Shown: positions 1 to 64,000 of the stretch, piece after piece
Layout of the letters: the number at the start of each line of letters is the position of its first letter
Position numbering within the stretch: position 1 is the stretch's first letter
Origin: Eledone cirrhosa
Lineage: Eukaryota
NCBI GenBank assembly: GCA_964016885.1
Contig: OZ024746.1
Coordinates: 50,158,001-50,222,000 of the forward strand
Direction: 5' to 3'
DNA length: 64,000 nt
Program-made: the position numbers and the translations under genes
The notes under the pieces: model-generated
Told to the model about the DNA's origin: nothing
Seen by the model: only the letters and a program-made list of their open reading frames with translations
The model's database searches: none

Positions 1-1346
1 ATGGGGTGGATCCGTTTTTTATTTGGGTGCCCGTTTTTTATTGGGGGTTCCGTTTTTTATTGGGGGTTCCGTTTTTCATATGGGTGCCCGGTTTTTATTT
101 GTGTGCCCGTATTTCGTGGGAGTGGCGCCGTTTTTATTTGGGTACCCGTTTATTATGGGGCGAGTCCGTTTCTATTTGGGTGCCCGTTTTTTATTGGGTG
201 GTGGGGGTCCGTTTTTTATTTGGGTGCCCGTTTTTTATGGCGAAGGTCTGTTTTTATGGGGAGTGGTCCTTTTTTTATTTGGGTGGCCCGTTTTCTTATT
301 TGGGTGCCCGTTTTTTATATGGGTGCCCGTTTTTTAGGGTAGAGGTCCGTTCATTATTTGGGTGCCCATTTTTTATGGGGGGTCCGTTTTTTATTTCGGT
401 GCCCGTTTTTTAGGGGGCGATTCCTTTTTTATTTGGGTGTCCATATTTTACGGTGGTGGGGGTCCGTTTTTTATTTGGATGCCCGTTTTTCATGGGGGTG
501 TCCGTTTTTCATGGGGGTGTCCGTTTTTTATTTGGGTTCACGTTTTTTAGGGGGAAGGTCCCTTTATTATTTGGGTGCCTATTTTTTTTTTATTGGGGGT
601 CCGTTTTTTATTTGGGTGCCCGTTTTATGGGGTGGAGCCGATTTCTTATTTGGGAGCACGTTTTTTATGGGGTGGATCCGTTTTTTATTTGGGTACCCGT
701 TTTTTATTGGGGGTTCCGTTTTTCATATGGGTGCCTTTTTTTATTTGTGTGCCCGTATTTCATGGGAGTGGGGCCGTTTTTTATTTGGGTGCCCGTTTAT
801 TAGGTGGGGATACTGGTCCGTTTTTTATTTGGGTGCCTGTTTTTTATGGGGCGTGTCCGTTTCTATTTGGGTGCCCGTTTTTTATTGGGTGGGGGTCCGT
901 ATTTTATTTGGGAGCCCGTTTTTTATGGGAGGGGGGTCCGTTTTTTATGAGGTGGTCTGTTTTTTATTTGGGTGCCCGTTTTTTATGGGTGAGGTCCGTT
1001 TTTTATGGGGGGTGGTCCGTTTTTTATTTGGGATGTTCGTTTTCTATGGGGTGTCCGTTTTTTATTTGGGTGCCCGTTTTATATGGGGGGATCCGTTTTT
1101 TATTTGGTTGTCCGTTTTTTATGGTGGGGGTCCGTTTTTTATTTGGATGTCCGTTTTTTATGGAGGAGGTGGTCCGTTTTTTATTTGTGGGTGAGGGTCC
1201 GTTTTTTATTTGTATGCCCGTTTTTATGGGGGGTCAGTTTTTTATTTGGGTGCCCGTTTATTATGGAGCGAGTCCGTTTCTATTTGTGTGCCAGTTTTTT
1301 AGGGGGGGGGATGTTGGTCCGTTTTTTATTTGTGTGCCCATTTTTT
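1..1346 (+). repeat. G/T-rich satellite, block 1 (~18-19 bp subunits, ~37 bp dimer)
   Basis: Continuous variants of TTTTTTATTTGGGTGCCCG / TTTTTTATGGGGGGTCCG. Confidence 0.97.
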
Positions 1347-1367
1347 ATATATATATATATATATATA

Positions 1368-1540
1368 GGAAAAGACTCATGACCCCGCCGGCTAAGCTCC
1401 GGCCGTCTCGACAGCTAGGTCTGAACTAGCTGTTGAAGCGGCCGGAGCTCAGCCGTCGGGGTCCTGACTCTTTTCCTTGTAGCCACTCTGCTTTCTTGGT
1501 GCATTATGGTCCACCTGGTTACTTACCACACTTCCTTCGT
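1368..1540. other. Module D: GC-rich 109-nt hairpin (1368-1476) plus flank, copy 1
   Basis: Arms 1368-1418 and 1426-1476 are reverse complements with 7 substitutions in 51 and no indels; loop GTCTGAA; flanked by (TA)n; repeated at 5274. Confidence 0.9.
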
Positions 1541-1555
1541 TATATATATATATGT

Positions 1556-1591
<36 letters not shown>

Positions 1592-1595
<4 letters not shown>

Positions 1596-1642
1596 GAAAG
1601 GTATAGAAAACACTGCAGCGAAAAGCCAACAGCACTCCATAA
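1592..1642. repeat. Module A: 51-bp interspersed element between (TA)n tracts, copy 1
   Basis: AAATGAAAGGTATAGAAA...CCATAA; same-length homologue at 26520-26570. Confidence 0.8.
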
Positions 1643-1949
1643 TATATATATAAGTGACTATAGCGTCAAAATGGGAAAAATAGTTAACGTAAGATGTGGG
1701 AAAAATAATTCAAACTCATCTCAAAGAGAATGAGGATACAAATTCGTCCACAGAATTTAGTGAAATCCAGGGAAAAATCAATAGAGCCTTAACTCATGAT
1801 AAAATAAAGTTTAAAATACTGATCCTTCAATTTGGAAAAACTTCAAATGATCTGTATAGTTTTAAAGACTATTTCATGAAAACTTTCAGTGGAGATGGTC
1901 ACGGTTGGAATTCAATCCTCAGCAGAGCTCAACTCGATGACCAGGATTG

Positions 1950-1969
1950 TATACATATATATGTATACA

Positions 1970-2053
<84 letters not shown>

Positions 2054-2054
2054 C

Positions 2055-2125
<71 letters not shown>
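1950..2125. repeat. (TA)n microsatellite
   Basis: Direct reading. Similar tracts at about 1347-1367, 1541-1591, 2209-2300, 4044-4122, 5249-5273, 11556-11618, 11760-11861, 16334-16391, 20548-20715 and within 26326-26628. Confidence 0.97.
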
Positions 2126-2129
<4 letters not shown>

Positions 2130-2208
2130 TTTGTGTTTAGTTTAGTGGTCCACCACCGAATAGATCTCACGTAATCAGGCCATTGAAATATATATATAGT
2201 GTTTTTGT
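2126..2208. repeat. Module B, truncated copy
   Basis: AATAGATCTCACGTAATCAGGCCATTGAAATA shared with 11619-11759 and 26367-26484. Confidence 0.85.
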
Positions 2209-2235
2209 GATATATGTATATATTTATATATATAT

Positions 2236-2305
<70 letters not shown>

Positions 2306-2372
2306 GACGTAAAATAAGAAAATATTTTTTTAAAAAAATTTTAAAAAAATTTTTTTACTTACTTAAATTTTC

Positions 2373-2462
2373 ACTCCAACTAATTACTTTCTGCAATGGG
2401 ATAAAGACAGTTACGTAATACAACTGTCGAGAATTCATTGCGTCATCAGGGAGTCTATTCTC
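2373..2462 (-). ncRNA. Type I hammerhead ribozyme, extended (stem III carries a point change in this copy)
   Basis: Minus strand: ACUCC-CUGAUGA-C-GCAAUG...CAUUGC-A-GAAA-GUAAUUAG-UU-GGAGU. Confidence 0.75.
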
Positions 2463-2931
2463 AGTTAAGTCTGCAGGCAATGCGCGGACACTGGCGGCTC
2501 ATATAAAAATAATAATAATTCGGTAGATCGAACAGCTTGCGAGGACTGGATTCTATGTACCGAAATTCTCACTGCTTCAAGTCAAATGGCCGATTCTAAA
2601 GAATCAATCACGTGACACAGAGGCTAGTTAGAAGGAATGGGATGGTAAGATGACTGACGCCTACTAACACCCCCAAAAAAAAATTTCTTTAGAAGTGGTT
2701 TTGACAAGTTTGCTCGACAAATCAGTGATTTGGAGATAAATATAGATAATTTAATATATCAACTAACATAAGCGCACAGATGCACGCCCATGCCAGCAAA
2801 TACACAGGTTATGTCATAGTACCTAGGTGGTTCAATGCAGGAGAATGCAGAACAATAATATAAAGGACGTAAAATAAGAAAATATTTTTTTAAAAAAATT
2901 TTAAAAAAATTTTTTACTTACTTAAATTTTC

Positions 2932-3021
2932 ACTCCAACTAATTAGTTTCTGCAATGGGATAAAGACAGTTACGTAATACAACTGTCGAGAATTCATTGC
3001 GTCATCAGGGAGTCTATTCTC
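2932..3021 (-). ncRNA. Type I hammerhead ribozyme, extended, intact
   Basis: Stem I ACUCC/GGAGU, core CUGAUGA and GAAA, stem II GCAAUG/CAUUGC, palindromic stem III AACUAAUUAGUU, predicted cleavage after GUU. Confidence 0.85.
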
Positions 3022-3495
3022 AGTTAAGTCTCCAGGCAATGCGCGGACACTGGCGGCTCATATAAAAATAATAATAATTCGGTAGATCGAACAGCTTGCG
3101 AGGACTGGATTCTATGTACCGAAATTCTCACTGCTTCAAGTCAAATGGCCGATTCTAAAGAATCAATCACGTGACACAGAGGCTAGTTAGAAGGAATGGG
3201 ATGGTAAGATGACTGACGCCTACTAACACCCCCAAAAAAAAAATTTCTTTAGAAGTGGTTTTGACAAGTTTGCTCGACAAATCAGTGATTTGGAGATAAA
3301 TATAGATAATTTAATATATCAACTAACATAAGCGCACAGATGCACGCCCATGCCAGCAAATACACAGGTTATGTCATAGTACCTAGGTGGTGGTTCAATG
3401 CAGGAGAATGCAGAACAATAATATAAAGGACGTAAAATAAGAAAATATTTTTTTAAAAAAATTTTAAAAAAATTTTTTTACTTACTTAAATTTTC

Positions 3496-3585
3496 ACTCC
3501 AACTAATTAGTTTCTGCAATGGGATAAAGACAGTTACGTAATACAACTGTCGAGAATTCATTGCGTCATCAGGGAGTCTATTCTC
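3496..3585 (-). ncRNA. Type I hammerhead ribozyme, extended, intact
   Basis: Same motif as 2932-3021. Confidence 0.85.
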
Positions 3586-4041
3586 AGTTAAGTCTGCAGG
3601 CAATGCGCGGACACTGGCGGCTCATATAAAAATAATAATAATTCGGTAGATCGAACAGCTTGCGAGGACTGGATTCTATGTACCGAAATTCTCACTGCTT
3701 CAAGTCAAATGGCCGATTCTAAAGAATCAATCACGTGACACAGAGGCTAGTTAGAAGGAATGGGATGGTAAGATGACTGACGCCTACTAACACCCCCAAA
3801 AAAAAATTTCTTTAGAAGTGGTTTTGACAAGTTTGCTCGACAAATCAGTGATTTGGAGATAAATATAGATAATTTAATATATCAACTAACATAAGCGCAC
3901 AGATGCACGCCCATGCCAGCAAATACACAGGTTATGTCATAGTACCTAGGTGGTTCAATGCAGGAGAATGCAGAACAATAATATAAAGGACGTAAAATAA
4001 GAAAATATTTTTTTAAAAAAAATTTTAAAAAAATTTTTTTA

Positions 4042-4108
<67 letters not shown>

Positions 4109-4121
4109 ATACATATATATA

Positions 4122-4611
4122 TGGAGGGTCTGCGGTGAGAAGACCGGGAAGACAACATATTCTATCAAGCTGTTAAAATCCTGATGGAAATCGTCCTTAA
4201 GTGATGTCTACTCGTCCTTTTTAAAGAACGAGTAGACATTCGATAGTGTTGTTTGCAGTAGACTCAGCTAGAATATATAAGGTAGTCAGGTTATAACTCA
4301 ATCGCTTTTAATCATACATAGTTCTGTTGGATTAAAGGCGACACGAAGCTGAACATTACAGTCTGAATTCAAAACTGAAATTAAGGCTCAATGAATAGTT
4401 AAGCACACCGAGACGTCCAAGACGTCAACGCTCTCTGTTGACTCTCAAATCATGACATCAACACAACCTGATAATTTGATTAATTTCATGTTCAAAGTCT
4501 AGTATTCGCTACACTTCATATTGTGATCGAAAACATTACGCTGTTATAGGGGTTTGTGCTACAGTGGAAGCCTTAAAAATAAGAATGAATTCTGTCTTCA
4601 ATGTTTACATA
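4122..4611. repeat. Module C: structured interspersed element fragment
   Basis: 4122-4259 recurs at 26629-26760; 12-bp hairpin ATGTCTACTCGT/ACGAGTAGACAT at 4204-4239. Confidence 0.75.
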
Positions 4612-5242
4612 TGTGGGGTCCGTTTTTTATTTGGGTACCCGTTTTTTATGGGGGGGATTGTTTTTTATTTGGCTGTCCGTCTTTTATGGGGGTGTGGTCC
4701 TTTTTTTATTTGGGTGCCCGTTTTTTATGGGGGGGGGGTTATGAGGCATCTGTGTTTTACGGGGGGTTTCGTTTTTTTATTTGGTGCCCGTTTTTTATGG
4801 GGGGGTCCATTTTCTTGTTTGGGTGCCCGTTTTTTTATGGGGTGGGTCCGTTTCCTTATTTGGGTGCCCGTTTTATGTGGGTGTATCCGTTTTTTATTTG
4901 GGTGTCCGTTTTTTATTTGTAAACGCGTTTTTTATAGGGGGTCCGTTTTTTATTTGGGAGCCCGTTTTTTATGGGAGGAGTCCGTTTTTTATTTGGGTGC
5001 CCGTTTTTTATGGGGAAGGGGTCCGTTTTTTATTCGGGTGCCCATTTTTTATGGAGGGGTCCGTTTTTTATTTGGGTGCCCGTTTTTATGGGGGGTCCGT
5101 TTTTTATTTGGGTGTCCGTTTTTATGGGGAAGTGTCCGTTTTTTATTTAGGTGCCCGTTTTTTTATGGGGGGAGTCCGTTTTTTATTTGGGTGCCAGTTT
5201 TTTAGGGGGGATGTTGGTCCGTTTTTTATTTGTGTGCCCATT

Positions 5243-5248
<6 letters not shown>
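4612..5248 (+). repeat. G/T-rich satellite, block 2
   Basis: Same monomer as block 1. Confidence 0.97.
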
Positions 5249-5273
<25 letters not shown>

Positions 5274-5426
5274 GGAAAAGACTCATGAACCCGCCGGCTA
5301 AGCTCCGGCCGTCTCGACAGCTAGGTCTGAACTAGCTGTTGAAGCGGCCGGAGCTCAGCCGTCGGGGTCCTGACTCTTTTCCTTGTAGCCACTCTGCTTT
5401 CTTGGTGCATTATGGTCCACCTGGTT
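5274..5426. other. Module D hairpin, copy 2 (truncated on the right by satellite)
   Basis: Matches 1368-1520 apart from one C>A change seen in the left arm. Confidence 0.9.
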
Positions 5427-8400
5427 TTTTATGGGGTGGGTCCGTTTCCTTATTTGGGTGCCCGTTTATTAGGGGAAGGTCCGTTTTTTATTTGTGTGCC
5501 CGTTTTTTATATGGGTGCCCGTTTTTCATGGGAGGGGGTCCGTTTTTTAGGGGGGTATATTGGTCCGTTTTTTATTTGGGTGCCCATTTTTAATGGAGGG
5601 GCGTTTTTTATTTGGATGCTCATTCTTTATGGGGGCGTCCGTTTCTATTTGGGTGCCCGTTTTTTATTGGGTGTGGATTCGTTTTTTATTTGGGTGCCCG
5701 TATTTTATGGGAGGGGTTTCGTTTTTTATTTGGGTGCACGTTTTTTATGAGGGGGTCCGTTTTTTATTTGGGTGCCCGTTTTTTATGGGGGGGGGGTGTC
5801 CGTTTTTTATTTGGTTGCCCGTTTTATATGGGGGGTTCTGTTTTTTATTTGGTTGCCGGTTTTTATGGGGGGTATCCGTTTTTATTTGGGTGCCCGTTTT
5901 TAATGAGGCGTACGTTTTTTATAGGGTGCCCGTTTTTTATTTGGGTGCCCTTTTATATGAGGGGTGTCCGTTTTTTATGGGGGTATCCGTCTTTATTTGG
6001 GTGCCTGTTTTTTATGGGGTGGGTTCGTTTTCTTATTTAGGTGCCCGTTTTTTATATGGGTGCCCGTTATTTTATTTGGGTGCCCGTTTTTAATGGAGGG
6101 GCGTTTTTTATTTGGAAGCTCGTTCTTTATGGGGGGAGTCCGTTTCAATTTGGGTGCCCGTTTTTTATTGGGTGGGGTTCCGATTTTTATTTGGGTGCCC
6201 GTTTTTTATGAGGGGGCCCGTTTTTTTATTTGGGTGCCCGTTTTTTATGGGGGGATCCATTTTTTATTTGGGTGCCCGTTTTTTATTGGGGGTTCCGTTT
6301 TTCATATGGGTGCCCGTTTTTTATTTGGGTGCCCGTTTTTGAGGGGGGATATTGGTCCGTTTTTTATTTGGGTGCCCGTTTTTTATGGGGGGTCCGTTTT
6401 TTATTTGGGTGCCAGTTTTTAATGGCTAGGGGCGTTTTTTATTTGGGTGCCCGTTTTTTATGGGGCGAGTCCTTTTCTGTTTGGGTGCCCGTTTTTTTTA
6501 TTGGGTGGAGTTTTTTTTATTTGGGTGCCCGTTTTTTATGGGAGGGGTCCGTTTTTCATTTCGCTGCCCGTTTTTTCTGGAGGGGGTCCGTTTTTTATTT
6601 GACCGCCCGTTTTTTATGAGGGGGTCCGTTTTTTATTTGGGTGCTCGATTTTTAGGGGGGAAGTCCGTTTTTTATGGGGGTGGTCCGTTTTTTATTTGGG
6701 TGGCCGTTTTTTATGGGGGCGTCCGTTTTTTCTTTGGGTGCCCGTTTTATATGGGGGATCCATTTTTTATTTGGGTGGCCGTTTTTTATGGGGGGGGGGT
6801 CCGTCTTTTATTTCGGTGCCCGTTTTTATGGGGTGAGGCCGTTTTCTTATTTGGCTGCCCGTTTTTTATGGGGGATCCATTTTTTATTTGGGTGCCCGTT
6901 TTTTATTGGGGGTTCCGTTTTTCATATGGGTGCCCGTTTTTTATTTGGGTGCCCGTTTTTGAGGGGGGATATTGGTCCGTTTTTTATTTGGGTGCCCGTT
7001 TTTTATGGGGGGTCCGTTTTTTATTTGGGTGCCAGTTTTTAATGGCTAGGGGCGTTTTTTATTTGGGTGCCCGTTTTTTATGAGGCTAGTCCTTTTCTAT
7101 TTGGGTGCCCGTTTTTTTATTGGGTGGAGTTTTTTTTATTTGGGTGCCCGTTTTTTATGGGAGGGGTCCGTTTTTTATTTCGCTGCCCGTTTTTTCTGGT
7201 GGGGGGTCCGTTTTTTATTTGACCGCCCGTTTTTTATGAGGGGGTCCGTTTTTTATTTGGGTGCTCGTTTTTTAAGGGGGAAGTCCGTTTTTTATGGGGG
7301 TGGTCCGTTTTTTATTTGGGTGGCCGTTTTTTATGGGGGCGTCCGTTTTTTCTTTGGGTGCCCGTTTTATATGGGGGATCCATTTTTTATTTGGGTGGCC
7401 GTTTTTTATGGGGGGGTCAGGCTTTTATTTGGGTGCCCGTTTTATATGGGGGGATCCGTTTTTTATTTGACTGTACGTTTTTTATGGTGGGGTGTCTGTT
7501 TTTTATTTGGGTGCCCGTTTTTTAGGGGGAGTGTTGGTCCGTTTTTTATTTGGGTCCCCGTTTTTTATGGGGGTCCGTTTTTTTATTAGGGTACCCATTT
7601 TTATAGGGGGTCCGTTTTATATTTGGGAGCCCGTTTTTTATGGGGGGAGTCCGTTTTTTATTTGGGTGCCCGTTTTTTATGGGGGGAGCCATTTTTTATT
7701 TGTGTGCCCGTTTTTTATGGGGGTCCGTTTTTTATTTAGGTACCCGTTTTTTATGGGGGGTCCGTTTTTTATTTGGGTGCCAGTTTTTTACGGGGTGGGG
7801 TACGATTTTTATTTGGGTGCCCTTTTTATGAGGGGTGTCCGTTTTTTATGGGGGTATCCGTTTTTATTTGGGTGCCTGTTTTTTATGGGGTGGGTTCGTT
7901 TTTTATATGGGTGCCCGTTTTTTTATTTGGGTGCCCGTTTTTAATTGAGGGGCGTTTTTTATTTGGAAGCTCGTTCTTTATGGGGGGAGTCCGTTTCTAT
8001 TTGGGTGCCCGTTTTTTATTGGGTGGGGATCCGTTTTTTATTTGGGTGCCCGTTTTTTATGGGAGGGGTTATGTTTTTTATTTGGGTGCCCGTTTTTTAT
8101 GAGGCGGCCCGTTTTTTTATTTGGGTGCCCGTTTTTAATGGATGTGCGTTTTTTATTTGGAAGCTCGTTCTTTATGGGGGGAGTCCGTTTCTATTTGGGT
8201 GCCCGTTTTTTATTGGGTGGGGATCCGTTTTTTATTTGGGTGCCCGTTTTTTATGGGAGGGGTTCCGAGTTTTATTTGGGTGCCCGTTTTTTATGAGGGG
8301 GCCCGTTTTTTTTATTTGGGTGCCCGTTTTTAATGGAGGTGCGTTTTTTATTTGGAAGCTCGTTCTTTATGGGGGAGTCCGTTTCTATTTGGGTACCCGT

Positions 8401-11400
8401 TTTTTATTTGGGTGCCCGTTTTTTATGGGAGGCGTTCCGTTTTTTATTTGGGTGCCCGTTTTTTATGAGGGGGTCCGTTTTTTTATTTGGGTGCCCGTTT
8501 TTTATGGGTGGGTCCGTTTTTTATTTGGGTGTCCGTGTTTTATGATGGGGGCTGTTTTATTTGGGCGCCCGTTTTTTAGGGGCTTGTTGGTCCACTTTTT
8601 AATTGGGGACTCGTTTTTTATGGGGGGTCCGTTTTTTTTTGGGGGGGGGGGGCGTTTTTTATTTGGATGCGCGTTTTTATGGGGTGGGGCCGTTTTCTTA
8701 TTTGGGTGCCCGTTTTTTATGGGAGGTGTCCGTTTCTTATTTCGGTGCCCGTTTTTTCTGGGGGGTCCGTTTTTTATTTGGGTGCCCGTTTTTATGGGGT
8801 GGGGCCGTTTTCTTATTTGGCTGCCCGTTTTTTATGGGGGGGATCCATTTTTTATTTGGGTGCTTGTTTTTTATTGGGGGTTCCGTTTTTCATATGGGTG
8901 CCCGTTTTTTATTTGGGTGCCCGTTTTTGAGGGGGGATATTGGTCCGTTTTTTATTTGGGTGCCCGTTTTTTATGGGGGGTCCGTTTTTTATTTGGGTGC
9001 CAGTTTTTAATGGCTAGGGGCGTTTTTTATTTGGGTGCCCGTTGTTTATGGGGCGAGTCCTTTTCTATTTGGGTGCACGTTTTTTTATTGGGTGGAGTTT
9101 TTTTTATTTGGGTGCGCGTTTTTTATGGGAGGGGTCCGTTTTTTATTTCGCTGCCCGTTTTTTCTGGAGGGGGTCCGTTTTTTATTTGACCGCCTTTTTT
9201 TATGAGGGGGTCCGTTTTTTATTTGGGTGCTCGTTTTTTAAGGGGGAAGTCCGTTTTTTATGGGGGGGTGTTCCGTTTTTTATTTAGGTGCCCGTTTTTT
9301 ATGGGGGGGTCCATTTTTTATTTGGGTGCCAGTTTTTTACGGGGTGGGGTACGATTTTTATTTGGGTGCCCTTTTTTATGAGGTGTGTCAGTTTTTTATG
9401 GGGGTATCCGTTTTTATTTGGGTGCCTGTTTTTTATGGGGTGGGTTCGTTTTCTTATTTAGGTGCCCATTTTTTATATGGGTGCCGTTTTTTTATTTGGG
9501 TGTCCGTTTTTAATGGAGGGCCGTTTTTTATTTGGAAGCTCGTTCTTTATGGGGGGGAGTCCGTTTCTATTTGGGTGCCCGTTTTTTATTGGGTGGGGAT
9601 CCGTTTTTTATTTGGGTGCCCGTTTTTTATGGGAGGGGTTATGTTTTTTATTTGGGTGCCCGTTTTTTATGAGGCGGCCCGTTTTTTTATTTGGGTGCCC
9701 GTTTTTAATGGATGTGCGTTTTTTATTTGGAAGCTCGTTCTTTATGGGGGGGTCCGTTTCTATTTGGGTGCCCGTTTTTTATTGGGTGGAGATCCGTTTT
9801 TTATTTGGGTGCCCGTTTTTTGTGGGAGGGGTTCCGATTTTTATTTGGGTGCCCGTCTTTTATGGGGTGGTCCGTTTTTTATTTGGGTGTCCGTGTTTTA
9901 TGGTGGGGGCTTTGTTTTATTTGGGCGCCCGTTTTTTAGGGGGCTGTTGGTCCACTTTTTAATTGAGGGCCCGTTTTTTATGGGGGGTCTGTTTTTTGTT
10001 GGGGGGTCCGTTCATTATTTGGATGCGCGTTTTTATGGGGTGGGGCCGTTTTCTTATTTGGGTGCCCGTTTTTATGAGGTGGGGCCGTTTTCTTATTTGG
10101 CTGCCCGTTTTTTATGGGGGGGATCCGTTTTTTATTTGGGTGCCCGTTTTTTATTGGGGTTCCGTTTTTCATATGGGTGCCCGTTTTTTATTTGGGTGCC
10201 CGTTTTTGAAGGGGGATATTGGTCCGTTTTTTATTTGGGTGCCCGTTTTTTATGGGGGATCCGTTTTATATTTGGGTTCCCGTTTTGGGGGGGGCCCGTT
10301 TTTATGCGGGGTGTCCGTTTTTATGCGGGGTCCGTTTTTTTTTCGGGTGCCCGCTTTTTATGGGGTGGGTTTGTTTTCTTATTTAGGTGCCCGTTTTGGG
10401 GGGGGCTTTTTTGTTTGGGTGCCCGTTTTTTATTAGGGTCCCCGTTTTTTATGGTTGGGTGGTCCGTTTTTTATTTGGGTGCGCATTTTTCATGGAGGTG
10501 TCCGTTGTTTTATTTGGGAGCCCGTTTTTATGGGGGCTATCCGTTTTTTTTATGGGTGCCCTTTTTTTAGGGGGAGGTCCGTTTATTATTTGGGTGCCCA
10601 TTTTTTATGGAGGAGGGGGTACGTTTTTTATTTGGGTGCCAGTTTTTAATGGCTGGGGCGTGTTTTATTTGGGTACCCGTTTTTTATTGGGTGAAGGTCC
10701 GTTTTTTATTTGGGTGCCCGTTTTTTATGAGAGGGTCCGTTTTTTATTTGGGTGTCCGTTTTTTTATGGCGGGGGTCAGTTTGTCATGGTGGGTGGTCCG
10801 TTTTTTATTTGGGTGCCCGTTTTTTATGGAGGGGATCCGTTTTTCATTAGGGTGCCCTTTTTTATGGTGGGGTCGTCCGTTTTTTATTTGTGTGCGCATT
10901 TTTCATGGAGGTGTCCGTTTTTTTATGGGTGCCCGTTTTTTTAAGGGGGAGGTCCGTTTATTATTTGAGAGCCCGTTTTTTATGGGGCGAGTCCGTTTCT
11001 ATTTGGGTGCCCGTTTTTTGGAAGGGGTCCGTTTATTATTTGGGTGCCCGCTTTTTATGGGAGGGGGTCTGTTTTTTATTTCGATGCCCGTTTTTTCTGG
11101 GGTATGTCCGTATTTTATTTGGGCACCTGTTTTTTATGAGGGGGTCCGTTTTTTATTTGGTTGCCTGATTTTTATGGGGGAGGTCCTTTTTTATTGGTGG
11201 TGGTCCATTTTCTATTTGGGTGGCCGTTTTTTATGGGGGGGTCCGTTTTTATTTGGGTGTCCGTATTATTAGGGGGGATCCGTTTTTTATTTGGGTGCCC
11301 GTTTTATATGAGGGGATCCGTTTTTATTTGGGTGACCCTTTTTTATGGTGAGGTTTCCGTTTTTTATTTGGATGCCCGTTTTTCATGGGGGTGGGGCATT

Positions 11401-11555
11401 TTTTATTTGGGTGCCCGTTTTTTTGGGGGGGTGTTAGTTCGTTTTTTATAGGCGGTCCGATTTTTATTTGGGTGCCCTTTTTATGAGGGGTGTCCGTTTT
11501 TTATGGGGTGTATCCGTTTTTATTTGGATGCCTGTTTTTTATGGGGGGTTCTTTT
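5427..11555 (+). repeat. G/T-rich satellite, block 3
   Basis: Same monomer; marker AATGGCTAGG at 6421, 7041 and ~9009 shows higher-order duplication. Confidence 0.97.
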
Positions 11556-11566
11556 ATATATGTATG

Positions 11567-11618
<52 letters not shown>

Positions 11619-11759
11619 TTCATTTGTGTTTACTGGTCCACCACAGAATAGATCTCACGTAATCAGGCCATTGAAATATATATATAGTGTTTTTGTCACA
11701 ACGAAGCTTTAAAGAAACATCTCCAGTCTGGCCTCCTGTTGTTTCAATCAAAGCAATAC
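11619..11759. repeat. Module B, longest copy
   Basis: Homologous to 2126-2208 and 26367-26484; lies between microsatellite tracts. Confidence 0.85.
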
Positions 11760-11762
11760 ACC

Positions 11763-11863
<101 letters not shown>

Positions 11864-12082
11864 TTTCTGAATTTGTTTAGCAAGATTCTTTATCTGAAAT
11901 CGTGGTGTGTTGAAACCGATATTGTTATACCTTGGGAGGGTCATGTTGCCAATAAGTAACACACGCACCAGTTGCTTTCACTTCAATTTATTATTTTAAT
12001 AAATTTATAATAAATTTATAAATTTATAAATTTCTAGTTGGTTGGTTGGTTGGTTCCACAACCAGATAGTTGTTTATATATT

Positions 12083-12125
12083 GTCATAGTTCTTTCGTCA
12101 CACACTCTGTGACCTCTTCAGTGAC
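12083..12125 (-). ncRNA. Minimal type I hammerhead ribozyme of PLE1
   Basis: GUCA-CUGAAGA-G-GUCACA(GAGUG)UGUGAC-GAAA-GAAC-UA-UGAC. Confidence 0.85.
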
Positions 12126-12324
12126 TGGGGATTCCTTTCTTTGTTTCTGTGCCTCTCCTTTGTTCTGTCCTACGCCATTTTGTTTCTGCGTGTGTTGTGT
12201 GCTCAGTCTGCGCATGCGCCACATCCGGGTGTCTGTGTGTATTTATGTTCATTTATTTATTTGTTTATTTACATGTTACTGGTTGGTTGTTTGTTCTATG
12301 TGTGTGTGTGTTTTCATTTTGTCC

Positions 12325-15300
12325 TTAATTGTAAGTTGTGATGTTGCTGTTCCACTCATATTTTCTATTTAATTTTGGTTGTAATTCTTTTATGTTTATT
12401 GCCTCTGTAATTTGTCTAAACATTGCGTCTTTTCTGTGTGTAGATTCTATTTTTATTTCTATGTACTCTAATTTACCCTTGTGTTCTATTTTAGCATGTT
12501 GGTAGAGTACAGATGATTCTTTACTGTCTTGAAGGTCTCACCAGTGTTCATTTATCCGTTCCCCTACACTACGAGCTGTCTCACCTATGTACACTATATT
12601 TTTGTCTCTACATTGTCCTTCAGTACATCTTATGCTATACACTACATTTCTAGTTTTACAGTTAATATGGGGGCTTATATTACAGGTTATACATTTCTTA
12701 TCTATACATGAGGGTCTTTGAAAAGGGTATGTCTTGCTATTAAGTGTTTTTACTGAGGTACCTGGTCTTTCTACTATCTTAATATTGAGTTTATGTTTAT
12801 TTAGGGCCCTTCGAAATTTGTAAGCTAATTCACCTCTAGGGGTTGTATCGATGAACATTACACTCTGGTATTTATTGCTATCATACCATGAGTTTATTCT
12901 ATTAGCTTTGTTCCTAGTTCTTTCTATTCTATTCCAAAATTTGCTCCTATACAAGGGGCACGTCCCATTTATGTCATTATTTACCATTTTTTCCCATTTG
13001 GTTCTGGCTCGTCTATACACTCTCATTTTATCTCTCTGATTGTAGCCAGAGAACTGCATACGGTGGATGAAGTGTTGTATGTGTCTCTAGTTCTTCGGGG
13101 TTGCACATGCGGGACACGTTTCTCATCACCCGTACCAAATCCGCAATCAGTATGTTGATTTTGGTATGGTCCGAAACGGCCGAGTTTCGGTGGATCAGAT
13201 GTTTGGAAGTCATGGGTTTGGCATAATGGGAATGGAGGATTTGTTTTTTGTTATTAATGGTATCTAACCAGAGCTCTGTGTCTAGTAGAGGTAATCGATG
13301 GTTGGGGTGTTTACTTGGGTAGTCTATAGTAACTCTAATGCTCTGGTGGATGGAGTTAGCTATTTGCTGGATGCTTTCCATTGTGTTTTTCTCTAGTTCC
13401 TGACTGTTCTCTAGTGGGGGTGTCTTAACTACGATGTTTATATCCTCAACGTAGCGGGAGTACATTATCAGGGTTAAGGGGTCTTCTAATTGTTCTTTAA
13501 GCTTAAGTTTAAGTCTACTGTCCCACCATACCATGAATAAGTTAGCTATGTCGCCTGCAATGCTAACACCAATGGCTGCTCCTTCCTCTTGGGCATATGT
13601 TTTTCCATTAAATTTGAACATATGTTCCTTAAGGGTTAGTTTTATGCTGGCCCCTACCGCATGTGCAATCATTTTCTTCAGTTCATCGTGGTTTTCGGGT
13701 GTCCGTGTGGCTCTGGTCCACCCGTTCCATCTATCTGTGTGGGTTTTCTTGGCCATTGAGGTAATGGTAGGTGGTCTGCCTCTTGCTGGTCTTGTAGGGC
13801 ACAGGTTGCTAAGGTCATATGTGTCTAGGTAATTATTACTATAGGTAAGTTTAAGTAGGAGTCCCAGCTCACTGGTATCAATCCCACGGAACTCAACATT
13901 GCTCTCACTGATCATTTCTACGCATTTCTCCACAGCAAAATCCACGTCAATAGATGGATACAGGGACACAACATCCATACTACCTATTATGCAGTTTGTT
14001 AGGTCCCTAGATCGGTTACTCACGCCGATTCTGCTGAGGAGGTCCTCCGTGTTGTCACATATATCTGGGGACATTTCGATGATGGGGCGTATGATCAGGG
14101 AGAGGAAGTAGGACAGTCTGTAGTTATTAGCAATGTTAGCTCCACAGACTGGCCGTGTTGGTGGTCCCGCGACAGGGTTACAGCCCGTTTTATGGTCTTT
14201 CGAAGCCCATACAACGCCGGCACGTCATTGTTCCAGGCCTGGAAGTTGTTGGCAGTCCTTTTGTTGGGCTGCATTATATTCGCCCACATCACCATATGGG
14301 CATTGAGGGCTTTTTCTCTATCCTCATGCTCCTGTGGTGTTACCTCTCTTGTGTTAATGATGTGGGGTTGCATTGCCTGGATGTAGTTTGGCAGGCTGTC
14401 AACCGACATTCTGCCAGACTTGTCTGTTGGAAAGCATGCTATCTCTCCATTACGCGAGCGCTGCATGAGCTTACGCAAGCCATTTGCAGATTTTTCTCCC
14501 AGTTGCTGGGCCTCCATTCTATTATGCTTCTTGCTATACTGTTCTATAATATTTCTAAGTTCGGATCTAGCTATACTAAATTGTGCTTCTGTTTGTTCAT
14601 CGACCTGCGACGGCAATTGCGTGCGTTTGTTAAATGGTAAAGTCGTGGCGTGGACTCGTCGCAGGTCGAACGATTTATCGGAGGGATTATAAAAAGTAGA
14701 GTTCCAGGCTGCTGCTTTATGTGTACTAGTGCTATTGTTATTGTTAATTCTGTTGTTTCTATTTCTATTTCCACCAACAGCCTCATGGTTGTTTCTATGT
14801 CTCTCATAATTACTCCTGTCTCTTTCCACTGGCTCATTGTTGTTATCTACCCTATTTTCTGTGTCTGTGTGTTCGTCTTGGTTATTTTCTTTGTCCTTAG
14901 TCTCCCTTCTCCTTTTAATCCTATTACTTTCCCTTATTTCTGTGATTTCTGTGCTACTGTCATTACTTGTTCTCTGTGTCTGTGTGTTTGTTAAGATTGT
15001 GGTGGTGATGAGAGGCATTGAATGTGTGTGTGTTGTTGTTGTTGAGGTGTGCTGTTGTTGATGTGTGTTGTTGTTGTCTCCGTGTGTGTTATTATTGTTT
15101 TGTGTGTTGTTATTGTTGTTTGTGTCTGCGTGTCTGTTGTTGTTGTTTCTGGGTATGTTATTATTGTTGTTGTTGTTGGTGTGTGTGTTGTTGTTATTGT
15201 TGTTTGTGGCTGTGTGTCTGTTGTTGTTGGGATGTGTGTTGTATATGTGTGTGCGTATATTGTTGCTTTTGTTTTTGTTTTTATTTTTGAGGCTCCAGCG

Positions 15301-15576
15301 TAGTTTTGTAAATGATTTTTCTATTTCTGACTGACAACTAATCATATTTACCTTCTTGAATGTCGCATACTTAGGTGGAAGTTGTAATGCAGATAATTCA
15401 TCGTTATCTATTATTGTGTTGCCGTATATATTTGTGTTGTTGTTGTTGTTGAACTCATCTGTTAATGAGGTGTCGGCCATATTTATACCGTCAATTTTGT
15501 CGGGATATCTATTGGTATTCTCTATAGTATCCTGATTTAGCTTTATCTGCTTAAGCCACTTTAGTTTCTTGTTAAA
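12325..15576 (-). pseudogene. PLE1 polyprotein (Asn/His/Thr-rich region, reverse transcriptase, Cys-rich linker, GIY-YIG endonuclease), disrupted
   Basis: Motifs PTDKSGR, GSMDVVSLYPSI, GAAIGVSIAGDIANLFM, RYVEDI and NVVY...YIGETAR; frameshifts near 14190 and 13070; TGA at 12538 where the inverted copy has CGA. Confidence 0.92.
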
Positions 15577-16333
15577 ATAAGCCCCCATATTAACTGTAAA
15601 ACTAGAAATGTAGTGTATAGCATAAGATGTACTGAAGGACAATGTAGAGACAAAAATATAGTGTACATAGGTGAGACAGCTCGTAGTGTAGGGGAACGGA
15701 TAAATGAACACTGGCGAGACCTTCAAGACAGTAAAGAATCATCTGTACTCTACCAACATGCTAAAATAGAACACAAGGGTAAATTAGAGAACATAGAAAT
15801 AAAAATAGAATCTACACACAGAAAAGACGCAATGTTTAGACAAATTACAGAGGCAATAAACATAAAAGAATTACAACCAAAATTAAATAGAAAATATGAG
15901 TGGAACAGCAACATCACAACTTACAATTAATGACAAAATGAAAACACACACACACATAGAACAAACAACCAACCAGTAACATGTAAATAAACAAATAAAT
16001 AAATGAACATAAACACACACAGACACCCGGATGTGGCGCATGCGCAGACTGAGCACACAACACACACACAGAAACAAAATGGCGTAGGACAGAACAAAGG
16101 AGAGGCACAGAAACAAAGAAAGGAATCCCCCGTCACTGAAGAGGTCACAGAGTGTGTGACGAAAGAACTATGACAATATATAAACAACTATCTGGTTGTG
16201 GAACCAACCAACCAACCAGAAATTTATAAATTTATGAATTTATTATAAATTTATTATAATAATAAATTGAAGTGAAAGCAACTGGTGCGTGTGTTTCTTA
16301 TTGGCAACATGACCCTCCCAAAGTATAACAATA
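15577..16333 (+). repeat. Inverted copy of the PLE1 3' end (GIY-YIG coding part to 15930, UTR, hammerhead)
   Basis: Reverse complement of 11920-12678; ORF YSIRCTEGQCRDKNIVYIGETARSVGERINEH...LNRKYEW. Confidence 0.95.
16132..16174 (+). ncRNA. Minimal type I hammerhead ribozyme (inverted copy)
   Basis: GTCACTGAAGAGGTCACAGAGTGTGTGACGAAAGAACTATGAC. Confidence 0.85.
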
Positions 16334-16394
<61 letters not shown>

Positions 16395-16521
16395 AAAGTT
16401 TTATTTAAAATTGTTGGGTTACAACAAGTAAATATTTTATAACTGATATAAAGCACTCAACAAGTTTTGGAGTAGATATACGATATTAAACAAATGGAAA
16501 CTATATTTATAAAACCATATC

Positions 16522-16587
16522 TATTTCATTATACATATTTCGGGGATACCATATTAAAAATATGGCATGCCGTCTTCAGATAAAATA
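16522..16587 (-). ncRNA. Type I hammerhead ribozyme of PLE2
   Basis: UAUUUUAU-CUGAAGA-C-GGCAUGCCAUA(UUUUUAA)UAUGGUAUCCC-C-GAAA-UAUGUA-UA-AUGAAAUA; the inverted copy has AUAAAAUA, a perfect stem I partner. Confidence 0.8.
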
Positions 16588-18211
16588 CAATATATAAACA
16601 GTTTTATAAATAATTTTGACGTACCATAAATATTGATCAACTTGTATGTAAGAAGTTGGTTTGGTAGTGAAATGTTTATAAATATTTAGTGTTAAGCACA
16701 GTTAAAAAGAAAGACGGAGAAAAAGAAGAAATGTATGTAAAGAAAAACAGAGAGAAATAGAGAGAGATAGGGGAGAGAGAAATAGTGAGGAGGTGAAAAA
16801 AGAGACGCAGCTGAGGCAACAGATGAATAATAATAATTTATCATACAAATTGAGAGATTTAGGAGGGAGTACTGTACTTATTTAGTTATAGTGTTAAGGA
16901 GACGGAGAGAAATAAAAAATGAAGAGAAAACAGAGAGAGAGAGAAAGATAGAGGTGGGGGGAAAAAAGAGGTAGACCAAATAATAATAAGTATTATATAT
17001 GGCGAGGTGAGAGAAATAGGAAAGAAGTAAGAGAGAAAATAAGAGAGAAACTCGAGAGGCAAAGTTAAAATAACCGATACTTAGACTTCATCAAATATAA
17101 AGAGGGAGGAGAAGAAAGAGCTATATCAAGAGAGAGGGATGATAGATTTACATCTTTACGTTATGTCCTATCAATTTGAATTATCAATTCATATGAATTG
17201 GGTATTATAATGTAAATATCAATATTCATGAATGAGACATAGATATATAATGTGTGAAAAATAATGACCATATGTTTAGTTTAAAATTCTGAGGTCGATG
17301 TACCAAAAACTGAGATAAAATTTCAAAAAATACGGAAATATATAAGTATATATGTACTTTCCGGAAAAGGAAAGAAAGAGAAAAAGAGAAGGTCATCTCA
17401 AGTTCTAGTTGATACTATAGACATACCCATGATCTTACGTGATCAACTCTGTAATTTCTTGTTTCACAGAAAAAAAAATGTTTCCCTTGTGTTATAAAAG
17501 ATTTTACTATATATATATATACATAAAAAATATATATTAATACTCCTGCCCTCACATACATGATTATCGTTCATGTATAGAATATTATGCATATCTGTAA
17601 CATATCCAGAGCTATACCCACACATACATATATATATATATATATGTATGCACACATATATGCACATGGACAGATAAAATAAACAGATAAAATAAAATAT
17701 ACTCTGTAATCATTCCATATTCATATTAATACATATGGCCTTTGTACAGAGACAACCAGATATTAATATATCAGCACAGAGATATCAAAACGTTAAAAAT
17801 ATTTTCATCACTCCCTAGAGTATCTCGGGCCGTAAAAAACACAGTATGCACCCCATATCAACCACAGAAATATACGCTTCCAATTTATCTGACAATATAT
17901 TGCCAAGTTCATTAGAAGCAATCAGAATCAAAAAGCAAACAAAAAACCAAAAATTATTCAACAAAACTTATTTAGCAGAAATCATTTAAAAGATTTAGGA
18001 GACCCTGTTGTTCTACAGATGCTCTTATATTTAGTATAGAAGTTTATCTAGCGTAAAATTTATTCAATAGATTGGGAGCATCTACATTTTAGGGTAGTTT
18101 AATTACATCATTAGTATATATTTATGAAGAAGGTTTAAAAGAAAAAGTTGAAGGAATCGAAAGATTTATCGTCAGGTTTCATACATTAATTAAATATCTT
18201 AACTAATTATA

Positions 18212-20455
18212 CTACATTTTAAATTTATATTTATATTTAAACGTTGAGTTCAATCTATGTCTGCAGCAACTGAATAAATTGCTCCTTAAATTAAGGACAT
18301 TTTTAGATTTTAATATAAAGAATATCTCCTCCACACAGAGGTCACATGTCTCAGATGAGGAATTAAAAGGAATCCCTCTTGAGACAATATTCCAAAACAT
18401 CGAATACCCAACGTTATCATGTTTAAGTTGCCAGAGTAAGCCTGATAGTGAAGTTGAAGATTTCTTGTTTGGATCTGTGAAAGAATTCTTATGATTATTG
18501 TAGCGAAGTTTAAATTCTGTCGAGGTGGAACCAACATAGTTAAAAGAATTTAAGTTAGTTTTAACATTACAATTGTATATTATATTTTTAACTAAGCAAT
18601 TGTTATTTAACGGACATTTAGATTTATTTCTACAGTTACAGTTGTTTAATTGAATATTGTTTTGGCTATTATCGGTATTTTGGCTAGGTTTTAGATTCCT
18701 ATTATTTATTCTGTTAATATTTTGTGCTAAATTTTTGGTGGACGAGTTAGTTAATTTTATAGTATGTCTATTAAAAATTGAGTGATATTTATGTGTTCTA
18801 GGGAAGCGTTTGTCAAGAGCATTAAAAAATAGTTTAGCAATGTGGGTTTTAATATTTAGTGAGAAAGGGGGGGGCGAACCATATTATATTTCTAGTTCTA
18901 TTTCTTTTCTGGCTTTTGGAATTATTGTAATGTTTTCTATTATAGTTGTTAAAGTTGTTACCGTAATTAAAATTGTTATTATAACGTTTGCCTATTTAAA
19001 ATTGTTATTATAACGTTTGCCTATTATTATCGATGTACTTAATTTAATAACTATATCCTGCTCTAGCTAACGCTTCATTGTAATACTGCGCTTTTTCGTC
19101 GAAAATATTTTTATTAGATGAAATTCTTGAGATACGTTCTTGAACAGAGTTCACTATAGTATTTTTAACAGATCTGGGGTGGTTAGAGTTAAAATTGACA
19201 TAATTCAAGTTTTCATTTAGTTTGTGAAATGGATAGTGAAGACATGTGTTGAGATTTAGTGTTACATCTAGGAAATTGACTATTCTATGGTTATTCTCTA
19301 TTTCTATTTTTAGATTAAGGTAATTAAAAAATTGTATAATTTGTTTTCTTTTTCTATTTAGTTCAGAGTTATTATTTTCAATAAGTAAAAGCATTTCATC
19401 ACGATATAATCCTCCGGTTACACCAGGTATTTTTCTATGCAGCGAATTAATTATAAATAGGCCCACAAGGTCCGTTACCTGAGCTGAGTCAGATGATCCC
19501 ATAGTAATGTCGAAATTATTATCTCTATCTGCCCTAGTCCATAGTTGGTTATTAAATTCTATCAATGTTTTCCTTGCCGATAATATAATGTGCATTTCAT
19601 TGCTAGTTAGGTCTGTATGTTTGAATGCGTAATTTAGTGCCTTATTCAGTAGATTAGGGGTAATAGATGAATAGTAGTTAGCAATATCTAGTTGAATAAA
19701 TTTATTAGTATTGTTATATTTAATTTCTTTAAACCATTCAATAACCTCACCAGTCCCCTTCCATAAGTTTAAGTTAGGTAAATTATGTAAGTTTTTAATT
19801 TGCTGTATCACCCTGTCTAGAATGTTTTTGCTAAGTTTACCCAGGTCGGATTTTGATGGTGCAATCAATCTGACTGGCAAATCATTTTCAAAATTTCTTT
19901 TGTGATCTTTCATATTGATCTTGGGTTTCCTAGGCAAGAAGGGTTGTGTTTTGTTCTCAATGTCCAACTCATGCATTATACAAGATGCCTCAACATTCAT
20001 TTTTTCCAGTTCGTCCTTATCTGCTACCTTGTACTTTTTCCTTAGTTCTTTCAATATAAGGCCATTATACATGTCTTTATGCACTCCATAAAGGTTGTTG
20101 GTTTTGTCCGATTTCACCAAGATCTTCTCTGTTCTCTCCAAGCCTTCAATATTATCCTTAATGCTTCTTAGATAGTCCTGGTCTTTGAAGTTTCTCTTGA
20201 ATTTGACTCCTTGTATGATAGAAATTATATCGTTTTCAAAATCCATTAAAAGTTTGTTGGGGGTGGATTTTTTTTAGATTTGAAAACTTTATCTAAGTCT
20301 CAAACATTTTCATTTAGATTAGATTTATCAAAGTGGAAGGCACGCCACCTGATTCTTCTTATAAAAGAGTCTGATTTTTCTATTAATTGTTTAATAAAGT
20401 CTTTGTTCTTAGGTAGAGGTATGTCTTTTAGAGAAGAAGATATCTTAAAGAATTC
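18212..20455 (-). pseudogene. PLE2 polyprotein (RT + GIY-YIG), disrupted
   Basis: FIRRIRWRAFHF, VKSDKTNNLY, LDIANYYSSI, FDITMGSSDSAQVTDLVG, GLYRDE, NFLDVTLNL, SNHP, IIWFAPPFS, CNCRNKSKCPLNNNC, NIIY...YVGST, CDLC...CCRHR; stops and frameshifts separate these blocks. Confidence 0.92.
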
Positions 20456-20550
20456 CGTTTTTTTTTTTTTTTAATATGGTATCCCCGAAATATGTATAAT
20501 AAAATAAATATGGTTTTATAAATATAGTTTCCATTTGTTTAATATCGTAT

Positions 20551-20671
<121 letters not shown>

Positions 20672-20768
20672 AATATATATATATATAAATATATATATAT
20701 ATATCTAAATATATATGAGAGACGTAAAATAAGAAAATTATAAAATTAACTTACTTACTAAAATATCA

Positions 20769-20857
20769 CTTCCAACTAATTAGTTTCTGAAATGGAATAA
20801 ATATATTTTCCGAAGAAAACATCGAGAATCATTTCGTCGTCGGGGAAGACTATTCTC
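20769..20857 (-). ncRNA. Extended hammerhead, core mutated (CCGACGA)
   Basis: CUUCC-CCGACGA-C-GAAAUG...CAUUUC-A-GAAA-CUAAUUAG-UU-GGAAG. Confidence 0.7.
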
Positions 20858-21290
20858 ATCTAAGTATCCAGGCAAAGCGGGGACTCTGGAAACTTATTCA
20901 AATATAATTCAGTGGATAGAAAATAGCAAATCGTGGACTGAATTCCTAGCCATTGAGAAAATCACTGCCTCTGCGTCGGTGGCAAATTCAAAAAGAATCA
21001 ATCACGTGACATCGAGGTCAATCATTTGAAAGTGGTTTGCTAATAAGACAGCGGCCTGCCTGCTACCATAGCAGCAGTCGTGGCCAATATTGCTCGACAA
21101 ATAATTTGGAGATAATTATAAAGAATTAATATCTAGTAACATATATATACATACAGATGCATATCAATGCTAGCAAATATATAGGTTTTGTCTTAGTAAC
21201 TTTGTGGTTCAATGCATGGGGTTGCAGAACAATAATATGAGAGACGTAAAATAAGAAAATTATAAAATTAACTTACTTACTAAAATATCA

Positions 21291-21379
21291 CTTCCAACTA
21301 ATTAGTTTCTGAAATGGAATAAATATATTTTCCGAAGAAAACATAGAGAATCATTTCGTCGTCAGGGAAGACTATTCTC
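21291..21379 (-). ncRNA. Extended type I hammerhead, intact core (CUGACGA)
   Basis: Stem I CUUCC/GGAAG, stem II GAAAUG/CAUUUC, inner hairpin with cUUCGg loop. Confidence 0.85.
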
Positions 21380-21418
21380 ATCAGGCAAAACGGGGACTCT
21401 GGAAACTTATTCAAAAAT

Positions 21419-24400
21419 ATTTGGGTGCCCGTTTTTTAGGGGGGGGGATTCGTTTTTTATTTGGGTGCCCGTTTTTTAGGGTGGGGTGTTGTCCGTTTTT
21501 TATTTGAGTTCCCTTTTTTATGGGCAGGTCCGTTTTTTTTTTGGGGGGGTCCCCTTATTTTGGGGGGTGTTGGTCCGTTTTTTATTTGGGTGCCCTTCTT
21601 TATGGGGGGATTCCGTTTTTATTTGGGTGCCCGTGTCTTATGGAGGGGATCCGTTTCTTATTAGGGTGCCCATTTTTTATGGAGGTGTCCTTTTTTTATT
21701 TGGTTGCCCGATTTTTATGGGGGAGGTACTCGTTTTTTATTCCGGTGCCCGATTTTAATGGGGGTCTTTTTTGATTTCGGTGGCCTTTTTTATGGAGGGG
21801 TCCGGTTTTATTTAGGTTCCCGTTTTTTATGGGGCGGTCGGTTTTTATTAGCGTGACCGTTTTTTATGGGGGGGCTCCGTTTTTTATGGGGGGGTCCGTT
21901 TTTCATTTGGGTGCCAGTTTTATGGGGGGATTCCGTTTTTATATGGGTGCCTGTTTTTTATTGGGGTGTCCGTTTTTTATGGGAGCGTCCGTTTTTTTTA
22001 TATGGGTGCCCGTTTTTTATTTGGGTGCCCGTTTTTTATGGGGGTGTCGGTCTTTCCTTTGGGTGCCCCTTTTTTGTAGGGGTCCGTTTTTCATTTGGGT
22101 GCCTGTATTTTATGGGGGTCCGTTTTTTATTTAGTTGCCCGTTTTTTAGGGGGGTGTTGGTCCGTTTTTTATTTGGGTGTTCGTTTTTCATTTGGGTGAC
22201 CATTTTTTATCAGGGGGTCCGTGTATTTTGGGGTGCCTTTTTTATGGGGGGTCCTTTTTTTTGTTTGGCTCCCCGTTTTTCATGGGGGGTCCGATTTTAT
22301 ATGGGTGTCCGTATATTATGTGGGGGTCCGTTTTTTATTTGTGTGCTCGTTTATTATGGGGGGACGTCCACTTTTTATTTGTGTGCCCTTTCCTTATGGG
22401 GAGGTCCGTTTTTTATTTGGGTGCCCGTATTTTATTTGGGTGCCCATTTTTTATGGGGCGCTCCGTTTTTACATTTGGGTGCTTGTTTTTTCATTTGGGT
22501 ACGCTTTTTTTTTATTTGGGTGGCTGTATCTTTATGGGGGGTCCGTTTTCTATTTGGGTGCCCGTTGCTTATGGAGGGTGCGTTTTTTATTTGGGTACCC
22601 GTATTTTATTGGGGGAGTCCGTTTTTTATTTCGGTGCCTGTTTTTTATCAGGTGGTCCGTTTATTTTTGGGTGCCTTTTTTATGGGGGATCCTTTTTTTT
22701 ATTTGGCTGTCCGTTTTTTCATTTGGGTACGCTTTTTTTTATTTGGGTGCCTGTATTTTTATGGGGGGTCCGTTTTCTATTTGGGTGCCCGTTGCTTATG
22801 GAGGGTGCGTTTTTTATTTGGGTACCCGTATTTTATTGGGGGGTCCGTTTTTTATCAGGTGGTCCGTTTATTTTTGGGTGCCTTTTTTATGGGGGGTCCT
22901 TTTTTTTATTTGGCTGTCCGTTTCATATGGGGGGTCCGATTTTATATGGGTGCCCGTATATTATGGGAGGGGTCCGTTTTTTATTTGAGTGGCCATTTTT
23001 TAGGGGGGTGTTGGTCCGTTTTTTATTTGGGGGCCCGTTTTTTATTTGGGGGCCCGTTTTTTATGGGGTGGGTTCCGTTTTTATTTGGGTGGGGTTTTTT
23101 TATTTGGGTGCCCGTTTTTTATTGGGGTGTCCGTTTTTCATTTGGGTGCCCGTTTTTTATGGGGGAGTCCGTTTATTATTCGGTTTCCCGTATTTTATTT
23201 GGGTGCCCGTTTTTTAAGGGGGGCCCGTTTTTATTTTATTTGGTTGCCCGTTTTTTATGGGGGGCCCGTTTTTCGTTTGGGTGCCAGTTTCTTATGTGGG
23301 GGTCCGTTTTTATTTGGGTGCCCGTTTTTTATGGGGGGGCCGTTTTTCGTTTGGGTGCCCGATTTTTATGGGGGGTCTGATTTTATTTGAGTGCCCGTAT
23401 TTTATGGGGGGTCCGTTTTTATTTGGGTGGGGTTTTTTTTATTTGGGTGCCCGTTTTTTATGTGGAGGGTCCGTTTTTTATTTGGGTGTCTGTGTTATAT
23501 TTCGGTGCCCGTTTTTTATAGGAGTGTCCGTTTTTCATTTGGGTGCCAGTATTTTATGGGGGTCCGTTTTTTATTTGGGTGCCCGTTTTTTATTGGGGTG
23601 TCCGTTTTTCATTTGGGTGCCCGTTTTTTATGGGGGAGTCCGTTTACTATTCGGTTTCCCGTATTTTATTTGGGTGCCCGTTTTTTAAGGGGGGTCCGTT
23701 TTTTTTATTTGGGTGCCCGTTTTTTATTGGGGATCCGTTTTTATTTGGGTGCCCGTTTTTTATGGGAGGGTCCGTTTCTCGTTTGGGTGCCCGTTTCTTA
23801 TGTGGGGGTCCGTTTTTATGTAGGTGCCCGTTTTTTATGGGGGGTCCGTTTTTCGTTTGAGTGCCCGATTTTTATGGGGGAGGTGCTCGTTATTTATGGG
23901 GGGTCCGTTTTTTATTCGGGTGCTCGTTTTTCATGGGGGGTGACCGTTTTTTATTTGGGTGCCCGTATTTTATTTGGGTGCCCTTTTTTATGGGGGGTCC
24001 TTTTTTATTTGGGTGCCCGTTTTATATTTCGGTGCCCGTTTTTATGGGGGTGTCCGTTTTTTATTAGGGTGCCAGTATTTTATTTGGGTGGTCGTTTTGG
24101 GGGAGGGGATGTCCGCTTTTTAGTTGGGTGCCCGTATCTTTATGGTGGGGGGTCCGGTTTTTTTTTCGGGTGGTGCCCTTTTTTAATGAGGGGGTCCTTT
24201 TTTTCTTGGTGGGGGTACGGTTTTATTTGGGTGCCCGTTTTTTATTGAGGTGTCCGTTTTGTATTTGGGTGCCCGTTTTTTATGGTTGAGTCCGTTTTTC
24301 ATTTGGGTGCGCGTATTTTATGGGCGTCCGTTTTTTATATGGGTGTCCGTATTTAATGTGGGGAGTCCGTTTTTTATTTGGGTGCCCGTTTTTTATAGGA

Positions 24401-26325
24401 GTGTACGTTTTTCATTTGGGTGCCCGTTTTTTATGGGGCGAGTCCGTTTCTATTTGGGTACCCGTTCTTTATTGGATGGGGTTCTGTTTTTTATTTGGGT
24501 GCCAGTTGTTTATGGGAGGGAGTCCGTTTTTTATATCGGTGCCCGTTTTTTAAGGGGGAGTCCGTTTTTTATGGGGGCTCCGTTTTTTGGGAGGTGCCCT
24601 TTTTTATGGAGGGTCCTTTTTTATTTGGGTGGCCTTTTTATGGAGGGGTCCGGTTTTATTTGGGTGCCCGTTTTTTATGGGGGGGTCCGTTATTCATTTG
24701 GGTTCCCGTTTTTTATGGGGCGGTACCCTTTTTATATGGGTGCCCGTTTTTTATTCGGGTGTCCGTATTTAATGTGGGGTGTCCGTTTTTATTTGGGTGC
24801 CCGTTTTTTATGGGGGTGTCCGTTTTTTATGGGGGCGTCCGTTTTTCATTTGGGTGCCCGTTTCTATGGGGGTTCTGCTTTTTAAATGGGTGCCTGTTTT
24901 TTATTTGGGTGCCCTTTTTTATGGGAGGGTCCGTTTTTTTATTTGGGTGCCCATTTTTTATGGGGCGGTCCGTTTTGTTCATTTGGGTACCCGTTTTTTA
25001 TTTGGGTACGCGTTTTTTATTTGTGCGCCTGTATATTTATGGGGGGTCCGTTTTCTATTTGGGTGCCCGTTGCTTATGGGGGGTGCGTTTTTTATTTGGG
25101 TGCCCGTTTTTTATCAGGGGGTACGTTTATTTTTGGGTGCCTTTTTTATGGGGGGGTCCTTTTTTTTATTTGGCTGCCCGTTTTTTATGGGGGGTCCGAT
25201 TTTATATGGGTGCCCGTATATTATGGGGCGGTCCGTTTTTTATAGGAGGGTCCGTTTTTCATTTGGGTGCCCGTATTTTATGGGGGTCCTTTTTTCTTTT
25301 GGGTGCCCGTTTCTTATCTGGGGGTCCGTTTTTCATTTAGGTGCCCGATTTTTATGGGGGAGGTGCTCGTTTTTTACGGGGGTCCGTTTTTTATTCGGGT
25401 GCCCGTTTTTTATGAGGGGTGACATTTTTTATTTGGGTGTCCGTATTTTATTTGGGTGCCCGTTTTTTATGGGGGTCCGTTTTTCATTTGTGTGCCCGTT
25501 TTTATGGGGGGTCCGTTTTTTATATGGGTGCCTGTTTTATATTTGGGTGCCCGTTTTTTATGGGAGGGTCCGTTTTTTATTTGGGTGCCCGTTTTTTAGG
25601 GGGGGGGCTTTTTTATTAGGGTGCCCTTTTTTTATGGGGGTGTTCGTTTTTCATTTGGGTGCCCGTTTTTTATGGGTGTCCGTTTTTATTTGGGTGCCTG
25701 TTTTTTATAGGGGGTCCGTTTTCTATTTGGGTGCCCGTTGCTTATGGGGGGGGTCCGTTTTTGTTTGGGTGCCCGTCTTTTATGGGGTTGTCCGTTTTTC
25801 ATTTGGGTGCCCGTTTCTTATGTGGGGGTCCGTTTTTCATTTAGGTGCCCGATATTTATGGGGGAGGTGCTCGTTTTTTATGGGGTTGTCTGTTTTTTAT
25901 GGGAGGGTGACTTTTTTATTTGGGTGCCCGTATCTTATTTGGATGCCCGTTTTTATAGGGGGTCCGTTTTCCATTTGGGTGCCCGGTTTTTTATGGGGGT
26001 GGTCCGTTTTTTATGGGGGGTGGTCCGTTTTTTGTGGGGGTGGTGGCCGTTTTGTATGGGGGCGTCCAATTTTTATTTGGGTGCCCGTTTTAAGTAGGAG
26101 ATCCGTTTTTTATTTGGGTGGCCTTTTTTATGGTGGGGGGTCCGTTTTTGATTTGGATGCCCGTTTTTCATGGGGGAGCGTATTTTATTTGGGTACCCGT
26201 TTTTTATGGGTGGGCCGATTTTATTTGGGTGCCCGTTTTGTAGGTCCGTTTTTTATTTGGGTGCCCTTTTTATGGGGTGTATCCTTTTTTATTTGGGTTC
26301 CCGTTTTTTATGGGGGTTCGTTTTA
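21419..26325 (+). repeat. G/T-rich satellite, block 4
   Basis: Same monomer and orientation. Confidence 0.97.
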
Positions 26326-26328
26326 CAC

Positions 26329-26365
<37 letters not shown>

Positions 26366-26366
26366 T

Positions 26367-26566
26367 ATTCATAATAGATCTCACGTAATCAGGCCATTGA
26401 AATATGTATATAGTGTTTTTGTCACAACAAAGCTTTAAAGAAGCATCACCAGTCTGGCCTCCTGTTGTTTCAGTCTAAGCAATACACACACACACAAACA
26501 TATATATATATATATAGATAAATGAAAGGTATAGAAATTGTTTTAGCGAGAAGCTAACAGTGTTCC

Positions 26567-26622
<56 letters not shown>

Positions 26623-26760
26623 CAGATATGGAGGTTCTGCGGTAAGAAGACCGGGAAGACAACATATTCTATCAACCTGTTAAAATCCTGATGGAAATCG
26701 TCCTTAAATGATGTCTACTCGTCCTTTTTAAAGAACGCATTCGATAGTGTTGTTTGCAGT
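26367..26760. repeat. Compact island: module B (26367-26484), module A (26520-26570) and module C (26629-26760) separated by (TA)n/(CA)n
   Basis: Direct homology to the copies at 11619, 1592 and 4122. Confidence 0.85.
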
Positions 26761-29700
26761 CCGTTTTTCATTTGGGTGCCCGTTTTTTATGGGGGTGTCC
26801 GTTTTCCATTTGGGTGTCCGTTTTTTATGGGGGGTCTGTTTTTTACTTGGGTGCCCTTTTCTATGGGGTGGTCCGTTTTTTCAGTTGGGTGGTCGTTTTG
26901 GGGGGGGTCCGGTTTTTATTTGGGTGCCCTTTTTTATGGAGTGGGTCCGGTTATATTTGGGTGCCCGTTTTTTATTGGGAGGTCCGTTTTTCATTTGGGT
27001 GCCCGTTTTTATGGGGGGTTCCGTTTTTAATATGGGTGCCTGTTTTTTATTTGGGTGTCCGTTTTTTATGGGAGGATCCGTTTTTCATTTGGGTGCCCGT
27101 TTTCTATTGGGGTTGTACTTTTTTTATTTGGGTGCCCTATTTTTATGGGGGAGGGTCCTTTTTTATTTGGGTGTCCGATATTTATGGGTGTCAGTTTTTA
27201 TTTGGGTGCCCGTTTTTTATGGGGGGTCCGTTTTTCATTTGGGTGCCCATTTTTTATAGGGGGTCCGTTTTCATTTGGGTGCCCGTTTTTAATGGGGGTG
27301 CCCGTTTTTTTATGGGTGGTCTGTTTTTTACTTGGGTGCCCTTTTTTATGGGGTGGTCCGTTTTTTATTTGGGGGCCCGTATTTCATTTGCGTGCCCATT
27401 TTTTATGGGTGAGGGTCCTTTTTTTATTTGGGTGCCCGATATTTATGGGGGTCCGTTTTTATTTGGGTGCCCGTTTTTTATGGGGGTCCGTTTTTATTTG
27501 GGTGCCCGTTTTTATGGGGGTCCGTTTTTCATTTGGGTGCCCGTTTTTATGGGAGGGTCCCTTTTTTATATGGGTGCCCATTTTTTATTTGGGTGTCCGT
27601 ATTTAATGTGGGGAGTCCGTTTTTTATTTGGGTGCCCGTTTTTTATAGGAGGGTACGTTTTTTATTTGGGTGCCCGCATTTATGGGGGTTCCGTTTTTTA
27701 TATGGGTGACTGTTTTTTATTTGGGTGCCCGTTTTTTATGGGAGGGTCCTTTTTTTATTTGGGTGCACGTTTTTTATCGGGGCTGTCCGTTTTTTTATTT
27801 TGGTGCCCGATTTTTATGGGGGAGGATGCGTTTTTTATTTGGGTTTCCGTTTTTCATGAGGGTGTCCGTTTTTCATTTGGGTGCCCGTTTTTTAGGGGGG
27901 TCGGTTTTTTATTTGGGTTCCCGATTTTTATGGGGGGTCCGTTTTTATTTGGGTGTACGTTTTTTATGGGAGCGTCCGTTTTTTGTTTGGGATCCCGTTT
28001 CTTATGTGGGGGCCGTTTTTCAGTTAGGTGCCCGATTTTTATGGGGGATGTGCCCGTTTCTTATGGGGGGGTGACCTTTTTTTATTTGGGTGCCCTTTTT
28101 TGATAGGGGGTCCGTTTTTTATTTGGGTGCCTGTTTTTTATAGGGGTCCGTTTTTCATTTGGGTACCCGTTTTTTATGGGGGTGTCCGTTTTTATGGAGG
28201 GGTCAGTTTTAATTTAGGTGCCCTTTTTATGGGAGGTTCGTTTTTTATTTGGGTGCGCGTCTTATATTTCGGTGCTTGTTTTTTATTGGGGGGGGGTCCG
28301 TTCTTTAATTAGGTGCCCGTACTTTATTTGGGTGCCCGTATTTTTATGAGGGGAGTCTTTTTTTTTGGGGGGTGCCCTTTTTTATGGGGGTCCGTTTTTT
28401 TATTTGGGTGTCTGTTTTTTATAGGGTTCCGTTTTTTATTTGGGTGCCCGTTTTTTATTGGGGGTCCGTTTTTCATTTGGGTGCCGGTTTTTATGGGGGT
28501 GTCCGTCTTTTTATGTGGGTTTTTTTTTTTTTATTTAGGTGCCCGCTATTTATGGGGGGTCCGTTTTATATTTGGGTGCCCGTATCTTATTTGGGTGCCC
28601 ATTTTTTATGGTGGGGGGTCCGTTTTTGTGGGGTGCCCTTTTTTTATGGGGGTTTCTTTTTTATTTGGTGCCCTTTTTTTATGGAGTGGGTTCGGTTTCA
28701 GTTGGGTGCCCGATTTTATGGGGGTGTCCGTTTTTTCTTGGGGTATCCGTTTTTTATGGGGGTCCGTTTTTCATTTCGGTGCCCGTTTTTTATTGGGGGG
28801 GGGCGTTTTTTATATGGGTGCCCGTTTTTTATTTGGGTGTCCGTTTTTTATTTGGGTGTCCGTATTTAATGTAGGGTGTCCATTTTTTATGGGGTCCGTT
28901 TTTCATTTGGGTGGCCATTTTTTATAGGGGGGTCCGTTTTTCATTTGGGTGCCCGTTTTCTATTGGGGTTGTACTTTTTTTATTTGGGTGCCCTATTTTT
29001 ATGGGGAAGGGTCCTTTTTCATTTGGGTGCCCGATATTTATGGGGGTCCGTTTTTATTTGGGTGCCCCTTTTTTATTTGGGTGTCCGTTTTTTATGGGGG
29101 GGTCCGTTTTTCATTTGGGTGCCCGTTTTTCAAGGGAGGGTCCGTTTTTCATTTGGGAGCCCGTTTTTTATGGGGGGTAACTTTTTTATTTGAGTTCCCG
29201 TATTTTATTTGGGTGCCCATTTTTTATGGGGGTCCGTTTTTTTTATTTGGGTGCCTGTTTTTTATAGGGGGTGCGTTTTTTATTTGGGTGCCCGTTTTTT
29301 ATGGGGGTCCGTTTTTCATTTGGGTGCCCGTTTTTTATGGGGGTGTCCGTTTTCCATTTGGGTGTCCGTTTTTTATGGGGGGTCTGTTTTTTACTTGGGT
29401 GCCCTTTTCTATGGGGTGGTCCGTTTTTTCAGTTGGGTGGTCGTTTTGGGGGGGTCCGGTTTTTATTTGGGTGCCCTTTTTTATGGAGTGGGTCCGGTTA
29501 TATTTGGGTCCCCTTTTTTTATTGGGAGGTCCGTTTTTCATTTGGGTGCCCGTTTTTATGGGGGGTTCCGTTTTTAATATGGGTGCCTGTTTTTTATTTG
29601 GGTGCCCGTTTTTTATGGGAGGGTCCGTTTTTCATTTGGGTGCCCGTTTTCTATTGGGGTTGTACTTTTTTATTTGGGTGCCCTATTTTTATGGGGGAGG

Positions 29701-32700
29701 GTCCTTTTTTATTTGGGTGTCCGATATTTATGGGGGTCAGTTTTTATTTGGGTGCCCGTTTTTTATGGGGGTCCGTTTTTCATTTGGGTGCCCGTTTTTA
29801 TGGGAGGGTCCCTTTTTTATATGGGTGCCCATTTTTTATTTGGGTGTCCGTATTTAATGTGGGGAGTCCGTTTTTTATTTGGTTGCCCGTTTTTTATAGG
29901 AGGGTACGTTTTTTATTTGGGTGCCCGCATTTATGAGGGGTTCCGTTTTTTATGTGTGACTGTTTTTTATTTGGGTGCCCGTTTTTTATGGGAGGGTCCT
30001 TTTTTTATTTGGGTGCACGTTTTTTATCGGGGCTGTCCGTTTTTTTATTTTGGTGCCCGATTTTTATGGGGGAGTATCCGTTTTTTATTTGGGTTTCCGT
30101 TTTTCATGAGGGTGTCCGTTTTTCATTTGGGTGCCCGTTTTTTAGGGGGGTCGGTTTTTTATTTGGGTGCCCGATTTTTATGGGGGGTCCGTTTTTATTT
30201 GGGTGTACGTTTTTTATGGGGGCGTCCGTTTTTTGTTTGGGATCCCGTTTCTTATGTGGGGGCCGTTTTTCAGTTAGGTGCCTGATTTTTATGGGGGGGG
30301 CGTTTTTGTGGGGTGCCCTTTTTTATGGGGGTTTCTTTTTTATTTGGTGCCCTTTTTTTATGGAGTGGGTTCGGTTTCAGTTGGGTGCCCGATTTTATGG
30401 GGGTGTCCGTTTTTTCTTGGGGTATCCGTTTTTTATGGGGGTCCGTTTTTCATTTCGGTGCCCGTTTTTTATGGGGGGGGGCGTTTTTTATATGGGTGCC
30501 CGTTTTTTATTTGGGTGTCCGTATTTAATGTAGGGTGTCCATTTTTTATGGGGTCCGTTTTTCATTTGGGTGGCCATTTTTTATAGGGGGGTCCGTTTTT
30601 CATTTGGGTGCCCGTTTTCTATTGGGGTTGTACTTTTTTTATTTGGGTGCCCGATATTTATGGGGGTCCGTTTTTATTTGGGTGCCCTTTTTATGGGGGG
30701 TCCGTTTTTCATTTGGGTGCCCGTTTTTAATGGGAGGGTCCGTTTTTTATATGGGTGCCCGTCTTTTATTTGGGTGCCCGTTTTTTATTTGGGTGCCCGT
30801 TTATTATAGGAGGGTACGTTTTTTATTTGGGTGCCCGTTTTTTATGGGGGCGTCCGTTTTTCGTTTGGTGGCCCGTTTCTTATGTGGGGGTCAGTTTTTC
30901 ATTTAGGTGACCGATTTTTATGGGGAGGTGCTCGTTTTTTATGGGGAATCCGTTTTTTATGGGTGGTCCGATTTTATATGGGTGTCCGTATATTATGTGG
31001 GGGTCCGTTTTTTATTTGTGTGCCCGTTTTTTATTTGAGGTCCACTTTTTATTTGTGTACCCTTTCCTTATGGGGGGCTCCGTTTTTTATTTGGGTGCCC
31101 GTATTTTATTTGGGTGCCCATTTTTTATGGGGCGGTCCGTTTTTACATTTGGGTGCTCGTTTTTTCATTTGGGTACGCTTTTTTTATTTGGGTGCCCGTA
31201 TTTTATTGGGGGGGTCCGTTTTTTATTTGGGTGCCCGTTTTTTATCAGGTGGTCCGTTTATTTTTGGGTGCCTTTTTTATGGGGCGTTCTTCTTTTATTT
31301 GGCTGTCCGTTTTTTATGGGGGGTCCGACTTTATATGGGTGCCCGTATATTATTGGGGGTCCGTTTTTTATTTGGGTGCCCGTTTTATATTTCGGTGCCC
31401 GTTTTTTATGGGGGGGTCCGTTTTTTATTTGGGTGCCCGTTTTTTATTCGGGTGACCGTTTTTTTATCAGGGGGTTCCGTTTATTTTTGGGTGCCTTTTT
31501 TATGGGGGTCCTTTTTTTATTTGGCTGTCCGTTTTTTATGGGGGGTCCGATCTTATATGGGTGCCCGTATATTATGTGGGGTCCTTTTTTTATTTGGGTG
31601 CCCGTTTTTTATGGGGGGATCCCTTTTTTATTTGTGTGCCCTTTCCTTATGGGAGGTCAGTTTTTTATTTGGGTGCCTGTATTTTATTTGGGTGTCCATT
31701 TTTATGGGGCGGTCCGTTTTTTCATTTGGGTGCTCGTTTTTTCATTTGGGTACGCGTTTTTTATTTGGGTGCCTGTATTTTTAGGGGGGGTCCGTTTTTT
31801 ATTTGGGTGCCCGTTGCTTATGGGGGTGCGTTTTTTATTTGGGTGCCCCTATTTTATTGGGGGGTCCGTTTTTTATTTGAGTGGCCGTTTTTTATTTGGG
31901 TTGCCCGGTTCTTATGTGGAGGGTCCGTTTTTTATTTGGGTGCCCGTGTTATATTTCGGTGCCCGTTTTTTAAAGGAGGGTCCGTTTCTCATTTGGGTGC
32001 ACGTATTTTATGGGGTGTCCGTTTTTCGTTTGGGTGCCCGTTTTTTATGTGGGGGTCCGTTTTAAGTTTGGGTGCCCGTTTCTTAAGTGGAGGTTCATTT
32101 TTCATTTAGGTGCTCGATTTTTAACGGGGAGGTGCTCCTTTTTTATGGGGGTCCCTTTTTTATTCGGGTGCCCGTTTTTTATGGGTGGTGACCTTTTTTT
32201 ATTTGGGTGCCCGTATTTTATTTGGGTGCCCGTTTTATATGGGTGGTCTGTTTTTTATTTGGGGGCCCGTATTTTATTTGGGTGCCCATTTTTTATGGGG
32301 GGTCCGTATTTACAGTTTGGTCGTTTTTTGGGGGTCCGGTTTTTATTTGGGTGCCCTTTTTTATGGAGGGGGTCCGGTTTTATTTGGGTGCCCGTTTTTT
32401 ATGGGGGGTCCGTTTTTCATTTGGGTGCCCGTTTTTTATGGGAGGGTCCGTTGTTTATTTGGGTGCCCGTTTTTTATAGGAGGGTACGTTTTTCATTTGG
32501 GAGCCCGTTTTTTATGGGGGTTGACTTTTTTTATTTGGGTGCCCGTATTTTATTTGTGTGCCCGTTTTTTATGGGGGTCCGTTTTTTTTTTATTTGGGTG
32601 CCTGATTTTTATAGGGGGTGCGATTTTCATTTGGGTGCCCGTTTTTATGGGGGTGTCCATTTTTTATGGGGGGGTCTCTTTTTTTACTTGGGTGCTCTTT

Positions 32701-35700
32701 TCTATGGGGTGGTCCGTTTTTTCAGTTGGGTGGTCGTTTTTTGGGGGGGTCTGGTTTTTATTTTGGTGCCCGTATTTTTATAGGGGGGCTGTGTTTTTTT
32801 GGGGGGTGCCCTTTTTTATGGGGGGTCCTTTTTTATTTGGGTGCCCTTTTTGTGGGGGTCAGGTCATATTTGAGTGCCCATTTTTTATGGGGGGTCCGTT
32901 TTTATTTGGGTGCCCGTTTTTTATGGGGGGTCCGTTTTTCATTTGGGTGCCCGTTTTTTATGGGAGGGTCCGTTGTTTATTTGGGTGCCCGTTTTGTATA
33001 GGAGGGTACGTTTTTCATTTGGGAGCCCGTTTTTTATGGGGGTTGACTTTTTTTATTTGGGTGCCCGTATTTTATTTGTGTGCCCGTTTTTTATGGGGGT
33101 CCGTTTTTTTTTTATTTGGGTGCCTGATTTTTATAGGGGGTGCGATTTTCATTTGGGTGCCCGTTTTTATGGGGGTGTCCGTTTTTTATGGGGGGGTCTC
33201 TTTTTTTACTTGGGTGCTCTTTTCTATGGGGTGGTCCGTTTTTTCAGTTGGGTGGTCGTTTTTTGGGGGGGTCTGGTTTTTATTTTGGTGCCCGTATTTT
33301 TATAGGGGGGCTGTTTTTTTGGGGGGTGCCCTTTTTTATGGGGGGTCCTTTTTTATTTGGGTGCCCTTTTTATGGGGGTCAGGTCATATTTGAGTGCCCA
33401 TTTTTTATGGGGGGTCCGTTTTTATTTGGGTGCCCGTTTTTTATGGGGGGTCCGTTTTTCATTTGGGTGCCGGTTTTTTATGGGGGTGTCCGTTTTCCAT
33501 TTGGGTGTTCGTTTTTCATGTGGGGGGTCTGTTTTTTATTTCGGTGTCCGTTTTTTTATGGGGTGTTCGTTTTTTATTTGGCTGCCCGTATCTTATTAGG
33601 GTGCCCATTTTTAATGGTGGTGGTCGGTTTTTTCATTTGGGTTGCCGTTTTGGGGGGGGTCCGCTTTTTATTTGGGTGCCCGTATTTTTATAAGAGGGGG
33701 TCCGTTTTTTGTGGGGTGCCCTTTTTTATGGTGTGTTCTTTTTTATTTGGTGCCCTTTTTTAATGGAGGGGTCCGGTTTTATTTGGGTGCCTGTTTTTAT
33801 GGGGGGTCCGTTTTTCATTTGGGTGCCCATTTTTTATGGGAGCGTCTGTTTGTTATATGGGTGCTCGTTTTTTATTTTGGTGTCCGTATTTAATGTGGGG
33901 AGTCTGTTTTTTATTTGGGCGCTCGTTTTTTATAGGAGGGTATGCTTTTCATTTGGGAGCCCGTTTTTTATGGGTGGGGTCCGTTTTTATATGGGTGCCC
34001 GTTTTTTATGGGCGTGTCCGTTTTTTATTAGCGTGACCGTTTTTTATGGGGTTGTCCGTTTTTATTGGGGGGTCCGTTTTTTATATGGGTGCCCGTTTTT
34101 TATTTGGGTGTCCGTATTTAATGTGGGGAGTCAGTTTTTCATTTTTGCCCGTTTTTTAAAGGAGGGTATGTTTTTCATTTGGGGGCCCGTTTTTAAGGGG
34201 GGTTCCGTTTTTTATATGGGTGCCTGTTTTTTATTTGGGTGCCCGTTTGTATGGGATGGTCCGTTTTTTTATTTGGGTGCCCATTTTTTATGGGGGGGGC
34301 CCGTTTTTTCATTTGGGTGATCGATTTTTATGGGGGGGTCAGTTTTCTATTTGGGTGCCCGTATTTTATGGGGAGTCCATTTTTTTATGGGGGGTCCGTT
34401 TTTCATTTGGGTGTCCGATTTTTATGGGGGGTCCGTTTTTTGTTTGGGCCCCCGTATTTTATTTTTTGTCCGTTTTTCATTAGGGTGCCCGTTTTTTGTG
34501 TGGGGTCCGTTTTCCATTTGGGTGCCCGTTTTTTATGGGGGATCCGTTTTTCATTTGGGTTCCGTTTTTTAGGGGGGGGGTCCGTTTTTTATTTGGGTTT
34601 TTTTTATGGGGGGGTCTGTTTTTTATTTGGGTGCCCGTTCTTTATTTAGATTCCCGTTTTTTATAGGGGGTTGCGTATTTTATTTGGGTGCCCGTTTTTT
34701 ATTTGGTTGCCAGTTATTTATTTGGGTGCCCGTTTTTTATGCGGGTGCCCGTTTTTTATGCCGGTGTCGGTTTTTTATGCGGGTGCCCGTTTTTTCTTCG
34801 GGTGTCGGTTTTTCATTTGGGTGCCCGTTTTTTATTTGGGGGTCCGTTTTTCATTTAGGTGCCCGTATTTTATGGGGGGTCCGTTTTTTATTTGGGTGTC
34901 CGTTTTTTATTTGGGTACCCGTTTTTTATGGGGGGGGGCTGTTTTTTATTGGCGGGTGGTCCGTTCATTATTTGGGTGCCCGTTTCTTATGGTGGGACCG
35001 TTTTTTATTTAGGTACCCTTTTATATGAGGGTGGGTCCGATTTTTTGGGGTTTACCCTTTTTATGGGGGGTTCTTTTTTTATTTGGGTGCCCTTTTTTAT
35101 GGTGGGGTCCGTTTTTTATTTGGGTGCCCGTTTTTTATTCGGGTGACCGTTTTTTATCAGGGGGTTCCGTTTATTTTTGGGTGCCTTTTTTATGGGGGTC
35201 CTTTTTTTATTTGGCTGTCCGTTTTTTATGGGGGGTCCGATCTTATATGGGTGCCCGTATATTATGTGGGGTCCGTTTTTTATTTGGGTGCCCGTTTTTT
35301 ATGGGGGGATCCCTTTTTTATTTGGGTGCCCGTATTTTATTTGGGTGCCCGTTTTATATGGGTGGTCTGTTTTTTATTTGGGGGCCCGTATTTTATTTGG
35401 GTGCCCATTTTTTATGGGGGGTCCGTTTTTTATTTGGTCGTTTTTTGGGGGTCCGGTTTTTATTTGGGTGCCCTTTTTTTATGGGAGGGTCCGTTGTTTA
35501 TTTGGGTGCCCGTTTTTTATAGGAGGGTACGTTTTTCATTTGGGAGCCCCTTTTTTATGGGGGTTGACTTTTTTATTTGGGTGCCCGTATTTTATTTGTG
35601 TGCCCGTTTTTTATGGGGGTCCGTTTTTTTTTTATTTGGGTGCCTGATTTTTATAGGGGGTGCGATTTTCATTTGGGTGCCCGTTTTTATGGGGGTGTCC

Positions 35701-38700
35701 GTTTTTTATGGGGGGGTCTCTTTTTTTACTTGGGTGCTCTTTTCTATGGGGTGGTCCGTTTTTTCAGTTGGGTGGTCGTTTTTGGGGGGGGTCTGGTTTT
35801 TATTTTGGTGCCCGTATATTTATAGGGGGGCTGTTTTTTTGGGGGGGTGCCCTTTTTTATGGGGGGTCCTTTTTTATTTGGGTGCCCTTTTTTATGGAGG
35901 GGGTCAGGTCATATTTGAGTGCCCATTTTTTATGGGGGGTCCGTTTTTATTTGGGTGCCCGTTTTTTATGGGGGGTCCGTTTTTCATTTGGGTGCCGGTT
36001 TTTTATGGGGGTGTCCGTTTTCCATTTGGGTATCCGTTTTTCATGTGGGGGTCTGTTTTTTATTTCGGTGCCCGTTTTTTATGGGGGGTTCGTTTTTTAT
36101 TTGGCTGCCCGTATCTTATTAGGGTGCCCATTTTTAATGGTGGTGGTCCGTTTTTTCATTTGGGTTGCCGTTTTGGGGGGGGTCCGCTTTTTATTTGGGT
36201 GCCCGTATTTTTATAAGGGGGGGTCCGTTTTTTGTGGGGTGCCCTTTTTTATGGGGTGTTCTTTTTTATTTGGTGCCCTTTTTCAATGGAGGGGGTCCGG
36301 TTTTATTTGGGTGCCTGTTTTTATGGGGGGTCCGTTTTTCATTTGGCTGCCCATTTTTTATGGGAGCGTCTGTTTGTTATATGGGTTCTCGTTTTTTATT
36401 TGGGTGTCCGTATTTAATGTGGGGAGTCTGTTTTTTATTTGGGCGCTCGTTTTTTATAGGAGGGTATGTTTTTCATTTGGGAGCCCGTTTTTTATGGGTG
36501 GGGTCCGTTTTTATATGGGTGCCCGTTTTTTATGGGCGTGTCCGTTTTTTATTAGCGTGACCGTTTTTTATGGGGTTGTCCGTTTTTATTGGGGGCTCCG
36601 TTTTTTATATGGGTGCCCGTTTTTTATTTGGGTGTCCGTATTTAATGTGGGGAGTCAGTTTTTCATTTTTGCCCGTTTTTTATAGGAGGGTATGTTTTTC
36701 ATTTGGGTGCCCGTTTTTAAGGGGGGTTCCGTTTTTTATATGGGTGCCTGTTTTTTATTTGGGTGCCCGTTTTTATGGGATGGTCCGTTTTTTTATTTGG
36801 GTGCCCATTTTTTATGGGGGGTCCGTTTTTTGTTTGGGCCCCCGTATTTTATTTTTTGTCCGTTTTTCATTAGGGTGCCCGTTTTTTGTGTGGGGTCCGT
36901 TTTCTATTTGGGTGCCCGTTTTTTATGGGGGATCCGTTTTTCATTTGGGTTCCGTTTTTTAGGGGGGTCCGTTTTTTATTTGGGTTTTTTTATGGGGGGT
37001 CTGTTTTTTATTTGGGTGCCCGTTCTTTATTTAGATTCCCGTTTTTTATAGGGGGTTGCGTATTTTATTTGGGTGCCCGTTTTTTATTTGGGTGCCAGTT
37101 ATTTATTTGGGTGCCCGTTTTTTATGCGGGTGCCCGTTTTTTATGCGGGTGTCGGTTTTTTATGCGGGTGCCCGTTTTTTATGCGGGTGTCGGTTTTTCA
37201 TTTGGGTGCCCGTTTTTTATTTGGGGGTCCGTTTTACATTTAGGTGCCCGTATTTTATGGGGGGTCCGTTTTTTATTTGGGTGTCCGTTTTTTATTTGGG
37301 TACCCGTTTTTTATGGGGGGGGGCTGTTTTTTATTGGCGGGTGGTCCGTTCATTATTTGGGTGCCGGTTTTTAATGTGGATGCCCGTTATTTATGGCGGT
37401 CCGTTTTTTTCATTTGGGTGCCCGTTTTTTATGGGGGGTCTTTTTTCATTTGGGCGCCCTTATTTATGGGGTGTCAGTTTTTTATTTGGGTACCCGTTTT
37501 ATAATCCGGTGTCCGTTTTTTATGGGGGGGTCCGTTTTTTTCATTTGGGTGCTCGTTTTTAATGGGGGGTCCGCTTTTTATTTGGGTGCCCGTTGCTTAT
37601 GGTGGGACCGTTTTTTATTTAGGTACCCTTTTATATGAGGGTGGGTCCGATTTTTTGGGGTTTACCCTTTTTATGGGGGGTTCTTTTTTTATTTGGGTGC
37701 CCTTTTTTTATGGTGGGGTCCGTTGTTTATATGTGTGCGCGTTTTTATTTCGGTGCCCGTTTTTTATGGGGGGTCCGTTTTTTATTTGGGTGCCAATTTT
37801 TTGGGGGGGGTCCGTTTTTTCATGTGGGTGCTCGTTTTTTCATTTGGGTGCTCGTTTTTAATGGGGGCGGTCCGCTTTTTATTTGGGTTCCCGTATTTTT
37901 ATGGGGGATCCGTTTTCTATTTGCGTGCCTGTTGCTTATGGGGTGTCCGTTTTTTATATGGATGCCCTTTTTTATGGGGTCCGTTTTTTTATTTGGGTGC
38001 CCGTTTTTTATCAGTGGGGGTCCGTTTATGTTTTGGGTGCCTTTTTTTATGGGCTGTCCTTTTTTTATTTGGCTGCCCGTTTTTTAGGGGGGGGTCCGTT
38101 TTTTATTTGGGTGTCCGTTTTTTATTTGTGTGCACGTTTTTTATGTGGGGTGCCCGTGTTATATTTCGGTGCCCGTTTTTTATAGGAGGGTCCGTTTTCA
38201 TTTGGGTGCCCGTATTTTATGGGAGTGTGCGTTTTTTATTTAGGTGCCCGTATTTTATGGGGGTGTCTGTTTTACATTTGGATGCTCGTTTTTTTATGGG
38301 GGAGTTCGTTTTTTATTCGGGTGCCTTTATTTTATGGAGGGGGTCCGGTTTTATTTGGGTGCCCGTTTTTTATTTGGGTGCCCGTTTTTTATGCGGGTGG
38401 CGTTTTTCGTTTAGGTGCCCTTTTTTATGTGGGGGTCGGTTTTTCATTTAGGTGTCCCATTTTTATGGGGGATGGTCCTTTTTTTATGGGGGTGCGTTTT
38501 TTATTCGGGTGCCCGTCTTTTATGGGGGGTATGACCTTTTTAATTTAGGTGCCCGTATTTTATTTGGGTGCCCGTTTTTTATGGGGCGTCCCTTTATTTT
38601 ATTTGGGTGTCCTTTTTTATGGGGGGTCTGTATTTTATTTGGGTGCCCTTTTTATGGGGGGGTCTGTTTTTTATTTGGGTGCCCGCTTTATATTTCGGTG

Positions 38701-41700
38701 CCAGTTTTTTATGGGGTGGTCCGTTCTTATTTGGGTGCCCGTTTTTTATTTGGGTGCCCATTTTTTGTGGGGAGGTCCGTTTTTTCATTTGGGTGCTCGT
38801 TTTTTATGGGGGGGGTCCGCTTTTTATTTGGGTTCTCGTATTTTATGGGGGACCGTTTCTATTTGGGTGCACGTATTTTATGGGTGGCTCCATTTTTTAT
38901 GGGGGGTTTCGTTTTTCATTTGGGTGTCCGTTTTTTATCGGTGGTCCGTTTTTTATTTTGGTTTCCGTATTTTATGGGGGGTTCCGTTGTTTATATGTGC
39001 GCGTGTTTTTTATTTGGGTTCCCGTTTTTTAAAGGGGCGTCCGTTTTTTATTTGGGTACCCGTATTTTATTTGGGTGCCCGTATTTTATTTGGGTGCCTA
39101 TTTTTTATGGCGGGGTCAGTTTTTTCTTTTGGATGTTCGGTTTTTTCATTTGGGTGCACGTTTTTTTATTTGCGTGCTCGTTTTTTCATTTGGGTGCTCG
39201 TTTTTAATGGAGGCGGTCCGCTTTTTATTTGGGTGCCCGATTTTTATGAGGGAGGGTCCGTTTTTTATGGGGGTCCGTTTTTTATTCGGGTGCCCGTCTT
39301 TTATGTGGGCATGACCGTTTTTTATTTGGGTGCCCGTATTTTATTTGGTTACCCGTTTTTTATGGGGCGTCCGTTTTTTTATTTGCGTGCCTGTTTTTTA
39401 GAGGGGTCCGTCTTTTATTTGGGTGCACGTTTTTTATGGGGGCATCCGTTTTTCATTTGGGTGCCCGTTTTTTATGGGGGTGTCCGTTTTCCATTTGGGT
39501 GTCCGTTTTTCATGGAGTGCCCGTTCTTTATTTGGGTACTCGTTTTTTATGGGGGGGGGCCTGTTTTTTACTGGCGGGTGGTCCGTTCATTATTTGGGTG
39601 CCCGTTTTTTATGTGGATGCCCGTTATTTATGGCGGTCCGTTTTTTTCATTTGGGTGCCCGTTTTTTATGGGGGGTCTTTTTTTATTTGGGTGCCCTTAT
39701 TTATGGGGTGTCAGTTTTTTATTTGGGTACCCGTTTTATATTCCTGTGTCCGCTTTTTTATGGGGGGGTCCGTTTTTTTCATTTGGGTGCTCGTTTTTAA
39801 TGGGGGGGTCCGCTTTTTATTTGGGTGCCAGTATATTTATGGGGTATCCATTTTATTTGGGTGCCCGTTACTTATGGTGGGACCGTTTTTTATTTAGGTA
39901 CCCTTTTTTATGAGGGGGGTCCGATTTTTTGGGGTGTGCCCTTTTTTATGGGGGGCTTTTTTTATTTGGGTGCCCTTTTTTATGGTGGGGGTCCGTTGTT
40001 TATATGTGTGCGCGTTTTTTATTTCGGTGCCCGTTTTTTATGGGGGGTCCGTTTTTTATTTGGGTGCCAATTTTTTATGGGGGGGGTCCGTTTTTTCATT
40101 TGGGTGCTCGTTTTTTCATTTGGGTGCTCGTTTTTAATGGAGGCGGTCCGTGTTTTATTTGGGTGCCCGATTTTTATGAGGGAGGGTCCGTTTTTTATGG
40201 GGGTCCGTTTTTTATTCGGGTGCCCGTCTTTTATGTAGGTATGACCGTTTTTTATTTGGGTGCCCTTATTTTATTTGGATACCCGTTTTTTATGGGGCGT
40301 CCGTTTTTTTCATTTGGGTGCCTACTTTTTATAGGGGTCCGTTGTTTATTTAGGTGCTCGTTTTGATGGGGGAGTCCGTTTTTCATTTGGGTGCCCGTTT
40401 TTTATGGGGGTGTCCGTTTTCCATTTGGGTGTCCGTTTTTCATTTTGGTCCCGTTTATTATGGGGGGGTCCGTTTTTTATTTGGGTTGTCTATTTTTATG
40501 GGCTGTCTGATTTTATTTGGGAGCCCGTTTTTTATATGGGTGCCCGTTTTTTATGTGGGTGCCCGTTTTTATTAGGGTGCTTTTTTATGGAGGGTCCATA
40601 TTTTATATGGGGGCCCGTATTTTATTTGGGTGCCCGTTTCTTATGGGGGTCCGTTTTTTAATTTGGGCGCCCGTTTTTTATTTGGGTGCTCGTTTTATAT
40701 TTCGGTGCGGTTTTTTTATGGTAGGGTCCGTTTTTCATTTGGGTGCCCGTTTTTTATGGGCGGGGTCCGTTTTTTATATGGGTGCTCCTTTTTATTCGGG
40801 TGCCCGTTTTTTATGGGGGGTCCGTTTTTTATATGGTTGCCCGTATTTTATTTGGGTGCCCCTTTTTGAGGGGGCTCCCTTTGGGTGCCCGTTTTAACTT
40901 AGGGTTCCGTTTTTTATGGGGGTCCGCTTTTTATTTGGATGCCCGTATGTTATTTGGGTGCCCATTTTTTATGGGGGGGTCCGTTTTTTCATTTGGGTGA
41001 TCGTTATTTTATGGGGGGGCAGTTTTCTATTTGGGTGCCCGTATTTTATGGGGCGTCCATTTTTTTATGGGGGTCCGTTTTTCATTTGGGTGTCCGATTT
41101 TTATGGAGGTTCCGTTTTTTGTTGGGGTGCCCCTATTTTATGGGGGGTCCGTTTTTCATTAGGGTGCCCGTTTTTTAGGGGGGTCCGTTTTTTATTTGGC
41201 TGCCCGTTTTTTATTTGGATATCCGTATTTTATTTGGGTGTACGTTTTTTATGTGGGGGTCCTTTTTTTGTTTGGCCGCCCGTTCTGTATGGGGGGCCCG
41301 TTTTTATTTGGGTGTCCGTTTTTTTATGGGGGGTCCGTTTTTCATTTGGGTGTCCGATTTTTATGGGGGGTCCGTTTTTTGTTTGGGTGCCCGTTTTTTA
41401 GGGGGGTCCGTTTTTTATTTGGGTGCCCGTTTTTTATGGGGCGGTCCGTTTTTTATTTGGTTGCCCGTTTTTTATTTGAATATTCGTATTCTATTTGGGT
41501 GTACGTTTTTTATGTGGGTGCCCGTTTTTTTATTAGGGTGCTCGTTTTTTATGTGGGTGCCCGTTTTTTATTAGGCTGCCTCTTTTTTATGGGGGGTCCG
41601 TTTTTCATTTGAGTGCCCGTTTTATATTAGGTGGGTCCGTTTTTCATTTGGGAGCCCGTTTTTTATGGACGGGGTCCGTTTTTTATATGGGTGCCCGTTT

Positions 41701-44700
41701 TATTATTCGGGAACCCGTTTATTATGGGGGGGTCCGTTTTTCATTTGGGTGCCTGTTTTTTATGGGTGCTCCGTTTTTTATCGTGGGCTCCGTTTTTTAT
41801 GGGGCGGTCCGTTTTTCATTTGGGTTCCGTTTTTTATGGTGGGGTCCGTTTTTTATATGGGTTGTCTTTTTAATGGGGGGTCTGTTTTTTATTTGGGTGC
41901 CGGTTTTTTATGGCGGGTTCCGTATATTATTTGGGTGCCCGTTTTTTATTTGGGTGTCTGTTTTTTATAGGGGTGTCGGTTTTTCGTTTGGTGCCCGTTA
42001 TTTGTGTGGGTCCGTTTTTCATTTGGGTGAACATTTTATATTTCGGTGCCGGTTTTTTATAGGAGGGCCGTTTTTCATTTGGGAGCCCGTTTTTTTATGG
42101 GCGGGGTCCGTTTTTTATATGGGTCACGTTTTTTATGTGGGTGCCCTTTTTTTTATTTGGGAGCCCGCTTTTTATAGGGGTTCCGTTTTTTATTTGAGTG
42201 ACCGTTTTTCATTTAGGTGCCCGATTTTTATGGAGTAGGGTCCGTTTTTTATTTGGGTGCCCGTATTTTATTTGGATGCTCGTTTTTTTATGGGGCGTCC
42301 GTTATTTTTATTTGGGTGCCCGTTTTTTATGGGGGCGTCCGTTTTTAATTTGGGTGCCCGTTTTTTATGGGGGTGTTCGTTTTTATGGAGTGTCTGTTTT
42401 TTATTTGGGTGCCCTTTATGGTGGGCGTCCGTTTTTTCATTTGGGTGCCCGATTTTTATGGGGTAGGGTCCTGTTTTTATTGGGTGCCTGTTTTTCATGA
42501 GGGTGTCCGTTTTTTATTTGGGTGCCCGTTTTATATTTCGGTGCCCGTATTTTATGGGGGAGTCCGTTCTTTATTTGGGTGCCCGTATTTTATTTGGGTG
42601 CCTATTTTTTATGGCGGGGTCCGTTTTTTCATTTGGGTGCCCATTTTTTGTGGCGGGGTCCGTTTATTCATTTGGGTGCTCGTTTTTTATGGTGGGGTCC
42701 TTTTTTTATTTAGGTGCCTGTATTTTTATGGGGAGTCCTTTTTCTATTTGGGTGCCCGTATTTTATGGGGGGGTCTATTTTTTATGGGTGCCCGTATTTT
42801 ATTTGGGTGCCCGTATTTTATTTGGGTGCCCGTTTTTTATGGGGGCACCGTTTTTTTATTTGTGCGCCCGTATTTTATGTGGTGCCCGTTTTTTATTTGG
42901 GTTCTCGTTTTTTATGGGGTGTCCGTTTTTTATTTGGGTGCCCGTTTTATATTTCAGTGCCCGTTTTTTTAGGAGGGTCCGTTTTTCATTTGGGTGCCCG
43001 TTTTTTATGGGCGGGGTCCATTTTTTATATGGGTGCTTGTTTTATATTCGGGTGCCCGTTTTTAATGGGGGGTCTGTTTTTTATATGGGTGCCCGTATTT
43101 TATTTGTGTGCCCGTTTTTTATGGAGACTCCTTTTTTAGGGGTGCCCGCTTTTTATAGGGGGTCCGTTTTTTATTTGGGTTCCGTTTATTATGGGGGGGG
43201 GCAGTTTTTTATTTGGGTTGTCTTTTTTATTGGGGTCTGTTTTTTATTTGGCTGCCGGTTTTTTATGGGGTCCGATTTTATTTGGGTGCCCCCTATTTTA
43301 TGGGGGGTCCGTTTTTTATTTCGGTGTCCGTTTTTTATTTGGGTGACCGTTTTTTATGTTGGGGGTCGGTTTTTTATTTGGGTGCCCGTGTCATATGTGG
43401 GTGCCCGGTTTTTATAGGAGGGTCCGTTTTTCATTTGGGAGCCCGGTTTTTATGGTGGGGGTCCGTTGTTTATATGTGTGCGCGTTTTTTATTTCGGTGC
43501 CCGTTTTTTATGGGGGGTCCGTTTTTTATTTGGGTGCCAATTTTTTATGGGGGGGGGTCCGTTTTTTCATTTGGGTGCTCGTTTTTAATGGAGGCGGTCC
43601 GTGTTTTATTTGGGTGCCCGATTTTTATGAGGGAGGGTCCGTTTTTTATGGGGGTCCGTTTTTTATTCGGGTGCCCGTCTTTTATGCGGGTATGACCGTT
43701 TTTTATTTGGGTGCCCTTATTTTATTTGGGTACCCGTTTTTTATGGGGCGTCCGTTTTTTTTATTTGGGTGCCTACTTTTTATAGGGGTCCGTTGTTTAT
43801 TTAGGTGCCCGTTTTGATGGGGGAGTCCGTTTTTCATTTGGGTGCCCGTTTTTTATGGGGGTGTCCGTTTCCCATTTGGGTGTCCGTTTTTCATTTTGGT
43901 CCCGTTTATTATGGGGGGGGTTCGTTTTTTATTTGGGTTGTCTATTTTTATGTGGGTGCCCGTTTTTTATTAGGGTGCTTTTTTTATGGAGGATCTGTAT
44001 TTTATATGGGGCGCGTATTTTATTTGGGTGCCCGTTTCTTATGGGGGGTCCATTTTTTAATTTGGGCGCCCGTTTTTTATTTGGGTGCTCGTTTTATATT
44101 TCGGTGCGGTTTTTTTATAGTAGGGTCCGTTTTTCATTTGGGTGCCCGTTTTTTATGGGCGGGGTCCGTTTTTTATATGGGTGCTCCTTTTTATTCGGGT
44201 GCCCGTTTTTTATGGGGGGTCCGTTTTTTATATGGTTGCCCGTATTTTATTTGGGTGCCCCTTTTTGAGGGGGCTCCCTTTGGGTGCCCGTTTTAACTTA
44301 GGGTTCCGTTTTTTATGGGGGGTCCGCTTTTTATTTGGATGCCCGTATGTTATTTGGGTGCCCATTTTTTATGGGGGGGTCCGTTTTTTCATTTGGGTGA
44401 TCGTTATTTTATGGGGGGGTCAGTTTTCTATTTGGGTGCCCGTATTTTATGGGGCGTCCATTTTTTATGGGGGGTCCGTTTTTCATTTGGGTGTCCGATT
44501 TTTATGGAGGTTCCGTTTTTTGTTGGGGTGCCCCTATTTTATGGGGGGTCCGTTTTTCATTAGGGTGCCCGTTTTTTAGGGGGGTCCGTTTTTTATTTGG
44601 CTGCCCGTTCTGTATGGGGGGCCCGTGTCATATGTGGGTGCCCGGTTTTTATAGGAGGGACCGTTTTTCATTTGGGAGCCCGGTTTTTATGGACGGGGTC

Positions 44701-47700
44701 CGTTTTTTATATGGGTGCCCGTTTTCTTATTCGGGAGCCCGTTTTTTATGGGGGGTTCGTTTTTCATTTGGGTGCCCTTTTTTTATGGGGGAGTCCGTTT
44801 TTTATGGGGGGGGGGCCATTTTTCATTTGGGTGCCCGTTTTTTTATTTGGGTGCCTGTTTTTTATGGGGGGACCGTTTTTCATTTGGTTCCCGTTTTTAA
44901 TGGGGGGTCCGTTTTTTATTTGGGTTGTCTCTTTTATGGGGGTCTGTTTTTTATTTGGGTGCCCTATTTTATTTGGTTGCCCGTTTTTTATGGCGGGTAC
45001 CGTATTTTATTTGGGAGCCCGTTTTTTATAGGAGGGTACGTTCTTCATTTGGGAGCGCTTTTTTATGGGCGGGGTCCGTTTTTTATATAGGTGCCCGTTT
45101 TTTATGTGGGTGCCCGTATTTTAGCAGGGTGCCTTTTTTATGGGGGTCCGTTTTTTATATGGGTGCCCGTATTTTATTTGGGTGCCCGTTCCTTATGGGG
45201 TTTTCCGTTTTTTTTATTTGGGTGCCCGATTTTTATAGGGGGTCCGTTTTTTATTTGGCTGCCCGTTTTTATGGAGGGTCCGTTTTTTATTTGTGTGCCC
45301 GTTTTTAGGAGGGTTTTGGTCCGTTTTTTTTATTTGGGTGCCCGTTTTTTATTTGGGTGCTCGTTTTTTATATGGTGTCCGTTTTTTATTTGGGTGCCCG
45401 TTTAATTTTTCGGTGCACGTTTTTTATAGGAGTGTCCGTTTTTCATTCGGAAGCCCGTTTTCTATGGGGGGTCCGTTTTTCATTTGGGTTCCCGTTTTTT
45501 ATGGGGGGGTCCGTTTTTCATTTGGGTGCCTGCTTTTTATGGGGGGGTCCGTTTTTTTTATGTGCCCGCTTTCTATAGGGGGTCCTTTTTTTATTTGGGT
45601 GCCCGTTTTTTATGGGGGGTACCGTATTTTATTTGGGTGCCCCTTTTTTTTTGGGTGCCTGTTTTTATGGGGGTGTCGGTTTTCCGTTTGGGTTCCCGTT
45701 TTTTATGTGTGGGTCTGTTTTTCATTTGTTTGCACGTTTTACATTTCGGTGGCCATTTTTTATAGGAGCGTCCGTTTTTCATTTGGGAGCCCGTTTTTTA
45801 TGGGCGGGGTCCTTTTTTTATATGGGTACCCGTTTTCTTATTCGGAAGCCCGTTTTTTATGGGGGGTCCGTTTTTCATTTGGGTTCCCGTTTTTTATGGG
45901 GGGGGTCCGTTTTTTATTTGGGTTGTCTCTTTTATGGGTGTCTGTTTTTTATTTGCGTGCCCTTTTTTTATAGGAGGGTCCGTTCTTCATTTGGGAGCGC
46001 TTTTTTTATGGGCGGGTCCGTTTTTATATAGGTGCCCGTTTTTTATGTGGGTGCCCGGTTTTTAGCAGGGTGCCTTTTTTATGGGGGCCCGTTTTTTATA
46101 TGGGTGCCCGTATTTTATTTGGGTGCCCGTTTCTTATGGGGTTTTCCTTTTTTTTTATTTGGGTGCCGATTTTTATAGGGGGTCTGTTTTTTATTTGGGT
46201 GCCCATTTTTATGGGAGGGCCGTTTTTTATTTGGGTGCCCGTTTTTTAGGAGGGTGTTGGTCCGTTTTTATTTGGGTGCCCGTTTTTTATTTGGGTGCTC
46301 GTTTTTTATGGAGGGATCCGTTTTTTTTATTTGTGTGTTCGCTTTCTATAGGGGGTCCGTTTTTTATTTGGGTGTCCGTTTTTTAGGGGTATGTTGTTCC
46401 GTTTTTTTATTTGGGTGCCCGTTTTTTATTTGTGTGCCCGTTTTTTATGGGGTGTCCGTTTTTTATTTGGGTGCCCGTTTTATATTTCGGTGCCCGTTTT
46501 TTATAGGAGTGTCGGTTTTCCGTTTGGGTGCCCGTTTTTTATGTGTGGGTCCTCTTTTCATTTGATTGCACGTTTTATATTTCGGGGTCCGTTTTTTATA
46601 TGGGTGCTCGTTTTTTATTCGGGTGCCTGCTTTTTATGGGGGTCCGTTTTTTTTATGTGCCCGCTTTCTATAGGGGGTCCTTTTTTTATTTGGGTGCCCG
46701 TTTTTTATGGGGGGTACAGTATTTTATTTGGGTGCCCGTTTTTTATTTGGGTTTCTGTTTTAATGGGGGTGTCGGTTTTCCGTTTGGGTTCCCGTTTTTT
46801 ATGTGTGGGTCTGTTTTTCATTTGTTTGCACGTTTTACATTTCGGTGGCCGTTTTTTATAGGAGCGTCCGTTTTTCATTTGGGAGCCCGTTTTTTATGGT
46901 CGGCGTCCGTTTTTTATATGGGTGCCCGTATTTTATTTGGGTGCTCGTTTTTTATGGGGGCTCCGTTTCTTTTATTTGGGTGCCCGCTTTTTATAGGGGC
47001 CCGTTTTTTATTTGGGTGCCCGCTTTTTATCCGGGTGCTCGTTTTTTATATGTGGTCCGTTTTTTATTTGGGTTTCTGTTTTAATGGGGGTGTCGGTTTT
47101 CCGTTTGGGTTCCCGTTTTTTATGTGTGGGTCTGTTTTTCATTTGTTTGCACGTTTTACATTTCGGTGGCCGTTTTTTATAGGAGCGTCCGTTTTTCATT
47201 TGGGAGCCCGTTTTTTATGGTCGGCGTCCGTTTTTTATATGGGTGCCCGTATTTTATTTGGGTGCTCGTTTTTTATGGGGGCTCCGTTTCTTTTATTTGG
47301 GTGCCCGCTTTTTATAGGGGCCCGTTTTTTATTTGGGTGCCCGCTTTTTATCCGGGTGCTCGTTTTTTATATGTGGTCCGTTTTTTATTTGGGTTCCGTT
47401 TTTTATTGGGGTCCCTTTTTATTTGGTTTGTCTTTTTATATGGGGGGTCTGTTTTTTATTTGGGTGCCCGTTTTTTATTTGGGTGCCCGTTTTTTATTTG
47501 GGTGCCTGTTTATTATTTGGGTGCCCATTTTTTATTTGGGTGCCCGTTTTTAATAGGGGGTTCCGTTTTTTATTTGGGGGCTCGTTTTTTATGGGGGTCC
47601 GTTTTTTATTTGGGTGCCCGTCTTTTATCAGGGGGTCCGTTTATTTTTTGGGTGCCTTTTTTATGTGGGGAATCTTTTTTATTTGGCTGCCCGTTTTTTA

Positions 47701-50700
47701 TGGAGGGTGCGATTTTATTTGGGTGCCCGTGTTTTATGGGGGGGTTCGTTTTTTATTTGGGTGTACGTTTTTATTTGGATATCCGTTTTTCATTTGGGAG
47801 CCCGTTTTTTATGGACGGAGTCCGTTTTTTATATGGGTGCCCGTTTTCTTATTCGGGTGTCCGTTTTTTATGAAGGGTCCGTTTTTCATTTGGGTTCCGT
47901 TTTTTATGGGGGAATCCGTTTTTTATTTCGGTTGTCTTTTTTTATGGGAGGTCTGTTTTTATTTGGGTGCCCGTTTTTTATTTGTGTGTCCGTTTTTTAT
48001 TTGTGTGCCCGTTTTTTATGGGGGTGTCGGTTTTTCGTTTGGGTGCCCGTTTTTATGTGTGGTTCCGTTTTTCATTTGGGTGCACATTTAATATTTCGGT
48101 GCCCGTTTTTTATAGGAGGGTCCGTTTTTCATTAGAGAGCCCGTTTTTTATATGGGTGCCCGTTTTTTATATGGGCGTCCGTTTTTTATTCGTATGCCCG
48201 TTTTTTTATGGGGGGTCCGTTTTTTATATGGGTGCCCGTATTTTATTTGGGTGCCCATTTTTATGGGGGCTCCGTTTTTTTAATTTGGTTGCCCGTTTGT
48301 ATAGGGGGTCCGTTTTTTATTTGGGTGCCCGTATTTTATGGGGGGTCCATTTTTTATTTGGGTGCCCGTTTTTTTAGGGGGGTGTTGGTCCGTTTTTTAT
48401 TTGAGCGACCGTTTTTTATTTGGGTGCTCGTTATTTATGGGGTGGTCCGATTTTTTTGGGGTGCCCATTTTATATTTCTGTGACCGTTTTTTTATAGGAG
48501 GGTCCGTTTTTCATTTGGGTGCCCGTTTTTTATGGGCGGGGTCAGTTTTTTATATGGGTGTTCGTTTTTTATTCAGGTGCCCGTTTTTTATGGGGGGGGG
48601 GGGCGATTTTTATTTGGGTGCCCTTTTTTTATGGGGCTGTCGGTTTTTCGTTTGGGTACCCGTTTTTATGTGTTGGTCCGTTTTTCATTTGGGTGCACAT
48701 TTAATATTTCGGTGCCCCTTTTTTATAGGAGGGACCGTTTTTCATTAGAGAGCCCGTTTTTTATGGGCGGGGTCCGTTTTTATATGGGTGCCCGTTTTTT
48801 ATTCATGTGCCCGTTTTTTATGGGGGGGGTCCGTTTTTTACATGGGTGCCCGTATTTTATTTGGGTGCCCATTTTTATGGGGACTCCGTTTTTTTTATTT
48901 GGGTGCCCGCTTTTTATAGGGGGTCCGTTTTTTATTTGGGTGCCCGTATTTTATAGGGGGGTCCATTTATTATTTGGGTGCCCGTTTTTTAGGGGGGTGT
49001 TGGTCCGTTTTTTATTTGGGTGCCCGTTTTTTATTTGGGTGCTCGTTTTTTATGGGGGAGGTCCGATTTTTATTTGGGTGCCCATTTTATATTTCGGTGA
49101 CCATTTTTTATAGGAGGGTCCGTTTTTCATTTGGGTGCCCGTTTTTTATGGGCGGGGTCAGTTTTTTATATGGGTGCTCGTTTTTTATTCAGGTGCCAGT
49201 TTTTTTATGGGGGGGGGTCGGTTTTTTATTTAGGTGTCCGTTTTTTATTTGGGTGCCCGTTTTTTATGTCGGGGGTCCGTTTTTATTTGGGTGCCCGTTA
49301 TATATTTGGGTGCCCGTATTTTTATAGGAGGGTGCGTTTTTTATGTGGAGGGTCCGTCTTTTATTTGGGTGTCCGTGTTATATTTAGAGTACCCGTTTTT
49401 TATAGGAGGGTCAGTTTTTATGTGGTAGATCGATTTTTATTTGGGTGCCCGTTTTATATTTCGGTGCCCGTTTTTTATAGGAGGGTCGGTTTTTCATTTG
49501 GGTGCCCGTTTTTTATGGACAGGGTCCGTTTTTAATATGGGTGCCCGTTTTCTTATTTAGGAGCACGTTTTCTATGGGGGGGATCCGTTTTTTATAGGGG
49601 GAGGCGTTTCTTATTTGGGTTCCGTTTTTTATGGGGGGGTCCGTTTTTTATTTGGGGGCCCGTTTTTTAGGGGGTGTTGGTGCGTTTTTTATTTGGGTGC
49701 CCGTTTTTTATGGGGGGGGCCATTTTTTATGGGGTGTCCGTTTTTCATTTGGGTGCCCGTTTTCATGTGTGGGTCCGTTTTTCATTTGGGTGCACATTTA
49801 ATATTTCGGTGCCCATTTTTTATAGGAGGGTCCGTTTTTCATTAGAGAGCCCGATTTTATTGGCGGGGTCCGTTTTTTATACGGTTGCCCGTTTTTTATA
49901 TGGGATCCGTTTTTTATTCGTGTGCCCGTTTTTATGGGGGGATTCCGTTTTTTATATGGGTGCCCGTATTTTATTTGTATGCCCGTTTTTTATGGGGGCT
50001 CCGTTTTTTATTTGGGTGCCCGTATTTTATGGGGAGCCCGTTTTTTATTTGGGTGCCCGTTTTTTATTTGGGTGCTCGTTTTTTATGGGGGGGTCCGATT
50101 TTTATTTGGGTGCCCGTGTTATATTTGGGTGCCCGTTTTTTATAGGAGGGTCCGTTTTTTTATGTGGGAGGTCCGTTTTTCATTTGGGTGCCCGTTTTTT
50201 ATGGTGGAGTCCGTTTTTTACATGGGTGCCCGTTTTCTTATTTAGGAGCACGTTTTTTATGGGGGGTCCGTTTTTCATATGGGTTCCGTTTTTTATGGGG
50301 GGGGCCGTTTTTTATTTGGGTTGTCTTTTTTATGGGGGGTCTGTCTTTTATTTGGGTGCCAGTTTTTTATTTGGGTGCCGGTTTTTTTATGTGGGAGGTC
50401 CGTTTTTTATCTGGGTGCCCGTTTTATATTTCAGTGCCCGTTTTTTATAGGAGGTGTTTTTCATTTGGGGCCCGTTTTTTATATGGGTGCCCGTTTTCTT
50501 ATTTAGGAGCCCGTTGTTTATGGGGGTCCGTTTTTCATTTGCGTTCCGTTTTTTATGTGGGGTCCGTTTTTTATTTGGGTTGTCTTTTTTATGGGCGTCT
50601 GTCTTTTATTTGGGTGCCCGTTTTTTATTAGGGTGCCCGTATTTTATGGGGGGTACCGTATTTTATTTGGGTGCCCGTTTTTTATTTGGGTGCCTGTTTC

Positions 50701-53700
50701 TTATGGGGATGTCGGTTTTCCGTTTCGGTGCCCGTTTTTTATGTGTGGGTCTGTTTTTCATTTGTTTGCACGTTTTATATTTCGGTGGCCATTTTTTATA
50801 GGAGCGTCCGTTTTTCATTTGCGAGCCCGTTTTTTATGGGCGGGGTCCGTTTTTTATATGGGTGCCCGTATTTTATTTGGGTGCTCGTTTTTTATGGGGG
50901 CTCCGTTTTTTTTTATTTGGGTGCCCGCTTTTTATAGGGGCCCGTTTTTTATTTGGATGCCCGTTTTTTATCTGGGTGCTCGTTTTTTATAGGGGGCGCG
51001 TCTCTTTTTTATTCGGGTGCCCGTTTTATATTTCGGTTCCTGCTTTTTGTAGGAGGGCCCGTTTTTCATTTAGGTCCCCGTTTTTTATGGGGGGTCTGTT
51101 TTTTATATGGGTGCCTGTACTTTATTTGGGTGCCCGTTTTTTATGGGGGCTCCCTTTTTGGGGGGGCGGGCGCTTTTTATAGGGGGTCTGTTTTTTATTT
51201 GGGTTCCGTTTCTTATTGGGGTCCGTTTTTTATTTGGGTTGTCTTTTTATGGCGGGTCTGTTTTTTATTTGGGTGACCGTTTTTTATTTGGGTGCCCGTT
51301 TTTTATTTGGGTGCCCGTTTTTTATAGGGGGTTCCGTTTTTTATTTGGGTGCCCGTTTTTTATTTGGGTGCCCGTTTTTTAGTTGGGTGCCCGTTTTTTA
51401 TAGGGGGTTCCGTTTTTTATTTGGGTGTCCGTTTTTTATTTGGGGGCTCGTTTTTTATGGGGGTCCGTTTTTTATTTGGGTGCCCGTCTTTTATCAGGGG
51501 GGGTCCGTTTATTTTTTGGGTGCCCGTTTTTTAGGGGTTGTTGGTCCGTTTTTTATTTGGGTGGCCGTTTTATATTTCGGTGCCCGTTTTTTATAGGAGG
51601 GTCCGTTTTTAATTTTGGTGCCCGTTTTTTATGGACGGAGTCCGTTTTTTGTATGGGTGCCCGTTTTCTTAATTAGGAGCACGTTTTTTTATGGGGGGAT
51701 CCGTTTTTTATGGGGGGTCCGTTTTTCATATGGGTTCCGTTTTTTATAGGGGGTGTCCGTTTTTTATTTGGGTTGTCTTTTTTATGGGTGTCTGTCTTTT
51801 ATTTGGGTGCCCGTTTTTTATTTGGGTCCCCGTTTTTTATGGGGGGTACCGTATTTTATTTGGGTCCCCGTTTTTTATTTGGGTGCCTGTTTTTTATGGG
51901 GGAGTCGGTTTTCCGTTTGGGTGCCCGTTTTTTATGTGTGGGTCTGTTTTTCATTTGTTTGCACGTTTTATATTTCGGTGGCCGTTTTTTATAGGAACGT
52001 CCGTTTTTCATTTGGGAGCCCGTTTTTTATGGGCGGGGTCCGTTTTTTATATGGGTGCCCGTATTTTATTTGGGTGCTCGTTTTTTATGGGGACTCCGTT
52101 TTTTTCATTTGGGTGCCCGTTTTTTATCTGGGTGCTCGATTTTTATAGGGGGCGCGTCCGTTTTTTATTCGGGTGCCCGTTTTATATTTCGGTTCCCGTT
52201 TTTTGTAGGAGGGTCCGTTTTTCATTTGGGTCCCCGTTTTTATGGGGGGTGCGTTTTTTATATGGGTGCCCGTATTTTATTTGGCTGCCCGTTTTTTATG
52301 GGGGGTCCGTTTTTTATTTCGTGCACATTTAATATTTCGGTGCCCGTTTTTTATAGGAGGGTCCGTTTTTTATCGGAGGGTCCGTTTTATAGGAGGGTAC
52401 GTTTTTTATAGGAGGGTCCGTTTTTCATTAGAGAACCCGTTTTTTATATGGGTGCCCGTTTTTTATATGGGCGTCCGTTTTTTATTCGTGTGCCCGTTTT
52501 TTATGGGGGGTCCGTTTTTTATATGGGTGCCCGTATTTTATTTGGGTGCCCATTTTTATGGGGTCCATTTTTTATTTGCGTGCCCGTTTTTTAGGGGGGT
52601 GTTGGTCCGTTTTTGATTTGGGTGCCCGTTTTTTATTGGGGGTCCGTTTTTTATTTGGGTTGTCTTTTTCTATGGCGGGTCTGTTTTTTATTTGGGTGCC
52701 CGTTTTTTATTTGGGTGCCCGTTTTTTATTTGAGTGCCCGTTATTTATAGGGGGTTCCGTTTTTTATTTGGGTGTCCTTTTTTATTTGGGGGCTCGTTTT
52801 TTATGGGGGTCCGTTTTTTATTTGGGTGCCCGTTTTTTATGGGTGGCCGTTTTTTATGGGGGGGGTCCGTTCTCATTTGGGTGCCCGTTTTTATGTGTGG
52901 GTCCGTTTTTCATTTGGGTGCACATTTAATATTTCGGTGTCCGTTTTTTATAGGAGGGTCCGTTTTCTTTAGAGAGCCTGTTTTTTATTGGCGGGGTCCG
53001 TTTTTTATACGGGTGCCCGTTTTTTATATGGGATCCGTTTTTTATTCGTGTGCCCGTTTTTATGGCGGGTCCGTTTTTTTTACATGGGTGCCCGTATTTT
53101 ATTTGTATGCCCGTTTTTTATGGGGGCTCCGTTTTTTATTTGGGTGCCTGTATTTTATGGGGGGGCCGTTTTTTATTTGGGTGCCCGTTTTTCAGGGGAG
53201 TGTTGGTCCGTTTTTTATTTGGGTGCCCGTTTTTTATTTGGGTGCTCGTTTTTTATGAGGGGGGGGGCTATTTTTATTTGGGTGTCCATTTTATATTTGG
53301 GTGCCCGTTTTTTATAGGAGGGTCCTTTTTTATGTGGGGTGTCCGTTTTTTATTTGGGCGCCCGTGTTATATTTGGGTGCCCGTTTTTTAGAGGAGGGTC
53401 CGTTTTTTATGTGGGAGGTCCATTTTTTATTTGGGTGCCCGTTTTATATTTCGGTGCCCGTTTTTTATAGGTGTTTTTCATTTGGTGCCCGTTTTTTATG
53501 GGGGGTCCGTTTTTCATTTGGGTTTCGTTTTTCATAGGCGGGTCCGTTTTTTATTTGTGTGCCCGTATTTTTATGGGTGGTCCGTTTTCTATTTGGGTGT
53601 CCATGGCTTATGGGGGGTCCGTTTTTTATTTGGGTGCCCGTCTTTTATGGGCGGGTCCGTTTTTTATTTGGGTGCCCGTTTTTTATCAGAGGGCTCCGTT

Positions 53701-56700
53701 TATTTTTTGGTTGCCCGTTTTTTATCAGGGCGGTCCGTTTATTTTTTGGGTGCCTTTTTTTATGGGGGGTCCTTTTTTTATTTGGCTGCCCGTTTTTTAT
53801 AGGAGGGTCCGTTTTTCATTTGGGAGCCCGTTTTTTATGGACGGTGTCCCTTTTTTATATGGGTGCCCGTTTTCTTATTCGGGAGCCTGTTTTTTATGGA
53901 GGGTCCGTTTTTCATTTGGGTGCCCGTTTTTTATGGGGGAGGTCCCTTTTTTATGGGGGCGGTACGTTTTTCATTTGGGTTCCGTTTTTTATGGGGGTCC
54001 GTTTTTTATTTGGTTTATCTTTTTTGTGGGGTGGTCCGTTTTTTATATGAGTGCCCGTATTTTATTTAGGTTCCCGTTTTTTATGGGGGCTCCTTTTTTT
54101 ATTTGGGTGCCCGCTTTTTATAGGGGGTCCGTTTTTTATTTGGGTGCCCGTATTATATGGGGTGGTCCGTTTTTTATTTGGGTGCCCGTTTTTTCGTGGG
54201 GTGTTGGACCGTTTTTTATTTGGGTGCTCGTTTTTTATCTGGGTGCTCTTTTTTTATTTGGTTGCCCGTTTTATATTTCGGTGCCCGTATTTTATAGGAG
54301 GATCCGTTTTTCATTTGGGTGCCCGTTTTATATGGGCGGGCTACGTTTTTATATGGGTGCTCGTTTTTTATTCGGGTACCCGTTTTTTATTGGGGGTCCG
54401 TTTTTTATATGGGTGCCCGTATTTTATTTGGGCGCCCGTTTTTATGGGGGCTCCCTTTTTTGGGGGGGTGCCCGCTTTTTATAGGGGGTCCGTTTTTTAT
54501 TTGGGTTCCATTTTTTATGGGGGGGTCCGTTTTTTATTTGGGTTGTCTTTTTTATGGGGGCGGCTGTTTTTTATTTGGGTGTCCGGCTTTTATGAAGGGC
54601 GCGTTTTTTATTTGGGTGCCCGTTTTTTATCAGGGGGGGTCCATTTATTTTTTGGGTGCCTTCTTTATGGGGGGATGCATTTTATTATTTGGCTCTCCGT
54701 TTTTATGGGAGGTCCGATTTTATTTGGGTGCCCGTATTTTATGGGGGGTCCGTTTTTTATTTGGGTGCCCGTTTTTTGTTGGGGGTCCGTTTTTTATTTG
54801 GGTGCCCGTATTATATGGGGGCGTCCGTTTTTTATCTGGGTGCCCGTTTTTTAGGGGGTGTTGGTCCGTTTTTTATTTGGGTGCTCGTTTTTTATCTGGG
54901 TGCGCTTTTTTATATGGGGGGTCCGTTTTTTATTTGGGTGCCTGTTTTATATGGGTGGCTACGTTTTTATATGGGTACTCGTTTTTTATTCGGGTGCCCG
55001 TTTTTTATGGGGGGTCCGTTTTTTATATGGGTCCCCGTATTTTATTTGGGTGCCCGTTTTTATGGGGGCTCCCTTTTTTGGGGGGTGCCCGCTTTTTATA
55101 GGGGTCCGTTTTTTATTTGGGTTCCATTTTTTATGGGGTGGTCCGTTTTTTATTTGGGTTGTCTTTTTTATGGGGGTCTGTTTTTTATTTGGGTGCCAAT
55201 TTTTTATTTGGGTGCCCGTTTTTTATAGGGGGTTCCGTTTTTTATTTTGGTGCCCGTTTTTTATTTGGGTGCTCGTTTTCTATGGGGGCGGTCGTTTTTA
55301 TTTGGGTGTTGGTCTTTTATGGGGGGGGTCCGTTTTTTATTTGGGTGCCCGTTTTTTATCAGGGAGATCCGTTTATTTTTTGGGTGCCTTTTTTATGGGG
55401 GGATGCATTTTATTATCTGGCACTCCGTTTCTATGGAGGGTCCGATTTTATTTGGGTGCCCGTATTTTATGGGGGGTCCGTTTTTTATTTGGGTGCCCGA
55501 TTTTTATGTTGGGGTCCGTTTTTTATTTGGGTGCCCGTGTTATATTTGGGTGCCCGTTTTTTATAGGAGGGTGCTTATTTTATGTGGGGGTCCGTTTTTT
55601 ATTTGGGTGCCCGTTTTATATTTCGGTGCCCGTTTATTATAGGAGGATTCGTTTTTCATTTGGGTTCCGTTTTTCATGGGGGCTCCGTTTTATTACTTGG
55701 GTTGTCTTGTTTTATGGGGGGTCTATTTTTTATTTGGGTACCCCTTTTTATGGGGGGTTCCGTATTTTATTTGGGTGCCAGTTTTTTATTTAGGTGCCTG
55801 TTTTGTATGGGGGTCACGGTTTTTAGTTTGGGTGCCCGTTTTTTATGTGTGGGTCCGTTTTTCATTTGGGCGCCCATATTTTCTGGGGGGGGGTCCGTTT
55901 TTTATTTGGGTGCCCGACTTTTATGCGGGGGTCCGTTTTTTATTTGGGTGCCCGTTTTTTTATCACGGGGGGTCCGTTTATTTTTTGGGTGCCTTTTTTT
56001 ATGGGGTCCTCTTTTTATTTGGCTGCCCGTTTTTATGGGGGTCCGATTTTATTCGGGTGCCCGTATTTTATGGGGGGGTCCGTTTTTTATTTGGGTATCC
56101 GTTTTTTATTTGGGTGCCCGTTTTTTATGTGGGGGGTCCGTTTTTATTTGGGTGCCCGTGTTATATTTGGGTGCCCGTTTTTTATAGGGGGGTACGTTTT
56201 TGATTTGGGAGCCCGTTTTTTATGGACGGGGTCCGTTTTTTATATGGGTGCCCGTTTTCTTATTCGGGAGCCTGTTTTTTATGGGGGGTCCGTTTTTTAT
56301 GGGGGTGTCCGTTTTTCATTTGGGTTCCGTTTTTTATGGGGGGTTCCGTTTTTTATTTGGGTGCCTTTTTTTTATAGGGGTGTCGGTTTTTTTTATTTGG
56401 GTGCCCGCTTTTTATAGGGTCCGTTATTTATTTGGGTGCCCGTTTTTTAGGGGGGGGGGTCCGTTTTTTATTTGGGTTCCCGTTTTTTATCTGGGTGCTC
56501 GTTATTTATAGGGTGGTCCGTTTTTTATTTGGGTATCCGTTTTTTATTTGGGTGTCCGTTTTTTATTTGTGTGCCCGTTTTATATGTTGGGGGTCCGTTT
56601 TTTATTTGGGTACCCCTGTTATATTTCGGCGCCCGTTTTTTATAGGAGGGTCCGTTTTAATTTGGGAGCCCGATTTTTTGGATTGGGTCCGTTTTTTTAT

Positions 56701-59700
56701 ATGGGTGCCCGTTTTCCTATTCGGGTGCCCGTTTCGTATGGCGGGTACGTTTTTCATTTGGGTGCCCGTTTTTTATGGGTGGGTCCGTTTTTCATTTGGG
56801 TTCCGTTTTTTATGAGGGTCCGTTTTCTATTTGGGTTGTTTTTTATTTGGGTGACCGTTTTTTATTTGGGTGACCGTTTTTTATTTGTGTGCCCGTTTTT
56901 TATGGGGTTGTCCGTTTTTTATATGGGTGTGCCGTTTTTTTATTTGGGTGTCCCGTTTTTTATTTGGATGCTCGTTTTTCATGGGGAGGGTCCGTTTTTC
57001 ATTTGGGAGCCCGTTTTTTATGGACGGGGTCCGTTTTTTATATGGGTGCCCGTATTTTATTTGGGTTCCCGTTTTTTATGGGGGCTCAGTTTTGTTATTT
57101 GGGTGCAAGCTTTTTATAGGGGTCCGTTTCTTATTTGGGTGCCCGTTTTTTATGTGGCGTTCTTTTTTCATTTGGGTGCCCGTTTTTTATGGGCGGGTCC
57201 GTTTTTTATTAGTGTTGTCTTATTTTTTGGGGGGGTCTGGTTTTATTTGGGTGCCCGTATTTTTATGGGGGGTCCGTTTTCTATTTGGATGTCCGTTGCT
57301 TATGGGGGGTCGGTTTTTTATTTGGGTGCCCGTCTTTTATGCGGGGGTCCGTTTTTTCTTTGGGTGCCCGTTTTTTATCAGGGGGGTTCCGTTTATTTTT
57401 TGGGTGCCTTTTTTATGGGGGTCCTTTTTTTTATTTGGCTGCCCGATTTTATGGGGGGGTCCGATTTTATTTGGGTGCCCGTATTTTATGGGGGGGGGTC
57501 CGTTTTTTATTTGGGTGCCCGTTTTTTATAGGAGGGTCCGTTGTTCATTTGGGAGCACCTTTTTTATGGACGGGATCCGTTTTTTATAAGGGTGCCCGTT
57601 TTCTTATTCGGGAGCCCGTTTTTTATAGGAGGGTCCGTTTTTCATTTGGGCGCCCGTTTTTTATGGGGGGTCCGTTTTTTATGTGGGGGTCCGTTTTTCA
57701 TTTGGGTTCCGTTTTTTGTCGGGGGGTCCGTTTTTTATTTGGGTTGTATTTTTTATGGGGGGTCTGTTTTTTATTTGGGTGCCCGTTTTTTATGGGTTGT
57801 ACCGTATTTTATTTGGGTGCCCGTTTTTTATTTGGGTGCCTGCTTTTTATGGGGGTGTCAGTTTTCCGTTTGGATGTCCGTTTTTTATGTGTGAGTCCGT
57901 TTTTCATTTGTTTGCACGTTTTATATTTCGGTGGCCGTTTTTCATTTGGGAGCCCGTTTTTTATGGGCGGTGTCCGTTTTTTATATGGGTGCCCGTATTT
58001 TATTTGGGTGCCCGTTTTTTATGGGGGCTCCGTTTTTTTTATTTGGGTGCCCGTTTTTTAGGGGGGTGTTGGTCCGTTTTCTATTTGGGTGCCCTTTTTT
58101 TATTTGGGTGCTCGTTTTTTATGGGCGGGGTCAATTTTTTATATGGGTGCTCGTTTTTTATTCAGGTGCCCGTTTTTTATGGGGGTTCGGTTTTTTTATA
58201 TGGGTGCCCGTATTTTATTTGGGTGCCCGTGTTTTATGGGTGCTCCTTTTTTTTGGGGGGGGGGTGACCGCTTTTTATAGGGGGTCTGTTTTTATTTGGG
58301 TTCCGTTTTTTATGGGGGGTCTGTTTTTTATTTGGGTTCTCTTTTTTATGGGGGGTCTGTTTTTTATTTGGGTGACCGTTTTTTATTTGGGTGCCCGTTT
58401 TTTATAGGGGGTTCCGATTTTTATTTGGGTGCCCGTTTTTTATAGGATGGCGCGTTTTTTATGTGGGCGGTCCTTTTTTTATTTGGGTGCCCGTTTTTTA
58501 TAGGAGGGTCCGTTTTTCATTTGGGTTCCGTTTTTTATGGGGTGGGGTCCGTTTTTTATTTGGGTTGTCTTTTATTATGGTGGGTCTGTTTTTTATTTGG
58601 TGCCCGTTTTTTATGGGGGGTTCAGTATTTTATTTGGGTGCCCGTTTTTTATTTGGGTGCCTGTTTTTTATGGAGGTGTCGGTTTTTCGTTTGGGTGCCC
58701 GTTTTTTATGTGTGGGTCTGGTTTTTATTTGGGTGCCCGTATTTTTATGGGGGGGTCCGTTTTCTATTTGGGTGTCCGTTGCTTATGGGGGGTCCGTTTT
58801 CTATTTGGGTGTCCGTTGCTTATGGGGTCCGTTTTTTATTTGGGTGCCCGTTTCTTATCAGGTGGGGTCCGTTTATTTTTTGGGTGCCTTTTTTTATGGG
58901 GGTCCTTTTTTTATTTGGCTGCCCGTTTTTTATGTGGGGTCCGATTTTATTTGGGTGCCCGTATTTTATGGGGGGGTCCGTTTTTTATTTGGGTGTCCGT
59001 TTTTATTTGGGTGCCCGTTTTTTATGTGGGGGGTCCGTTTTTTATTTGGCTGCCCGTGTTATATTTGGGTGCCCGTTTTTCATAGGAAGGTCCGTTTTTT
59101 ATGTGGGGGTCCGTTTTTTATTCTGGTGCCCGTTTTATATTTCTGTGCCCGTTTTTTATAGGATGGTCCGTTTTTCATTTGAGAGCCCGTTTTTTATGGG
59201 CGGGGTCCGGTTTTTATATGGGTGCCCGTTTTTTATTCGGGTACCCGTTTTTTCTGGGGATCCGTTTTTCATTTGGGTGCCCTTTTTTATGGGGGGTCCG
59301 TTTTTCATTTGGGTTCGGTTTTTTATGGGGGGCGGGTCCGTTTTTTATTTGGGTTGTCTTTTTTATAGGGGGTCTGTTTTTTATTTGATTGTCCGTTTTT
59401 TATGGGGGGTTCCGTATTTTATTTGAGTGCCCGTTTCTTATTTGTGTGCCTTATTTTTTATGGGGGTGTCGGTTTTTCGTTTGGGTTCCCGTTTTTAATG
59501 TGGGGGTCCGTTTTCATTTGGGTGCCCGTATTTTATGGGGGGGGTCCGTTTTTTTCGGGGTGTCCTTTTCTTAGGGTGTGCTGGTCCGTTTTTTATTTCG
59601 GTGCCCGTTTTTTATATGGGTGTTCGTTTTTTCATTTGGGTGCTCGTTTTTTATGGGGGCGGTCCGCTTTTTATTTGGGTGCCCGTATTTTTATGGGGGT

Positions 59701-59870
59701 CCGTTTTCTATTTGGGTGCCCATTGCTTATGGGGGGTCCGTATTTTATTTGGGTGCCCGTCTTTTATAGGGGGTCCGTTTTTTATTTGGGTGCCCGTTTT
59801 TTATCAGGGGCGGTCCGTTTATTTTTTGGGTGCCCGTTTTTATGGGGGGCTCCGATTTTATTTGGGTGCC
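26761..59870 (+). repeat. G/T-rich satellite, block 5 (~33 kb)
   Basis: Uninterrupted monomer variants with internal duplications offset by ~320, ~520, ~2500 and ~3400 bp. Confidence 0.97.
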
Positions 59871-60780
59871 TTCCTTGATCTTCTTGGCTCTCTGAAGCTC
59901 CTCTCTGGCAAAGGGACCTGTATCAATATCCAGTTCCTGAAACAGCCGTCTGATCTTCCCAGTGTTCTTGGCTGTGGAGGGCAGCTCTCCTAGTAGGGTC
60001 CTAAAATGGTCCAACCATTTCCTTTTCCTATTCTCTGACCCTGTTCCCTGTGTCTGACTGGAACAGCTTCTCTTCCTCCGTGTGATCTCGTTGATGATCA
60101 TCCAGCTCTCCTTACATTCAGACCTATTAACTGCTCTCTCCACACTTCTGATCTTCTCTATCAGTGCCTCCTTCTGGCCTCAGTGTAAGCGGTACAGAGT
60201 TCTTCCCTCATCACCTCCACAGTCTCCATCCTCTCCTCCATAGGATCAGCATAGAATTGGTCCTTGGCAGCTTTCATTTGTTCTCTGGTTGCACACACTG
60301 TTGGGTCTGCAGAGCTTCCTCTTGTTCTTTCTCCTCGGCAGCAGAGTCTCACTTGCTTCCACCACTGCATTGGTGAAGTACCCATACCTCTTTGTCACAC
60401 TCTCCACACAGAGCACTGAACCTGTTGCTCACTTCTACTGTGAACCTCTCCTGTAGCTTATCTTCCTTGAAAGCTCCCTAGTCATAGATTCCTCTCCGGA
60501 GCTGGGCCTTGCTCTTTCTTAAGCTCACCCGGACCTCACTCATAACAAGCCAGTGGCCACTGCCCCAGTGTACTGAAATAGTTGTATGGGTCTGTGTTCA
60601 GAAAACTATTCCGCCATTTTCCCCTCACCAGAATGAAATTAATCTGGGACTTGGACAGGTGCATATCTGAGATGTAGGTCCACATCTTTCCCGGATTCAT
60701 CCTAAACTTTAGGTTGGTTGCTATCAAGTTGGCCTGCAGCAGGCTGTCTCTCAGTACTCTTCCATTTCGGTTGGTGTTGT
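59871..60780 (-). pseudogene. Non-LTR retrotransposon (LINE, RTE-like) fragment: end of APE endonuclease and linker before the RT
   Basis: IATNLKFRMNPGKMWTY...SQINFILVRGKWRNSF and WLDHFRTLL...DIDTGPFAREELQRAKKIKEG; several frameshifts; cut by the satellite before the RT domain. Clade assignment is tentative. Confidence 0.8.
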
Positions 60781-61651
60781 TAGGGAATTACTAGCGAATT
60801 ACCAAAAGTAGAAACAATTATTTGTTTCTAAGTTGTTCAATAAAGAAATATATCTATCTATCTACCTACATATCTATTTATCTATCTCAAAACCTTTTGC
60901 AACGTCTATCTTGAGATGTCACACACTTTCTTCCGCCATATGATTCTTATGTTTGCCAAGGGGAGATAATTACATGATTGACTTTATGACACACGTGAGT
61001 ACACACCCAAACAAACCTAGACACACCCACATGCCGGAATGATAGACGAACGGCGGTGAATTTGATTTTCGGTGAAAGTTTGCTAAGCGTCAACGTAACA
61101 GTTGTTTACTAAGTTATGTGTTTCATTGTTTGAACAAATGGACCACTCTATGCTTTCTTCTCGAAACTTTTTTTATTTCTTCTTACTCTCCTTTCTCGTC
61201 CATGGAAGCAAATAACACATTTATTTTCCCACAGTGTCACTTCAGAAAATTACGTTATCAATATTGATACAGCGCATAATAATGATAACCGTTTCAATGC
61301 AACAACTAACTTAAACAACAATAATATTAATGATATAAGGGAAAAGAGTTCAGAGGAAATTTAACAGAAGAAATGAATTAAGATAGGAAAATAGAATTTC
61401 TCACAATGAAGCAAGACCAAGGTATGCTAAACTGCGTAGTTCTGTTAAATATTTAATTGGTTTTATTTACAGGTGTTTAATTAACATTACAAATTGTTCA
61501 CAGTTCTTTCAGAATGAAAATAAAAACACATATAATACAATGTGTATAAAATATCTCTATTTGATTTCTAGCTTTGAAAAACTGTCACAATTTATTTATG
61601 AAAATGCAAAGGAACGGTTGAACAACGGAGCCAACACCAGAGCAAAAGACA

Positions 61652-61841
61652 GCAGCGAGGAGTATTTTTCAGCCTGTGGGGAGTCGGGCCGCTGACTGCG
61701 AGGTTCCTCTCTTCACTGGCGGCTCGCCTAATAGAGGTAACTGGCGAATCTGGCGAGGGCGCTTGTTTCTTCCAGCACCTCAGCCTCACCATCACTCGAG
61801 GTAACACTGCCAGTGTGCTGGCTTGCCTCAAAAATCATTAG
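61652..61841 (+). pseudogene. C-terminal restriction-like endonuclease fragment of a CRE-type non-LTR retrotransposon
   Basis: Manual translation IFQPV / GVGPLTARFLSSLAARLIEVTGESGEGACFFQHLSLTITRGNTASVLACL* resembles the CRE C-terminal pattern F.P...E..G..G....FL......L...TG...E...L.QRLS.AI.RGNA..VL. Confidence 0.75.
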
Positions 61842-61928
61842 AGAGGTTGCCCAGTACCCCTGGTGTTGGCTCCGTTTTCCACCCCTTCAACTTATACTGT
61901 TACTTAAGCATTTGTAGTGTTATGTATA

Positions 61929-62301
61929 TATTTAAAACATATTTATGTTATTCTACTGTAAATTTATTTATATGCTTTGTATATATCATATATGTTTATA
62001 TTTTCACTCCCATTTGTAACGTTATAATAATATATAATAATTGTTTCTACTTTTGGCACAAGGCCGGCAAATATCCAGTGTATTACTGGTACTTTATTTA
62101 ATATATAATAAAATTTCAAATTGTAAGATGTAAATAATTGTTCCAAATCTATTTAGTTGATAACAAACTATCAAATTTCTCTTTTATTCACAGTTGTATA
62201 AATAACATTAGAAATCGTTTGCAATTCTTTCAGAATGAAAATATAAACAGAGCATATAAATAAATTTACAGTAGAATAACATAACAAATATGTTTTAAAT
62301 A
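61929..62301. repeat. AT-rich inverted repeat (~50-bp arms, 61929-61976 and 62251-62301)
   Basis: TATTTAAAACATATTT-ATGTTATTCTACTGTAAATTTATTTATATGCT matches the reverse complement of the right arm with one 3-bp indel. Confidence 0.8.
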
Positions 62302-62376
62302 CAGTGATACCTTGAGATACGAGTGAACCGACATACGAGCCCTCACTCGGCTAATTTTTTGCCTTGTGATACGAGC
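62302..62376. mobile_element. Probable pogo/Tigger-like (Tc1-mariner) terminal fragment
   Basis: TA|CAGTGATACCTTGAGATACGAG start with repeated ATACGAG motifs; no partner end found. Confidence 0.5.
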
Positions 62377-62841
62377 TAGCGCGTGCCTGAGAGGGGTGCA
62401 GAATTAATTTCGCCCGGTGAACCCCAACCAAAGTTACTCCCGTCGTTTATATCCGTAAAGTGACTAAAGATTAAAACAAATGTAATATATTTACGGTTAG
62501 GGTTGAGGCGATACTTGGTTTTAGTGTCCTAAATTATCATCATCGACATTCAATTATTAGCTCCACCCACTACACGAAACGTCACGACACGTCATCAGCT
62601 GCTGCTGCTTGATTTTTACATGTTAATTTTCTTATATGCTTCATTTTTACACGAAAAAACATTGAATTTTTAGAATAAATATTTATTAAAATATTAACAG
62701 AGAAAATTAGATTTTTGATTTATTTTTTGAACAAAATAAATATTTATTTACAGTTTTTCACAGAAAAACTATGCTTCATTTTTACATGAATATTTATTTA
62801 CAGTTTTTAACAACAGAAAAAAAAATTATTTAAACAATATA

Positions 62842-63438
62842 TTGTTGCGATATACAGTAATTTTTTTTTACCGGTGCAATTTTATGCGTGATGTATGTAG
62901 TGAATGGGTTGAACAAAATCCGGCGATACTCGGTGGTCTTGATTCTAACGGAATACCAATAACTGTACAAATTGATGAGAGCAAATATTTTCATCGTAAA
63001 TATGCTTGTGGGCTCTGGCATGAAGGACATTGGGTCATTGGCGGAATTGATACTAATAATCCCTGCAATATTTTTCTCCATGAAATCCCTGATTGGACTG
63101 CTGAGACTCTGCTGCCTCTCATTGAAAGGCACTGTGCAAATGGATCTATGATCCATACAGATGAGTGGCGGGCGTACAATAAAATGCCAAATTTGCCTGG
63201 TCGTTATACACATCTCACTGTCAATCATTCAAAGCATTTCGTTGATCCCATATCAAGTACACACACGCAAAATATTGAGGGGATGTGGTCTCATGCCAAA
63301 AAGAAACTAAAATGCATCAATGGTACCAGCGGACCAATATTTCAGTCGTATTTAAGGGAGTTTGAGTGGCGATGGCGCAATGCCACGTATCTAACTGGTA
63401 AAGGTAAATGTTTCGAAAAAAATGTGGCGATCGCTTAA
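62842..63438 (+). CDS. Merlin / IS1595-ISXO2-like DDE transposase, catalytic part (N-terminus missing)
   Basis: VQIDESK..HRKY..G, WVIGGI, AETLLPLI, IHTDEWRAY, HLTVNHSKHFVDP, HTQNIEGMW: D, D and E triad present. Confidence 0.9.
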   Translation: MLRYTVIFFYRCNFMRDVCSEWVEQNPAILGGLDSNGIPITVQIDESKYFHRKYACGLWHEGHWVIGGIDTNNPCNIFLHEIPDWTAETLLPLIERHCANGSMIHTDEWRAYNKMPNLPGRYTHLTVNHSKHFVDPISSTHTQNIEGMWSHAKKKLKCINGTSGPIFQSYLREFEWRWRNATYLTGKGKCFEKNVAIA

Positions 63439-64000
63439 ATAAAAATGTTCTAATGCAGTTTATATATAATATCGTCTTTGTTTTAATGCGTAGTGGAACT
63501 ACGTCGCACCTCGCAATAGCAACATTTGCATACGCAATAATGTCAAACTGACCAATGGGAGGTTGCGTATGAATACATGGTCAATCTCACTCTCTTGTTA
63601 AAAACCTGAGACAGTACTCGAGATGCCAGACAGACCGAGTTGACGCGCGAAGATTTATCTATAAAATTGTGACCTGACTGTAAAGAATACATCCTTCACA
63701 CACATAAAAAAATGTCGAGCTTACAATAACACAATATTTTGTTCGCACATGGCATTTTTGTCCAATGTGGCGACTCACCACCTCCTTCTTCATCACTTAT
63801 TCCCGCGCTTTTACTTTGGCCAACATAAGCGCACTCTTTACTGTTTCAAGGATACTACAGAACTTAAAAAATTATTTTTGCATGTTTTGTTCGCAACTAT
63901 TTTGTTAAAGTTTACGAATGTCTTTGATGTTCACCTTGGCGACAATACACCTACACAGCTCTTATGGAGGATGAGAGAGCTGGCGGAAGACGCACCGGCC

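Follow-up and report, generated by a model that had tools for sequence, protein, structure and literature searches.

A branched type I hammerhead motif in a non-coding tandem repeat of Eledone cirrhosa with Penelope-type insertion structure

In the stretch of Eledone cirrhosa DNA analysed here (64,000 nucleotides of contig OZ024746.1, below called the window), comparison of the segments 2932-3021 and 21291-21379 had led a sequence-only reading to propose a hammerhead ribozyme of unusual architecture, with a strand upstream of stem I pairing to a loop of helix II and with cleavage possibly occurring in a dimer. The locus raises the question whether this motif is a genuine hammerhead, which parts of its periphery are maintained, and what kind of element carries and mobilizes it. 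The motif is a variant of the hammerheads of non-LTR retrozymes and Penelope-like elements, and each of its peripheral traits has precedent.

Anatomy and conservation of the hammerhead

The minus strand of 2932-3021 is a type I hammerhead, with the core CUGANGA ... GAAA ... UH present in type I order and a predicted cut at GUU^G, between 2937 (U17) and 2936. The order on this strand is flank GAGAAU, two linker bases, stem I strand ACUCC, core CUGAUGA, a C, helix II strand GCAAUG, AAUUCUC, a 7-bp hairpin, UUUAUCC, CAUUGC, an A, GAAA, stem III, U17 and GGAGU. All hammerhead elements that the sequence-only reading had named were found on the minus strand of both 2932-3021 and 21291-21379. The window contains five copies of the branched hammerhead, three in a first tandem array and two in a second, as listed below.

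2303-4044, minus strand: tandem array of about 3.1 units of 559-564 nt in (TA)n; its 3' end is at site 1 and its 5' end lies 17 nt past the next predicted cut
2373-2462, minus: hammerhead copy with stem III broken by a C15.2-to-G change
2932-3021, minus: type I hammerhead of subfamily A, intact, predicted cut 2937/2936
3017-3021, minus: 5' flank strand GAGAA of the proposed pseudoknot, with the U at 3016 as optional sixth base
3013-3009 and 2936-2932, minus: stem I strands ACUCC and GGAGU
3008-3002, minus: core CUGAUGA, followed by C at 3001
3000-2995 and 2957-2952, minus: helix II strands GCAAUG and CAUUGC
2994-2988, minus: AAUUCUC, 5' side of the internal loop
2988-2992, minus: loop strand UUCUC of the proposed pseudoknot, in the 5' side of the helix II internal loop
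2965-2987, minus: distal hairpin P2b (GACAGUU/AACUGUC), which caps the helix II internal loop
2958-2964, minus: unpaired conserved strand UUUAYYC (UUUAUCC in this copy), 3' side of the internal loop
2951, minus: A before GAAA
2938-2947, minus: palindromic stem III of 10 nt, as 3-bp hairpin or intermolecular duplex
2937, minus: U17
3167-3174, no strand assigned: conserved palindrome TCACGTGA, which we take to be E-box-like, in 65 of 74 units
3496-3585, minus: third hammerhead copy of the first array, intact
20717-21420, minus: subfamily B array of about 1.35 units of 522 nt, ending in (TA)n
20769-20857, minus: subfamily B hammerhead with the core change U4-to-C
21291-21379, minus: subfamily B hammerhead, core intact, layout as in 2932-3021

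Genome-wide counts (3.0 Gb) place the motif beyond chance, with 10,533 matches to a pattern running from core to stem III compared with 17 for the reversed control, and 13,041 exact matches to the 17-nt stem III word with none for its control. The repeat is present in more than 10,000 genomic copies. Its core is invariant, and it is kept across subfamilies that are only 69% alike, the identity found over 513 nt between the subfamily B array and subfamily A; both arrays of the window end in (TA)n. Helices I, II and III can all be formed, helix II with covariation, stem III without variation, and stem I with variation by indels and wobble pairs, its two strands being of unequal length in some subfamilies. 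Two of the differences first noted between the cited copies were misread: the apparent exchange of stem I (ACUCC/GGAGU against CUUCC/GGAAG) is really a one-pair insertion (ACUCC/GGAGU against ACUUCC/GGAAGU), and the extra hairpins, described as unrelated in sequence, are alignable homologues between which intermediates exist. There is little doubt that the hammerhead is real and under selection, and it likely self-cleaves at GUU^G.

Helix II was studied in 194 distinct copies with homologous 5' flank, taken from fetched loci and enriched for rarer subfamilies rather than sampled at random. Among these, pair 2 takes all four Watson-Crick forms (G-C 60, A-U 57, U-A 41, C-G 34, other 2), pair 5 is U-A in 113, G-C in 66 and something else in 15, and the first pair is G-C in 190. 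The inner segment forms at least 7 pairs in 162 of the 194 copies, and usually leaves 6-7 unpaired bases on the 5' side and 7 on the 3' side. Pair covariation and the folding of the inner segment thus define a branched helix II, consisting of 6 bp, an asymmetric internal loop and a hairpin of 7-9 bp. In a plain MAFFT alignment of 60 representatives, with 18 pairs whose columns are in register, 95.6% of the cells are paired and 86 cells show two-sided change; either value was reached in 0 of 500 shuffles, and slid controls were 27-47% paired. All four tested pairs of the distal hairpin show two-sided changes. The expectation of covariation in a larger alignment was therefore borne out strongly for helix II and the hairpin, but measures that count pairs or types, and so resist relatedness, stayed within the shuffles (237 and 409 of 500). 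Helix II appears in the minimum-energy fold of only 27 of the 60 representatives, and the active fold without the pseudoknot lies on average 5.6 kcal/mol above the minimum. Two further contacts were considered, a pairing of UUUAYYC with bases after stem I and a triple helix on the pseudoknot; inspection by eye showed no covariation and gave them no support.

The pairing of the 5' flank with the loop had been proposed as a pseudoknot of 6 bp with covariation between the two cited copies. Since GAGAAU and AUUCUC are identical in 2932-3021 and 21291-21379, these copies provide no such covariation, and the helix was instead tested genome-wide, where other subfamilies supply it. The middle pair (pair 3) is G-C in 7071 copies, G-U in 212, A-U in 190 and A-C in 45, a few copies being matched by two patterns; the flank base is A in 47% of the copies whose loop has U but in 0.6% of those whose loop has C. 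The A-C copies are scattered across many helix II types and subfamilies, as is expected from decay after insertion. The A-U copies form nearly one lineage, 96 of 100 among the matches listed sharing one helix II type. When a tree was built from flank sequence only, using 33 copies whose homologous flank measures 250 nt or more, it allowed one or two origins for A-U and placed G-U forms in separate branches. GGAAAA faces UUUUCY in one daughter subfamily, and GAAAAG faces CUUUUC in another. In the register that maximises pairing, pairs 1-5 are kept in 96-98% of the 194 copies (93% on plain MAFFT columns) and the sixth in just 39%, which supports five pairs with an optional sixth rather than six. 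In the 60-row alignment two-sided change is absent from four of the five pairs. The connection between the stem I and stem II sides thus consists of five pairs, one of them with two-sided change and with at least one compensatory origin. A correlation between the length of stem I and that of the linker before UUCUC was inconsistent and was dropped.

From the genome-wide pair counts and the conservation of its pairs, the flank/loop helix is probably real, with 5 bp, and we find it rather likely, with somewhat less assurance, that it is the pseudoknot of the active fold. It might instead belong to an inactive fold that arises early during transcription, wraps around the core and postpones cutting, in which case it would not serve as a tertiary clamp. 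Nested, enclosing pairing of this kind does occur in the minimum-energy fold of the 21291-21379 copy and of 16 of the 60 representatives, it is missing from that fold in the other 44 rows, and covariation alone is unable to separate both folds. A delay would also suit a template that keeps one ribozyme intact, as the lack of excess stops at the first ribozyme crossed would have it (see below). However, helix II and the hairpin that flank UUCUC covary more strongly than the flank/loop helix, and its connectivity, from a flank by stem I to a stem II loop, is that of published rate-enhancing pseudoknots (PMC3088659), which makes the inactive fold an unlikely explanation. Since the pseudoknot pair occurs in nature as G-C, G-U and A-U, mutant and rescue constructs for it already exist among the genomic copies.

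At the step adjoining the core the Watson-Crick 10.1-11.1 pair is absent, with C.A or A.A in its place. A C-A mismatch, as first described, is found in most copies, but whole subfamilies have A after A9: the base after A9 differs from C in 445 copies, including those subfamilies (A.A), and the base before G12 differs from A in only 46 copies, against about 10,500, all 46 being sporadic and without an amplified C-G form. The step may be read as a 10.1-11.1 mismatch or, equally well, as the conserved G-C pair plus a single added base on either side. The 10.1-11.1 pair served as a filter in PMC3088659, and natural exceptions, among them a U.U step in the same paper, have been published. Penelope hammerheads have been described as carrying an additional base after A9 (PMC4209133). 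By our count from file S2 of PMC8557442, U.U precedes G12 in 14 of 25 Hydra-clade families, and PLE-X1_cBra in that file has a C.A step above a 6-bp helix II.

The palindrome on which dimerization had been based is present, but its 12-nt version takes in A14 and U17 of the core, and stem III proper is the 10-nt ACUAAUUAGU. It is invariant in the 60 rows, partly by construction of the search patterns, and offers no compensatory changes; with six positions left free it was kept in 99 of 100 matches listed. The same strand can also close on itself as 3 bp with an AAUU loop. A stem III dimer is plausible because the isolated 3-bp hairpin costs +1.5 kcal/mol and the 10-bp duplex gives -9.0 kcal/mol, and palindromic stem III dimers have precedent (PMC4209133, PMC7229834, PMC6765202). 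On these energies it is an even call whether cleavage would need the dimer, and a monomer with a 3-bp stem III is possible. The 12-bp duplex (-10.8 kcal/mol) could be inactive by trapping A14 and U17. In a single copy, L031 (G000:C2:60548629-60548702), stem III is two bases longer and still palindromic, a weak observation.

No Rfam hammerhead model matched in the window (E<=1), or in the local stretch or six other subfamily loci (E<=10). The miss is not proof of novelty, because Rfam likewise misses two other hammerhead types in the window, including ordinary Penelope hammerheads. A metagenome scan for the motif gave 0 matches.

The repeat, its insertions and their 5' ends

The motif occurs once per unit of a non-coding tandem repeat with units of 513-594 nt; in the 74 natural units examined no Met ORF exceeds 86 aa. 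Tandem non-coding units with one type I hammerhead each are what characterizes non-LTR retrozymes. A look for expression in small shares of four sequencing runs yielded no match to the unit, which counts neither for nor against its transcription. Judged by its sequence, the conserved TCACGTGA may be an (internal) promoter element.

Insertion ends were examined in 111 loci of 3-5.5 kb among the matches listed, nearly all on contig C1, which are about 110 of thousands of insertions. In this set two 3' sites, approximately 58-82 and 165-217 nt past the cut, account for the ends of 184 out of 196 arms, and the 3' ends adjoin a microsatellite in 114 of the 120 checked. Among the 78 inverted pairs in head-to-head arrangement, the two arms divide between these sites in 67 and share a single site in one. 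The insertions are thus partial tandems with an inverted, 5'-truncated arm, a tail at one end and a (TA)n target, which is the insertion mode of Penelope-like elements; inverted arm, tail and (TA)n preference are traits described for these (PMC8557442). In addition, their tail has been shown to be the stretch between two start sites of reverse transcription (PMC11167929), so that the two fixed 3' ends found here constitute a Penelope-type hallmark. No ORF for reverse transcriptase and GIY-YIG endonuclease lies inside the repeat unit in the loci examined, which excludes an autonomous Penelope-like element there, and none of the neighbours checked was identified as the mobilizing element. We hold it highly probable that the repeat is a non-autonomous element with Penelope-type mobilization, likely copied in trans by a Penelope-like reverse transcriptase/endonuclease.

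The 5' ends of the arms were counted only once the first ribozyme had been passed, with positions taken from BLAST that may be off by a few bases. In 71 loci, 11 ends fall +1 to +30 past the next predicted cut compared with 3.2 expected (P about 5e-4, the bin having been chosen after seeing the data). With the test noted beforehand, 40 new loci gave 6 ends against 1.7 expected (P about 0.009). Pooled, there are 17 ends against 4.9; their density is 8.4 per 1000 nt, whereas the next bin, which is more AT-rich, has 1.8 and the value elsewhere is 2.2. The window's own array, which is outside both locus sets, ends at +17. At the first ribozyme crossed by reverse transcriptase, where 4 stops fall in 2701 nt as compared with 11 in 6196 nt, there is no such excess. 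This asymmetry fits a linear template of which the upstream ribozyme was cut and the downstream one left intact; neither a simple circle nor stalling at a uniform rate would account for it. Nor do the 5' ends pile up at one full circle, as a circular template would lead one to expect. We lean towards cleavage in vivo as the cause of the excess. Published results point the other way: in vitro, a Penelope-like element inserted without need for cleavage and without RNA ends at the site (PMC11167929), and frog retrozyme dimers were uncleaved in 8 of 9 cases (bioRxiv 10.64898/2026.07.22.740005).

The same ends allow for a hammerhead that is real and rarely cuts in vivo, being kept as a binding signal for reverse transcriptase or as a folding signal, the 5' ends reflecting a transcription start near +14 or stalling of the enzyme. 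They range from +1 to +25 with only one at +1 and are centred on +13 (the median), a start of transcription near this place is possible, and stops within the ribozyme body (4.4 per 1000 nt) are about twice the background of 2.2. The repeat has TTAGT words at about +12 and within stem III that we liken to an initiator, and the conserved word presumed to be E-box-like hints at an internal promoter. The GUU site and the mismatch beside G12 may slow cutting, and published Penelope hammerheads of low activity are known (PMC4209133, PMC11167929). Yet a start at +14 would leave unexplained the 7 ends out of 17 that map to +1 to +10, upstream of it, stalling would be expected at the first ribozyme crossed as well but is not seen there, and rare cutting is hard to reconcile with a core conserved over subfamilies so far diverged. 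On this evidence a rarely cutting hammerhead seems improbable.

Retrozymes are reported to derive from pseudo-LTRs (bioRxiv 10.64898/2026.07.22.740005) and Hydra-like and Neptune-like reverse transcriptase or endonuclease fragments lie near many copies, but it is distinctly improbable that the unit is a pseudo-LTR belonging to some rare, autonomous Penelope-like element of which most copies are truncated remnants, as in the about 110 insertions examined the arms run unit into unit and stop in (TA)n or at the inversion point, (TA)n separates the unit from the two neighbours examined in full, similarity to five UTR stretches is limited to poly(A), and 0 of 30 loci of the window's Hydra-like endonuclease have the motif within 1.5 kb. 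Since those endonuclease loci are without the motif and the neighbouring element has a hammerhead of its own, the unit is best read as a non-autonomous element that co-targets (TA)n. For the same kind of reason 20717-21420 was rejected as pseudo-LTR of the reverse transcriptase element at 16392-20548, which has its own 3' UTR and hammerhead.

The neighbouring elements were described in their own right. The element at 16392-20548 (minus strand) is a Hydra-clade-like Penelope element with a reverse transcriptase ORF (20273-19044) and an endonuclease ORF (18883-18212) and the Hydra-clade motifs DKT, CxCx5C, CxxC and CxH. It exists in at least 150 near-identical copies; its 3' UTR, of about 1.8 kb, is unusually long, and 88 nt of its 3' end recur in inverted orientation at 20468-20555. 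Its 3' end, at about 16515-16590 (minus), carries a second hammerhead type with an 8-bp stem I, CUGAAGA, a C.C step, a long unbranched helix II, a near-palindromic stem III and a UA site; another Hydra-like family (L058, about 1215-1285) has a similar hammerhead with another palindrome. A second Penelope-like element (11920-16333), which we presume from its linker to be Neptune-like, has reverse transcriptase (14224-13028) and GIY-YIG (13086-12538) frames on the minus strand, and inverted arms of about 640 nt. A minimal hammerhead lies in each arm, at 12121 (minus) and at 16136 (plus), and has a single additional base after A9. Pfam searches with these two elements gave weak or no matches. A very long 19-bp satellite (1-1300, 4615-11540 and 21420-59900; GC skew about +0.35, AT skew about -0.69) has (TA)n tracts and mobile elements embedded in it, and twice, at 1367-1477 and 5273-5383, a G+C-rich element with 111-nt inverted arms that adjoins (TA)n. 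At 62740-63438 (plus) lies an open frame of 232 aa that looks by eye like a DDE transposase, presumably of the IS1595/Merlin kind.

Relation to known hammerheads and a possible mode of action

Similar to the repeat described here, non-LTR retrozymes consist of non-coding tandem units with one type I hammerhead each, occur in thousands of copies, have a short stem III and coexist with autonomous Penelope-like elements (PMC7229834; bioRxiv 10.64898/2026.07.22.740005). The units of 513-594 nt compare with RNAs of 170-400 nt in PMC7229834 and with 51-972 bp in the bioRxiv paper. The retrozymes make the canonical contact between loop 1 and loop 2, whereas the Eledone motif has a branched helix II and a base-paired contact with the flank. 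The insertions also differ, being here inverted, two-armed and in (TA)n with two fixed 3' ends; the words 'inverted' and 'microsatellite' are absent from the main text of PMC7229834.

Hydra-clade pseudo-LTR hammerheads (PMC4209133; PMC8557442 file S2) share with the motif the type I order, a short stem I, a long helix II closed by G-C, an extra base after A9, a palindromic stem III and a non-Watson-Crick step before G12, and the elements themselves share the (TA)n target, the inverted truncated arm and the tail. Their loops II measure 3-10 nt in file S2 of PMC8557442, which mentions neither internal loop nor hairpin nor pseudoknot for them; the structure found here is branched. The tail is about 120 nt here as compared with 30-40 in Hydra-clade elements, and no ORF is attached.

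Pseudoknots between stems I and II occur in about 40% of hammerheads and have been reported in types I, II and III (PMC3088659). In those of Perreault 2011 (PMC3088659), including human C10orf118, a helix of 4-6 bp (5 bp in human C10) joins the stem I side to the stem II side, as in the present motif. In the text of that paper we saw no case like the present motif, where a single strand of an internal loop, which a hairpin of 7-9 bp closes off, acts as receptor and is combined with a palindromic stem III. The crystallised PK hammerhead (Zhan 2024, PMC11300833) shares the hammerhead core, a pseudoknot and an extra stem, but there the pseudoknot replaces helix II, which in the present motif is intact and covaries. 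Non-circular permutations of the hammerhead (PMC10085705) likewise differ from it. Novelty was accordingly overstated at first, as stem I/II pseudoknots, palindromic stem III dimers and the C.A step have each been published. In the literature searched we found no description of a helix II internal loop with a distal hairpin as pseudoknot receptor, although figures and supplements of the related papers may hold a similar fold, nor one of a pile-up of 5' ends at a hammerhead cut. The fold widens the periphery of the hammerhead and does not found a new class.

The observations can be joined into a working model, in which each unit carries a self-cleaving hammerhead with a 5-bp pseudoknot, inserts as inverted arms in (TA)n and is copied in trans by a Penelope-like enzyme; taken as a whole we judge it reasonably likely. 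Transcription would pass through the tandem units. The pairing of GAGAA with UUCUC would stack on the distal hairpin and hold stem I alongside stem II, in place of the usual loop-loop contact. On its own stem III would close weakly, as a hairpin of 3 bp, whereas neighbouring units could form a 10-bp duplex through it, for which reason tandem copies would cut faster. The template RNA would owe its 5' end to a cut by the upstream ribozyme and would retain the downstream one uncut, perhaps since reverse transcriptase needs it. The enzyme would then nick both strands of (TA)n and prime at the two sites approximately 58-82 and 165-217 nt past the cut, to give the head-to-head arms.

More tentatively, and rather doubtfully at present, two roles may be assigned to the same ribozyme in a Penelope-dependent retrozyme whose branched helix II clamps the 5' flank and whose stem III dimerizes: the upstream copy would cut and set the 5' end of the RNA, and the downstream copy would stay uncut as a handle for reverse transcriptase. 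If this were true, the thousands of insertions would be a fossil record of ribozyme cleavage in vivo and of two-site priming, and the first direct footprint of the function of a Penelope-type hammerhead. The role of these hammerheads, and the question of Penelope-like enzymes moving animal retrozymes, are left open in PMC8557442, PMC11167929 and bioRxiv 10.64898/2026.07.22.740005. With more than 10,000 copies in many subfamilies, insertion ends bearing the two-site signature of Penelope-like reverse transcription, no protein of its own and 5' ends in surplus at the predicted cut, the repeat offers a direct handle on both.

Follow-up and report, generated by a model that had tools for sequence, protein, structure and literature searches.

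Two tandem arrays of short units, whose sequences have diverged from one another, both stop against a (TA)n microsatellite within the window (i.e., the whole 64,000-nucleotide stretch of DNA that was analyzed), which raises the question of what decides where such arrays end: pairing with the microsatellite, a signal carried by the element, or the later history of the locus?

The two arrays and their surroundings

The window is eukaryotic repeat DNA, in which a 19-bp satellite (11-1301, 5450-11542 and 21418-59870) is interspersed with islands of (TA)n and mobile elements. The last of these satellite blocks is a 38-kb array of some 2040 copies of the 19-bp unit, strongly strand-skewed and with higher-order variants. 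No third related array besides the two named A and B here was found by blastn within the window, and a DNA pattern search of public genome contigs, a collection holding no eukaryotic genomes, gave 0 matches to further copies; the comparison of A and B rests on two independent insertions only (n = 2).

2303..4045 (element-unique), minus strand: array A, three units measuring 560, 563 and 560 bp and a further 62 bp (blastn, alignment)
1950..2302, no strand: (TA)n at the 3' end of array A, broken at ~2126-2204 by another short repeat
4044..4122, no strand: (TA)n at the 5' end of array A, 2-nt overlap
20717..21417, minus strand: array B, one full 522-bp unit plus ~180 bp, a non-coding hammerhead repeat
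20548..20716, no strand: (TA)n at the 3' end of array B, 93% alternating steps
20996..21011, no strand: 16-bp block identical in A and B (A/B comparison), containing CACGTG

With the overlaps included, array A extends over 2298-4045 and array B over 20713-21417. Of the unit lengths given in the first-pass annotation, 522 bp was accurate, whereas 561 bp is merely the mean of the three units of A. These units are set apart by two substitutions and a few gaps, identity being 99% within A and 93% within B, as opposed to 73% between the arrays (ungapped columns). The block containing CACGTG might, judging from its sequence, be an internal promoter element.

Array B is oriented with the 3' end of its RNA at the low coordinate, and its 5' end is joined to the 19-bp satellite at ~21418 over a short shared TAT. 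Of the two arrays, A alone is bordered by (TA)n at each end. The 5' end of array A (4045) lies 16 nt short of the next hammerhead cut position, a proximity that would arise by chance in ~3% of cases and is represented by one case here. It fits, and may hint at, a linear template whose 5' end had been produced by self-cleavage, but the template may instead have been circular.

Junctions with the microsatellite

At the 3' end of array B, ATAT (20713-20716) is common to the (TA)n and the unit, and element-unique sequence begins at 20717; at that of array A, ATATA (2298-2302) is shared and element-unique sequence begins at 2303. The left edge of the ambiguity zone falls on one and the same aligned column in both, so the claim that both arrays meet (TA)n at the homologous point, with overlaps of 5 nt (A) and 4 nt (B), is borne out. 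The flanks beyond the (TA)n are unrelated; a target-site duplication would not be discernible inside the (TA)n.

Two uniformly random breakpoints would coincide within a 4-5 nt zone with P ~0.01. If, however, only TA-alternating stretches of 4 nt or more (5 in A and 11 in B) can serve as breakpoints, 3 of the 55 possible pairings are homologous (P = 0.055), which makes the A and B junctions by themselves suggestive rather than decisive. The chance that a randomly placed breakpoint would overlap by 5 nt or more is P = 0.022 in A; for 4 nt or more in B it is P = 0.063. Longer TA runs were left unused in both units (9, 7 and 6 nt in B; 6 nt in A).

Hammerhead ribozymes and coding capacity

Hammerheads were called by a custom type I scan of both strands together with covariation. 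The scan gave seven hits in the window, three of which lie on the minus strand of A2, A3 and B2 (i.e., the second and third units of A and the second of B).

21291..21370, minus strand: intact type I hammerhead of B (CUGACGA-C ... A-GAAA), cleavage after 21296
20769..20848, minus strand: terminal B hammerhead, its core changed to CCGACGA; the cleavage position is 20774, at 61 nt from the junction
2932..3013, minus strand: intact type I hammerhead of unit A2; the same in A3 at 3496-3577
2373-2454, minus strand: hammerhead of unit A1, in which a C-to-G change breaks stem III

In the usual hammerhead numbering, these ribozymes combine a 5-bp stem I and the core CUGA(U/C)GA with ~50 nt of stem II, GAAA, and a stem III that is self-complementary and closes on GUU; the intact copy of B shows this plan with its 5-bp stem I, long stem II and palindromic stem III. 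The subfamilies differ on both sides of stem I (ACUCC/GGAGU vs CUUCC/GGAAG), double-sided changes occur in stem II too, and RNAalifold gives a double-sided change in 4 of the 20 predicted pairs. The core with an extra mismatched pair beside stem II also appears in the table of Penelope-like element (PLE) hammerheads in File S2 of PMC8557442. An Rfam scan of 1200-21500 returned 19 matches, all of them microRNA families below the gathering score, and no ribozyme.

Retrozymes are recognized by hammerheads in at least two consecutive units: array A has intact ones in A2 and A3, whereas B, with one intact and one mutated copy, would fall short on its own. The cut site lies 79 nt (A) and 61 nt (B) from the junction, the hammerhead thus being situated close before the 3' terminus. 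As the hammerheads are on the minus strand, the RNA is the minus strand and the junction is on its 3' side; it is presumed to be the place where reverse transcription started.

The hammerheads nearest to the junction (A1 and B1) carry one core change each, while the copies upstream are intact, and the change in A1 is one of only two substitutions in the whole of array A. An uncut terminal ribozyme could have been favoured there, but a general need for an inactive terminal hammerhead was rejected, the terminal cores being intact in the loci outside the window that are described below. A further type I hammerhead-like hit (1855-1927, minus strand, core 1922) is located just left of the (TA)n of array A.

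All six frames of the A and B units are frequently interrupted by stops, and no ORF is detectable in them: a Hydra-type profile (21 homologues of at least 600 aa, out of 51 found) matched at chance level (iE 0.5-1.3), with an hhalign probability of 0.2%, and tblastn of the units with the proteins of the neighbouring Neptune/Nematis-like element found nothing. An ORF combining a reverse transcriptase (RT) with a C-terminal GIY-YIG endonuclease (motifs RWK, DKT, CxCX5C, CxxC and CxH) is absent from both arrays. The idea that the units are degenerate coding sequence was likewise rejected, as the match to a Hydra N-terminus is noise according to hhalign and lies on the plus strand, i.e., the wrong one for the ribozyme.

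Neighbouring elements

Several other elements share the (TA)n islands of the window with A and B:

18212..20449, minus strand: degraded Hydra-clade PLE ORF, RT plus C-terminal GIY-YIG
20468..20547, plus strand: piece of family C, inverted and 5'-truncated, attached to the Hydra-clade PLE
16392..16600, minus strand: 3' end of family C with a type I hammerhead (cut 16530) and a hairpin at 16455-16473
11862-16337, minus strand: Neptune/Nematis-like PLE with a frameshifted ORF
2126-2200, 11620-11760 and 26370-26486: short repeat family
4123-4259 and 26630-26760: short repeat family
1593-1652 and 26521-26580: short repeat family

The Hydra-clade ORF has the motifs DKT, RWR, CxCx5C, CxxC and CxH, is no longer intact, owing to frameshifts, stop codons and a tandem duplication of 29 bp (18967-19025), and finds its named homologues in cephalopods and a coral. 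It would represent the type of enzyme that mobilizes A and B rather than their sequence partner: neither this element nor the 12 outside loci show blastn homology to A or B beyond short AT-rich matches. That array B might be the pLTR of the adjacent Hydra ORF was considered and rejected, since there is no homology and the (TA)n as well as the inverted family C piece lie between them. Together with that attached fragment, an inverted 3' end located at its 5' end, the Hydra-clade PLE spans 18212-20547.

[quoted passage not shown] The other copy of C reads through this first site and joins another (TA)n at +138, i.e., at a second site 84 nt further on.

The Neptune/Nematis-like PLE, whose clade was judged from motifs against the descriptions given in PMC8557442, has 765-bp inverted repeats, hammerheads at 12121 (minus) and 16136 (plus), and a tail of ~58 nt on one side only. 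It is bordered by (TA)n on both sides, reached at two different points of the inverted repeats; no descriptor hairpin follows its hammerhead, and A and B show no homology to it.

The three short repeat families start at (TA)n tracts in two or three places each and are likely to be the ends of other (TA)n-associated elements. A GC-rich palindromic element (1348-1540 and 5254-5426, with a long hairpin at 1367-1477) also lies beside (TA)n, its two copies probably resulting from a local duplication, since the satellite flank is shared. A stretch at 17660-18150 (plus strand) resembles a short GIY-YIG C-terminus by eye, although tblastn with the neighbouring PLE proteins gives no support for it, and an ORF at 62740-63438 (plus strand) with an ISXO2-like/IS1595 DDE transposase domain (Pfam PF12762, E 1.9e-18) is what we take to be a Merlin-type DNA transposon.

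A bulged hairpin next to the junction

A search of public contigs with a Hydra protein alignment provided 12 outside loci (L001-L012), most likely eukaryotic host DNA contaminating bacterial genome bins. The scan detected a hammerhead in 9 of the 12, and L008 has one by eye; the order seen in these loci is the ribozyme, a short TA-rich stretch, and a hairpin of the form GCUC-stem-loop-stem-UU-GAGC. A covariance model (R1), seeded from 6 sequences of similar length among 11 candidate hairpins, lists 17 hairpins in 9 of the 12 loci, the 6 training sequences included. In the R1-fitted alignment, pairing is kept in 96.7% of the 91 cells and double-sided change is found in 10, neither figure being reached in any of 500 shuffles, while further pair types on this alignment are not above shuffles (327/500). 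Two hairpins 62-65 nt apart are present in L002, L006 and L008.

Hairpins of a similar kind are found in A and B:

21207..21230, minus strand: hairpin 1 of B (GUUC-UGCA loop UGCA-UU-GAAC), located 4 nt 3' of the junction site's internal copy
2830..2853, minus strand, also 3393-3416 and 3953-3976: hairpin 1 of A, 4 nt 3' of the junction site
21093..21111, minus strand: second hairpin-like site of B (CUC-CAAA loop UUUG-UC-GAG), with a TA run before it
2713..2735, minus strand, also 3273-3295 and 3836-3858: second hairpin-like site of A (pattern only)

The form in A and B (GUUC..UU-GAAC) differs from that seen in the outside loci (GCUC..UU-GAGC) by a compensatory change in the outer stem, with the UU bulge kept. 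Over the non-satellite part of the window (35.8 kb), a structural descriptor of the hairpin gave 6 hits, of which 4 are in A/B, 1 is in C and 1 is background; over the outside loci (132.5 kb) it gave 11. Among 1000 shuffles of each unit, 2 placed a hit within the first 15 nt past the junction, a test that is partly circular, the descriptor having been written with A and B known.

Model R1, trained on the outside loci only, places the three A hairpins jointly at the top of 22 hits by score (E 0.43) and the B hairpin 12th (E 6.7), its first-listed match being the second hairpin-like site of B (21088-21122, E 0.4). A second-round model, R2, brought no gain in the A/B scores (A hairpin E 0.78, B hairpin E 3.9, satellite decoys above both; second hairpin-like site of B E 1.4), and the second hairpin-like site of A is listed by neither model. 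The link that these models (E 0.4-7) suggest between the A/B hairpin and Hydra is therefore a weak one. Folding of the 121-nt region is significant in A (z -3.1) and not in B (z -1.3), that of the 61-nt hairpin region being unusual in neither (z -0.9 and -0.8). The second hairpin-like site of B is predicted to be an alternative start, i.e., a "tail" site.

The position of the junction relative to the hairpin could be read in nine families, which were hand-picked by comparing a shorter copy with a read-through copy, inverted pairs being counted once: A, B, the neighbouring family C, and six from public contigs (F1-F5 and L008). The Neptune/Nematis-like neighbour, having no such hairpin, was left out.

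A: junction 4 nt before the hairpin, in-phase TA overlap 5 nt
B: 4 nt, overlap 4 nt
C: 2 nt, overlap 5 nt
F1: 3 nt, overlap 8 nt
F2: 6 nt, overlap 1 nt
F3: 5 nt, overlap 3 nt
F4: 5 nt (distance read by eye), overlap 3 nt
F5: 6 nt, no in-phase overlap (phase read by eye)
L008: 4 nt (to the second hairpin), overlap 4 nt

In all nine families with a read-through reference the junction thus lies 2-6 nt before the bulged hairpin, and in seven of them the TA overlap amounts to at least 3 nt (random-breakpoint P ~5e-6). The distance from the ribozyme cut to the junction is 35-79 nt in the eight first-site cases, or 35-55 nt without A and B. A second end point, 98-138 nt past the cut, is used by other copies, and its junction could be checked in L008 only (4 nt before hairpin 2). 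Tails are present in C, F1-F3, L008 and the Neptune/Nematis-like neighbour, and in neither A nor B. Junctions with (TATG)n also exist among the families.

Isolated "tail" pieces that start at the first start site were seen in L009 (1419-1563) and L008 (3769-3910). They are bordered 5' by (TA)n or (TTAA)n, which shows the segment with the hairpin attached to the target at its other side. Inspection by eye reveals the same hairpin in three of the six Hydra consensus sequences that accompany PMC8557442, located past the ribozyme or right at the start of the sequence, and one has two hairpins.

A proposed mechanism and its alternatives

Arrays A and B are, in our judgement, quite probably two subfamilies of a non-autonomous PLE of the non-LTR-retrozyme type, whose reverse transcription is started by a Hydra-type protein near the hairpin. 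As they have no RT/GIY-YIG ORF, they are not Hydra elements proper, and they are filed here only as working like the 3' ends of Hydra elements. The 520-560 bp unit would follow the plan of a Hydra-clade element without its ORF: start site, hairpin(s), spacer, type I hammerhead, and 60-80 nt back to the start site. From this arrangement we infer that the hammerheads may be active; that a Hydra-type RT/GIY-YIG protein, acting in trans, might bind a multimeric (or circular) minus-strand RNA, the bulged hairpin being the probable place of contact; that the endonuclease would nick (TA)n DNA, the 3'-OH of which would prime cDNA synthesis inside the RNA (target-primed reverse transcription); and that a short UA stretch, 2-6 nt 5' of the hairpin, would be where the cDNA starts, pairing with the primer by a few bases, which would help and not be a requirement. 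Two hairpins would then give two starts, and these the PLE "tail".

The start site is probably fixed by the hairpin, and the number of start sites per element is probably two instead of one. The fixed internal site of reverse transcription proposed in the first-pass annotation is accordingly retained, the same geometry recurring in seven other Hydra-type families, whereas that site is probably not the only one, given that related elements end at either of two points and that A and B hold a second hairpin-like site. To that annotation the present analysis adds the element class, the strand and the ribozyme. As the hairpin lies 3' of the start, the terminal unit would be made without it, and a mobile copy would be regenerated from tandem or circular templates only; this loss of the start signal from the terminal unit would explain why elements of the A/B type persist as tandems.

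A more far-reaching reading, which can be advanced only tentatively, somewhat short of an even chance when its parts are taken jointly, is that the GCUC..UU-GAGC type of hairpin is common to Hydra-clade PLEs and their retrozyme-like parasites and acts in the manner of the telomerase template-boundary element, the analogy chosen here for a start-site hairpin. It would dock the RT, a UA "alignment" stretch 2-6 nt upstream, paired with the primer from nicked (TA)n, would be where initiation takes place, two copies of the hairpin 60-120 nt apart would cause the PLE tail, and the hairpin would be the missing cis signal between an animal retrozyme and its helper.

Could the nicked (TA)n strand simply find the ATAT of the unit by base pairing, with no RNA structure needed? 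The 4-nt and 5-nt overlaps of B and A, and those of at least 3 nt in 7 of 9 families, are what such annealing would produce, and to this extent the annealing to nicked (TA)n advocated earlier stands. It does not, however, seem to choose the site by itself, because the longer TA runs of B (9, 7 and 6 nt), and that of A (6 nt), were left unused, and because F2 with its 1-nt overlap and F5 with none in phase still end 6 nt before the hairpin; the start in the one in vitro system (PMC11167929) is reported to lack homology to the DNA that is cut. Annealing alone is, therefore, an unlikely explanation. Slightly less probable still is mobilization by another PLE clade (Neptune/Nematis-like or Naiad, which are (TA)n-biased too), with the likeness of the hairpin to that of Hydra being coincidental. 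The weak covariance-model scores of A and B would agree with this, as would the Neptune/Nematis-like element at 11862-16337, which likewise ends in (TA)n on both sides; yet that element has no descriptor hairpin after its hammerhead, Naiads are without canonical hammerheads according to the text of PMC8557442, and A and B retain the UU bulge, the compensatory outer-stem change and the 4-nt spacing.

The remaining two alternatives concern the origin of the (TA)n and of the junctions. That the element partly makes the (TA)n, either through slippage of a telomerase-related RT on UAUA or through the overlap seeding a later microsatellite expansion, would account for the length of the tracts (98-176 bp segments) and for their always starting at the element's own TA motif, and PLE RTs are indeed relatives of telomerase (PMC8557442). 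But A carries (TA)n on its 5' side as well, the same tracts are joined by two further PLE families and by repeats unrelated to it, and there are junctions with (TATG)n or with a 1-nt overlap, all of which makes this origin distinctly improbable. The junctions might also be secondary, i.e., an old satellite-like array could have been cut by microhomology-mediated deletion or recombination, or one ancient junction could have been duplicated and diverged. The fusion of the other end of B to satellite with a short TAT overlap would suit such events, as would the P of only 0.055 for the A/B coincidence once the dependence on TA runs is considered; they would, however, leave the hairpin adjacency in nine of nine families unexplained, the flanks beyond the (TA)n are unrelated, and identities of 99% (A) and 93% (B) within as against 73% between the arrays point to separate, younger insertions, so that secondary junctions seem the least credible of the readings, and very improbable. 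With initiation near the hairpin as the preferred reading, the "site-specific" insertion proposed earlier in place of random tandem duplication keeps its targeting of (TA)n and is better described as "microsatellite-targeted".

Comparison with known elements

The element class, the preference for (TA)n and internal initiation have all been published, which makes the main point of the first-pass annotation largely a rediscovery; the hairpin marking the start is the potentially new part. A full-text search, whose coverage leaves out most subscription journals and Repbase, found no published description of its positional rule, and the main text and supplement text of PMC8557442 gave 0 hits for hairpin, stem-loop and microhomology. 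As microsatellite bias and tail formation are described there as open mechanistic questions, a hairpin of 20-25 nt at a constant 2-6 nt from the insertion end would offer a concrete and mutable cis element for both of them, and could serve as a simple marker by which retrozyme families are matched with Hydra-clade helpers; in PMC7761336, animal retrozymes are described as having no conserved motif pointing to a helper element.

Among PLEs, the Hydra clade (Craig et al. 2021, PMC8557442) has hammerheads, tails and, in almost all of its families, insertion into (TA)n, a trait found here at both ends of A but only at the 3' end of B; for one Hydra family, four copies ending at one site have been described. 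Unlike these elements, A and B are without an RT or endonuclease ORF, have a longer stem II (~50 nt between the core halves) and come in units of 520-560 bp, and in the comparison with the neighbour and the 12 outside loci they share with the Hydra pLTR only the hairpin motif, with weak model scores.

The metazoan non-LTR retrozymes (Cervera and de la Pena 2020, PMC7229834; Li et al. 2026, 10.64898/2026.07.22.740005) are similar in being non-coding tandems with a type I hammerhead per unit, in their low GC content, and in having been proposed to be non-autonomous PLE derivatives. The 522-563 bp units of A and B are above the 150-450 bp given in the former and inside the 51-972 bp given in the latter, a preprint, and, unlike for A and B, neither (TA)n targeting nor a fixed end is described in the available parts of these two papers. 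[quoted passage not shown]

A mechanistic parallel may be drawn with the PAc Poseidon element (Frangieh et al. 2024, PMC11167929), for which internal initiation at two sites, with a start lacking homology to the cut DNA, has been shown in vitro, and hammerhead cleavage was dispensable in vitro. Fixed internal start positions in the RNA downstream of the hammerhead, a need for RNA 3' of the start, two start sites that give a "tail", and an AT-rich target are features to which the elements considered here seem to conform likewise. The PAc start, however, lies inside an AC-rich stem-loop within the ORF, whereas a start of the A/B type would lie on a non-coding UA stretch 5' of the bulged hairpin, with a 3-8 nt overlap in most families, and the tails seen here are ~60-85 nt long, as compared with the 30-40 nt of PAc.
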